The notes beneath the pieces were generated by a model, which worked only from the letters and a program-made list of their open reading frames with translations, was not told the origin of the DNA and did no database searches. Positions 1 through 64,000 of a DNA stretch of 64,000 nt are shown here, piece by piece. The DNA comes from Dimorphilus gyrociliatus (taxonomy: Eukaryota > Animalia > Annelida): contig CAJFCJ010000002.1 of assembly GCA_904063045.1 (NCBI GenBank), positions 3,901,891-3,965,890 on the forward strand, given 5' to 3'. Each line of letters opens with the position of its first letter. The first letter of the stretch is position 1. Position numbers and translations under genes: made by a program.

Positions 1-109
1 AAGAAAAAATTTCTAAAGTGTATAGAATGTACAAGAACAACATTGGCTGTCATAAATAATTTGTAATATAACGGTTCTAAATAAGGTTTCCTACATTGTT
101 CTCAATACT

Positions 110-1255
110 TTAAACGTCCTTTTTTAAGAGCTTTTGTCGTTTCCCTGCTTCCCTCATACACTCTAATACGTATCTTTCATGATCTTCAAAATTATCGAAT
201 TTCGGAATTTTAACTGGGGGTTGATCTTTAGGTTTTCCTGATAACCATTCCACTGTCAGTTCACCACAATTTGGAAGCCCCACTTCTTTCTCAACTGCCA
301 AAGAACTTTTTATTGACAAGAATTCAATAATTGCGGAACTCTTTTTCTTTTTTAGTAGAATGACCATTTCGTTAATTTCACCATGCTGAAATTATAAAAA
401 ATACCTATAAATGAAATTCAAATACCATTTAAAAATATACCTACAGCTGAGAATATTTTTTTAATAGATTCTTCGTCATAACCTTCTCTCCATGAAACTT
501 TAATTCGCATAGGTTCGTCACCCATCTCATCTACAACCACATTTATCTTATAACATTGGGTTCCTAACGGATTATAATTTTTAACTATACCTTTTCCTGC
601 AGCTATATTTTTTATTTTTTCTCTCAGCAATCTTTGTTCCTCCTCAACTATTTTGGATCCTTGCTCTCTTAATCTATCAATCTCTTTCTCTAAATTAGCT
701 GTGCTAGGTATATTTCTCTTTTCAAGGTAAGCTTCTTCTCTAGCTTCCAACTCTGATTGTTTTTATATTAAATCTTAGAAATTATCCTTTCAAAATAGTA
801 TTAACATTTTTTACCTCTCTTTAATTTTCTCCTTTCGGCATTTAGTTTTAGATCTCTTATTTCAGCTGCTTTTCTAGCTTGTAAAACCTTGTCGTAAGCT
901 GCCTAGGTCAATAGAAAAGATTTAAAGATATGATTTTCAAGTTAAGAATTTCAATTACCTTTGCATTTTCATCTGTTAAAATTTCGAGTGCTTCTGTTAA
1001 CTTATGAAATTTTTCTGCTGCTTTAGGATCATCTGGATTTTTATCAGGATGACACTCTAATGCTTTTTTTCTATAATTTTTTAGAATCTGCAAAAGTTTT
1101 CATCTTGTATTATCGCTCAGCAAATATTACATTTTCAATAAGCTAATAAAGTTTAAGAAAATTGTGTTAACCTCTTTTGACGTTGCATCGTGAGAAATAC
1201 CAAGGAATTCATAGAGATCAATTTTCAATAAATCCGATTTTTTTTTCTCTGCCAT
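110..1255 (-). CDS. DNAJC17: DnaJ homolog subfamily C member 17 (J-domain + RRM), multi-exon
   Basis: ATG at 1255 ([28 protein letters not shown]) splices to the J-domain exon [23 protein letters not shown] (HPD motif), then [23 protein letters not shown]-like IKVSW..., and C-terminal [25 protein letters not shown] introns traced. Confidence 0.9.
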
Positions 1256-1458
1256 AATGATAGATCGTAATTACGTTAAAAGCTGAAATCAAATTTGGAA
1301 ACGAATTTCATCCGCTCCAATTTTGCAACACAAAACATTTCCTTCGAAAATTATAAATATCTCTATCTAACAAATATATATATTTTAACTTATACCTACG
1401 TCTGAATGAATAAAAAATAACTTGTACGAAAATTAATATTGTTTTTGCTACTTCCGTT

Positions 1459-1472
1459 ATTGTTATAGCAAC
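1459..1472. promoter_or_regulatory. RFX X-box candidate upstream of CFAP58
   Basis: ATTGTTATAGCAAC matches the X-box consensus RTHNYY-WT-RRNRAC exactly, about 90 nt upstream of the ATG of a ciliary gene; ACTTCCG (ETS-like) is adjacent at 1450-1456. Confidence 0.6.
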
Positions 1473-1560
1473 ATCACCAACAACAGTGCTTGGTTGTGGA
1501 TTAAATGTAATTTATAATATTAGAAGTTTATTTTGAAGAAAATTCTTGTCATAAAATACG

Positions 1561-4224
1561 ATGGCTGGAGAGGTATGTAGTATTATAATATCATTCTCAA
1601 AGGTAACTTATAAGGGCATAATTTGTTAGGAGAAGAAAGATAAAGCTCTAATAGATGATTCGGCTTTTGAGAAGCTTGAACTGGACTTCCAGGAGGTTTT
1701 GAAAGAGTTAATGGGAGATCGATCCCTTGAAAGATTCAGATCTGAATATGAGAAACTGCATCGGGCTCTTAAGAAAAGTCATGAGAGTGAGAAAAGATTA
1801 ATGCAAAAATGTCGCGAGCTGAACGCTGAGATAGTGGCGAACTCTGCTAAAGTAGCCACAGCTCTAAAACTATCACAAGAAGATCAATCAACTATAGCCG
1901 CATTGAAAAAAGAAATAGAAAAGGCTTGGAAATTGGTTGATGGTGCTCAAGAAAAGGAGACTAGAGCAAAAGAAACTATCCAATCCTTAAAATTAGAAAT
2001 TGCTAATTTGGGTAAATTAGTCGAACAAGGAGCTGGTTTGACTATGGGACAAGAACATAGTGTTAATGAATTACTTAAAGTTAAAGAACAACTAACTAAA
2101 GAGAGAGATGAAGCCTTAAATGAAGTAGTTAAATATAGGGAAGATTTGAGTAAAACTCAAGAGAATCTAGCTGAAGTTCAAAGGCAAGAAGAAGAAGCCG
2201 TTAACAAAATCCAAGAACTTCAAAGTGATATGCAAGTAAAATCCAATGAAATTATAAGGGAACAACGAAAGAAAGATCGCTTGGAAAGAGACATAAAACA
2301 AGCAAAGGCAGACTTGGACAAAAGAAACGCGGATGTTAAAGAGAAAGATGCTCACATCTCCAAACTGAAAGAAGATATTCAAAAGTCTGAAATGCAGAAT
2401 AAAGACCATAAAATTGCCCTTGAAAGAGCAAACAAAGATTTTGAGAAAACAAATGAACGATTGACATCTCTTCAGAAAGAGTTTGATTCTCAATTATTCA
2501 CTGGGGAGCAACTTCAAGCTGAAAATCAAGAAAAAGTTAAAGAGCTCAAGCTTAAGGAGGAGGAGGTTAAAGATTTGAAAAAAGATATTAATAAGCTAAA
2601 GATAGAGAAAGATAAGATGGAGCGAAAGATGCACATTTTGGACGAGCAAAAGAAGGAAACTGATAATCAACGAGATAGAAACAAATCCGAACTAATCAAT
2701 TTAGAAAAGGAAATGGAAGGAACAAAAAAAGAAATGGAAGCGAGCAAAAAAGAAATAGAAGGCCTCATTAGAGAACGAGATCTTCTGAATAAAAATATGC
2801 TGAAAGCAGGTTACGAAACTGAAAAACAAGTTAGCTTAGTAAAGATGCATGAACAGAGTAAGAAGTCTCTTGAGCAAGAAATTCAAAATTATAAGGAAGA
2901 GGCTCAAAAGCAAAGAAAAATTATTTACCAATTGGAGAAAGAAAGAGATAGATACATCAACGAAGCTTCTGATCTCACCCAAAAAGTATTACAACATATG
3001 GAAGATGTTAAAGTTAGGGAGATGCAAATATTTGATTATAAGAAGAAAATTGCTGAAGCTGAGACAAAACTAAAGCAACAACAAAATTTGTATGAAGCGG
3101 TTCGTTCCGATAGGAATTTGTATTCAAAGAACTTAATCGAATCACAGGATGAAATTACTGAAATGAAGAGGAAATTGAAAATCATGAATCATCAAATAGA
3201 TCAACTTAAAGAAGAAATATCTGCCAAGGAAGCCGCACTTGTTGCCGAGCATGCCGCTCATCAAAGTGTTGAAAAAGATAAAGAAAAGTTGAAAGCAGAA
3301 CTTATCAAGAAGAAAAATTATGCTGCAGAATTAAAGGCGTTTTCTGAAGCTCAAGAAGCCGAACAGAGGAAGTTATTAAAAATTATTGCTGAAGCTGATG
3401 CTGAAAGAGTTCGTCAAAAGAAGGAGCTTGATCAAGTAATATCAGAAAGGGATATCCTTGGCACTCAATTAGTCAGAAGAAATGACGAACTTGCCTTACT
3501 TTACGAAAAGATCAAGATTCAACAATCAACTCTTAATAAGGGGGAGGCACAATATAATCACCGTCTGGAGGATATAAGGGTGCTTAAACTGGAGATAAGA
3601 AAGTTAAGGCGAGGAAAACAAATTCTAGAGAAATCTGTTGCCAATGTTGACGATTTGAGGAAAGAAATTTATCACTTACAACGTGATCTTCTCAGGGAGA
3701 GAACTAGGTGTAAAGCCCTTGAGGAAGAATTAGAGAATCCAATGAATATTCATAGATGGAGGAAACTAGAAGGAAGTGATCCATCTACCTACGAAATGAT
3801 CCAAAAGATACAAACCCTTCAAAAGAGATTGATATCAAAAACAGAAGAAGTTGTAGAAAAAGAATTGCTTATTCAAGAAAAGGAAAAATTGTATGTAGAA
3901 CTCAAGCATATTCTTGCTAGGCAACCTGGTCCAGAAGTAGCCGAACAGCTGCATGTGTATCAACAAACTCTTAAGGAGAAGACAAAACAGATGAAAGCCA
4001 TGTCATCTGAATTAAATATGTATGAATCGCAAGTTAATGAGTATAAATATGAAGTTGACAGACTGGCACGTCAATTACACGATGTTAAGAAGAAATATTT
4101 CGCCTCTAAGAAGAAAGAACGTGATAATAAGGAAGTTGCCCAGATTTTACCCCAAAGAACCGAACCTCAGGCAAGGTTTACTGGAGGTGGTTTTAGTCTG
4201 AAGCAAGCGACAGCGAACGCCTAA
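1561..4224 (+). CDS. CFAP58: Cilia- and flagella-associated protein 58 (CCDC147), long coiled coil
   Basis: Exon 1 ATGGCTGGAGAG (1561-1572), GT..AG intron 1573-1629, then one 2.6-kb exon in frame with ORF 1699-4224. Recognisable segments: LERFRSEYEKLHRALKKSHESEKRL, LYEAVRSDRNLYSKNL, ENPMNIHRWRKLEGSDP, RFTGGGF. Confidence 0.93.
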
Positions 4225-4583
4225 AAACCTACGAAAAATATGCTTGTAAAACTTTTATAAATGCGACAAACACACATATAAAAAACAAGAAACAAAATTG
4301 TTTTTATTTTATATATCTTTACTTATAAATAATTTAAATAAAGTCTTTCCGATAAGTATTTAATACGGGGCAAAAAATAGTTAACCTTCACTTGTTCAGA
4401 CTATTACTCTTAAGGGAGAATATAGATAACATTTTGGTAAATTAAGTAATACAGTATGTATACGATATATACGTCATATATACGCATTTATATATTTTTA
4501 CACAATTTAGAGAGTAAATTCTTTTTTGGACGGTATAACAATGTACAAAAAGACGCATAGAATCATAAGAGATTTTTCCTTTA

Positions 4584-7500
4584 TTATTCAAAACTTTCAT
4601 CTATTTCATCTTCTGTTCTTACTAGTTTATACTGCTCAAATCTTTTACGTTTGCATTTGTAAATTATAATCGCAACCAAGCAAAGAATTGCCACAAAAGA
4701 GCCTATTGTTGCAAAAATTACAATTCTACGCCCATTCAAATTGCAGTAAATCTGTAAGAAAAGATACATTTTAGATATATAAACATATTAACTTAGACGC
4801 AAAGTTTCTTTTGAATGAATCTATAATCGTAATACTTTTCTCTTGTCTCTCTCTACTTCCTCTCCTTTCATCAATAATTAGACAGTTTACATTAAGTAGT
4901 ATAATTTAAACAGATTATAAAGAATTATTCTTATTGGAAACGTACAGCTTTTGTCATTATTTAGTTAACGTCTGATACTGATTAAAATTAAGCGATGGAG
5001 ATTGAGATGTTTTTTTTTTTACCTAATTAAATTCATTTTCTAAGTGATAATTCACTCTCGAATTATTAAAATACTAACCGTTGTACAAAGACTAGATGAC
5101 GAAGTTGAACATATTTTTCTGTAGAGAAAATTGGAGAGATTAATATTTCTTATAGTTTAAAAGCGAAAGTGACAAAAAGAAGAATGGCAAGAATAGCTAA
5201 TGTTAGGCCTATAGCTATATAAATTCCCGTTGATGTTTGTGTTAGAGCATTATATTCTATTATAGCTCTACATTTTTTAAAGTCTGTTAGAATATGAAAT
5301 TTATCACATCTGATACATTCTTGCAATGAGAAACACTCCAGACAGTGGGGAGGGCATGCTTTGCAACTGTTAATCAAAATTAGAAAAGAGAATATGATAT
5401 TATAAAGTTAGAATTCCAACAAAATAAATAAATACAAAAAATTAAGGGTAAATGATTTGTAACTACATAAACCTTCTTGAGGATAAAGAAAAAAAATCTC
5501 CTATTTTGCAGATCGATGAGCTTTTGTGATATTCAATTTGATCTTTTCCATTTGTTTCCAATGAGTAATTGGAAGATAAAATCCCTGGGGTAGTAAGTGG
5601 AAGAAAGGAGTTGTTTGATTCAATATTTCTTACTTCATCAACGGTTGTCTCCTTCAATGTAGAACTTGATAGGTAAGATTGTTGAAATAGAGTAGTTTGC
5701 CCCTTTACTTTTAGTTTAACGTTTTCTACTTTCGCAGTAAGATTGTTTTCCGAACAGAAACAATTACTTCCGTTGTTGGAGCAAAGCAACTTGTAATCGT
5801 TTAAGGATGCGTTACAGGATAGACAATGAGATGAACTAATGCATTTGGCACAGTGGTCGGAACATGCTTGGCAACTGTAAATGACATATTACAATAAACG
5901 TGCTGGGAATAGTTAAGTAGGAATCTGGTTAAAAAAATAGAAATCGATATAATAGAAATTCTATTTTTATAAATCATTCATATGAACTTTTTATTCACAT
6001 TTTCCTTGTTCCTTCCTCACCTAATACAATCTACACAATAAATATATAACTAAAACCATTAACGGATCAGATAAATAAGCTGAGTTGATTTTCAATCCTT
6101 AAGGCTTAAAATTATAAATGATATGGAAAATAAACTGGAAACGTTATTTTTATGCTTGCTTTCTCTATACCGTTAGGGGGCACTTTTCAGACCATTTAAG
6201 ACTACGCTTGTAGAATATATTTTAACCTAGTGGAAAGGGATTATAGAATGTTGATAATTAGGTGGGAAAAGAAAGAAGGATTGCTATTACGGAGCAGATA
6301 TTATGTAATACATTTTATATACTGTATGTTTATATATTTATATAAATCCTTAACACTAGCTCGTAAACAGCACTATTTGAAGAAATATAACAATATAAAT
6401 CAATTAGCATTAAATATGTTATAGTTATCTTCAACCTTTTGACATTAAATTACTGTTTTCGTGACTTAATTAGAAAAAGTGAAATTTCTTCCATTATATT
6501 ATTTTTTCTTGGTTTACGCGCTATAAAAAATCAGCGGAGTTAGCAACAAATTAGATTTAGGCCTATGCATAATATACGGAATATCAAATTTCTGCGTCAC
6601 TGTCTTCCTTTAGAATGTGCTCTTCGGGCTTATTAAAATTGGGTCGTTCTATTTCTTTTTTAATGGACGTTATACAGGGAGTTTAATCATTCAAGATGTG
6701 CCTTATGTGTCAGGTCTTTTAATTTTTTTTGATGGCTTTCAAGCCTAACCCAGTTGGCGACTACCTTATTTATTGAAAAATAAACGCTTTTTAAGCGTTT
6801 TCCTTAGGGAATAAAGACTGACTTAGCGTAAATGAATAAAAATGGAAGGGCGAATGAGATGAAAAGTAGCAAAGGGAACAAAGATATGGGATTTAAACAA
6901 ACTAAAGAAAAGTCACAGCACGTACGTGTTATTGGACGCCTTGTAAAATCCCTTCGGACATATTCTATCCTTAACGCATCGATCGGACTGTTTTAGGATA
7001 TAGCCATCACGACAGACGTAACAAAGACCTCCTTTGCAGTGGATGCAATTATCTTGGCACTTTTGACATGTTGTAACAACCGGGCCAAAACCAGAGGGGC
7101 AGGAATCAATACAATTTCCGTTAAATAGTAGCTTTTTGATTCGGCAGCTGTCACAAATTGCATCTTCCCCCACCCAGTGGCAACGGGTGCAGTTCTTCGG
7201 ACAAGGTGTACATACATCATTCTTAGGAGCCGAAGACCGAGAGCAACCGTGTCTGCATGCATTATCTTTATATTTGATAAGGGGATGAGCGCAAACTATA
7301 CAATCATATATGGTTGGTCCATGACAAGTCTGACAGCTACCTGCGCAATGAAGACATATATTATCTTTTGATTTATATGTGCCATGAGGACACTTGGCAA
7401 CACATTCTTGACGGCCCCCGCCCATTTTTAAATTGCGACATTTAATACAGTCAGCAGCTGACGTACCAAGGCAGCCCATAGCAGGAGAGCATTGAGGATG

Positions 7501-10500
7501 GCACCCTTTCAATCGTGCCGAACTTGATGTAGTTGATGTTGATCGTCTTTCCTTAAACAATGATACAATTGAAGCTCTTTTAACCGGTTTATATGGGTCG
7601 GTATCTGTACCAAAAATAATTAATTGCAAACTCCTTATAACGCCAGAGTTACTTTCTAAAGATCCAGCATTTTCTATTGTTAGCACCCAATCACCAACAG
7701 CTTGTTCACCCCAATAATGAACTGACATAAATGGCCAATCGTGGAAATCGCCCTGAGCTATGTCATTCTTTCTTGAGGGTAGTAAAGTTGAATTGGTACC
7801 GCTCGGACTTTTCAAGTGTAAACGAATATCTCCTCTCCTTGAATAAGATAGTGAGACCTTTGCCTGAACGTGTTCTATGAAACGGATTTCTTCATCAGCT
7901 TTACCGATACAGGCATTCGATTTAACGCTAATTCTCACACCCCAAGAGGAGATTTCTTTGTTAATTTCCAATCTAGGAAGAACGCAAATATGCTGTTCCG
8001 GAACAGTTGTCCACTTCTCAGCCAGTTTCACAACTGAGTTTGCATTCATTAAACCGTATCCATACTTTAAACTCACCTTTCTACCGACACCATTTGTAAT
8101 AAAATCCCCATCTTGTAAAGGATCAGGGTCGGCAGTAACAATAACAATATGTTGCATATCTCTCCAAGTTAAGTCAGGATTAGCCTCAAGAGCAAGAGCA
8201 CATATACCTGCTGCTATAGGAGCAGAGGCGCTTGTACCTGAATGTCCGTCAGTACAACGATCTCTGAGGTCAGTTGTTAGAATTTTAGGATCAAGAGTAT
8301 TATCCCCCGAACTGTAAGTAGTTGCAATTGTAGAAGAGCATTCCTCTAGGTACCAAGGTTTTATCCCATGTACGGTGGCAGACGATATAGATAACGTAAA
8401 TATGCTATTCGTGTATCCATCACAATTGCACGAGTCATCAGCGACGCCGCCGTTACCCGATGCCCAAACGTATATAGAGCCCCTACCGTTCCTGCCTTTA
8501 ACAATACCTTGGATGAAGGCTTCTTTTGCTAGCCTTGCCGGGCCGTCTACGACTTTACCATTGTCATCTGGACCCCAACTAGCGCTATAAATGTCTATAT
8601 GATTTTGACGATGGGACAATGATTCAGCTTCAACGTAATCGCTTACATCGCCATCCAACATTCGAATTCCACCTATCTTAGCATTATAGGCTATTCCTAC
8701 ATTGCATTTTGTATTGTTAGCTTGAGCAGCTACTTCACCCGCACAACGTGTGCCATGCCTGAAGAAAATGAAAAGTGTAAACCCTTATAGAAATTTTTAA
8801 TATCAAAATATATTTGTGTTTTCATCACTATTCTTGAATGTCTTATATTATTTAAAATATAAAAAAAACATAATACAGTGTATATTCTCTGAGTAAAAAT
8901 TTATCTGGGACTAACACGCAAACAATACGGTTTCGGCTTAATAACATCCCCAAAAGCTACAGATGAGGGATCAGAAAATTTCAAAGAGTTTGAATCAACC
9001 AACGAAAAGGACGCTTTACTAATTAGGCCGACAAATATGTTAAAAACCTGTCTTCTGCCAATTGCTTCACCAACACACCTTCGGTGTCCGAAGCCGAAGG
9101 CCGAAACTTTCCTAGCTAAATTTGAGTCAAATTTTCCCTCATTAGTAATAAATCTGAATGGATTTGGTAGTTTTGCATCTTGACCCCACACTGCAGTATC
9201 TTCGCCAATTGACCATAGATTGAGTATAACGATGTTACCCTTTGATAAAGAGACTCCTTTCAAAGCTGTATCCTCTATACAATAGTGGGGAAGGGCAAAT
9301 GGAACAGGTGTCTTCAGTCTTTAAGGAAGGTTTTTGCAACCCTTGTTATATAGTAAAAAAAAAGTTATATTTAACTTTCACCTAAGTTTAAAAGCTTTGG
9401 CTGCTGGAGGAAACTGATGTTAGAAATGGGAATATTTCTTTTTTGACCTTTAATAATTTGACTAGGGACGTTGTTAATAAAGGTGAGAGCAAAAACCTTC
9501 CTTAGTACTTCTGCTATACAAGCTTCAGTTAAGGGCATTTCATTTCGTTTTTCATAAATGGTTTCGAAAGTTTCCTCATCATTCGAAGAAACTCTGCATA
9601 TTTCTGTATATATCATCTTCTGAATGTCCTCCCTTTCAGCAATGAATAACAATAGCCATAGAATTGTAGAACTCGACGTTTCAACGCCAGCGGACAAAAA
9701 TTCAGCTACATTTTTCATCATTCCAATTCTGTCTAATTCGAAAAGAAAATCCGTCATACCGTATTCTAGAGCACAATCAAAGACAGCGTCAACAAGTTTA
9801 TTCATTCTAGATCGAATTTCTGCATTCTTTTTGGCTGGCTGAGGAAGGAAAGAAAGAAAAGTAGGTTGATTCCCAAGAGCAAATAGTTCAGTTGATGCAT
9901 TTGGTGAAAGAAGAATATTGAGTAAATGCTGTTTTACATCACCTTCTTTGCATTTATTATAGAAGACAGCGAACAAAACATTTGCTACAGTTTTTATTAT
10001 GCCATCAACAGGGTCAACTACACCAGATAGATTCCATTCTTCAACGAGTCGATCAACGTAATCGGTAGCAGCTTCACCAACAATGTTTCTCCTATCTTTC
10101 AGTAACGATAATGAATGACGTCTCTTTTGAATTAAGCGATCCCCATAAATATCAAAACTGAGGCTTCCGGTGAGATAATCATTATAGATGGGTAATGGTG
10201 GTCTACTAGACAAATTACGATTCAACGATGCTCTTTTAATAGCATGGTATCCGTTAATGATGGTAACTTTATTCATGCCTAGTTTGACAGAATAGATGTC
10301 TCCATACTTATACCACCAGCCCGTTAAGACTCCAAGAGGATCTGACCGTATTTGAAAAATGTTACCTACTATAGGCCATCCAAAAGGCCCTGCTTTCACT
10401 CTTAACGTTTTCAGGTAAGATGTACTGTAGGTTATAGTCCAATATAGGGCGAATCCAAAAATTACTATAACACTTAGCATCCTCTATTTCTTGTCTTATT

Positions 10501-12938
10501 CGACTATAAAGTCAGAACTCTTCATATAATGATATCGGCGTTAATAATTTAAGTAGATTTGCTATATTTAATATAATGATTAAGGGGAAAAAATAAAAGC
10601 ATTTTCTAAAGTTTATTAGCGTAATTATTGCATTTTATAAAATTTCTCTGTACCCCATATTTTTCTATTTTACAAATCCTAGAGTTTTTCTTTCTGTATT
10701 CAAATTAAGGAAAAAAAAATTGCAATTGTGCTAAATGTCTTTTTCGATTAGTCGGTCATGTAAGAGAATCCTTGAGATGAGAAAAAAAAGATATAAACGA
10801 CTTGGTTGTAGAGTGTGGAATTCTCATATTTAATTTATTCGATAATTAAATAGAAATATATCTAATTTATTAAGTATCCTCCAATACTGTTATGCAATAA
10901 ATTATTAGCGCCGATATCATATTTACTGTATCGTAATTCGAAAACGAACATAAAAACGATAAAATAGCCTGGACTAGGAAAGCGGTCGTTTTCTTTACAA
11001 GAGGTAGTATAAATAAATCAAAATGACTATATACATATATATATATATATATATTTGTTATATACACTGTATAACTAAATATTTAGAAAATTATTATAAA
11101 AGAAATTGATATCATTTTCTAAAATTTAATAAAGATCAGATATTAGTCAAACTAAAAATAAAATAAACTACATCTCTGTGACAACTAGGCTGACAAAATC
11201 GTCAGAACCAACCTACAATTATCGCCTTTTAAATATAGTAAACTGTGTTATCCTTCTATATCACTAAGTACATATATACTGTATATATAAACTATATATA
11301 TATACCACGGATAATTCTTATATTTTTATTTTATAAAGAAAAGAACCGTTTATGTCCTCGAGAATTGGATGTTGCTACTGTCCGCTTTCAACCTATCTGT
11401 ATTCTCCTGGTTATGAAACAGTTTTGCTACCTTTTATACTTTCTTGAATGACATACCAACCTCAATAGATACATTTAGAGGTCAGAATCAGCATTGTAGA
11501 TGGAAGGACAAATCTGCCACACAATACATGTTCGTAAACAAAGACAAAGCGAAACAATTACGCGGAACTCTGTTTTAGAATAATGAACTCTAGGTTACGT
11601 ACCTATTCTCGTTTGTTTCGTCGTATCTAGGCATGGGGTCACTGTCGTGAGAATTTAGGTCGGAGGAGGCTCTTGGATCGTAGTTATTAATTAAATCCGT
11701 ATGGTTATGTTCTATCCCATCATCTAAAATGGTAACGACTACACCTCTTCCAGTGTAGCCTCTGGCCCACGCTTCTCTCACACCCATATCATAATTTCCT
11801 GGTTCAGCTCCGCCCCTAAGGTACCACATTTTCGACCACAATTCATCATTGAAATTGTCAAGTTGTTTATCCGTTCGCCTTACTCTTTTCTTTACATATT
11901 GCTGTTCTGCCCACGTCACTGACTTATCAGTTTTGAGACGGTTTTTTGCCCACATTTTAGGCCTTAGAGATCTTTTAGAAATACCGCGATGTTCCAATAG
12001 ATAGTAATTCCGTAGACTTCCAATCTTTATAATATAGAGGGAAATTGAAAAAAAAATTAATTATCGAATATAATGAGAATAAAGAAACAACGCCTGGTTT
12101 TTCCTAAAGAAATGTCATCTAAATGGAATAACAGTTATAATTCATTTTTTAGACTACTGACAGTTTTTTTTTATTAAAGGTCACAATGAAAGTCGTTACA
12201 ATGTTACTGAACTATAAAAGAGGTGCCTAAGACAAAAAGAAACACAGTAAAAATTTCGTACTAATTAACACTTGTTTAATGAAAATTATACAATAACCTA
12301 GAACCGACGTTGTCATGCATAGAATATAAATTTTCCGTGACAAAAATATCTTTTATTTAGTTCTTTACTACTGTAATCTGTAATTAGACATAGACAAACA
12401 AGTTATTCCATTCACAAATACTTTCATGCAGTTGACGCCTACGGTAAATTGTGCTTGTCAGACGTTTGGCAGAGAGCCTTTTGGTCATTCAACTAGACGC
12501 CAAGTGCGTGAGAGAAGGTTTCCTTTCAGTTTTAATTACAAAACCAGACATTGGAATCAATAGTATGATAATACGAAGAAGGTTTCGTTTAAGAGCTCTC
12601 TTGTTTAGAAGTGTATAGGCCTATTATTACCAAGTCGTAAAAAAATATAAAAAAAAAAGAAGTAAAAGAAATTATGATGTATGTTTCCTAAAGTACTGAA
12701 TGAGGAGAGAGGGGCACGAGAGGTTTTTATAGAAACAAAACTCTTCAAAGAGAATTATTACTGCAATATAAGAAAAATTCATTACCTGTCTGACGAATCG
12801 AAATCCATTTTCGTGAGCTACTCTCCTCGCTTCTTTAACACCTTCGGGAATATGAACTGCCCACTTATTTAAATAATGCTGCTTCGCTGAGCAGTATATA
12901 GCGAGAAATAAGATGATATTTGAAAAAATGTAACGCAT
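4584..12938 (-). CDS. Furin/PCSK5-like subtilisin-type proprotein convertase (signal peptide, prodomain, S8 catalytic, P domain, Cys-rich repeats, TM)
   Basis: Exons 12938-12786, 12024-11603, 8758-6926, 5874-5473, then 5366-5150 and/or 5118-5079 + 4751-4584. Signal peptide MRYIFSNIILFLAIYCSA; pro-site KKRVRR; catalytic ILDDG, HGTRCAG, ASGNGG, GTSASAP; RRGD in the P domain; furin-like CxxCxxxC repeats. 3' exon usage is uncertain. Confidence 0.92.
8901..10480 (-). CDS. Cytochrome P450 (clan-2-like), nested in intron 2 of the convertase, two exons
   Basis: N-terminal TM anchor, GPFGWPIVGN, I-helix AGVETS, K-helix EVLR, PNPFRF (PERF-like), heme motif FGFGHRRCVGE. Exon 1 10480-~9501, exon 2 ~9318-8901. 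Confidence 0.9.
9322..9504. mobile_element. Inverted-repeat-bounded element (MITE/introner-like) coinciding with the P450 intron
   Basis: TAAGGAAGGTTTTTGC (9322-9337) and GCAAAAACCTTCCTTA (9489-9504) are perfect 16-bp inverted repeats; the interior is non-coding and AT-rich. No second copy seen in the window. Confidence 0.5.
11035..11054. repeat. (AT)n microsatellite
   Basis: Visible AT dinucleotide run in the convertase intron. Confidence 0.9.
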
Positions 12939-13150
12939 AATCTTCTTAAGAATAATATTTTATGGTCGTCATGCTAGTGAAAGAAAAGAAAACAAAAAAG
13001 TACAGTCAATAAAATTCAACAATTATAAAGTTTAAGCGAATTGTGAATGTTACCTACATTTTATTTTTTTGAAGTACAACTCGGGCGTGAATTTTTTCCT
13101 TTTATGCTCTTCGTCTAATTCCAACGATCGTTTGTTCGAGGCAAACTATT

Positions 13151-13280
13151 ACCGGAAGTTTAAAAAAATTACTTCGTACTTTTTTATTTATTATTATTTA
13201 TTTTACTTCTACAAATATTAATTATTTAAAAATAATTTTAAAATTTGCTTTAATAACTACGTAAACAATCGTCACTTCCG
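13151..13280. promoter_or_regulatory. Bidirectional promoter with two inverted ETS-like motifs (convertase / MRPS36)
   Basis: ACCGGAAGT at 13151-13159 and ACTTCCG at 13274-13280 lie between divergent ATGs at 12938 and 13305. Confidence 0.55.
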
Positions 13281-13304
13281 TTACTTCAAGGTGAAGGAGA
13301 GAAA

Positions 13305-14346
13305 ATGTCTTCTGCTCCAGTAACGAAAGTTTTTCAGGTTTTTGCTATAATATAGCTATGTAGATTATATTGTAATAGTTTTGATAGGTGTTCACAAGCT
13401 TAAATGACTCAATAATTTTTTGTAATTAATCACCGGCTGTAATATTTGAATTTGTGTATTAGTAAAAAGCCATTGATTCTCTCCATATGTATACCCTTGC
13501 ATATGTTTTTCAGTTTCTAAGTCGAATATTATCATTAAGAAATAAATCACCTGCTGTAATTAACAAGCAAACTACTGAAAATACGAAGTTGTGTGTGTCT
13601 GAATCTGTACGTTCATTTGAAAGTAAATATACAATAACATTCGAGTAGCTTTAGTAAATGTTGTGAGTTCAAACTATGTCGAGCAATACTTTATACATAT
13701 GACAGATTTAGAAACTTTTTAAGTAACTTGCCATAAAAAACAGTAAGCTAGTTAGTATTGTAAACGAAGAAAAGATTATCATATAGTGGTTTTTCTTTTG
13801 AAAAGCTATGACTTTACTTTCCATAAAGTTTAAAACCATTTAATCAATACAACCTTGGATATGTATTTTATGATAATTTATATATTTCTATAAATTTGCA
13901 ATGATGTTGTCTGTTTGCTTGTTGTTTACAAGATTTTTACGTTTTTTCGTTTTAGAAATTAAATTTTTTCCTTTCTAGAGCATTTTAATAAATTATTTTT
14001 CGTTCAGATTCTTAAGTCACGTTCCCCTTCAATAAAGTTTCCTATTAGATCCAACGGTAAGGCAAGCCTTCTTAACTAAATTAACTTCTAGTATAGATAA
14101 CACAATTGCACTATATATTTAATTATTCTTACAGCTCTTCTAAAGTATGTACCGGTAATTAGTACTACTTCTGCTTCTAGTTCTTCTAATAAGACAAATG
14201 CAATTGCTCTTGACGAATTACCGCAAAAGTACTGGAGACAAGTTGTGAGCCAAGAAGAGATGGACTACATAAATGTAAGGGAACGTTTATTAAGTTAATA
14301 ATAATTTACTATAATTTATTTATTACAGCGGGGAGGTCCCGAATAA
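13305..14346 (+). CDS. MRPS36: MRPS36 / KGD4 (alpha-ketoglutarate dehydrogenase component 4), not in the ORF track
   Basis: Exons 13305-13337, 14008-14056, 14135-14274, 14329-14346 give MSSAPVTKVFQILKSRSPSIKFP...LPQKYWRQVVSQEEMDYINRGGPE*, matching the family C-terminus (LPQKY..VSQEEM..IQRGGPE). Confidence 0.9.
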
Positions 14347-14766
14347 TGCATTCGTTTACAATTAACATGTCCTTTTGTAATTGGAAATGTGCATCATTTT
14401 AAGTATTTTATGCATCATTTTAAAAAAAAAGGAAAAGCAATGTAAAAATTTCAACAGGCTTTCATTCTCTCGATGCTGACAAATTTGGTCATAAATGACA
14501 GCGCCATTCTATTTTATAGTCATTTTGACAAATAAATGAAGATATAAGTATGCCTATAATATCTTAATGTTCATCTAAACAAACTCCCACTGCCGGATAA
14601 CACTATAATAAAGTATATACTATAATGATTCAATTACGAATTTTATTGAAATCTATGACACACAAAGCCAAATTATCAATTTGCACAGAACTATATCAAT
14701 TTAATTTTACATTGTGAGAAGTCAGAATAATATTTCTTTACTAGTTAAATTATCAATTATCACTGT

Positions 14767-17700
14767 TTACACCCAAGGCTCCCAACCCAGCCAAGTTAGC
14801 CCAAGAATATGTTTATCAGTGGCCTGATCAATTAAGGCATCAACTTGTTGTTCAACAGTTAAGTTATCCTCTGGTAATTGAGCTCGGATGTTTGCTTCGC
14901 TACCCATCAAAATTTGCAAATAGTCATTTAAAGGTGAAACTTCTAATCTACCGCTTTTCTTTGAAGGAACTTCGCAGGTCAAACCTTTCAGTTTACCGCT
15001 TTCCAAATCGATTTTTGTCAAATAAGCAGGGTTAGATCCCTGTAGTTTTCTTTTTACAAGTTCAATCTTTCGCTTAGGTAACCAATTGGCGGTTATACTA
15101 GTCTTGTCCATTGTAGCTATGGAATCCTTTCCAGTTGGACCAAAAGCACTTTTTTCGAGCTTTTCCTCAAAGTGTTTAAGGTCTACAGATGGTTCCTTTA
15201 TAAAAACATCTAATGCTGCTAGTAAAAGATCAGCATTTCTTCTTAAACTATTGAAGATGTGAATCATAGTTGACCGGAATAGTCCAACAGCTTTATGCGG
15301 TTGCATTAAATTTAAAAATTGTCTTGTCAGACGAAACGGAATTAGTTCAGGAATTGGCAGAATCTTAAAGAAGGAAATTAAAATATGCTTAAACCGAAAA
15401 CCCATATGAAAATCTCACCTGAGTTGCGACACCGAATGCATAACCAAAATCAATTCCGACGACTGCTCCATTAGTCTTATCGATCATTGTATTAGACAAA
15501 TGTCTGTCCCCAATTCCTAAAAGATATATATAGGCACACATTTGAGCATTAGACTTTGTAAAGTTGCGCTTTAGAATAAAATATGCTTCTGAAGAAGCTG
15601 CCATCTCCTGATAAGCCCCTCTATCATGTGAAATAAAAATTAGTTAATTAAAGGGCTCTTATATACATTTTGTTTTTAAACTGCCACGAATATTTACCTT
15701 GATAAGTTGTCTGGAACTAAAGATTGTAATTTCTTAAAATTAGTAATAACATCTTGCCTCTTCCTATAACCGACGTTTAGGTAGTACAAATGAGCGTCTT
15801 TTAATTGAGATTTGCTCGAAAAGTCTATCAGCCATTTCTTATATTCTATGCGTCTTTAAAATTATTTGAAGAACTCAATTTAATTGACTTTTAATACTTT
15901 TAGTTATAACTTACAATTTATCCAATCGTTTGTCGTCCTTTCCCAAAGCCGAAACAAGAAAATCTTTGACTGGAATAGTATTTTCCATCCATTCAATGAG
16001 GCCAACTCTGGTTGTAAGTGGAATCACATTGTAAGTTCTTAATTGTAAATCTCTTTGAGAGCATTGGCAATCCTCCCTCATTATTTCGTTCATAAGGCGG
16101 AATATTTGAATGACTCTTTGATCCAATCTTAAATCTTCTCCACTCTTAACTAGAAGCTATTCTCGAAGGTAAAGTGCATTTTTTCAATTATTTAAAAAGA
16201 TTAAACGGTATTTTTACCTTGTGCTCCTTGGCATCTGTTCCTCTTACAGTTATAACTTTTGGCTTCCTTATAGATTTCATAACCTGAACATTATTATCAA
16301 AGCTAGATATTTTTATATGGCGCTCAGGCATAGGCTTAAAATCTCCTGTATATTGACCAGGTATTTCTATGCTATGTGAAATTTTCATCCCTTGAAAATT
16401 AGCTAGCCAGTCAGAATATTCAGTCAACGTTTTTGGAGGCCTCAAGTCTTCGTCCATAGCACTTTTTATTTCACTTTGAAGAGCTTGGATATTATCATTA
16501 ACAGCCTATTGAACAACAACAAGAAGTTTAGTTTATAGAATCGCTACCATAAAGCCTGAAACTAACTTTTATGCTCATTGAAGATATTAGTTGGCCACGT
16601 GATCCGAAAGCTTTTTCAATTTTATTTTTAAATTTCTATATAATATAATTAAGGTATTATTTAATTTAATATCTCTTTAATTAGTTACCTTTGCAAAACG
16701 TCGCCTGTAAGCTCCTAATTTTACAGTAATCGGCATTTCAGAAGAAGATTGATCTCTACTGTACAGACTGTCATCACTAGTTCAATGGCAATAGTTAGAA
16801 TGAATTCAGTTAGAATAATATTTTTAAATGAGAGAAAGCACTTACTCTTCTTCAGTTTCGCATAACAATTCTCTTTGTAGATTATCATATATTTTTTGCA
16901 CTTTTTCTAATCTTTTCAGTTTTGATTCTTTTTGAATTGCCTCTATCTTTTCCTGAATAATTTATAAAAATATTCAATTAAATATTAAAAAGAGCTAGAT
17001 AGTCTATAATCATCAAGTAAATGACATACTGCAAAAAGCACATTGGGCTGCTCAAATTGCTCAAGAGATTTAACAAAAGTAGAGATATATGGATTTCTTC
17101 CAAGAATAGAAGAAATTTCTTTTTGTACACATATCGCTCGCCTTCCATCCAAAGTATCATCGAATTTAAAACCTTCAGAGCTAAGATTAAAGGGATATAC
17201 CAGAGCCTGTATTAAATGACATATAATAGCTAATAAGTAAATAGGCATAACACTGACATTGGGATAAGTAGCAGCCACTTTCAGTAGAGGTTGATGCACT
17301 ATTTTAGAAATATTTTTGTCTAATAAAGCAGTCATTTGTCCGAGCCAAGATAGATACATCCAACAAGGGATGTCAGCAGTCTGTAAAGAGAGTTTATAGA
17401 TTAGTGCCTATAATAAAATATACTTTTCTATTGAAACAAGCGTACGCTTTCAATAAACACATCCGAATGTTGGGGAAATCTTTCCATTATTTGTAATAAT
17501 CCAGCAAATCTATGTATTGCCTTTCGATTACCTAATTTCATGGCCCTACACAAAGATTTTATGCAATTTGCTGCACAATCGCTTATCCATTCTTTATCAT
17601 CAGCATCTGATTGTTACCATTAATTACTTAATTATTTCAAAATAAAAGAAAGAATATTTATAGGAAACTTACTGGAATCATCATTTTCCCTCAATATTTT

Positions 17701-20700
17701 TGCGCAAAATATTGCCAATAACAACTGGGACCTACTTTCAATTGTATAATTTTTAATAACATTGCAAGTCTTAATTGATTCTTTAAAGAAGGAACAGGAT
17801 TGTTTTTCTAATAACCTTCGTACCTTTATAGAATGAAGAAATGGAATATTTTAAGAAAAAGAAGTAGATCTAGTAGCATTTTACTTACTTGAGAAGTATT
17901 AAATGATTCAGAGTCTGATATTTCACATAGTTTAAACAATGTTTTTGATGTTTCATCAAAATTTTCCTCAGTTATAAAATTACTAATATCTTGAAGTGTT
18001 TCCGCTTTAAGTATCATTAATCTTGAATATTGATCTCTTTCTATTTCTGTGCTCTTCTGAGATAAATAATTGTCTGATTTTGTAATAAAATAAAAAGAAA
18101 ATTTATTAATAAGATTGATGAAGATTATTTGAAATGTTCAGTAGTTTTTTATTTAATTTGTTACCTAATTCATCAAAGCTAGTAGAAAGCTTTTCTATTT
18201 TAATAGTATCCGATATTTTATCGTTAAGTAATAGTTTTTGTCTTAAAACATTTATTCTTGCTTCAATCCAATCTGTTTTCAATTCTAGAGCAGTTTTAGC
18301 CATTCTCATTTTCTATAGCGTGACACATTTAATATATAAATATAGCTTTCTTAATTTACATAATTACGTAAATACATATATTATTTTACTTACGAAATTT
18401 GTATCTTTCAATAAATTTTCGGCTAACCCAAAGTTATTTTGTGATTTAGCACTGTCAATTTGATGTAAACGAAAGCTTAATTGATCTCTTATTAACGTTT
18501 CCACTGTAACTTTATCATCATCAATTTTACTGCAAATTTCGCTTAATTGATCGATATACATCATTCTGAAATTTCTATAGTTATAAATCCCATAAACACA
18601 AAACTTGAAAGCTTTCTTACCTATTAGTTATAATATCATCCCATATACTCTGAGGATCGGACAGATGATTAAGCTTTCTATTCATCCATTTATCATTTAG
18701 TGCATGTACTTTAGAAGATCTTAAGGAATCTCTATTAGTTATTAAATCCAAAAATTCGCCCATTTCCTGAAGCTTTTGAACACTTCTGAGTTTCTCTAAT
18801 CTGGGGGTTTTCATTATTGTTCCAATACCTGACCATTCCTATATAATTCAACGCTTATATTAATTTTTAGTTATAAATTGGGAGGCAGTAATTACATTAA
18901 GAAATTGTTCGAAGGCATTGGTTGTGTAGTATTTAGCTCGATCATACTTTTCTTGATAAATATACATAAGAGCCAATCTTTCACTATACTTAGCCTGAAA
19001 AAAGTATATCACATTTGAATATATTTTAAAACTAAAAGTATAATAACCTCCAAGAGCTTTTTCTTATCGTCATGTTGCATACTCTTATCGATAAAATCAA
19101 ATAAATCCTGTTGAATTTTTCCATTTTGTATTAATTTCAATTTACTTTTTAACATTAAAGGTAAATAATGATCTTGATAATATGTATCAAGCCAGACATT
19201 CTCTAGTCCACTATGCCCAGCTTCATCAATTGTCGCTGTTGTTATATCATTAATTTTTTCCCAATCGCACAGATTGTTATAACATTCCAATCGGGCTTCA
19301 TCCCACAAATCTTTTTCTACTTCTTCGGGAGGATATTTCCAGCTCTCTCGGCTTAATGACTTTAAATAATAAAACGGTACTCGATAAATCAATAAAAAGT
19401 GAGTGATTTATTAAACAGGGACATATTTTGTTACCTCTGTATATATATCAACAGCTGAAAGATAATCTCCTTTAGCTTCCAAAGCCAGGGCTTCACTAGT
19501 TTTACCCTCGCCCTTGATACGATACTCGAATATGCTTTGAAGATTATCAAAGTCATCTAATGATTTGTACAGCCTGTAAATGTTATTAAGAAGGAATGAT
19601 GAAAAGCTGAATTAATAATAATAAAACAAGTGTAATGTACTTTGCTAGTTCAATCCATACAATTGCCTTATCGGAGGATGCTTTTGATATTTTTGCTTTC
19701 TTCGCTGTTGGTGGTCTTGGTTTGACAAAATCTTTTTGTATGAGAATATCTTCTAATAGAAGAATGCCTAGAGGACCTTGTCCACCCCCAATACACGCTT
19801 CACCAATTTTGGAAGTGTCTATGTCGATTAACCTATTAAAGTATTGCAAAAGTAGATCATTTTTTTTGAACCGAGAAATAATCAACATACGACATACCGC
19901 AAGTTTGATCTTATTATATCTAAAATTGCCCCAAAGAGGGGAGGATAATAATAATCAGATGAACTTATCATCTTCTCGATTCCGTTAAGAATATTTGCCC
20001 TTATTTCACGCATTCTATCCTCCGATTCCATCATCTCATGCATTAAAGCTGAAAACAGTTGGGTAAAGAGAATACGAGCCAGTTGTGAGTCTCTCTGAGC
20101 AACCGCTTGCAGAGGAGCAATAATACAAGCGTATTTGATTTGAATATCTGGTAAATCTCCCGTTCGGTACTTTCTATAGATTGTAACTTGATTTTCTCTT
20201 CTTTCTTTTCTTTCTTTCTCTATTTCCTTTGGTTTAGATAGAAAAACTTACAGTTTCATTTTGCGAAACTATCAAATAAAGATAACGAAAAAACCTTTCT
20301 CATATTCCTCTGACGAATTTGCTTTTTAACGAAATAAAGTTGCTTTGATTCAGAGTCTTTTAAAAATCGTCGACGCAATCTAAGGATTTCGTCAGTATCT
20401 TCACCTGCTTTTGATAAGGATTTTGAAAATATTCGTGTTTGTCTTTCATATAATTTATCAATAAATACCTTGTTCTGATGTTGTCGCTTTAGCAGCATCC
20501 AATTTTTTCTTTGGAGATTTAATTTTTTTGACGTTGGAAAACAATAGATTAGATTCACTTTGAGTAGGTGTAGATAGGGTGCTCAAAGTTCCAGATTCAG
20601 CAAAAGTATCAACTGTTGACTGAGTTAGCCAGTTGAACGGGCGTTTTTCTTTATAAAAAAAAATTATGTTTTTCTATCACATATTTATCACAGTTTAACG

Positions 20701-23700
20701 TCTTACTAGCAGTTGCTACATCAATCGTTTGAGAGAACTCTCCATCCTGTGTTGCACGAATATAACCCTCTCCACCTGCTTGAGTAGAGTCCATCAAGGA
20801 ATTATCAATGAAAAGAGAGTTCATAGTATGTCTTCTTCTCCACGAATGCGTAACGTTAAATTCAGAAAATCTTTTTGATAAATTAATTTATAAAAGAGGA
20901 CTTAAATGTAAAAACTATATTCGTACTTGCACTCAGATAGTGGACGATCAAACAATTCTTTATTGAAATCAGGACTTTTTGATGTCATTTCCAGAAGAAG
21001 ATTAGTAGAGTATGATAAATATTGTTTTTCTGTTTTTGGACTATACATAGCTCCTAACATAGCAATTGTTCTATCAATAGTGGCTGTAGGGAGTCGTCTT
21101 TCATCGCTCCAAAAGTTTTGAATAGCAATCCTTTTTGAATATACATTATATTAAAGTTTCTTATTAGAATGTTTAATTTTTTATACCTGTAATCTTCATC
21201 TAGTAATCCTTGTAGTAAAACATCTTTTGTATTTAAAATTATATCTCTATTAGCTAGTTCATCAGAGCCGCTGAAAGAGAAGATTTATTACAGATCATTT
21301 CGAATAGAGATTAAAACTATATTCTTACTGGTATCTGTCATACAGGTCAATGAAAATATCATACATTAACCCACGACACTTGGTACTTGTTGATGATACA
21401 AAGGAGATTAAAGAAGGTATAAAATAAAGTATTTCTTCTTGTTTTAAGTTTGGTAAAAGTCCTTTTACAATTTTCAAAGCCGCATACTGACATCCTTCAT
21501 CACTTGAAAGTAACAGTTTACTTTTAATATAGTCTTAAATAACACGTTAGAAATATTGTATTATTTACCGATGATTTAATATTTCTAGCAACTCTTTATT
21601 CTTTAATTCTTCAAAAGCATTCTCGATCTTTGACAAAGAATTATTTACTATTTCCAAACCAAATTCTCGTAATTCACCAAAAAGTTGAGGTAAGAGAAAT
21701 AAAACTTTACTTGATTCTCTGCAAAACAAATGAATAAAGCAATAGGATAAGTTTTGAGTAAATAGACATATAATTTACTTCTCAGCTATGCTTTTATAAT
21801 TTAATTGAATTTTATAAAGACAGGTAATATATTGATCAATTTTGGACGTTTTAATACTGTCCAAACGCTTTGACAGCTCGTCGTCTTTCGATTCCAACCA
21901 AGATTTATCTGTAGAATTTGCTGATAAATATTTAAGAACCATTCCAGTTACCTCCGCAGCTGAGCCGTAAGCCCCTCTACTTCTTTGTGAAAGGCAGTTA
22001 AAAAGAGCATTGTAATATCTGAAACACAAAAGCCGTTGATTAATGTGTATTTACAAGTATATGAGTAATAGAGAATATTTTTTAAATTCGTTACCGATTC
22101 TTATCGATTCTGCCGGTAGGGTCTGCGCCATCCTTAAAAGGAGGCAAGTTATTTGCCACCAATACACCAAGAATTTGTACTCCAGTAACGTTTCTACTCC
22201 GGTTGTCTTCAGATTTGTGACCCAAGTGCTCATAAACCGCCCTAAATATGTAATCTTTTAATAAGAACAAAGAAAAAAACTTATCTATAATACCCGTAAG
22301 GAACATCTAAGCTATTTCTCCAAACTTCTACAAGAGTTTTTAAGACTTCTAAATTATTACGGAGTACAGCTCTTGTTTCATGGTGACAGTTCTTGATAAG
22401 GTATAAGAGTAGTTTGCTAGACATTGTTCGATCCACAATGTTATTCTGAAAAGTTATATTATTAAAATCCTTTCCAATTCTTTTACTCAATCTTACCTCT
22501 GGAACAGCAACTTCATGCCAGGACAGTATGGTCACTATTAGGTCTACGACGAAATAGTTCAATCCTCCTCCTCCTACCCTATCATTAATTATTAAATTTA
22601 TTAGAGGACCAAACCAATTCTTTGCATATGGCTTAAATGTCTAGAAAGTAAAAAAAATATTGTTTACAAAAGCTCATTTTATAGCTAATGAAACCTTACT
22701 TTGGGACTATTAACAACTAATTTGGCTATAAATAGTTTTATATTAGTGTGAGTTTCGTGATGATTTATTTTTTCGAGGATATTTTTCATCCAGGTTGGCA
22801 TATCTTTTCCTGGTTCAGCAGGTGTAATATTATTTCGCAACATATGACGTAAGAGAGCCGTCATACAAGGCATGCACTCGTGTTCATTGATTGGATCCAT
22901 TTCCATATAGATTGTATCTTCGGAATCTTCCATTATGTCCATCTTTTGAAAGATAGTAATTACATTAAGTAGCTCAATATTTTTAGAGTTCACTTACCGT
23001 TTCATTCATCGATGTTGAAAAGGATATATCAGATCCCGACGATGTTCTTGACTGATAAATTAAAATATTATACAAAATTCAAAAGTTCTTTTACTGAAAT
23101 CAACGAACTGTAAATGATGAAGTGAAATCATAATGAGACGCCTCAACGCTTAAGCTACTATCAGCCAAGTATTGGGAAGATGGATAGTATAAACTTTGAT
23201 TAAAGCTGGAGTCAAAGGATTGTCGACGATAAGACCTTACTTCATTTCTAACGGATATAAATTGTCTCTTTTTGGAAAACAATTTCTGTTAATAAATAAT
23301 ATATATTATTAGGGTCTTTCAATAAAATAAGATATTAACATCCATTTCCATGGCAAACTCATATCTTTTAGTAGTATCTATCATGTTCTCAAACAGAAAA
23401 GAACCCTTAAAAAATGAAGCAAACTTTATAGATCACACATTAATAAGTACTATAAACTTACTCCAAATAAAAAGCTATTATAAAATCTAACATCTGTTTG
23501 AGTACAAGCAATAATTGAAACCAAGCAATTATAGGCAGCGCAATGATATTTCCTTCTCAATTCAAGATAAGAATTTTCATTTCGGCAATCTTCAGATTTG
23601 ACAGAATTACAAATTCTATTTTGAAATAATAAAAGAAATTAACTACTGAACTAATTGTAGGCCAATACAAACTTTGTAAAAAATTTTGTCATTTCGTTGC

Positions 23701-26700
23701 CATTAGTTGCCGAACCTTTGGAGTATACCAAGTTTATTCTTGAATCTTTTGTATTGACATCGTTTTTCGATAGTCGAGCGTATAAAATTTCAATTAATTT
23801 AAATACAGCAAGTTTTTCAACTAGATGATTTTCCATTTCGGTCTGTAAAACAATTTATATAAGCGAAATTCAAGTCATCACTCATCGGAAGTCTACCTTT
23901 GTTAGCTTTGCTTCAACAATTTCAGCCAATCGACAAATATAGCTCAAAAAGAATTCTGTGATTGCACTTGAAGAAGCACTTCTTAATAAAGGAAGACAGA
24001 CTCTTTCCAATATTGACAACCTGATTTCAACTGTGAACGATTGATCCATAAGCATTCCGTATGGAATATCAATCAGGGGTTTTTGTTTATCTTTACTAAT
24101 ACTTTTTTGAATAAATAAAATAATAATAAATAAGATAAAAATGTATAATTGAATGAAGCGAATAGTAACCTTTTTATTAAGTCAACGACGCTCTTTTGAA
24201 GAGATTCTTCACATGCGTGAACTTTCTCTCGACAAAATATACTTATGGTTAGTTTAAGTAGTATTTCACTTCCTGTCAATTTAAGAGAATCTAGGATCTA
24301 AAATATAAATTAGAGTAATATTAAAATGATAGAACGCAAAAAAAAACAACTACCTTATTCACTGCGCTAACATACTGAATATATTTTTGGGTTCCAATTT
24401 CAAATTCAGAACTTTTTAAGGGGAAATAATCATTTACAAGGGAATTTAACGCCTCATCTAATTTTCGCTTCTCGGGACTTGACACAGATGCAAAGAACAT
24501 TAGCAAATCCAGGAGCTTATTCTGTAAGGTTAAATATGTATACCTGTTATCATTTAAACGCAAAGATTTGTGTTTTACCTTCGTAGTTAAACCACTTTTC
24601 GGGTCTCTTAGTAGTGTAATATATGTTTCAAAAATCTTTTTAAAGTGTTTATTACTTTTATCAGTAGCAATCTAAAAATAGAGAATTCTTATTACTACCA
24701 CATCTATCCAATGTTATAATTTTCAAAACTGTTCTTACCTTTGAATCGATAAGAATTAGTTTCGTAAGAAGAGAAATAATTAAGTCTTTTGACTCATCTT
24801 CACCACTTTCGCTCGTCCAATTTTGTAACAGTTCCCAATCTGCAAGTATTCCTCCAACTACAGTAGGACCGTCACTAAAATAAAAGACTGTTTTCACTCT
24901 TGTTTCTGAAAGATTGATAAAATTATCAAACCTTTTTCGAATATCTCTATCTTTAACAACGAAATCTAACAATCCATTGAAAATATTAGTACAGAGATAT
25001 TGATGTCTTTCAACGGATGATGTTAAATCTTTCAATCTATCAGGGCGCTTTACCAAACTAAGATTGATGATGGATTGAAACTGGCAATAAAAGTAGAGTC
25101 CCCTATCTGATGGCTTAGATTGACTGGTATTCCAAACTTCTTCTTTCGAATACAATTTACTTATTAGGGCCTTGAAAAAGAAATTCATTAAATAATAGGA
25201 ACACTTTACAAGAAAAATCGATTTTTTACTTCATCATTCATAGATATGCTTAGTCGTAAGAAACTGTTCAAAACGTCTGATGAAAGGGGCGTGAGTCTTC
25301 GAGCTGTTAATTTGTTACCATCTTTCATAACAACACTCTTTTTGAAAGAAAAAAAGTTATAAAAGGAAAAGTTTTATACAAATAAACAACAAACATCAAA
25401 AACATAATTTAGTAAAGTTTCTGCCAGTTCCTTAGTGTCCAAGCAATCGGAAAGAATTTTTAAATCATTTAATCGCTCATATCCCTGAACAACGCTTATT
25501 AGTGATACAAGATCACAAGTACTATCTTCAAGATTGTCAGGCAGTATCGCGGATAGCATTAAACTTCTAAAAGATGAAAGAGAACGATAGTTATTACAAT
25601 TGATTAATAAATATTATCCTTTATACTTTTTGTTTTCGGTTAAATTCTTAACAGAATCTTTCATATTAATGATAAGATTTTGTGGTAAATTTCGCAATAA
25701 TCGCTTGGTGCATGAAGATACCTAGTTGAAAAGTATAAAAATATATACAGTACACGTGTATTTTTATTTGGAGTGTTTAAAAGCATTACCTCATCGGGTA
25801 ATCTCTTTGCAGTTTCAATATCTGCAAGATCAAATCCAAGAGATTTAGCGTCTAAAAAGCAGGTAAATAGCAATTTGAAGAAATCTTCCGAAAGGACTTC
25901 AGCTGAGAGTATCTAGATAGAAGTTTACAATTATTTTCCCATTTTTGTCAAATTATTATCAAAAAAGGCTTACTTTTAAGCTTTCCTTTACATTTTGACT
26001 AATTGCAGCTTCGATTAAATGAAATATTCGCACTATAACTGTGCATTTCAATCTGAGGATATATAAAAAGCCATTAAGTTGTCTAGTTCAATATCAGCAT
26101 AAATGTATAAGAAAAAACCTATTAAATACTGTAACTTCTTTAACTGTAAAGATTGTTGACGAATTTGATTTAAAACATTTGGTAAGCGAGTCCAAATTTA
26201 ACATAGCAATATCACTGATAAAATGGGACATAACTTCAAATAATCTACTAGGATTTGGATCTTGCTTTTCTGAAATATATAATTTTTCTATTTTACTTTA
26301 CATTTCAAAATAGAAAGTAAAGGACAAACTTGAAAACAGATCTGTTGTGCTTAAAAATCTTTGACTAAGTATCCATGTATAGCAATCCAAAGAAGCAAGA
26401 AATTTTTCAAACCAACTGAGCATAGAAGATAGGTCAAAAGTTTGAAATGCATCGAATAAATTGGGAACAGTAGCGATACCATTCGATTCCAAGGCATCAT
26501 ATTCGAATCTACATATGATAAACACATTAAAAGTCAAACTGATTTTTGAAAGTAACAATCTACCTAGCAATGAAATAAGCTGGTCCTTTACTTGGGTCTT
26601 TTAACAAGAGTTTAAAATAGTCTCTTGGACTCTTAATATCATCCGATAAAGTCACGCACAAATTACAAATAATTTGCATGCTCATATGTCTAGATTCTGG

Positions 26701-29700
26701 ATAGGGTTTACCACATTGTCTCAACAACCATCTGAGGGCAATATCAATTGAAGCTTCTTTCCATTGGCTAGAAATAAATAGCATTAAAGCTTGAGGAGGA
26801 AACATAAATAACTTTCACATACTGGGGTTTAATTCTTCTTCTTTTTGCTGATGGTTTATTCAGTAGATTCGACTTCACCTTTATTATTTTTTCAATATGA
26901 TTCAAAGCAATTTTACATTGTTCTTCAGTTCCTGAAAAAAGATGTTTTCACCCTTTTATTTTATGCCTATAACTTTGATAAAAGTCTTTGTACCCAAAGC
27001 TTTTTCTTCAGAATGCGCCAGAGTTAAGCATTCGATGAAACAAGCTAATAATTTGAAGATATAAATATCTACCAAATGCTCTTCCTCCCTATTTTAAAAA
27101 TTATGTACAGATTTCAAATATAATATACTTATGAAGATTGTTAAAACCCTACCTTAGAAACCTATAAATACTATTAAAAATCATGGCAGCCCCAAATCTA
27201 TGAAAAGTGTCAGGATGAATAGACAGAGCGAATATTCGGTTTAAAACGGCCTCAATATTTTGAGGTTTCGATTCTAGATCTTTTTTAGTAGTTTGCTTTA
27301 TTGTCCACGATACAAATTCACGAATTCCATCTGCGCTAATCTGCCTTAGTGAAGAATTTTTCGATTGGACAACACCATCCTGTAAAAGAGATAAGAAAAC
27401 TCTGAGATATCCTCATCAAGTAACTTTATTAAATAGACTTACTGTTAAGGCATTTAAAAGTTCATTAGCTTCCGAATAATCCACAGTACTCTTCGAAAAC
27501 CAATGTATTAGTTGTTCTAATAAGGGTTTAAATAATTGTCTTGCAACCTATGCAAAGTTGACTTTGTAAATTTATCCCTAACATAAATTTAAATTAATTC
27601 AAGTTTTTTTCTTACAGATTCAATGTCACATGACAAACTCAAAACAGCTGGAAAAATCTTTTTGTATAAATTTATCATAGATTGTTTATTCTCTCGAGAC
27701 TGTTGAGATGATCTGAATAAAAAAAGCAGAGAATTAAATTAGTAAAAGTTATATTAAAGACATATTACAGAGAACTTACTTTCCCAAAATGAAAACCACT
27801 AAAGCTTGTAATAATTCACAAGCAGCGACTTTAGTTTGTCTATCACTGGAATGTTGGGCCAAGTATACAACTCGAGGCAAAAACGGATCTACAGTGTCAT
27901 ATGTCAATTAATTGCGAGAAAACTATTATTGAAAATATTGAAAATGCAACCTAAATAGATATCGGGTTTGATATCGATAAATGGTAGGGAAAATTTTAAA
28001 TGTTTCTCAGTATCCCAGGCTTGTAAATTTGATTCTTGAATACCATCTACTAAATATTGATTAATAGAGCTACCAATTGATCCAAGAAATTGAACAATTT
28101 TGATTCTTATATTCTCCATAGTTGTTTCTTGTTTCTATTTTATTAATCAGAAAAAAAATGACATGAATAAAGTATTAACATAGTAATAGATCGAATACGT
28201 TTACCGTCAATTGAACACCATCGATTTGACTTCTTTTTTTTGGTACTGTGATGGAAATTTTCTTTTTTCCTCTCTTATTTGAGGATGAATGAAGAGTTAC
28301 CGTTTCTTGAGCATCAGTAACTAAAAAGATTATTACTTGTGAAACTTAAATGCATAGAATAACAAGGTAACATTTACGAGAATTCGATGTTGCAACCATA
28401 TATTTGTTCAGACTTGGTAGAATTTCTCTGAGTAACGGGTACCATTGAGCTGAATCTAAATCATTAGTCCATCGTTCAAGAGCAATCAACCCACTTTCAG
28501 CAAGAGGTGTATAACTTAGTCCAATATCAAAGGCATTCTATACGAAATTTTGATTTGAATAATCAACGTTCCTACTTGGAAATCGTAATTAAAAAAGCAT
28601 ACCTGTATAGCAGGTACGAAAAGATGAGTGTCATTAGAGATTATTTCAACCGGTAATTCCAAAATAAACTCCAAACATGAACATAAAATATCGTCTTTAA
28701 ATTGTTTCATTCTAACTAAAACCTTCAGAGGTAAAAAGAATATTTTATAATTAAACTGAACAAAACAAGTTGTATATTATATCTACTTCTTTGGAAAATT
28801 TTACGAATAATACATAACAGGACCATTTTTCAGTACTAATAGTATCGCTATCAACTTCCATTTTATTTTCGCCAGAATCACTTGTGATCTTCAAATTGTC
28901 AATTTCCTAAGTAAGAGTTTTATTATAGAACAGGATATAAGATGTTTTAAGCTAAATACATACCTTGAAATACTGTAATTTGGCGGAGATTTTTGCTGTT
29001 ACTGCAAGTAATTTATAAAAGGAGCTGACTAACGGAAACCTGAGATGATAAAACTTAATAAAAATTTAATAATTTATCTATAAATCATTTACTTAGTACA
29101 GTAGAGTACTAAAGTGTCAGTAAACAAGTAAATCCATCTCTCAAAACGATGAATGTGTGTTGCAACAAGTAGGTCACTGTACATGAATTTTTTCTTTAAG
29201 AAAATATTTAAAAAAGTTAATATGGATTTATCACCCGCAAAATTCAACTAAATTAGCCAAAATAATGAAATCTTTTGGCTTTTCCGCTCTAAGAGATTCG
29301 TCCATAATTATTGTACCAGTTGTATCAAAACTTTCTTCATCAATATCCTATTAAAGTTGGAAAAATTAATAAAATATGATATAGACTAAATTATTAAAAA
29401 TTACATGTTGATTTATCAACTTCAGATTCAACTTCGATATGATCTTTAGAACAGATTGAATTAATTCATTATAAATTGTAGCAGTTAAATCTTCTTCTTC
29501 TTTTGGTATTAATTTTCTATCTTTTTCATTCTTGGCCTTCAAATTAAAATATTGATATATTTGTTTTGATTCAATAGCTTTTTTTTCTTTGATCATTACT
29601 AACCTGCAAAGGTGCTGCATTGATCAATCCTTGCCACAGCACTATATAACTTTTGTAAGAAATTTTTCTTTCAATTATTTTATCTTCGTTTGAAACAGAT

Positions 29701-31756
29701 TCTTGGTTTATATCTGCAAATTCATCTACTTGTAGAGCGTGGGAACAAGTTCTAATTAATCCCTGATAAACTAAAGTAAAGAAAGTGATCAAATGGAATT
29801 ATATTTTCCTTAAAACTTATTATCTTACTGATATCTGAGAGAAAGTTATTTAAAGCTACTCCGTTACTTGTTAGTGAAAGTATAACAGCCGAAAGAGACA
29901 TCTGGGCTGAATAGTGCATTTTATCGGGCATATGTGGAAATCTTTCAATAAGGACTAATACATTCTTCTTTAAAGTTAGTAGGCAGGAATCTGAAATGTC
30001 AGTGACATAGCACACAACGCTTGCTAGAGTCTCCAGATAGGTCGGTAGACTTATAACTTTATCAGCTATATTTTCTTGTCTGTTTCAGATAGTCAATATA
30101 ATTTTCGTATTCTCAATCGTAATATTTGCTTACGTGAAATACATATCATCTCCATATTGAATAACCTCATTGAACATAATCGCAAGTTCTGCCTTTGATA
30201 AGAACAGTTTACATGGCTATTTGTGAAAAGAAAGTGATTAGTTTATATCATAACACTAATACGAATAATATCACTTTTGCAAGTAAACCATATCCCCTAA
30301 TAGCCAAAGATATTTCTTTATTTGAGGATTCTTTACTTCTCAACATTTCTTTAAATTTCTTTATAAGGAATGACAACATGTGAACATTTTCTTTTTTGGA
30401 CTTTCCAGTTTCAGCTAGTTCCTTGGCCAGGAATTTCATGAACTCAGTTAAAGCTATAGCAGCGTCGTGCTTTACCTCTGCGTTTTTATGTATAATCCAT
30501 CTGTGAAAGCGGTCGTACACTCGCTAAGATAAAATTATTAAAATTATAATAAATTTCTATTCAAAAGTTGATAAAACCTCATAATCTTTAAGTACAAACG
30601 GGCCAAAGTGATAAATATGCTTCCCTAGTAGGGATAGGCCAGCTTTTACACATTCGTATCTAGAAATTTTAGCTTCAGGGTCAATAGTCAAATTGATATA
30701 TTTAAAAATATTCTGAAGACTAGTCGGATCTGATGGAGAGAAATTTACAAGCAGATGAGATAAGCCATAAAATGTTCCAGATATAATTTGAAATTCTGGT
30801 TTTCTAGTTTTAGAAGTAATCTGTTTCGTGGTATTTTCAATTATGGTACGAAGTTCACAGTATTAAATTAAAACCTCTGTTTTAAGGCTTTTGATGAATA
30901 AATCAGTTAATTTTTCGGAATAATTCATCATATATTCAGGGTGCAACTCTCCTAAATATCCCAAGATGCGAAATAGATGGTATTTTGCTATATCAAAAAA
31001 TAAGTAATTAAGTAATACAAAGTTAATCTATAAAAAAAAAATTACTCGTAGCTTGCAACTTTGACTGAGATTGAGATAACATTTCAAACAATTTCGTAAT
31101 AAACTGAGGAATATTGAGTTCTTCTGCATTCTTAGCCGTAATTTTTAGTAGCTTTAACAAACGTTTTAATATATTATTGCTATTTATTTTCGATTAAAAT
31201 CTAACCTCATAAACTAACAATCCAGCAGCTACCTTTACTTTACTATATTTTTCACGAATAAATAAAGTCAAAGCAATTTCCTATTTAAAATAGTTCTTAT
31301 TGAATTATATATGTTGTAACTGAAATGTTACATACTTTAATTTGTGTAGCATACGACTTCATTTTGACATCGAAACGACTAATCAAAGAATGAATTATTG
31401 TTAGAGCTGTTGATTTTAAATCTGTTAACTGCAAATTCAACTTCAGTTAATAAATGAAAAAGTAGACATGTATAGCCTAAACAAACTTCATCTTTGCCCA
31501 TAGAATTTTTCATTAGCTTGATTAAACCTTTGTCTTTATCAAAGATGATACCATTATAGTAGTCTGTACCGAGTAAAGGAACGATAAAAGAGTATGTTTA
31601 CATTTACGGAATTCATTCACCAATTTTGTCAAGATTTACATCATTAGTGCAGATCTCGTTTATGTCTGACATCGTACTAGCAATTGTATCTCCAACTGTA
31701 GATATGTCACTACGAATTAATGAATGCAACAGCGCTAAGCACTCTTGCAAATCCAT
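14767..31756 (-). CDS. PRKDC: DNA-dependent protein kinase catalytic subunit (PIKK), many tens of exons
   Basis: ATG 31756 ([11 protein letters not shown]). Kinase motifs [31 protein letters not shown]; [24 protein letters not shown]; internal matches such as YHCAAYNC and [10 protein letters not shown]; IRATQ autophosphorylation motif. Not every exon boundary was verified. Confidence 0.96.
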
Positions 31757-31882
31757 TTTTCTACTACTAAAGCAGAATTTCGCTGGACTACACTACGAGT
31801 TTGACTGATTTGATACCCGCGCTTAATTTCGGAAAAATATATAATCTTCCGTTTCCTGTGGCACACTCTTATTTCCGGCAAA
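31757..31882. promoter_or_regulatory. 126-bp bidirectional promoter PRKDC / ATP5F1C
   Basis: Only 126 nt between divergent ATGs; contains TTTCGGAA, CTTCCG (31846-31851) and TTTCCGG (31872-31878). Confidence 0.65.
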
Positions 31883-33318
31883 ATGGCGTCACCGATTTTG
31901 TCAAGATCACTTATTTTTTGTCCAATTTAGTAAGTTCTTTATAATTCATTGAAATTAAGGGTTGACAGCCAACTGTCAAAGTAATTTTGCTGAGGGTGCA
32001 ATCTAATACCTGAAACTTTATGTAATAAACAGCGATTTTCTTAAGAATTATAGAGGTCAATTTTCAATGCCGTTCAGCCTATTATCGCTTTTACTATTTA
32101 ATTAAAAGAACTTTTCTACCACAGCTCGCAGGTACGATGCATGGCAACATTGAAAGACAGTAAGTTGATTTGTAATCATAATGTAGTTACAGACAAAATA
32201 GATCTTCCTAGCTAAGTTGAATACCAAACTTATCATGACAACCTTCAGCCAAACAAACTGATTCAAATCGTAATCAGTTTACCTCTATAAATTTTCTAAT
32301 AGATAAAGATACATAAGCTAACACAATCTTGAAATTGGTTGTCAAGTTGTATGTAATTTGCTTGACACTCATAATTACCCACACCTTCAGTTTCAACTCG
32401 CCTGAAGTCTGTCAAGAACATACAAAAGATTACGAAGTCCATGCAGATGGTATCAGCCGCTAAATATGCTAAAGCTGAGCGTGATTTAAAATCGGCTAGA
32501 CCTTATGGACAAGGAGCCAAGGCTTTTTATGAAAAAGCTGAAATCATTTCTGATCCACAAAAGCCTAAACATCTTTTGATCGCTATGACTTCTGATAGAG
32601 GACTGTGCGGGGCGGTTCATTCTAGCATTGCGAAAATGATCCGTCATGATATGGCCGCTAAGCCAAGTGGAACAGAAACTATGATTGTCTGTGTTGGAGA
32701 CAAGTCTAGAAGCATCCTAGGAAGGTACGATGATTTATTTTAGTCAAATAATGCTTTGTACTGTAAATTTATTTTATTTTTCAGATTATTCCCCAAAAAT
32801 ATTTTGTTGCAAGTTACTGATATCGGAAAGAAGCCACCGACTTTCGCTGATGCTTCAAGAATTGCTGAAGCGATTAGTCAATCTGGATATGAATTTGATT
32901 TCTGCCAGATGTATTACAATTACTTCAAGTAAGTTCTGTCTTTTTAATTCACTAAATTTCGTATTTGATTTTATAACTATATGTTTATAATAGGTCTGTT
33001 GTCGCTTATAATACATCCACTATTCCCCTTTTCAACACATCTACTATAAGTGCATCGGATAAAATTACTGTATACGATTCTATTGATCAAGAAGTTTTAG
33101 AATCGTTTAACGAATTTTCGCTGGCTTCACTTATTTATTACGCCATGAAGGAAGGAGCTTGCAGCGAACAAAGTGCTAGAATGACCGCTATGGACTCAGC
33201 ATCTAAAAATGCTGGAGAAATGATCGACAAACTAACCCTCAACTTTAACCGAACCAGACAAGCGGTGATCACTAGGGAGTTGATTGAAATTATTTCGGGA
33301 GCTGCAGCATTGAAATAG
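31883..33318 (+). CDS. ATP5F1C: Mitochondrial ATP synthase F1 gamma subunit
   Basis: Presequence [10 protein letters not shown]...QVRC, then [79 protein letters not shown]. Confidence 0.96.
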
Positions 33319-33693
33319 ATTAAAAATTGACATAAGAATCATTCGATTGTAGATGAAATTGTGTAGGGTGTGTGTAATTAAGAATACACTTTGAAAGTTT
33401 GGATGACGTTAGATCAATCTCCAACTCAATCTAAAAATTGTTAATTTTTTAAAGACTGATAGGCAAATTTTTTTGCAATGCTAAATGTAAATAATTTAGA
33501 ACACTTTTAATTATATATTTTTACATATCGAAAATTCCTGCGTAAAGGCACACATTGAATATTTCAAAAATAGAGTAGTGCTATGAACTTTTTGGAAGTT
33601 TTTTAACCTGACAATAAAAATAGGCTCGCCAGTCTATCATTACAAAACAGTTAGCTAAGAAGTCGGCTAGGTCATTTTAAGTTTTTAAATAAG

Positions 33694-33971
33694 ATGAATA
33701 TAGAAACTGTTTCTGGAGAAAACTTAAGCTTTCCTGACTACTATTCTCGCTCTTCAGAAGGTATTGTTTATAAATTGCATGAGTTCACTTATTCATTTCA
33801 TATACTAAATTAGTGGTCCAAATTTTTATTGGGAATGAGTACAGATCAATGGTATGTCCAAAATGGGAGATGATTAAAGAATTTGAGTGGGATATAGTCC
33901 AAATATATCAGTATCGTGGAGAATCATTGCAAAGGAATCAAAGTAATCTCAAAAGTCGGAAGGGTGCTTAA
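33694..33971 (+). CDS. Candidate 74-aa two-exon orphan ORF
   Basis: AAGATG start, exon 33694-33760, 53-nt GT..AG intron, exon 33814-33971 in frame. No recognised homology. Confidence 0.25.
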
Positions 33972-34425
33972 ACAAATTGGATAAAATCTATTAAGCGAAT
34001 TTAAACTAGCTATTACTAAACATAAGAGCAAAATTCTAGAGAATTAAAGTCCCATAGTACTACCTTTGAAGACAAGTTCTTTATCAATTACTTAATCATT
34101 TAGCGTTTTTAATACTTAATTTGTACTTTCATTTTAATTTTATGTAATATAATTTTAAAGCAAGAAAGACATTAAAATAAATTGTTTATATGAACTTCAC
34201 AATAGTTGGTAATCTTTTAAAAGCAAAATGTAAATATTCTTAAACTTCTTAAGAATTTGTTATCCTTGATTAAAACCGGAAACGTAGCAGACGATATTAG
34301 TGGGTAACCTTCACAATTTTTTAATAACTAAAAATTTAGGTCAGGATTAAGGAGCCTCACTAGAATAAACCTCGTGTGAACTTGGAAGAGAGATCGTTCA
34401 AACTCTTGATTCTTTTACGGTCGTA

Positions 34426-34889
34426 ATGCCTCGATTTGGTTTGAATGTTGGCCTGGCAATAAGACTAGCCCGAAGGGGTTGTACAAATCGACCTTTCTAT
34501 CATATAATTGTTCAAAATGCGCATCGAAATCCAGACACCGGGAAAGTTCTGGAGGAAATTGGTTCTTATGATCCAATGGTGAATAGATATAAAGAGAAAC
34601 TGGTTTCAGTTAACTTTGACAGATTAAAATTTTACTATGCTAGTGGTGCAACTATTCATAAGGATGTCAGTCATCTACTAGGTAAGTCTTAAGACTGTTT
34701 GTAAGAGTTTATTTATATTATTTATTTTAAGGTTTGAGCGGATTCTTCCCAATATCTCCAAAGACAATAATTGATGCCCAGAGAAATCGTGAAAAATTAG
34801 CAGCAGGAGAAAAATTGAACGATGAGCCTCCTGAATTGCTTCTACACGAAACATTGAAGAGTGAAATCGAAAAGAAACGAACAGAATAA
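34426..34889 (+). CDS. MRPS16: Mitochondrial ribosomal protein S16 (bS16m)
   Basis: IRLARRGCTNRPFYHIIV, EEIGSYDP, VSVNFDRLKFY; exon 2 GLSGFFPISPKT... to TAA 34887-34889. ACCGGAAA at 34275. Confidence 0.93.
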
Positions 34890-35141
34890 CCATGTTGTTA
34901 CTAAAATTTTTTGTACAGAATTAAATTGTTTCCGAAATTTATCAATATGAACTATATTATTGAAGCGTTTACCACTAAGATTTCACTTGTATGAACTGGC
35001 GTCGCTTAGTTTTTACGAATACTTTCCTAGGTTTATCGACTACTTGTTTCACGAAAGTAATATACAATGAAATCAATCAAGGCAACACTAATTTCAGAGC
35101 CAACTTAATTCAGCATTATACGAAAGTGTATTAATCGTATT

Positions 35142-35846
35142 TTACTCGCTGGTTTCAACATTTATCGTTTGGGTTCCCTTAAAGTTTACACATGGGACAT
35201 AGGTGACGAGCGTGTACAATTTGTTAGTAGATTCTTCATCTTCATTGCGCTTACGTGCCAAACGAACTCTTACGCGAAATGGAACATTTCTGTTTAGGAA
35301 AAAAATATTCAGTTAGTTTGAGTTTAAAAAATATTTAGAGTTCTCTAAATAATATAATTTTCAGTTAAAGTTCATCAACAGTAAACATCTGAAGGTGTCC
35401 TAAGAAATTTCATCATTTAATACTAAGAGCAGGAAGCTATCAAGCACGATCTGTACATATCAGTGCTTCTTATTTCCTAACTTAATAATTCTATATACAC
35501 AAGTATTCTTACCTAACTCCCTTGCTCCATAAGTGCTTGTTCAAACTGGTATCAATTCGAACGTCTGTGGTCTTCATCATTTTAGCGGCAAACTTTTTTA
35601 CTTCTTTGATTGCTCTTGGAGCCCTTTTCTTGAAGCCTCTGCCCAAAGATATAAGAATATTATTAACCTATATCACTTAGGTGAGAGCACATTTTCTCTT
35701 TATCGCCCATATTTCAGGCGAATGAACTGACATAGCTTAGATACTTACGTTCCATGAATTCTTTTATGAAGATTGATAGTGTATTCGCGAGTTACAACAT
35801 CTACTGTTAAATTTCCCCTCTTCTTTCCTTCTCTTTTAGGAGACAT
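35142..35846 (-). CDS. RPL31: 60S ribosomal protein L31 (eL31)
   Basis: [54 protein letters not shown]; non-coding first exon with a pyrimidine-rich start. Confidence 0.96.
35357..35420 (-). ncRNA. Box C/D snoRNA, SNORD58/U58-like, intronic in RPL31
   Basis: C box ATGATGA (35416-35410), guide CTTAGGACACCT (35404-35393) complementary to conserved 28S AGGUGUCCUAAG, D'-like CAGA, D box CTGA (35364-35361). Confidence 0.8.
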
Positions 35847-36037
35847 TGCGGCTTCTGTAAAAAGTATACCCGTAAGTTACCGCAGATAAATACACTTTTA
35901 GGATGGAAATCACACATATGAAACAAAAAATAGGAATATTAAGATGTTGTGAAGCGAAAATTTGACGATTTGCATTTTTAGAGAAAATATTTGAGGATTT
36001 AAGTAGAAATCACATACCCAATGCGAAGGCTGACAAC

Positions 36038-36053
36038 AAAAGGAAGAGGAAAT
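36038..36053 (-). promoter_or_regulatory. TCT/5'TOP initiator of RPL31
   Basis: Minus-strand TTTCCTCTTCCTTTT followed by a short non-coding exon and a GTATGT donor at 36017; typical of ribosomal protein genes. Confidence 0.7.
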
Positions 36054-36226
36054 CAAATTTTTAGAAAAACTAGGTTGGTAGTCCCAATGTTTTTTTTAGA
36101 AATTTTGACTTAAATTGAATCCGTAACCATACTAGGTTTTCTTAAGGAGAGGACAGAAAATCGTTTACGTTTGCAGTCTTGTAGAATATTATTTTATTTG
36201 TTAAGTAGTTAAGATTATATATTGTT

Positions 36227-38303
36227 ATGCAAACTGGATCGGTGTTCGATTTTTTAAAGAAGTTTGACGCCTACCCTAAGACGTTAGAAGACTTTAGGAT
36301 AAAAACATTTTATGGAGCAATTAGTAAGATTTCTACACAGTTCTTTTATTTCGTAATCATATTTTTGTTGGTTTCAGTTACAATAGTTAGTGGAATATTC
36401 ATGTTTGGTCTCTTTGTATCCGAACTAAGTTACTACTTGTCGGTGGAGGTCCATTCGGAATTGCTTGTCGACGCGACATTAGATCAAAAAGTAAAAATCA
36501 ATTTTGATATTACCTTTCCAAAAACGGGATGCGACTGTAAGTGAGATTTATTGTTTAGCTAGATATCTAATATCATTTATTACTAAATTGTAACTAGATT
36601 TAAGTATGGACGCTATAGATGTAAGTGGTGAACAGCAGTTAGGTGTTGATCATGACATTTATAAAGAAAGGTTAGATAGCAGTGGCGCACCGCTAAATTC
36701 GGTACCGGAAAAAGAAGGTAAGTTTATATCAGTTTTAATACTTTACAATAGTAAACAAATTGTCATATTTAATTTAATTTTAGAAATTGGAAAAACTGTA
36801 GAAACTGCTGAAACTACAGTAAGTTATTTGCCCCGGAAAATATAAAAACTATAATTTAGTGCATTATGGTTTACAGACCACTCCCCCTCCTATACTAGAT
36901 CCAAATAGATGTGAAAGTTGTTACGGCGCTGAGTCTGCCCAATTTAAGTTTGTTTCGTGTTTTCTTCAATAAGTAAAAGATTATTTGTTCTATGACTTTT
37001 TAGATGTTGCAACACTTGTGATCAAGTCCGACAAGCGTATAAGCTAAAAGGTTGGGCTTTAAGTAATCCACAATCTATTGAACAGTGCAAAAGAGAAGGA
37101 TTTAGTGATACGGTAAGGAATTTTTTTCCTTATTATTAAGAAATTTAAATAAACTAATTTAATCAAAAAAGATAACCGTGACTCAAAAAGAAGGTTGCAG
37201 AGTGTACGGTGTGTTAAAAGTAAATAAGGTCGCTGGAAATTTTCATATTGCTCCCGGAAGAAGTTTTCAACAGCATCATGTTCATGGTAAGTGCACTTAT
37301 GAGGAATTTAAAAAATATATGATGAAAATTCTTATTTATTATGTGCCTCATTCCAATTAAATATCGTCCTCATTAAATACTTAATCTATACAAAAAAAAA
37401 CGAAATCGAGTTTTATTGATTTCCTTTTTGAAAGTAAAAAATCAAAATTAAAAATTATTTAATTATTGTGATTAGAGGATTTTGCAGTTTTTACTAAAGT
37501 CGAAAACAAAGATATCTAATCCAGTTATTTTCTTTTCAGTTCACGATATGCAGGGGCTTGCTGGTCAACAGGTAATAAAATTTTTATCTCAAATATACAA
37601 GTTAGAGATCAGCGTTTACTGTTATCTTTGCAGTCTATACGTATATATAATTTGTATTGCAGTTCAATGTTACTCATCGCATAAGGCACCTAAGTTTTGG
37701 AGATGAATATCCTGGCATTGTTAACCCTTTGGATGAAACGGAACAAATAGCTGATCAGAGTAAGTATACAAATTATAATCAATAAAAAATAAATATAATA
37801 TGAACACTTTTAATTTAAGCAAATAGAATTTTTTTGATCTATTTATAGATATTTAATGGGACAAATTTATTTTAAACTTACAGTAAAAAAAACAGTTAAA
37901 AGTTTTTTAATTCAATATATTGGAAATCTTCAGTGCTATTTTTACTATTATTAATTCTCCTAATTAATATTCAGGTGCCGTCATGTTCCAATATTACGTA
38001 AAAGTTGTACCTACAACTTATGTTGAAGTGAGTGGTAAAGAAGTAAAAACAAATCAATTCTCAGTTACAAAGCATCGAAAATTTCCAAATCTGGGGGAAC
38101 AAGCCTTACCAGGAGTTTTTATTATATACGAATTGTCTCCTATGATGGTTAAACACACAGAAAAAGCGAGAAGTTTCATGCATTTCTTAACCAGTGTTTG
38201 TGCAATAGTTGGAGGTGTCTTTACAGTTGCTGGTCTGTTAGATTCGGCCGTTTATAATTCTGGTAAAATTATACACAAATTTCAAATAGGTAAATTGTCA
38301 TAA
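36227..38303 (+). CDS. ERGIC3: ER-Golgi intermediate compartment protein 3 (Erv46 family), 10 exons traced
   Basis: KFDAYPKTLEDFRIKT, MDAIDVSGEQQL, CESCYGAE, EGCRVYGVLKVNKVAGNFHIAPG, FQYYVKVVPT, SFMHFLTSVCAIVGGVFTVAGLLDS. Confidence 0.93.
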
Positions 38304-38847
38304 CGATTGAACGAATCGATTAGGTAACCTTTCTATGGAATATAATCGATACCTATTTATTGCGTTTTTTTTTCTAAAAAGCGTCAAATCGTTGTTCAGT
38401 TGTTCCTTGAGTAAAAAGGAATGATTAATCTTTATTTATTTATATTGTTTATCGTATGTGTAAGTTAACAGTCTAAAAGGCAAAATTATAGGATATAAGG
38501 CGGCAGATGGGAAAAGTAGTTTAGCTAAAGAAAAAAGGGTTTAAGTTTTAAATCATAATATTTAACTATATTATGAAAGGAAAACTTTAAAAAATGTAAA
38601 ATAAGTTTATCTCGTTATTTCATACAAATTATATTTTAGCAATAAAGGAGTAATTAAGCATTTAATATTACGATATTAAACTTTAACTTTGTAAATTATG
38701 TTTTCAAAAAGTTTTCTTAGATTAATTAATTTTTTTTTGTGTTACTTTTTCTAAATGTTTTCAAGGGATTACTAGGAAATCTATTATCTCTTTTTTTAAC
38801 GAAATGTCCAGTCTGAAGCACTTATGTGTTTGTTTTAGATATGGGAT

Positions 38848-38849
<2 letters not shown>

Positions 38850-38890
<41 letters not shown>
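38850..38890. repeat. (AT)n microsatellite
   Basis: Long AT run with one interruption. Confidence 0.9.
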
Positions 38891-39084
38891 CTTGTTTATA
38901 TACTGTATTCATCAATTTTCTTTCTAATTAAACATTTTTATCCAATCATCCTGCTAATTGTAAATTTTTTTTTATAAACATCATTTAGTTGTATAACATT
39001 GTTATTGTTTGTGATAAACAGTTTAAAAGTAATAATATGAATACATAATATAAAATAATAAACATAAAACATGAATTTGTATTC

Positions 39085-39550
39085 TTAAATCTTCATACCA
39101 TCTCCTGCTGCAAGACTTTCTTGACTTATTTCCTTCGTTTTATAATTAACCCTTAGCCATTCAGTAGGATTTTCCGTTGATGCTTCTTCCGGAGCAATTT
39201 GTAAGAGGAGTGTATCGACAGGTTTGTCGTAAGTAAAATAATAGACAAACTAGAGAAAGAAGGGAGCACTAATGAATTTTTTTTTGGTTCAGCGATAAGG
39301 AAACACCAACCTTGTTGTCAAAGACTAGGAGTTCTTGAATTGGTATTGAAAATCGACTAAAGCTCGATGGATCATCGGCAGGTTTAAATATAATAACAAA
39401 TGACGAAGGTGTCTTCGAACTTTGAAAAGTCCAAGACAATCTTAGAAAAGCTCTTGTCAATTTACATCCCTCTAAACAAAATCTGCACGTTGATGAAAGT
39501 CGATCAAAGTCCACAGTTGACTTTTGATTATTCGAATTCGTATCAGACAT
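39085..39550 (-). CDS. Uncharacterised 134-aa protein, two exons
   Basis: Exon 39550-39311, 61-nt GT..AG intron, exon 39249-39085 stays in frame; ACCGGAAG promoter motif at 39704. No family recognised. Confidence 0.6.
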
Positions 39551-40778
39551 GACTTTTCACTGTGATCGTATTATTATTTTGGCTTTTATTCTTTACTATT
39601 CGAACGTTTAATAAAACGTAAATAATCCGCATTCAAAATTAGAAAGATTAATAAACGACAACGTTGATTATATTCACTTTTCTAAGCCTATCACTGATGC
39701 ATGACCGGGAAGGGAAAATTAAAACATCGATTTTGTCGAAAATTAATTCCTTTGAATCAGCAAAATGCTGATGAGAAGCATTTGTATAGAAGTTCGTTTG
39801 CTTGTTTTATTGATTGTTTAAAACACGAAAATTTCATCAGGGATAATCAACTATCCGTAGGTCGGATCGCTAATTTACTTGAGGTAGTTGTTTAATTATA
39901 CCAGAATGACATTTCTCTTTGCACTTCATGTATTTTGCAGTAATGAAGTTTGTTTATTCAAAAAAAACCTACGCAAATCTTATTCATGATTACGTGTATA
40001 TCAATTTTAGTCAAGTCCACTAATAGAATCTTTTTATAAATTAACCTAATTTTTAGTCCAACTTCCATGAAGTGAGTGGGTCGAAGAGAACAATGCTTCT
40101 TAGATCGAATACGGGGTCGATGTGAATTAAGATTGTTCTACACGGCTCATTTACTCTTTAAGTACATAGTATACAATGAAAACAATTAGGAAACGCCAAG
40201 ATTCAAGTTCAATGAACCTATTCATGAGTGATTGACTAAATAGGCCTAAATGCATTGTTTAAGAAGCTAGTAAGAAACATCATACTAATTATATTGTTTA
40301 TATATTTAAATTCTGTTGATTTAGTTTTACTTTAAATTTTTAAAACTGATGATATCATGCTATAAACAAGAGATATCTTATCGAACGTTATTGAAATTTT
40401 TCTTTTTGTTTCTAATAATCCATAAAGTAATAAGAACTAACGAAGAAATAAGACAATAGTCTATTTATTAAAAGATTCGAATTACGTCATGAGCAGAGAT
40501 TATAATTTCAAAAATATATTCTTAAAGTTTGCACAGAATATATCTATATTTTCACAAACTGCAATTGTTTGTTCAAGTATTAATATATATGTTCTGTAAA
40601 TTCGATACTTCTTTTCATTGTCTCAATCGAAGATTACGCAAATTAAAACTTGTCGAATAGTAAAAAGAATACAATAATTGCCAGGAACCAGTTTATCGTC
40701 ACGCTACACCAGATTCAGAATGAATTAGCGCGCGGCAGACAGCGCTGTCGACTGTAAACATAGCATTTGTGATCAGAT

Positions 40779-43700
40779 ATGGCTGAGGAAGATAACTTTT
40801 TTAAATCTATAGTCAAAAACGGTTCGACATCGTCGGCCGCAAAATTCGAAGATTGTTTCCAACTCTTCGATTCCGATAAGTTCGTCTAATTTTAAAGATG
40901 GACAACATTTAAATTACCTCATTAAAAAATTCCATTTTTGTTTCCAGAGACGGATTTCTGAATAAAACTGAATTTCAACGATTACTTCAACGAGCATTCG
41001 ATGACAGTCAAATAGATGAAACTAAAACCTTAGAGTTTCTAAAAGTGCTCGACAAAGATAAGGTAAGAATAGAATGATGCGTTTGCATTTTTTTGAAATA
41101 TGAAACGAAAAATCTTTGATCGAATTTGAATAGAAAATAATATATTCTCCTAATGTTTTGTTAATAATCTCAGCTGGTTTATATTTATGGGCAAATGGTA
41201 TAGAACTCGTTCATTTTCGTTCAATGATTTAAATAAATCTTGACGAAGAAATAAGGTATCATGCGACCTCTATCAATATTCAAATACGTCAACAAATCAA
41301 TCTTAATCGATTATCCATACTTTAACACAACAATTAAAATTTACTGATAATAAAGTTAATTGAATAATAATGTTAATTCGAACGCTGAACAGTTGAACTC
41401 ACGTGCCCCCGTTAATAGGAATATCACAGCGCCCGATTGAAATGATTGATTATCAATCCATTTGACCACCTGCAACATAAATTGCCTGTTTTAGCATAAC
41501 CTTACGTTAGCTTATCGTATTTTAAAAAATTTTTCCCTCTAATGTTATTACGACATATCAATACTAAGGTTGCCCTGGATCAGAAATTTTTCTCTTTTAA
41601 ATAGAACTCTTAATATTAATTTTTTATAAATATGTTTCTATTTTAAGGGTTTTTTGCAGAAATAATAGCTAATAAATGTTATTTTTAAAGAACACTAATA
41701 TATACCTTTCAAGATAATCTCAAGGATGCACTATAAAAGTATATTATGCAGTGTTTATATATATATATATGTTTCTGTAATTTTATCTAAAAATGCTAAT
41801 GGTTTATCTATTGATTTTGATAAGGAAAATAGATTTAATTTCTAAATTATTTCAATAATATGGACTATAGTACAAAAATATGAAATGAACTATATTTTAT
41901 ATGCACTTTTGTACAATACTCCATATATTTTATTCAGATGTGATCTTGGTAGTTTTGATCATTGAATTTCTCGACTCGAGTCTTTTCTTCCTTTGATTGA
42001 CTTACATTAATTCTATTAGTAAATTTTGTAGATTACAGCAACAGTAACAGGCAAGCGAATTATTAATTGTAATTATAATAATACTAATAATGAACGCAAT
42101 ATTGAAATATTGTTTTTTTCCATTTCATCTTATAAAATGTAGAATGCAAACAAAACGTTCCTTGACAACGGAACGACGTTTCGTCGCACCTTTCTCTATA
42201 CCCAGCTTTTCGATTTATTGAAATTCTATTTATAGTTCAAAGTGTTATATAGTGTTGATCGCATGACAAAAACGTCAAGTATTCTTCAAAATTAATGAAA
42301 ATGACTGTTGTTTGTTTTTCTCTATTATATTGTTTCAATGGCTCATAATGTGAATTATTATTACTGATAAGTTAATTAAAATATTGTTTACAAAGGTCAT
42401 AATTACGGAAAGGAAACATTAGGAAAGAAACTTTGAAATAGCTAGTAAATCAAACCTATTGATCTTGTACTGTAATAATTCAATAAAGCGTTAAAGAGCA
42501 CAAAAGCAACCACAATAATACTTGAAACAAAACACATGACAAAACTAAACAGCATCTATTGAATGTGTAGTCATACTGCCGTGTTCCGTAAAGAGACTAT
42601 TGATCGCTGACGTGCTTTTTTCTATTTTTTACAGGATGGTAAAATTAACAAAACTGAATTTGAAACATGTTGGTTCCACTGGTTGAAACAAGTAAGTTTT
42701 GCAGTCTAAAGCAAGAAGAGACTATCCGCCTCTTTTTTTTAGCTAATCAATTTTTCTCATATTTTTTTCAATTAAATTCTAGGTGTTCGACCCGAAAACC
42801 GCTTTAATTGTGGTCGACGTTCAAAACGATTTTATAGACGGAACTCTTGCAATCAAAAAAGGAGACGCAAAACAAGAGGGATCGGAAGTTATACCTGTCA
42901 TCAACAAGGTAAGGAATACTAGACGATGGATAGTTATACATAATATACGATACATTATATTAATAATATACTTTTTTAGATGCTGGATGAAATAAACTTT
43001 GATTTTGTTGTCTACTCAAAGGATTGGCATCCAAAGGATCATATATCGTTCGTTGAAAATGTCTCAAAAAGACCTCTCCATAAACGTAGTGCTGTACGTA
43101 TTCAATTTTCAAGTGGATATTTCCTTAAGAGAATAAAACTTGATTTACAAATAATTAAAAAGAAACAACACCTTTTCTCTTCGCAGATATCTAATGCTTC
43201 CGAGGCGAAAGAATTAGATATTGTTGTGTTTGATGGAGACATTGTTATGGAACAAAAACTTTGGCCCGCCCATTGTATTCAGAGCAGTTGGGGAGCTGAA
43301 TTACATAAGGATCTAAAGGTATATGTTACATTAAAAATATAACATTATCACAAGGTTAATCTTTCTTACCTTTTTTATGTTCAAATATTTATTTATGTCT
43401 ACGCATATTTATTTATATAAATATATTTATGTATTTATTGATGAATATTTAAATGTAGAAAGAAAGAGAATTGACCATATAATTAATCGATCTTGATCGA
43501 TCTCTTCTTCTTTCCGTTGCAGGTCGTTGACAATTCCATAAATATTAACAAGGGTACCAACCCAAATATAGACAGCTATTCTGCATTTTGGGATAATAAA
43601 ATGCTGTCCCAAACTGGTTTAGTAAATGAGCTTACCAAAAGAGGAATAACTGACGTTTATGTTTGTGGTCTGGCCTATGACGTGTGTGTTTCTTCAACGG

Positions 43701-43832
43701 CTATTCATTCAATTGAACACGGTTTTCGAACATTGATTGTTGAAGATGCTTGCAGAGGTTTGAAAGTAAACACTATCAACCAGATGAAGGATAGATTTTT
43801 AAGGAAAGGCGGCATGATTATCCAATCTTGGG

Positions 43833-43869
<37 letters not shown>

Positions 43870-44084
43870 ATATATATAGATGTTTATAGATATATATACA
43901 TGAATTGATTAATGATTGCAGCAACTGTATAAGATTCTTATAATGCTAATTTACACAGGTTCAGCCTATAGCAGGAGCTAAAAAAAGGCCTGTTACACTT
44001 GGATATCAAGCTGCTCTCAATATTGCCATGGCTAAAAACTTGGTAATGACCGATTCTAGAAAGCCAAATGGCACCAAATCGTAG
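40779..44084 (+). CDS. Naam: Nicotinamidase (isochorismatase fold) with two N-terminal EF-hands
   Basis: EF loops DSDKDGFLNKTEF and DKDKDGKINKTEF assembled across introns; ALIVVDVQNDF, YSKDWHP, WPAHC, NKGTNPNIDSYSAFWDN, GLAYDVCV (Asp-Lys-Cys triad). Confidence 0.9.
43836..43863. repeat. (TA)n microsatellite starting at a splice donor
   Basis: GAG|GTATATATATA... at the last Naam intron (43835-43958). Confidence 0.9.
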
Positions 44085-45924
44085 AATAGATGTGGTGATA
44101 GAAAAGAAAAAGAGATAATATTCAGTTTCTTCCAATCATTTTTAAAGCAAAAAATCTATTAAATCATCATGTTGAAAAAGTTATCGCATTCTGTGATATT
44201 ACGAACGAAAATCTTTTCTATATAATAGTCATCCTCTTTGAGTTTGAAATTACTCTGTTAACGAGTGAAAGACAAACAAGTGCACCAGAAAGGCACAGTT
44301 GACATGCATGCTTGTAAAACTGCCATGTTTATTATTAAGTGTCATTTGCAAATTATATGGCTTTTTGCGTATATTCAATAAAGCTTTGAAGAAAGAGCAC
44401 ATAAATTTAAAATATTATAATAAATAAATAATAATAATCCAGTTCTGAAAAACATCTTATCCATGAAAATTTATCCAATCTACTTAACCGACCAGGCGTC
44501 AAAATAATCGATTCATTTCACGTTTCTCACGCAGCTAATAATTTCCGTTGAACGAACAATAGAATCATAAATTTTCTTAATACTGCGTCTACTTCTCTAT
44601 GGAGCTCGTCAGAAAAGAAACTTCCATCTTCGAATAAAACCTAGAAATCTATTCTATTCCTATGCAATATGAAATTAAAATTAGCATTTGTTTTCCATTG
44701 TATTTATATTTTTAAATTTCTACAGACATGCTGAAAAACAAGACAAACAATACAACAATAAAAACACAAATTGTAAGATAAACAGAAAAAAAACATCATG
44801 TTAAATATTCTTTTAATCTAATTTTGTTTTTAAATAATTTCTATTAATATTCTATTTTCTAGAATAAAAAAGTTATTCAGGAAGTAGGTTTCGTAATGAT
44901 TAATAATAAGAATTAACATATCTTTAATTATCGATCACTCTACAGGAATGATCCGAAAAGAGAGAGAGAGAGAGACAAAGAAAGAGAAAGAGAAAGTAAT
45001 TTAATTTGAGGACTATTTTTCTCTTGTAAATAAGAAAAAAAAACTTTAAATCTCTAATTAAAAACAAATATAAATAAAAAAAACATCTTTTAATACTAAA
45101 AACAAAAATGAGGTTAAACATTCTCATATTTCATATGTTTTTATATTCAATAAAAAGAAAGAACTAGATAAAATACAGTACAAGTCTTAAAAACAAAAAC
45201 TAGAGAAGAAAATGTTAATTCTTCGTTTTTTGTGAAGAAAGAAATCTTTTCTTATATTTCTTTAAAAAATGATGTTAAATAATTTAGAAAATGAAAAAAA
45301 ACAAAAAGGAAAAAAAAAGAATCTTTTCATTACATAGATTGATAATTTGAAAAGTATTAAAAGTGTGAAAACTATTACTACTTCTTTTTTATATTTTTGC
45401 CACAAAAGCCAACTATTCAACTTTTGTCATGAAATATTGATAAAATCAAGAGAATAGATTATATATTATTGGTGTTTACAGATTTTCTTTTTTTTTTAAT
45501 AAAAAAGTTTGAATTTGCAGTGTTCAAATATAGAAAGTAAAAATTTCCTTTTTTAAATGTTTTAATTAATAATTTACAGGAACTTAAATTAAAATAAAAT
45601 CATTAAATTAAATCCTCATTGAAATTTAAGAGTAAATTTAGTGATTTTTCTATAATAATAATATTTCATTTAACCATAATAAGGGAGAAATTTTGTTCTA
45701 TTAAGAATCGAAATAATATTCAAATATTAGCCAAGTTAGGAGTCAATAGGAAAATAAAAGAGATATACATAATAACTGAAATAGTTTCCATTTATACTTT
45801 TGTCAATTATTCACTGCCTGTAATTAAAGCAAACTTTACAATATTTAAAAATATATGATTGCACCGGTTTCTACATTTTACATTCGTCTGTGTATTTAAT
45901 AAAAGTGTAGAGCGAATGCGCACA

Positions 45925-45926
<2 letters not shown>

Positions 45927-45971
<45 letters not shown>
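45927..45971. repeat. (TA)n microsatellite
   Basis: About 22 uninterrupted TA units, intergenic. Confidence 0.95.
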
Positions 45972-45977
<6 letters not shown>

Positions 45978-46333
45978 TGATTAGATTGATAGTTTTGGCA
46001 ACGATCTATAATATTATGTTTATATAGTCAAAGGACATTGTGGATATTGATAAAAGTTTAAAAATCATAATATAGATGGCGTTCACAATTGTTTGCTTGA
46101 GCGAAATTTAGTTCAATGTTCACCAAATCGAATAAAATAATGATAGAATTAGTGATGCATTGAAAAAATTACAATATTCAAGGATATTTGGAAGCTTTTT
46201 TATTAATTAAAAGAGTAATTTTTTTATTTATAAATTTATAACCGGAACCGGAAAAACAAATCCTAAATTCGTGTTTTCCTTTCCTTGTTTATCATTTATA
46301 TGATTATTTTTTAAAAGTGACAATCTCACAAGA

Positions 46334-47419
46334 ATGACGACCAAGGAGGTATATATTACAGAACTATTAGATCACAATAAAAATCCGATGTCAGAGAAGA
46401 TTTTTGAGATTGCTCTCCGAAAAGCTTCTCGCAAATCATCAGCTTATGACGAATATACAATCAAATTTAGCTATGTTGAAAAAGTTCAAAAGAAATTTAT
46501 GATCAAGTTCAATAATCAAGATGTACAAGAATATCCACCCGAAATTTTTCCCCAGGATGACGAAAATTTTTTGCCCGACTTGAATGAAATGAAATCTATT
46601 ACACATTGGGATAAGAACGATCACTCAGCATTTGTAGAATTATTATTAGATCTCTACCGCCAATATCAAAAATATCAAGTTGAAAAGTTAAATTCAAATG
46701 AAAGAATGAGAAGAGAATACGAACTCTTGATGAAAAATAGATGTATCGGACCCTCAGATATAGAGGTTTTTTGCCAAAATGATAATGGACCCTATGTATT
46801 TCACATAAACTTAAATGTAACAACTTACGTTAAGGCTTTCACGAAGGATAAAAGTAATAACCGATTCACTGCCAAACTAACGGTTACATTTCGAGGTAGA
46901 GAACCTGAGAAAGTACAGCCTGACCTTTTGTTGTCTGAAAACCTTGAAGATATTATCGGCGGAATACGAAGACTACAGATACCCCCCTATTCTATAAGAA
47001 CATCGCTCGCGGACTATGTTCCTGTAATTATAGAAGCCTTGAAAACTACTTTACAAAATGGTGTTAATCAGAAGAGAACGAAAATTGAATTTTTCCTTCA
47101 GTTCAGAGAAAAATATAGGGAGAGTCTTATAGAAATGAACGATGAAGTAATAACTGTACTCCTTACATGGAATGATTTTATGTTTACAGTTCAATTAAAA
47201 TTACCCTTATCCTTTCCCGTTGATTCTCCTGCATGCTATTTAAAGTCAATATTTCATCGAAACAAAGACGTTAAATCGATCTATTCGAAAAAAATTGAAC
47301 AGTATCCACATAGTCCGAGATGGTCGGCTCAAGAAATGCTATCAAGATTTCATTCAGCAGTTATAGAAAATGTTCCTAGTTTTAAAGAAGAATCAGTAAA
47401 GAGAGGTCAATTTATGTGA
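46334..47419 (+). CDS. BABAM2: BRISC/BRCA1-A complex member 2 (BRE/BRCC45), intronless CDS
   Basis: YPPEIF..D.NFLPD, LADYVPVI, LLTWNDFMFTVQLKLPLSFPVDSP, YPHSPRWSAQEM correspond to recalled BRE motifs (PPDF..FLPD, LIDYVPQV, LLMWKDFCF..LPLFFP, YPYSPRWDGNEM). Confidence 0.85.
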   Translation: MTTKEVYITELLDHNKNPMSEKIFEIALRKASRKSSAYDEYTIKFSYVEKVQKKFMIKFNNQDVQEYPPEIFPQDDENFLPDLNEMKSITHWDKNDHSAFVELLLDLYRQYQKYQVEKLNSNERMRREYELLMKNRCIGPSDIEVFCQNDNGPYVFHINLNVTTYVKAFTKDKSNNRFTAKLTVTFRGREPEKVQPDLLLSENLEDIIGGIRRLQIPPYSIRTSLADYVPVIIEALKTTLQNGVNQKRTKIEFFLQFREKYRESLIEMNDEVITVLLTWNDFMFTVQLKLPLSFPVDSPACYLKSIFHRNKDVKSIYSKKIEQYPHSPRWSAQEMLSRFHSAVIENVPSFKEESVKRGQFM

Positions 47420-47584
47420 AGGGAAATTTAAATCGAATTGCCCAATTTACAATAATCTTTTTGATAGTAATGGAAAACAAGTGTTACCTTTAAATTAATT
47501 TATATACAAAATATTTGTAATAATTATATTTGAATGTTTCGCTGTATTATGTACACTTAAAAGTCTGCTGTATTGCAATTAGCA

Positions 47585-50500
47585 CTATTGCTGCTGCTCT
47601 TGATTACTTTCGGAGTTGACTATTGGTATAACAGGATTGGTTGATCCGTAAGAAGTTCCAACGTTTTGTTCTACATCATCTTCGTGGAGGAGAATGTTTG
47701 GTATAAAAGGCTGTAGATAAAAAAAATTCATTAAAAATCTATGACTACATGGAGTTAACGGATATAGATTACTTTAGATGTTTCTTCCGGAGTGGGGGAG
47801 CGTCTAGGAGAATCAGTTCTCTGGAGAGCAAATATATAAAATTATATATTTTTAGAAAAAGATTAAATAATACAATAACTAAAATAGCTTTATTTACTGA
47901 AGTTTTTTCTTATATTTACCTTATACGCCATTGGACTGATCACCTTGAACCATCCAAGGCAAACTCTACCCAAAAATAAAGTTATAGTAAGAAATAGGGC
48001 GACAGTTGCAAATAGAGACAAAATTTGAACATTGCTAGATTTCTGCACTCCTCCTATTAATAGACAAAAAAAAAGCTATAAATATTAATAACGTCGCAGT
48101 ATTAAAATTTACAAACTTACCGGAGCGTACAATGATGAAAAAGACAAGGATAGCTTGGGCAAAGCTGACGGCAATGATAACGAAGTTGATGGCACTAGAA
48201 TGCACGTGCTTGTCAATTTTTGAAGGTCCATAAGCAAAATAGATATTATATCTATCAACGGCATGTTTGAATATCATATAAACCAAACCTAAATAAATAG
48301 AAATATATTACAAATGTACAAAGAGTGATATTTTTTTAAAAACTTTACCAAAAGGAGTTATAAGTGGACATAGAAGGCTGTAAGATACAACGACTGTAAA
48401 TACGCACAACATCCAAGCGTATTGCACTCCAAATTGAAATTCCCATACAACTGACTATTAGGCAAAACAAGAAAAAAAGTCACTTAAAAGTACAATATCT
48501 AGTTATTAAATTATTAAAAAATATATTTAAAACAATAACTGGATAAATAAGTAAGACTTATTTTGGAAATGTCTATCTTATCTACTAAAAAAGTACTTTT
48601 TTCGGTTTACATCTAAGCTTCGTAGCTTTTAGACGTCTTTTACACCAAGCATGCGGTGAATTCTATTAAACTTATAAGTCTAACTATTTCTATTATATTC
48701 TGTATTTTGTGTGCTATATATAAAAATAAAAAAATATTTTTCTTACCTTTCTTACTGAAGTACGCTCTGCAGCCGATTTAGCAAATAATAGTTTCATAGT
48801 ATAGATAAACAACTCTGGAAATCTTATTATTTCCGCTGCTGTTCCAATAAATGCTGACGTTATTACATAATTTACAAAAAATGCTCCATTGTCAGGAATA
48901 AAAATACATTCCCATTTAAAAGTAATAGTTTTTTCGTCCTTCGAAGCAAAATAGTCAAATAGAGCTTTTGCGCTAATTAAAATAAACAAACGAAAAGAAG
49001 TTAAACATTGATAAAAGTCGTAAAAGAAGAACAAAAATAGTAACTTACCTTGTTAAGCCGAGAGATGGTAATATTAAAACCATTAAAACAAGGAAAAGAA
49101 ATGTCTTTCTCATAACCGCATGATGTTCAGCCGATCTATTTATTTATACAATGATACTTTTCTTATGATTTTGTTTGTTTGCTTTGTTTAGTTTTTTTTT
49201 ACCTTGTCCAATGTCCAATCAATTGATCGGAATTATACACCAAAGACGGTAAGAGAGCTGATGCTAACCATAGAATTAGAGTAGGTATAAATTGAGCAAG
49301 TAGATGACTCTATTTAATAAAGAAACACGAGCAATTAGAATAATATTAATAGGTTTAATAATATAATAAATTTGATACGAACGTGAAGTTTATCCAACGC
49401 ACTTTTGTAATAATTCCCTTCATTTAATAAATTTAGGACAATTGATGGAGTTGTTAGAAAAAATAATAGTATAAATAGTAGAGCATTGATAAAAAATGCT
49501 TTTGACCACCAGATGGCAGGAGAAATTGAAAGATTTTCCCTTTTAAGTTAAATAATTTTTTATCTAATAGAACTGTAATTTTTTATATTCACTTACCAAT
49601 AGATATTATCGGGTGCTGGGGCGTGTTCAACTTCCCAATTAGCTACGTTTAACTCGAAACTATTTGTTGAAGGACTAGGAACGTGACCTCGGCAGGATCG
49701 TTTAAAATCATTTCGAACACTGTTTGACATTAGCATGAATCATTCTAAATATTAAAAAAGAGATAATTAATTAATACACATACCTTAATGCGGCGTTTTC
49801 CTCTTCAAAAGTCACAAAAGCTATTCCCAAAGGATCTCGAAAAGCGTGTACTTTTTCGCTATCTACTTCATCCCTATATTTTTCAAGTTTGCTTGAATAG
49901 TAATCAATAGCATCTACGTGTTTACAACCACAACACGTGCAACATTTGCAACAATGTCCACAAACGAATGGTAACATTGTTGGCCTTTCGCCAGTTTTTT
50001 GCAAAATAATTTGAGAATTATTTAATCCTTCAAACGCTCTTTGCTTCTTTTTATCCAACGCAACTAGTTGGGTTATGTTGTACGCAAACTGAACATCTTC
50101 TACTCTCGTATCTGGATAAGCTTGTTGAAAATGTTCCATAATCGTTGTTTTAAAGCAATGCTGAGATGGAATATTCATTATCATGACTGTTCTTGTTACA
50201 TGACCATCGATATCTTCATGTCTCAATTTGGATGTAAAGTGTCGCATCAGCAAAATAGCAATACAGAGATAGGCAATAGCTCCCGTTGCGTGAACCCAAA
50301 GCAGAGGCGACCTTGTTTGCAGATAAATCGAATTATTTTAAGAACGAAATAATATTTATTATAATAAAGTAAATTACAGTGAATTACTTACGACACATCT
50401 AAATTACTCATAGTGGAAAATCCAAATGATTGTCGATCGCGTTCTAATGTTCCCTTAAAATTGATGGGAAGTACAACGCCAATACAAAATGCAGTAATAA

Positions 50501-51596
50501 TTGTTGTAAATATAATCAGATAACGTTGAAATTTAAGATATTGAATAGCGTCCCTTCCAGATTTTTGAAGAATATGCTCATCACTATATATTTAAAAAAC
50601 TATTCATTAAATGATTATGATCTCGAAATAGAAATGTTAACAAACGTTATTTTAAAGAAAGCTACTATCCACGAGCAAAATCCCTGTAGCATGGAAATTG
50701 TATATATTATAACATATATAAATAATATATCTACATATCTGTAAACCGTCTTTTTTTTATATTACCTTATCTTGGTTTTGTAAACTTTGATCAATAGATA
50801 TTTCCGACGTCCATCCATCTGTGTTATCTCTATTCCCGTAGAATAGAGAAGTCCACCTAAAAAAACAAAAACAATAATAAAAATACAGCTATATAATCAA
50901 TAGTTTAAAAAGCATCAATTCAAAAAGGAAAAAGAAAGCAATAGGATAAGCATTTAAAAATAATAAATTAAAGCATTCGAAAATAGTCGCCTAGTCTAGA
51001 AAATAAATAATTCAAAACACATACACATTATATCTCGATTCATATGGTAGTAATTCTCTACAAAACAGAATACAATATTAAAGGAAGAAGAAGGAGCAAA
51101 CCAATAAAATAAAAGAAGGAAATGGATGACAATACAAATATGTATAAAAATAAAAATATATATCATTGATAAGAGAAAAAAAAGTAGATCCACAGTTAAT
51201 ACATTAAATTAAAAGGAGATTGCTATTTTAAATATTCATATAATCTATAATATCTACTTTTATCAATATTATTTAAAATCAAAGGATTTTAAAGTATTAC
51301 CTTGATTCATTTCGACTAATTAATGCAATCCTTCCATAATCCCATGCAAGTTTTCGGAGAAATGAGAATAAAATTAGTAAAATCTTCAAAATATAAATCA
51401 TTTAAGTAGATTATTAAATGATCATTAAAAATAAATGAATACCAACCAGCCAAATTGAAACATTCATCACTAAATTCTCTGGAATGCCTTCATAACCTTT
51501 TATAATAAAGCTGGTTCTATTGTGATGATCTGTATAATATCGATCACACTTGGGCACGGGAGCTGATGTTCCAAACATATTGTCTGTCACGTTCAT
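47585..51596 (-). CDS. TMEM63: TMEM63 / OSCA mechanosensitive channel
   Basis: [91 protein letters not shown]; stop at 47585-47587. Confidence 0.92.
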
Positions 51597-52468
51597 TTTT
51601 TATATATGCATTTGATATTCGATTCCTCTTTAAGTTGCCAGCCTTTAACCAATTCTGCATAAAGCGGAATCGTTACTTTTAAAAATATATTTCGAAATTA
51701 TTTTTAATGTTTAACTTAGGTATATAGAATTTATTTTTAAATTTCATATTTTCTGCATCATAGAATTCAAAGAACGTTTGTCAAATGCCACGTTCTATTC
51801 GTATGAGTTAATTATAAATATTGTATATTGCAATTGATAATTAATAATATTGATGATGAAATGAATATCATCAAATTAATGAACTACTATTCATTTCGAA
51901 ATCAAAAGAACTTATCGTTTTTTGACTAGAAACGTGTGTGAAATAAACTGAAATATTAACATTTAAAGAAATTGACATCAAAATAACCGTTAAAAAATTT
52001 AGAATGTTACAGATGTAAATATAAATACTGCAATTATGACCACTTACCAAGGAGAGATATAATTATTATTCAGAAAAAACTTCATATCACGTGATAAACT
52101 TGATCGATTATTAGTTTCGTATTTTTTAAAATCTATAACAACATGAAGGTAGTAATTTTGTGTTTAGGATATATTTAATGTATAAGCTATAATTTAGATC
52201 ATCAGCATTTTATATGTATATTATTTAAAATTCGAAGATACTTACGTTCTTACCGGAAGTTAGGAAAGCGTGCTTCGTTTCACAACTTTCTAAGATATTT
52301 CCCTTAGTTAAAGGACTCTACGTCGTCATTACACGTTACTCGGATTTCGGTGCGCATTTATAATATATAAAAGTCGAAAGTTATTTAATTCTGCAATACT
52401 AATACTTTAATCCTTTATTTTAGACCGTATTATTTTGGAAATAAATTGATAGTTAAATTTTGCTAAAG

Positions 52469-53914
52469 ATGACTGAAAATAATGGTAATTCGCTCGCCCA
52501 GCTTAAGTTAAAAATAGTTAAGCAAGTGGAGGTAAGAACATACAAATTAATGAATAAATAAAAACTTATACTACTTTTATATTTAACAGTATTATTTTGG
52601 TGATATCAATCTTGTGAGGGATAACTTTCTGAAAGGTCTCATTAAAGAGAATGATGGCTGTATCCTTTGTTAAATAATATAAACGTATCATAATTCCTAG
52701 ATAATTTAAAGTCATATTGCTATACGTGTTAAATTTCCTTAACTTTCTGAATTATAGGGGTTTCTTTGGAAAATATGATAAAATTTAATAGATTGAAAGA
52801 ATTGTCGACTGATTTGAAAGTAATAGCTGAAGCTCTTGATGAATCAAAATCTTCTTTGATTGAGCTTAATGAAGATAAGACACAAATAAGACGAGTACTA
52901 GAAAAACCCATTCCAGAAATGAACGAAGAACGAAAAGAAATGCTAAAGGATTTAACAATCTACGCCGTAAGTACTGTTAACTCTTTCTATCTCTATTGTA
53001 ACAATTAACAAATTTGAAAATGTCTACAGAAAGGATTTCCTCTCGAGTCTTCAATGACAGAACTAATGACATATTTTGAGGAATATGGAAAAGTTCAGCA
53101 TGTGCAAATGCGCCGAGATAAACAAAAAAAATTTAAAGGTTCCGTTTTTGTTATTTTCGAGGAAAAATCGTCTCTTGATAAATTTTTGGCGGAGGAAGGG
53201 ACGAAGTATGGAGAAACAGAGCTTGTAAAAATGCTAAAGTGAGCGTTTCCAAATTTTAACCACAATATTTTTAAACATCATATAATGCTTTCAGAGATGA
53301 TTACTGGAAGAAAAAAATCGATGAAAAAAAAGACCGTAGGGAACAGGAAAAACAGGATAAAGAACAGTGAGTTCAATCGTTGACATTTACTTTGGGGTTT
53401 ACTTTATGCGTCACTTTTTTATTCCGCAGGGCCGAACAAAAGCGCATAGACGAAGAAAGAAACAGATTTTTAGAAAGAGTAACCAAGGGTGCAGTTTTGA
53501 AATTAACAGGCATAGCTAAAACAATCTCGTTTGAAGAGGTAAAGAAATTTTTTAACGAAGTAGCTGAAGTAGCTTATGTGGCTTATAAAACTGGAGATAC
53601 TGAGGTAATTCATTAAATTTTCATTTTAAATTTTTCTTATAGTTTTTAAATTTCAGATGAACATTCGCTTTAAAGAAGAAAACGATGCAAAAAAAGTGTT
53701 TGAGCAATTGGAAAAATCTGGAAAAATATTATACAACGAAGAGGAACTTGACGCCACTGTTTTAGAAGGTGAAGAAGAAATAGAATACTGGAAAGATCTC
53801 TTTAGAGAGAGAAAATCCAATCCTAAAAGCAGAAGGGGAGGAAAACGACAAGGTGGTAACCGAGGAGGTTATGGTCCAAATTCTAAAAAGAGAAGGGTCA
53901 ATGGAAACAATTAG
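52469..53914 (+). CDS. SSB: La protein / SS-B (La motif, RRM1, RRM2, RGG tail)
   Basis: KIVKQVEYYFGDINL..DNFL, GWVSLENMIKFNRL, FKGSVFVIF, second RRM, SRRGGKRQGGNRGG, KKRR NLS-like. Confidence 0.93.
52660..52757 (+). other. U12-type (minor spliceosome) GT-AG intron in La/SSB
   Basis: 5' GTATCCTTT, branch TTCCTTAAC (52735-52743) 14 nt before the AG, no polypyrimidine tract; removal restores the conserved W of DGWV. Confidence 0.9.
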
Positions 53915-54250
53915 ACTTAGGATATTTTCTGGCATTTATGTTTGGTTAAATCTAGACATTTGTAAATCTTTATAGAAAAAATTTCTCTCTGGAGAATTTC
54001 TTTCGAATTTTTGATATAAAAATATGTCACCTTTATATAGTTTAAAGAAAGTTGTTACACATGGCTGTGTAATGTTGTAAGTTGTTTGTTGCGTTAAATT
54101 TATGGATTTTGAAATTTAATATCATCTATTCGCATCTAAAAATATATTTAACTCCAAAAAAGATTTTTGTATAAGTCGCAATTTACAGGAAATTGGTATT
54201 CTTTCTAGAATCTATATTTAGAGCATTAAAATTTACACTATATGGTGTAG

Positions 54251-54268
54251 ATATATATATATATATAT
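54251..54268. repeat. (AT)n microsatellite
   Basis: AT run between the convergent 3' ends of SSB and the CRAL-TRIO gene. Confidence 0.85.
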
Positions 54269-54423
54269 GTATATGTATATTTCTCAATTTATGTACAGAG
54301 ATATGCATTAAAATGGCTTCTTAGTATCATTTGTCGACCAGAAATACTCAAGGCATTTTGTGCTTAGGAATAGCGATTAAAATTTTCTATACCTTGGCGT
54401 TGCTTTATGCTAATGCTCAATCT

Positions 54424-55704
54424 TCAATCTTCTGTTGGTAAGCAAGTTGGATCAAGATATTCTTCTAATTGCTTTTCATTATATACGAAAGTGACTTTAC
54501 TTACAGTACCATCGTGAAGCCTGCAAAACAGAACGAGAAAAAATTTGTTAGCATAATTAATGTTTTGTTCTTGAAATCGGACTCGACTTTTCCTTATAAT
54601 CGTCATAAGTAGGATATATTTTCAGACCTGGGATAAAACAGTTTGGCGAATATTTTTACTAACCATGGTCTAATTATTGCCCAGCATCCGTAAAATATCA
54701 TTGGGGCATTGAGTATAAGACAGATACCCAACCTTTCCGGATAGTACTTGCCTAAAACAGTGATGAGTTGTTTCACAAATTGATAATCCATATTCGACAT
54801 GCAAAAATCTTTGAGATCGAAAGCGATACATAAATTATCGCATTCTGGAGTACATTTTTTAACAGCCTTCTCTAACATATAGACTATAAATTTTGTAGAA
54901 GCATCTATATCTCGTTCGTATGCGTTGTGCTTTTTTGCAGATATGTAAAGTATCGGTCTCCCTGAATTATCCTTCTGGCTGAGTAATACACCTTTTCCAG
55001 TTGCAAATTCTTTCTCAACATCTGGATCAGTAATATTCAATTCGTCAACTTTCATTTCCTCCCGCCATTTATTCGTTTTCAAAAGCATTTTATAAGCAAA
55101 TTCACTAGTTTTAAAAGCCTTGAGAAATCTCCAAAGAGAGGCATCATCGTGGTACTGTGTAGGATCCTCATCAAAGAGCGGCTGCAACAAACAGTTCGTG
55201 AAATGCAATTTAAAAGTAAATATTTACCTATTTATATATAAATGGAATTTTTATATTCAGTTTGCCAGTGTTTCTCTTAATACGCTATTATCAATTTGCT
55301 TAAACGTTGTCTTGTAGTAAAAAAAGATAAATTCGATTGAATTAAATAGACGCAAAATAGAAGAAATTTATTATTATTGATAAAATAAATAGTTTAAAAA
55401 ATTAATTAATTAACAAATATGTCTCAGTGTAATCAGCTTAAAGATTTTACACAGCAAAGTAGGGTATGTATCATTACCCTGTAGACTATATTTTCTCTAC
55501 AACATACTCTATTATTATCTCTCTATTATTATGAATAATATCTCTTGTCGATAGCTTCTATTTATTTAATATTTATAAGCGAATCTTTTTTATATTCCTA
55601 AAATTATCCCTTGGAGAATTGTGGTTAATTATTATTACCTTGCATCGTTCTTTTAACTCGAGAAATTCTTCATCAGTTGGTGTGCAAAGTGTATCGTTGG
55701 CCAT
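54424..55704 (-). CDS. CRAL-TRIO (Sec14-like) lipid-binding protein, 3 exons
   Basis: Exon 1 MANDTLCTPTDEEFLELKERCK; DDASLWRFLKA, GRPILYI, FDLKDF, YPERLGICLILNAP, WAIIRPWLH; stop 54424-54426. Confidence 0.88.
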
Positions 55705-57031
55705 AATTTCTCTTTTATTTACCAATCAGTTACTCACTTTAGAATCTTCTTTAAATCATTATACGGAATTATTCGATGAAATTATTTAAAATAATGTCGC
55801 AACCGCTTATCCATATGTTGACTAAAGTCAACGGGAAAAGGGGCGCCACCGTCATGCAAAGGATAGGAGAGAAGTGTATACCTACAAATCGATGTTGTAA
55901 ACGTTCGAGTGATTTTTTCTACCAAGTTAAAAATATGAGTTTTCTTTTAAAAAAAAAGAAATACTTTTTAAATGCATTTTATGACATAAACAAGTTATCT
56001 TGACTAATTAAAAAATAACACTAAATATCATTTTCTATAGATGTTATGTATTGCAGAGAAATCATAAACGGGAACTAATCTTTTTAACAAAATTAATTCT
56101 GGATTAATATAAACCACTAATTGCAAATTACCTCAATTATTTATGTAAAGATATTTAACAACGTTTAAAAATCATTACTTCCTTTTAAATATTCATGACT
56201 ATTAAAGATAATTGTTTATACATAGTACAAGATCTCTTTTTGTTTTACTACCATTTCTTAATAATTGTCAAGTTGTTTCACATCGACAAGCCTTTATGTA
56301 CAGTGTATATAAAATATTAATTGTAGTGTATACAGCCATATACTTTTTACAATAGATAGCCAATGTTTAAGTAGTAAAAAAAGTAGTCAATAATTCACCT
56401 TTCGCTCGTTCGTTCTTATTGTAATCATGGTTATTATCAATAGAATATCATCATTTTCCAGCTATTAATACATGTAAAAGTGTGAAAAACATTGTACTCT
56501 TCTTTTTAATTATAAACCTTTGGTATTCTACGAAGTCTGTTTCAATTATTATTACCCAGCTGGATTTGTAGGGTGAGGATAATGATGTTCTTAGCTTTGA
56601 AACAATGGAAACTCTGTCAAACTTTCGTAACATTTTGTTACATATAATGAATTCACTTAAATACTGTACAAATAATATTTTAATAAGCTTTATAGCATTT
56701 TTATCTTGCTGACAAAGGCTTTTGCTGTTAACTTGCAAATATCAACCGTAAATAATGTAATCGAAAAGATACAATTGTTGAATAAAAAAGCTTTTTCCAG
56801 GATCTGTACACACAATACATTTTCTGTACATATATTTCCTTTTATATCAAAGAAATTCTGCCTAATGGTTGCTTTTAACCCTCTTTATTAAAGATCTGTA
56901 GTATTCATTAAAATAAAGGAGAAAGGTGTCTTTTTTCAACTTAATTTTGTAATTAAACAGTTTTAAACAATTAACATAATACAATAATTATTTCAAAAAG
57001 AAAAACTATGAACAGTAAAAAAGTATGTGAT

Positions 57032-60000
57032 TCAAAATTTGAACTTGTACTTTTTTGAAGATTGACCGCTTGCTTCTTGCTGCTTCTTTCGTTTCTGTAG
57101 AGAAAAAATCAATTAAAAGTAAGTATGACCTAAAATATATATTTACCTTGGCTTGTTTTGCGGCGTGTTCTGCAACCATGTCAGACAAATCTTCTTTTTG
57201 AAGACTACTATGCTGTTCTTTGAGTTTTGTTTCATATTTATTTTGCATTGCGGCAGAATCAAGATCAAGTTCATCTGGATCTAATGCGACTTCAACACCT
57301 TCGGCTGTTCCCTTTTTACTCACTGCACTCACGTCGTAAACATGTGAACTACCCATCATAGCTGAACCAATTCTAATTTGCTTTTCGGGGATAACGTGAT
57401 AGAGTGCTGGTGTATCACCACCTTGTTCCATCTGATCTTCTATTTTCTGTTTTCTTAATTCAATCGAAGCTGGTGTTTCCATACCAGCAGGTACCGTTGA
57501 AGTTCCACTTGGGGTTACTAAACCAGCATCACCAGGTGTTACGAGGCCAGCTGGATCGATAGTAGATTTCTCTTCATCTTCCTCGTCTTCAGATTTTTCC
57601 TCTTCCTCTTCTTCACTTTCAGACTCCATTTCTCCCCACAGAGTTATATCGACATCGTCTTCGTCCATTAACTGATTTCTAGGATCGTGCTGATTGGCAC
57701 CAAATACATCTCCGTACAAGGGTTTTCCTAACTCATCAACGGGAGGCTTACCCCAACCACCTTGTGAAAATAAAATATTTTAATTTAAAAAGTGTGCTAT
57801 TTCACATTTTTATCATGTACTGGCTTTTAAAAGATAGGGCAAAAATTTACCTGCATGATAACCAAATGAACATTCTTGTGGGATAGGTGCATTCAAACCG
57901 GCAATTTTAAGATTAGGATAAGATGGAGGTGGCCCATATCTCTGCATAGCAATGAGCCATGGAGGAGGTATTTTTTCGGCTCCCGCTCCTATTGGCATTC
58001 CAAGTGCTATTCTTAAATCATCACTGATATTTCCAGGTTTTTTTTGCTTCAATCGTGTTTCGAATTCTTTTCCTTCATAGTATAAATCACCATGAATAGT
58101 CATATTCGGTTTCGTTTGGAAACGAAAGAAAGCATCGTGCAATTTCTGATAATCGATATCAATTTTACCCATTTTAGGTCTTATTCGTTCTCTCATTTTC
58201 TGTTTAAGTGTTTTCGCATCTTCTTTTTCAGAAACAGCCTCACGCATTTGCATTATACCAGTATTTTTAATGAATTCTGGCAATTCAAAGGGTGGCTTCT
58301 CAAATCCTCTCTTACCTTAAAACAGGGAAATGATAAATAAAGCGTTCATTTATTTCTTTTTTTATATTTACCTTGTAAATATTTTCTTTTAAAACACCAA
58401 TGTCTTGGAACAGGAACAATATTACGGCAACTCTTTAAGTGAACTAATAATTTAGGGTCTCTTGCCGTAACATCATACATTTCAACTACATCTGGTCTTA
58501 AAACCAGTTGTTTCAGTTCCGCTACACTCAATCTGTTAAGTTTCTTAAGTTTTTTCTTCGACATTTTAGGCTTCTCGTTGTCTTTCTTGTCATCATCTTC
58601 TTCTACATCAATGATACCTGCGAAAAAAAATACAATTATTTATTTTTCAGCCTCTCATAGTTAATAAATAATATGAAGTTTATCTTACCTCTAGCTTTAA
58701 CAGGAATGTGATCTAGCCTCTGAATTTTGTCTTTATCATCTTCCTTTTCTTCCTTTATATCTCCTGTTGTAATACGAAACTGTTTGAAAATATCCTTAAA
58801 TTGAGAAAAAACAGGATCAGATTCGTCCAATTTCTCTTCCACATATTCGACTTCAATATCATCTTCAGTCTTCACATCGTCCACACCATTCTCTTCTAAT
58901 TTTTGCTTTGCTAATTGATTTTTAAGCATTTTTGCCCTCTTTTTTCTTCTCTTTTTCTTTTGATTCTTTGTTTCTTTACGATCTGGAAAATGTAAACATG
59001 ATTACTACATATGAATTTTGTTTTTCGGCTGAATTAGATATAAAATTTTTTAAGAAATTGTAAACAAACCTGTATTGGTTGTGTCTACTGTGACTATTTC
59101 TCTTTTAACTGAAACTTCTTCTATGACTTCTTGCTTAGGTTCTAAGTGTCCAACTTCTTCAATCGATTGGCTTACACTCTCTTCCATAGGTTCAGAAGCA
59201 TTGGAGCTGCTGTCACGTTGAAGTTCAACATTATCCGCGTACGTATAAATTTGGGGTTCATTTCGACTCAGATTCTCCTCTGATCTTTCCTTTTCGTATG
59301 ATAAATCTTTTTCTTGATATTCATCTATTGCCCTTGTTGACAAAGGTTCCTCCCTCTCAGAAATAGTCTCAGGTTCCTTTACAGGTTCAATATTGGCTGT
59401 GACGTTATCATTTTCCCCACTTTTATTCTCTAAATTAACAGGTTCTTGGATTGGCTGACCTTTATCAATGATATTTGACTCTTCAGTTGCTTGCGGTACA
59501 GATTCTGAAACTCTTGGTTCTTTCACAATTTTTTCCTCAACATCTATCCTATCAGCGCCCGAGGAATCAACAGACTGACCAATAGTTGGTTCATTATCTA
59601 TAGTTTCTATAAATATATATTTATAGGAAATTGCAAAAAAGAAATTATCCAAATCTAATTATATTTTCTCACCTGATTGACTCTCTGACTCCGGAAGTTT
59701 TGGGATTTCAGGCTGTTCACTCTTTTCAGGGGAAATTTGAGACTGCAAAAAGATTGAAAGGTAAACATTAGTGGTATATAGAGAAACATAACTTTCAAAG
59801 GTTATTGAATCATTAATTAAGGAGAGTTTTGTCATTTCTCGGAATAATAATTACTAACAAGGGATATTTTTTGTTATTTAAATATACCTAAGGTCATTAA
59901 TTACAGAAATTAGTAATGTAAGCATTACCGGAATAGATTTCGAATCCTCTGTGAAGCTATCTTCTTCACTAGTCGTTTCAACACTCACTATATTTGCAAA

Positions 60001-60191
60001 ATTAACCTCAATATAGATCGATCAAATTTTTGTATTTGATTGTTACCTTCAGAAGATATATCTTTGTTTTTCAAAGCTGCCTCTAAACGCCTAACTAAGG
60101 TTGCCTTCTTTCCGGTTATGTTCAGGCCACGATTTTTTAGTTCTTCACGTAACTCAGCGACTTTTAAAGATTTCGGATTAATATCCGACAT
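57032..60191 (-). CDS. SF3B2: Splicing factor 3B subunit 2 (SAP145)
   Basis: SAP domain LKVAELREELKNRGL..G.K..LV.RL; PVPRHWCFKRKYLQG, MGKIDIDYQKLHDAFF, PPPWLIAMQRYGPPPSYP, GYHAGGWGKPPVDE, DLSDMVAEHAAKQ, KKYKFKF*. Confidence 0.96.
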
Positions 60192-60291
60192 ATTTATAGT
60201 TTAATCGAAGATCTTGAAGACCGGTGAAATTGTTTACGAATGTTGGAACTACCTCCTGAATATCGCTATCCGGATATCGATGTAGAAGCGC

Positions 60292-60312
60292 ACTTCCGTT
60301 TCAAGATGGCGG
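60292..60312. promoter_or_regulatory. ETS-like + YY1-like motifs in the SF3B2 promoter
   Basis: ACTTCCG (60292-60298) directly followed by AAGATGGCGG (60303-60312), about 100 nt upstream of the SF3B2 ATG. Confidence 0.5.
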
Positions 60313-60759
60313 AGTAGCAGAAGGCTCCAGATTTAATTCTTTCAAAAGTTATTAATTGTTAAAATCGAGTTTTTTTTATCTGAATTGATCCAATTTAAAG
60401 TGATACTTCTAACGAAAAGTTTTATGATATAGCAATTGTTGCTAACTGTAGAAACTGCGAAGTAAACTATTGAATATTTTCACTTCGGTAAAAATTTAGT
60501 TTAGGTTACGAAGATAACTTAGTTTAAGTAGTTTTTCCACTTTAAATTAGAAACAAAAAATAGTAAATCTTCATACTGAGAATAAATTTAATAATACCTT
60601 TACTTAAATTAATTTCTAAAGTCTTTTTATAGTTTTTAGTAATTGTATATTCAACCAAGAAAGCTAGTGCTCAACGAAATTTGAAATGTTAATAGATCAT
60701 AACAAAGAGATTCGGTGCCTAAACGTTAATTAATACAGTATTTATCAAATTATCTAATA

Positions 60760-63700
60760 TCACAGATTATTTCTTAATTTCTTGTTAACTTCATTAACTT
60801 TCATTTTTCGTGCAATATCCAGTTTGTTTCGTACAACTCCTAAGTGTCTACGGATATACTCTTCATTTGGGGCAAGTTTTTGAACTTCAACCAAACATTT
60901 TTCAGCTTCATGCATTCGCTTCATTTCAAAATAAACTATGCATATATTATGCCTTGCCTGTCAGGAAAATAAACATTTTATATACTGTTCAGGCATTTAT
61001 CAATAATATAAATAGTAAATTTAACATGTCTACTTACTTGAACATTATTGGGTTCTATGTCTGTGATTTTTCTGAAATTCTCCAAAGCAGAATTTGCATC
61101 CTTCTCATAGTTTAGATTTAAATCGCCAAGAAGTAGAAGACCTTTGGTATGATTGGGATAATGTTGCAACAATTGCCTCAAATATATCAAAGCCTCGTCA
61201 TGCTTTTTCATATCGTTATTTAACATCAAAGCCAAATTAAAGAGAGCGCTACGGAAATTCGGCGTAATCTAAGAAGATACATGAAAGATATTATGAAATA
61301 TTAATAATTCTTCGTAGGAAATTTTTATTACATACCTCGATAGATTTCTTGTAAGCATTATATGCGTCATCAAATCGCTTAGCATCCATATATAACAGTC
61401 CAAGGCCAAAGTAAGCTTTCCCACTAGTTGGCTCCAATTGGAGTAAACGTTCCAGTCTCTCAATTGCTTGAGTCAACATATCCTTAATGTGAAGCTCTTG
61501 TATCAAAATCGCAGAATTATACATTGTCTGTTTATGTTCAGGAAAAGCCTTTAACCCCATCTCAAAACTTTTAAGAGCTTCTATCTTATTCTTCTTTTCC
61601 AGAAAGACAACTCCAATCTGTTAATAATAACAAGCTTGTTAGAGAACAAACATGTTTTTTCTAAATTTAATTTAAAATTTACATTGTAAAGAATATCAGC
61701 ATTATTTGGCTCATATTTTAAAGCTGTTCGATATTGAGCCAAGGCTTCATCCGATTTATTCATGCGCAATAAGATATCTCCGCGATTCAAATGAGCTTCA
61801 ATGAAACTTGGTCTCATCCTCAAGGCCTTTTGATAATACTAAAAATGGCAGAAAATGAGAGAATTAATAAACAATAAAGACGGAAATATCCGCTTTTTAT
61901 AATAAACTTATAAATGTACTCTAGTGAAAGGAATTGTTTTGAATCTTCAGCTTTCGCCACAATCCGATTAGTTAAAAATGATACTTTAGGATCAGCTGAT
62001 AAAATATGATGTCGTAGTTTTTTTAATATAAACAAACTCACAGAATCTGCTTCGCCTAATCTAGACAAATTGCGAGATATTAGAGATCCAAGGCCTAACA
62101 AGGCTCCAAGATGATTAGGTGCAACTCTTGTTTTGTACCTTTTGCCTGAAAATCAAATGTATTTGAAAAAAATGGAACAGATATGACCTTTTTCACCTCG
62201 AATAATAGCTGGTAATAATGAAACAGCTTTGCGATATGAATTTTCAGCCTCCGTATATTTCTCCAGATTCTTATATGCCCGTCCAACGTTAACATGAGCT
62301 CCAATGTCATCCGGTTGTACCCTATAATTTTTAACAAACAGAAAAATTAATAATTTTAATAATTATTTCAATCTGAAAGCTTATTACTTTGCGGCATATA
62401 AGAAGTACTTAAGCGCTCTTGCGTGGTCATTTTTTCCTTCCAAAGAATGGCCAACATTATTGAAGAGCTTAGCGTTATTTTGATTAACTCGGATAGCCGA
62501 TTTAAATAGGCTATGCTCTGATTCCCTGAGAAAATAATTAACGCTATTTAAAGATTTACATTTTAATTTGGATCTAATTTACCATTCATAATTCCTCAGG
62601 AATGTTTTAAAACTAAAAGAAATAACAACATTGGCAGCGAGGACATAAATTATCATTTTCGATATATAAGACATTGAAGAGATTTTATAGAGAATTTTAA
62701 AACCAATTGCTAGGAGTATACAGAACCCCATGCTTGGAATGTACAAAATTCTTTCAGCCACAACAAAACCAACAGGAAATAGAAGATTTGAAGCGGGTAA
62801 AAAGGGTATACTCATCAGAGCGAGGCTAAATGTTAAACATTTACTAATTTTCGTTTGTTGAGTGACTGCTAGAAGCCCCAACCAGAGGAATAAAGAGTAG
62901 AAGGTCAGAGTAGCGAAATTTCTAACATCCAAAAAGGAAGAGATAACAGGTATAGTTCCCATTGTCCAATCACAACAAAGACCAGAAGGATTTAATAACA
63001 ACCAGCTATTTACTGCGAGTAAATAATTGAAAGTTAACTGCCTAGTAGGAGAGGGAGACGCCGCAGCTGGATTGTCGAAGCTATATGAATGCAAATAATA
63101 TTAGAAAAATTACAATCTACAACAGTAAATGAGATTAAGTTCAACTTACTTTGTAAAGTGAGGTAACTGAGCGTCCATAACCTTGATTCTAGCATACAAT
63201 AAACTAACAGTTGTTCCAATTAACAAGGAACATCTCAGAAAAGATCTTTTGAACCATGGAGGACTTGTTCTATTGAAAATATTTAGGACGGTAGGAAGGT
63301 TTTGTAGTTTTAAGTTATTTGCGACAAAGACATCGAAGACACAACAAACTCCAATTACCGTAATACCTTGTTCTTTACATAGCATAGCAAATGCAACAAT
63401 TATTACAGAGAAGATAACATAGAGAAAGGCTGAAAATATGAAATTAAAGTTTAGAGAATGTGAATAAAGTAGATAGGAGAGATATGAGTTGTGTTTTGTT
63501 TTTATCAGTTCATTGTACTTTTATACACTCAATGACAATAGTTTATACAATATAAATACAACTGGTACCCCTCCTGTTCGAAAGTTTTTGTATTAACTGA
63601 CTTGAAATGGTCTGAGTTTTCACTGCTTTGTAATAACACAATAGGGCGGCAAGAAAAAATATCGAAGACAGCAGTTCAGCTCTACCCACAACTCCTGTTA

Positions 63701-64000
63701 CGGCTTCAGTATGGATGGGATGTACAGCAAATAAGACTGCGGAGGTATTAGTCAAAAACGAATCATTCAGCACTTTTTGACAAACTTTCCAAAAGAATAA
63801 GGTTACGATTATATGCAGAAGAACATTGACAAAATGATAACCCCAAGGATTTAACTCGCTTAATATGTAATTCCAACGGAAAGTTAAAATGCACAGAGGT
63901 CTATATGATTTATGACTTTTTTCATTGTTCATGGGAGTACCCCAAAAGTCGTTCCGGAAGAGATTGGATAAGGGTGTAAAGGCCCTCAAATCTTTATTAT
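60760..64000 (-). CDS. TMTC3: Protein O-mannosyltransferase TMTC3 (5' end beyond the window)
   Basis: [75 protein letters not shown] repeats, C-terminal [12 protein letters not shown]...[11 protein letters not shown]; stop 60760-60762. Confidence 0.92.

What the first reader, a model, noticed from the sequence alone, without database searches (positions are those of the whole stretch)
9312..9505. P450 intron whose ends are a perfect 16-bp inverted repeat, with a preferred non-canonical GA donor (introner-like / hairpin-defined intron)
Seen: on the gene strand the intron opens ...GAA GTA C[TAAG GAAGGTTTTTGC] and closes [GCAAAAACCTTCCTTA] AAG ACTG; the bracketed 16-mers are exact reverse complements, and AAG occurs at both junctions like a target-site duplication. 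Two in-frame solutions exist. (a) GA..AG, 9500-9319 (182 nt), gives EVLR-LKTP-VPFALPH with the usual four residues between ExxR and VP (cf. CYP1A1 ETFR-HSSF-VPFTIPH). (b) GT..AG, 9496-9312 (185 nt), gives EVLRK-TP-VP, one residue short, using an AG 7 nt behind a nearer AG. Both donors sit inside the predicted stem. Inference: a non-autonomous DNA transposon became the intron of an otherwise intronless gene, or RNA structure defines a non-canonical intron. If unspliced, the gene loses its heme domain.
Basis: partly seen in the sequence, partly recalled or inferred. Interest (0 to 1): 0.82.

Follow-up and report, generated by a model that had tools for sequence, protein, structure and literature searches.

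The report
Hairpin-ended GA-AG intron in P450 gene
The only intron of a cytochrome P450 gene in the tiny marine worm Dimorphilus gyrociliatus starts with GA instead of the near-universal GT, and its two ends pair into a 16-base helix that a related species also keeps; it is probably a real, structure-assisted intron and not a transposon scar.

Summary
A perfect 16-nt inverted repeat (9504-9489 / 9337-9322, gene strand is minus) brackets the single intron of a CYP1/CYP17-like P450 gene. It is the only perfect inverted repeat of 14 nt or more in the 64-kb window.

The GA donor is supported. A syntenic ortholog from a related species has the intron at the same place. There, GA..AG is the only in-frame solution. 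Three uninterrupted homologs have four residues between ExxR and VP, as model (a) gives. Exon 2 is under strong purifying selection (dN/dS 0.06), so the intron must be removed in frame.

The transposon reading is not supported. The interior is single-copy in the 78-Mb genome. The termini occur no more often than a control pattern. The "AAG duplication" is not placed like a target-site duplication and is not kept in the ortholog.

The end helix is conserved (13 bp perfect in the ortholog, against about 50% identity at neutral sites). 74 neighbouring GT-AG introns lack such a helix.

The scan met this kind of intron before on other DNA of this genome (MSH5, PXYLP1, PTCHD, dispatched). I re-checked MSH5: GA and helix are kept while the paired letters differ.

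No RNA evidence was obtainable. The helix's role in splicing is inferred.

The parts
9501..10480 (-). P450 exon 1 (ATG at 10480; ends with the first two bases AG of the Arg codon of the ExxR motif)
   Evidence: Translation. Pfam PF00067 E=2.5e-33, matching profile positions up to 334. 72% identical to ortholog P0001.
9319..9500 (-). Intron, 182 nt, GA..AG, phase 2 (5' splice site AAG|GAAGGT; 3' splice site TTAAAG|A)
   Evidence: This is the only solution whose counterpart is in frame in the ortholog. It gives the four-residue ExxR-to-VP spacing seen in uninterrupted homologs. It also gives gap-free continuity with the Pfam profile, 334 then 335.
9489..9504 (-). 5' arm of the terminal helix; covers the last 4 exon bases and intron +1 to +12, including the GA donor and the GT at +5/+6
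   Evidence: It is 16/16 identical in the ortholog.
9322..9337 (-). 3' arm of the terminal helix; intron -19 to -4, lying where a polypyrimidine tract would be and ending 3 nt before the acceptor AG
   Evidence: It is 13/15 identical plus one gap in the ortholog, which leaves a 13-bp perfect helix there.
9446..9484 (-). Inner hairpin just after the 5' arm (ACCTTTA.. pairing with ..TAAAGGT), conserved in the ortholog
   Evidence: Inverted repeat I1, the minimum-free-energy folds and the conserved blocks in alignment A1.
9495..9496 (-). GT at intron +5/+6: donor of the rival model (b), or a cryptic site
   Evidence: In the ortholog no AG is in frame with this GT.
9312..9313 (-). Second AG, 7 nt inside exon 2: acceptor of the rival model (b)
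8901..9318 (-). P450 exon 2 (heme-binding region FGFGHRRCVGE; stop codon 8903-8901)
   Evidence: Translation. Pfam E=1.5e-20, profile 335-458. Best solved-structure matches are CYP1A1, CYP1B1 and CYP17. dN/dS against the ortholog is 0.064.

Best explanation
This is a genuine spliceosomal (U2-type) intron of a functional CYP1/CYP17-like P450 gene of Dimorphilus gyrociliatus. It is cut at AAG|GAAGGT ... TTAAAG|A (window 9500-9319, minus strand). Its 5' splice site matches the U1 consensus everywhere except that +2 is A instead of U. The last four exon bases and the first twelve intron bases pair with intron positions -19 to -4. This closes the 182-nt intron into a stem and places the acceptor region next to the end of exon 1. 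The intron, its GA start and the helix predate the split from a related species. The helix is kept by selection and is not a transposon's terminal repeat. Shown here: the repeat, its conservation, the reading-frame argument for GA..AG, purifying selection on exon 2, single-copy status, and the lack of such helices in nearby GT-AG introns. Inferred: the helix helps a weakened donor to be spliced. It could do so by bringing the two ends together in a worm whose splicing favours very short introns, or by holding exon 1 near the 3' splice site for the second step, which GA donors are reported to perform poorly.
For: Repeat and its rarity. The fold closes the intron with the 16-bp stem, z = -3.25. 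Ortholog in conserved synteny: intron at the same codon position, GA kept, 13-bp perfect helix. In the ortholog neither AG after the GT donor is in frame, so only GA..AG yields EVLR-LRTP-VPFALPH. Uninterrupted homologs have four residues between ExxR and VP: P0003 (INTI), paralog L016 (HACV), paralog L017 (FISH). Pfam profile positions 334 and 335 are contiguous under model (a). Exon 2 has dN/dS 0.064 with dS about 1.7, and fourfold sites are only 46-54% identical. Against that background the 5' arm is 16/16 identical, the 3' arm 13/15, and the interior 75/125. End-duplex energy is -27.5 kcal/mol here and -21.1 in the ortholog. For 38+36 GT-AG introns of the neighbouring DNA-PKcs gene the median is about -4 and the strongest is -13.9. 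A second case that I checked myself is the MSH5 intron: AAG|GAAAGT donor and a 15/16 helix in this genome, and GA plus a helix of different sequence in the related species. The genome's U1 genes carry the canonical 5' end, so the donor is a one-mismatch U1 site. The genome paper reports that splicing in this worm is most efficient for short introns, median 66 bp (PMC7854359).
Against: No RNA evidence for the junction could be obtained; the word search with exon 2 found nothing. The P450 helix shows no compensatory change: the arms are simply conserved. The 5' arm overlaps the exon and the splice site, and the 3' arm overlaps a pyrimidine tract, so part of the conservation could be for those signals. 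A stem that buries a 5' splice site normally inhibits U1 binding. In the window species an in-frame GT..AG alternative exists. No convincing branch-point motif was identified. My unannotated survey of 324 kb found no further verified case.
Confidence: 0.7

Rival explanations
1. The intron is an ordinary GT-AG intron spliced at 9496..9312 (model b), giving a protein one residue shorter. The inverted repeat has no role in splicing.
For: The GT and an in-frame AG exist in the window species. GT-AG is by far the commonest type here: all 38 neighbouring DNA-PKcs introns have a GT-AG solution.
Against: In the ortholog no AG is in frame with this GT, yet exon 2 is under strong purifying selection. 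Model (b) skips the nearer AG. It also leaves three instead of four residues between ExxR and VP, unlike all uninterrupted homologs. AAG|GTTTTT is a poor donor.
Confidence: 0.1
2. The intron was created by insertion of a short non-autonomous DNA transposon (introner or MITE). The 16-nt repeat is its terminal inverted repeat and AAG its target-site duplication.
For: Terminal inverted repeat. The intron is absent from the closest paralogs and from a distant homolog, so it was gained in this lineage. Transposon-born introns are known in other eukaryotes (review PMC11282704, listed).
Against: The interior is single-copy in the 78-Mb genome. The terminus pattern is no commoner than its backwards control. 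The repeat runs 4 nt into the exon, so AAG is not outside both arms. In the ortholog the 3' copy reads TAG. The intron is old, shared across dS of at least 0.8, yet its arms are far better kept than its interior. That pattern argues for selection on pairing and not for decay of a relic. An ancient origin from an extinct family cannot be excluded.
Confidence: 0.1
3. The helix is a brake, not a help. By burying the 5' splice site it causes regulated intron retention, which truncates the enzyme before the heme site and so tunes P450 output.
For: Stems over 5' splice sites generally inhibit splicing (general knowledge). Read-through meets a stop 42 codons into the intron. The arms are conserved.
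Against: The same layout recurs with GA donors in unrelated housekeeping-type genes such as MSH5, where such regulation has no obvious purpose. The pairing of non-GT donors with helices points to compensation.
Confidence: 0.08
4. The intron is removed without the spliceosome, by a structure-guided pathway like the one proposed for euglenid nonconventional introns.
For: Non-canonical border plus a helix joining the intron ends, which covers +4..+6 and -8..-6 as in euglenids (PMC4770533).
Against: G at +1, AG at the 3' end, AG before the donor, and a match to U1 at 7 of 8 positions are all spliceosomal hallmarks. No such pathway is known in animals.
Confidence: 0.04

Closest known systems
U2-type introns with GA donors (vertebrate FGFR1-3; about 12% of introns in the copepod Eurytemora affinis, PMC5714493)
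   Same: G at +1, A at +2, AG acceptor. AG is obligate at the end of the upstream exon and A at +3, exactly as here (AAG|GAAGGT). In the copepod these introns also look recently gained.
   Different: The part of that paper I read (part 1 of 2) describes no pairing between the intron ends. Here, and in the MSH5 case, the donor sits inside a 13-16 bp helix with the 3' end.
Structure-bridged (AC)m-(GT)n introns of teleost fish (Lin et al. 2016, PMC4691745)
   Same: Complementary sequences at opposite ends of an intron form a bridging helix that enforces splice-site pairing. The 3' strand sits where U2AF2 would bind.
   Different: The fish helices are made of simple dinucleotide repeats and flank canonical GT-AG sites. 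Here the arms are unique sequence, span the exon-intron junction, and go with a GA donor.
Euglenid nonconventional and 'intermediate' introns (PMC4770533, PMC3935182)
   Same: A non-canonical border combined with a stable helix that brings the intron ends together. Gain of such introns is ongoing in euglenids.
   Different: Euglenid borders are variable and lack the spliceosomal consensus, and their removal mechanism is unknown. This intron keeps every spliceosomal signal except +2U, and it is in an animal.
Introner elements / MITE-derived introns
   Same: Terminal inverted repeat; lineage-specific intron in a mostly intronless gene family.
   Different: No repeat family, no proper target-site duplication, and canonical splice sites are not supplied by the element.

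Membership tests
U2-type spliceosomal intron | G at +1 and AG at the 3' end | tested here: met
   G9500 and A9320-G9319; the same in the ortholog.
U2-type spliceosomal intron | U at +2 (GT, rarely GC) | tested here: not met
   A9499, conserved as A in the ortholog. This is what makes it a non-canonical variant.
U2-type spliceosomal intron | 5' splice site complementary to the 5' end of U1 snRNA | tested here: met
   AG|GAAGGT pairs at -2, -1, +1, +3, +4 (G-U), +5 and +6 with the canonical U1 5' end. That 5' end is present at 10 places in the own genome, 8 of them at the start of Rfam U1 hits.
U2-type spliceosomal intron | Branch point and polypyrimidine tract upstream of the AG | tested here: inconclusive
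   A CCTTCCTT tract is present but lies inside the helix. No clear branch-point motif was found by eye.
U2-type spliceosomal intron | Precise removal from mRNA | not testable with these tools
   There is only indirect evidence: exon 2 has dN/dS 0.064 in frame. No transcript-derived protein was found.
U12-type intron | 5' splice site RTATCCTT and branch site TCCTTAAC | tested here: not met
   Neither motif is present at the intron ends.
Introner / MITE-derived intron | Many similar copies in the genome | tested here: not met
   One match to the 194-nt stretch at E<=10. Termini: 49/42 matches against control 51/39.
Introner / MITE-derived intron | Target-site duplication directly outside both terminal repeats | tested here: not met
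   The bases flanking the 16-nt arms are ..GTAC and AAGA... The 5' AAG lies inside the arm, and the ortholog has TAG at the 3' end.
Introner / MITE-derived intron | Terminal inverted repeats | tested here: met
Structure-bridged introns (fish type) | Complementary sequences at opposite intron boundaries predicted to form a stable bridge | tested here: met
Structure-bridged introns (fish type) | Arms made of AC and GT dinucleotide repeats | tested here: not met
   The arms are unique sequence.
Structure-bridged introns (fish type) | Splicing depends on the bridge | not testable with these tools
   This needs a minigene with arm mutations and compensatory changes.
Mirtron / intronic snoRNA / other known RNA family | Match to a curated RNA family, or the whole intron forming a pre-miRNA hairpin | tested here: not met
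   No Rfam match at E<=1 in 8700-11700. The fold is multi-branched behind a 16-bp stem.

The most novel reading that the evidence does not exclude
Dimorphilus has a distinct class of introns in which a non-GT donor (mostly AG|GAARGT) is obligatorily coupled to a helix. The helix spans the 5' exon-intron junction and pairs with the stretch just upstream of the 3' splice site. It would act like an exon-binding guide that replaces part of the work of U1 or U2AF, or rescues the second catalytic step. That would be an animal counterpart of the euglenid intermediate introns, and a route by which newly gained introns become spliceable before they acquire canonical signals.
Probability: 0.3. Interest if true: 0.8.

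Novelty: new variant of a known kind. Interest (0 to 1): 0.6.

Why it matters
GA donors are classed as near-dead ends for the human and yeast spliceosome, and how some animals tolerate them is unknown. If a helix joining the intron ends is what makes them work here, three things follow. It would be a simple, testable rule for non-canonical splicing in an animal. It would explain gene-model errors in this genome. It would also bear on how new introns become functional. The genome paper for this worm does not mention non-canonical splicing at all (PMC7854359). For this gene the practical point is that a GT-AG-only annotation would either truncate the P450 before its heme site or drop a residue next to the ExxR motif.

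Tried and rejected
1. First guess of Oikopleura (small genome, GA-AG introns).

2. Unannotated survey for AG|GN donors followed by a complementary stretch, in the window plus 200 kb of contig C1. It showed a modest excess over a complement-only control for AGGA (51 against 20 at 10 nt or more). The individual candidates could not be verified as coding introns:
- L029 near 1083.
- Window 39687-39441.
- L028 near 2673, which turned out to lie on the non-coding strand inside a GT-AG intron.

3. Duplex scan of 28 AG|GAARGT sites in 324 kb. Only this intron and MSH5 stand out, and MSH5 was fetched on purpose, so this gives no unbiased frequency.

4. Variant U1 with a compensating U. One 13-mer hit at C27:367706 does not continue like U1, and two 1-mismatch 16-mers are within chance expectation. 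Not supported. Five of the 13 Rfam U1 hits do not show the canonical 13-mer and could not be read.

5. Rfam scan of 8700-11700: nothing. No snoRNA boxes were seen by eye.

6. Twin-intron (stwintron) reading: no internal intron can rebuild a GT after G9500.

7. Search for transcript-derived proteins spanning the junction: none.

8. The species behind the related Logan assemblies could not be named.

9. The spliced protein was never joined.

Full report
OBSERVATION

The minus strand of the window carries a P450 gene with ATG at 10480 and a stop at 8903-8901.
- Both parts match Pfam PF00067. Exon 1 scores E=2.5e-33 and ends at profile position 334. Exon 2 scores E=1.5e-20 and starts at profile position 335.
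- Exon 2 is closest to CYP1A1, CYP1B1 and CYP17 among solved structures.
- The reading frame is broken once, right after the ExxR motif.
- The repeat finder reports arms 9322-9337 and 9489-9504, 16 nt and 100% complementary.
- This is the only perfect inverted repeat of 14 nt or more with a 20-400 nt loop in the 64-kb window. None of 50 block shuffles reaches 16 nt.
- The 16-mer occurs only at these two places in the window.

ORGANISM

The window lies in a 77,897,245-base assembly of 349 contigs. The published Dimorphilus gyrociliatus assembly is about 78 Mb in about 350 scaffolds (PMC7854359). I take the identification as very likely, but I did not test it by sequence. That paper reports a median intron of 66 bp and most efficient splicing for short introns. 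It never mentions non-canonical splicing.

WHICH SPLICE SITES

A word search with exon 1 found a 72%-identical protein from Logan assemblies of several SRA runs. Its contig is syntenic with the window over 22 kb, through DNA-PKcs, a furin-like gene, the P450 and CFAP58.

The ortholog has an intron at the same codon position (L010 7038-7221, 184 nt).
- There the donor reads AAG|GAAGGT and the acceptor reads CCTTTAG|G.
- With the GT four bases downstream, neither AG that follows is in frame. The nearer AG brings a TAG stop straight after the junction, and the next AG reads out of frame into a stop.
- So only GA..AG gives EVLR-LRTP-VPFALPH.
- The same cut in the window gives EVLR-LKTP-VPFALPH.

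Three homologs that are uninterrupted at this site all have four residues between ExxR and VP:
- P0003, with INTI.
- The closest own paralog L016, with HACV.
- L017, with FISH.

Under model (a) the two Pfam alignments abut without a gap, at 334 and 335. Model (b) needs a one-position deletion.

Exon 2 has dN/dS 0.064 at dS about 1.7, and exon 1 has 0.22. The gene is therefore functional in both lineages and the intron must be removed in frame. Together these results favour GA(9500)..AG(9319). Direct RNA evidence is lacking. No transcript-derived protein spanning the junction was found.

NOT A TRANSPOSON

- The 194-nt stretch has a single match in the own genome at E<=10.
- The terminus pattern with up to two mismatches is as frequent (49 forward, 42 reverse) as the same pattern read backwards (51, 39).
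- The repeat extends four bases into exon 1, so the 5' AAG is inside the arm and the 3' AAG is outside it.
- The bases directly outside the arms (GTAC and AAGA) are not a duplication.
- In the ortholog the 3' triplet is TAG.
- An AG at both junctions is what splice consensus alone predicts.

The intron is nevertheless lineage-specific. Most P450 genes of this genome sit in open frames of 450-548 codons, and the nearest ones are uninterrupted here. So it was probably gained after the paralogs split and before the two species split. How it was gained remains open.

THE HELIX

RNA folding closes the intron with the 16-bp stem (-44.6 kcal/mol, z = -3.25). The ortholog folds with a 13-bp perfect stem, AAGGAAGGTTTTT with its complement.

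Fourfold-degenerate sites are only 46-54% identical between the species. Conservation within the intron, by region:

| Region | Identical to ortholog |
|---|---|
| 5' arm | 16/16 |
| 3' arm | 13/15 |
| Intron interior | 75/125, plus gaps |

A second, inner hairpin just after the 5' arm is also kept.

As a control I derived GT-AG introns of the neighbouring DNA-PKcs gene from the two-species comparison, 38 in the window and 36 in the relative.
- Their median length is about 55 nt.
- Their median end-duplex energy is about -4 kcal/mol, and the strongest is -13.9.
- The P450 intron scores -27.5 here and -21.1 in the ortholog.

End pairing is therefore not a general property of introns in this genome.

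THE SAME THING ELSEWHERE IN THIS GENOME

Earlier notes of this scan describe GA-AG introns with paired ends in MSH5, PXYLP1, PTCHD and dispatched, and GA donors in PGAP4, MOCOS and TRPV. I re-examined MSH5 myself.
- In the own genome the intron reads AAG|GAAAGT.., with a 15/16 helix ending five bases before the acceptor.
- In the related species the donor is again AG|GAAAGT, and the ends again pair over 15 positions with one mismatch. The paired letters are different and the intron is about 50 nt shorter.
- A third, more distant relative has no intron there.

This is the covariation that the P450 helix itself does not offer. It supports selection for pairing and not for sequence.

Of 28 AG|GAARGT sites in 324 kb, only the P450 and MSH5 stand out.

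HOW IT PROBABLY WORKS

The donor matches the U1 5' end at every position from -2 to +6 except +2. The genome's U1 genes have the canonical 5' end. A variant U1 with a compensating base was looked for and not found. So this is a spliceosomal intron with a single-mismatch donor, like the GA donors of the copepod Eurytemora, which also require AG before the cut and A at +3 (PMC5714493).

The helix spans the exon-intron junction and pairs it with the stretch that would otherwise be the pyrimidine tract. I infer that it compensates for the weak donor in one or more of three ways:
- It brings the ends of a 182-nt intron into the geometry of the 40-70 nt introns this worm splices best.
- It holds exon 1 next to the 3' splice site for the second step.
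- It replaces part of 3' end recognition, as shown for fish introns bridged by AC and GT repeats (PMC4691745).

None of this is shown here. A stem over a donor could equally be inhibitory.

COMPARISON AND NOVELTY

GA donors are known, and so are helices that bridge introns. A helix joining intron ends at non-canonical borders is the hallmark of euglenid nonconventional and intermediate introns (PMC4770533). My full-text searches listed no paper describing the coupling of a GA donor with a junction-spanning helix in an animal. I therefore rate this a new variant of a known kind. I score it on what I tested: one well-supported case, plus one re-verified case with covariation.

LIMITS

- No RNA data were available.
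- The spliced protein was deliberately never assembled. All searches, alignments and dN/dS were done exon by exon by reference.
- Five U1 loci could not be read.

Noticed in passing
window 8785-11601 (minus strand): The whole P450 gene lies, in the same orientation, inside a 2.8-kb canonical GT-AG intron of a furin/kexin-like proprotein convertase gene. The donor is AG|GTACGT at 11601. The acceptor precedes G CAT GGC.. (HGTRCAGEVAA) at 8784. The arrangement is the same in the related species.
   Followed up: partly
window 10897-10920 and 10529-10551: A second long-range inverted repeat lies upstream of the P450 start codon. It forms about 22 bp with one mismatch and closes about 345 nt. It is conserved in the ortholog, within a 500-nt non-coding region that is 79% identical between species. 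Fourfold sites are only about 50% identical. There is no Rfam match and no obvious splice sites. It could be a UTR structure or another helix-closed element.
   Followed up: partly
window 14770-25571 (minus strand): 3' part of a DNA-PKcs (PRKDC) gene with about 40 very short introns (median about 55 nt). All have GT-AG solutions and are colinear with the related species.
   Followed up: partly
L051:516-1151 (Logan SRR23434832): A more distant relative's MSH5 reads straight through (AELDCLISLSLIARE) where this genome and its close relative have the GA-AG helix-ended intron. So that intron is also lineage-specific.
   Followed up: partly
G000 U1 loci, e.g. C3:2401789-2401954, C65:4551-4712, C133:19672-19833, C133:34023-34184, C72:27410-27578: Five of 13 Rfam U1 hits do not carry the canonical 5' 13-mer found at the other copies. 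They could be variant U1 genes or pseudogenes.
   Followed up: partly
window 39441-39687 (minus strand): A GC..AG stretch of 247 nt whose first and last ten bases are perfectly complementary (CTTAGAAAAG with CTTTTCTAAG). It contains the ATG of a small ORF. It may be a UTR intron or chance.
   Followed up: no
L029:1083-1176: Candidate 94-nt GA..AG intron (AAG|GAACCT). Intron bases +5 to +14 pair with its last ten bases, between two short open frames of unknown identity.
   Followed up: no
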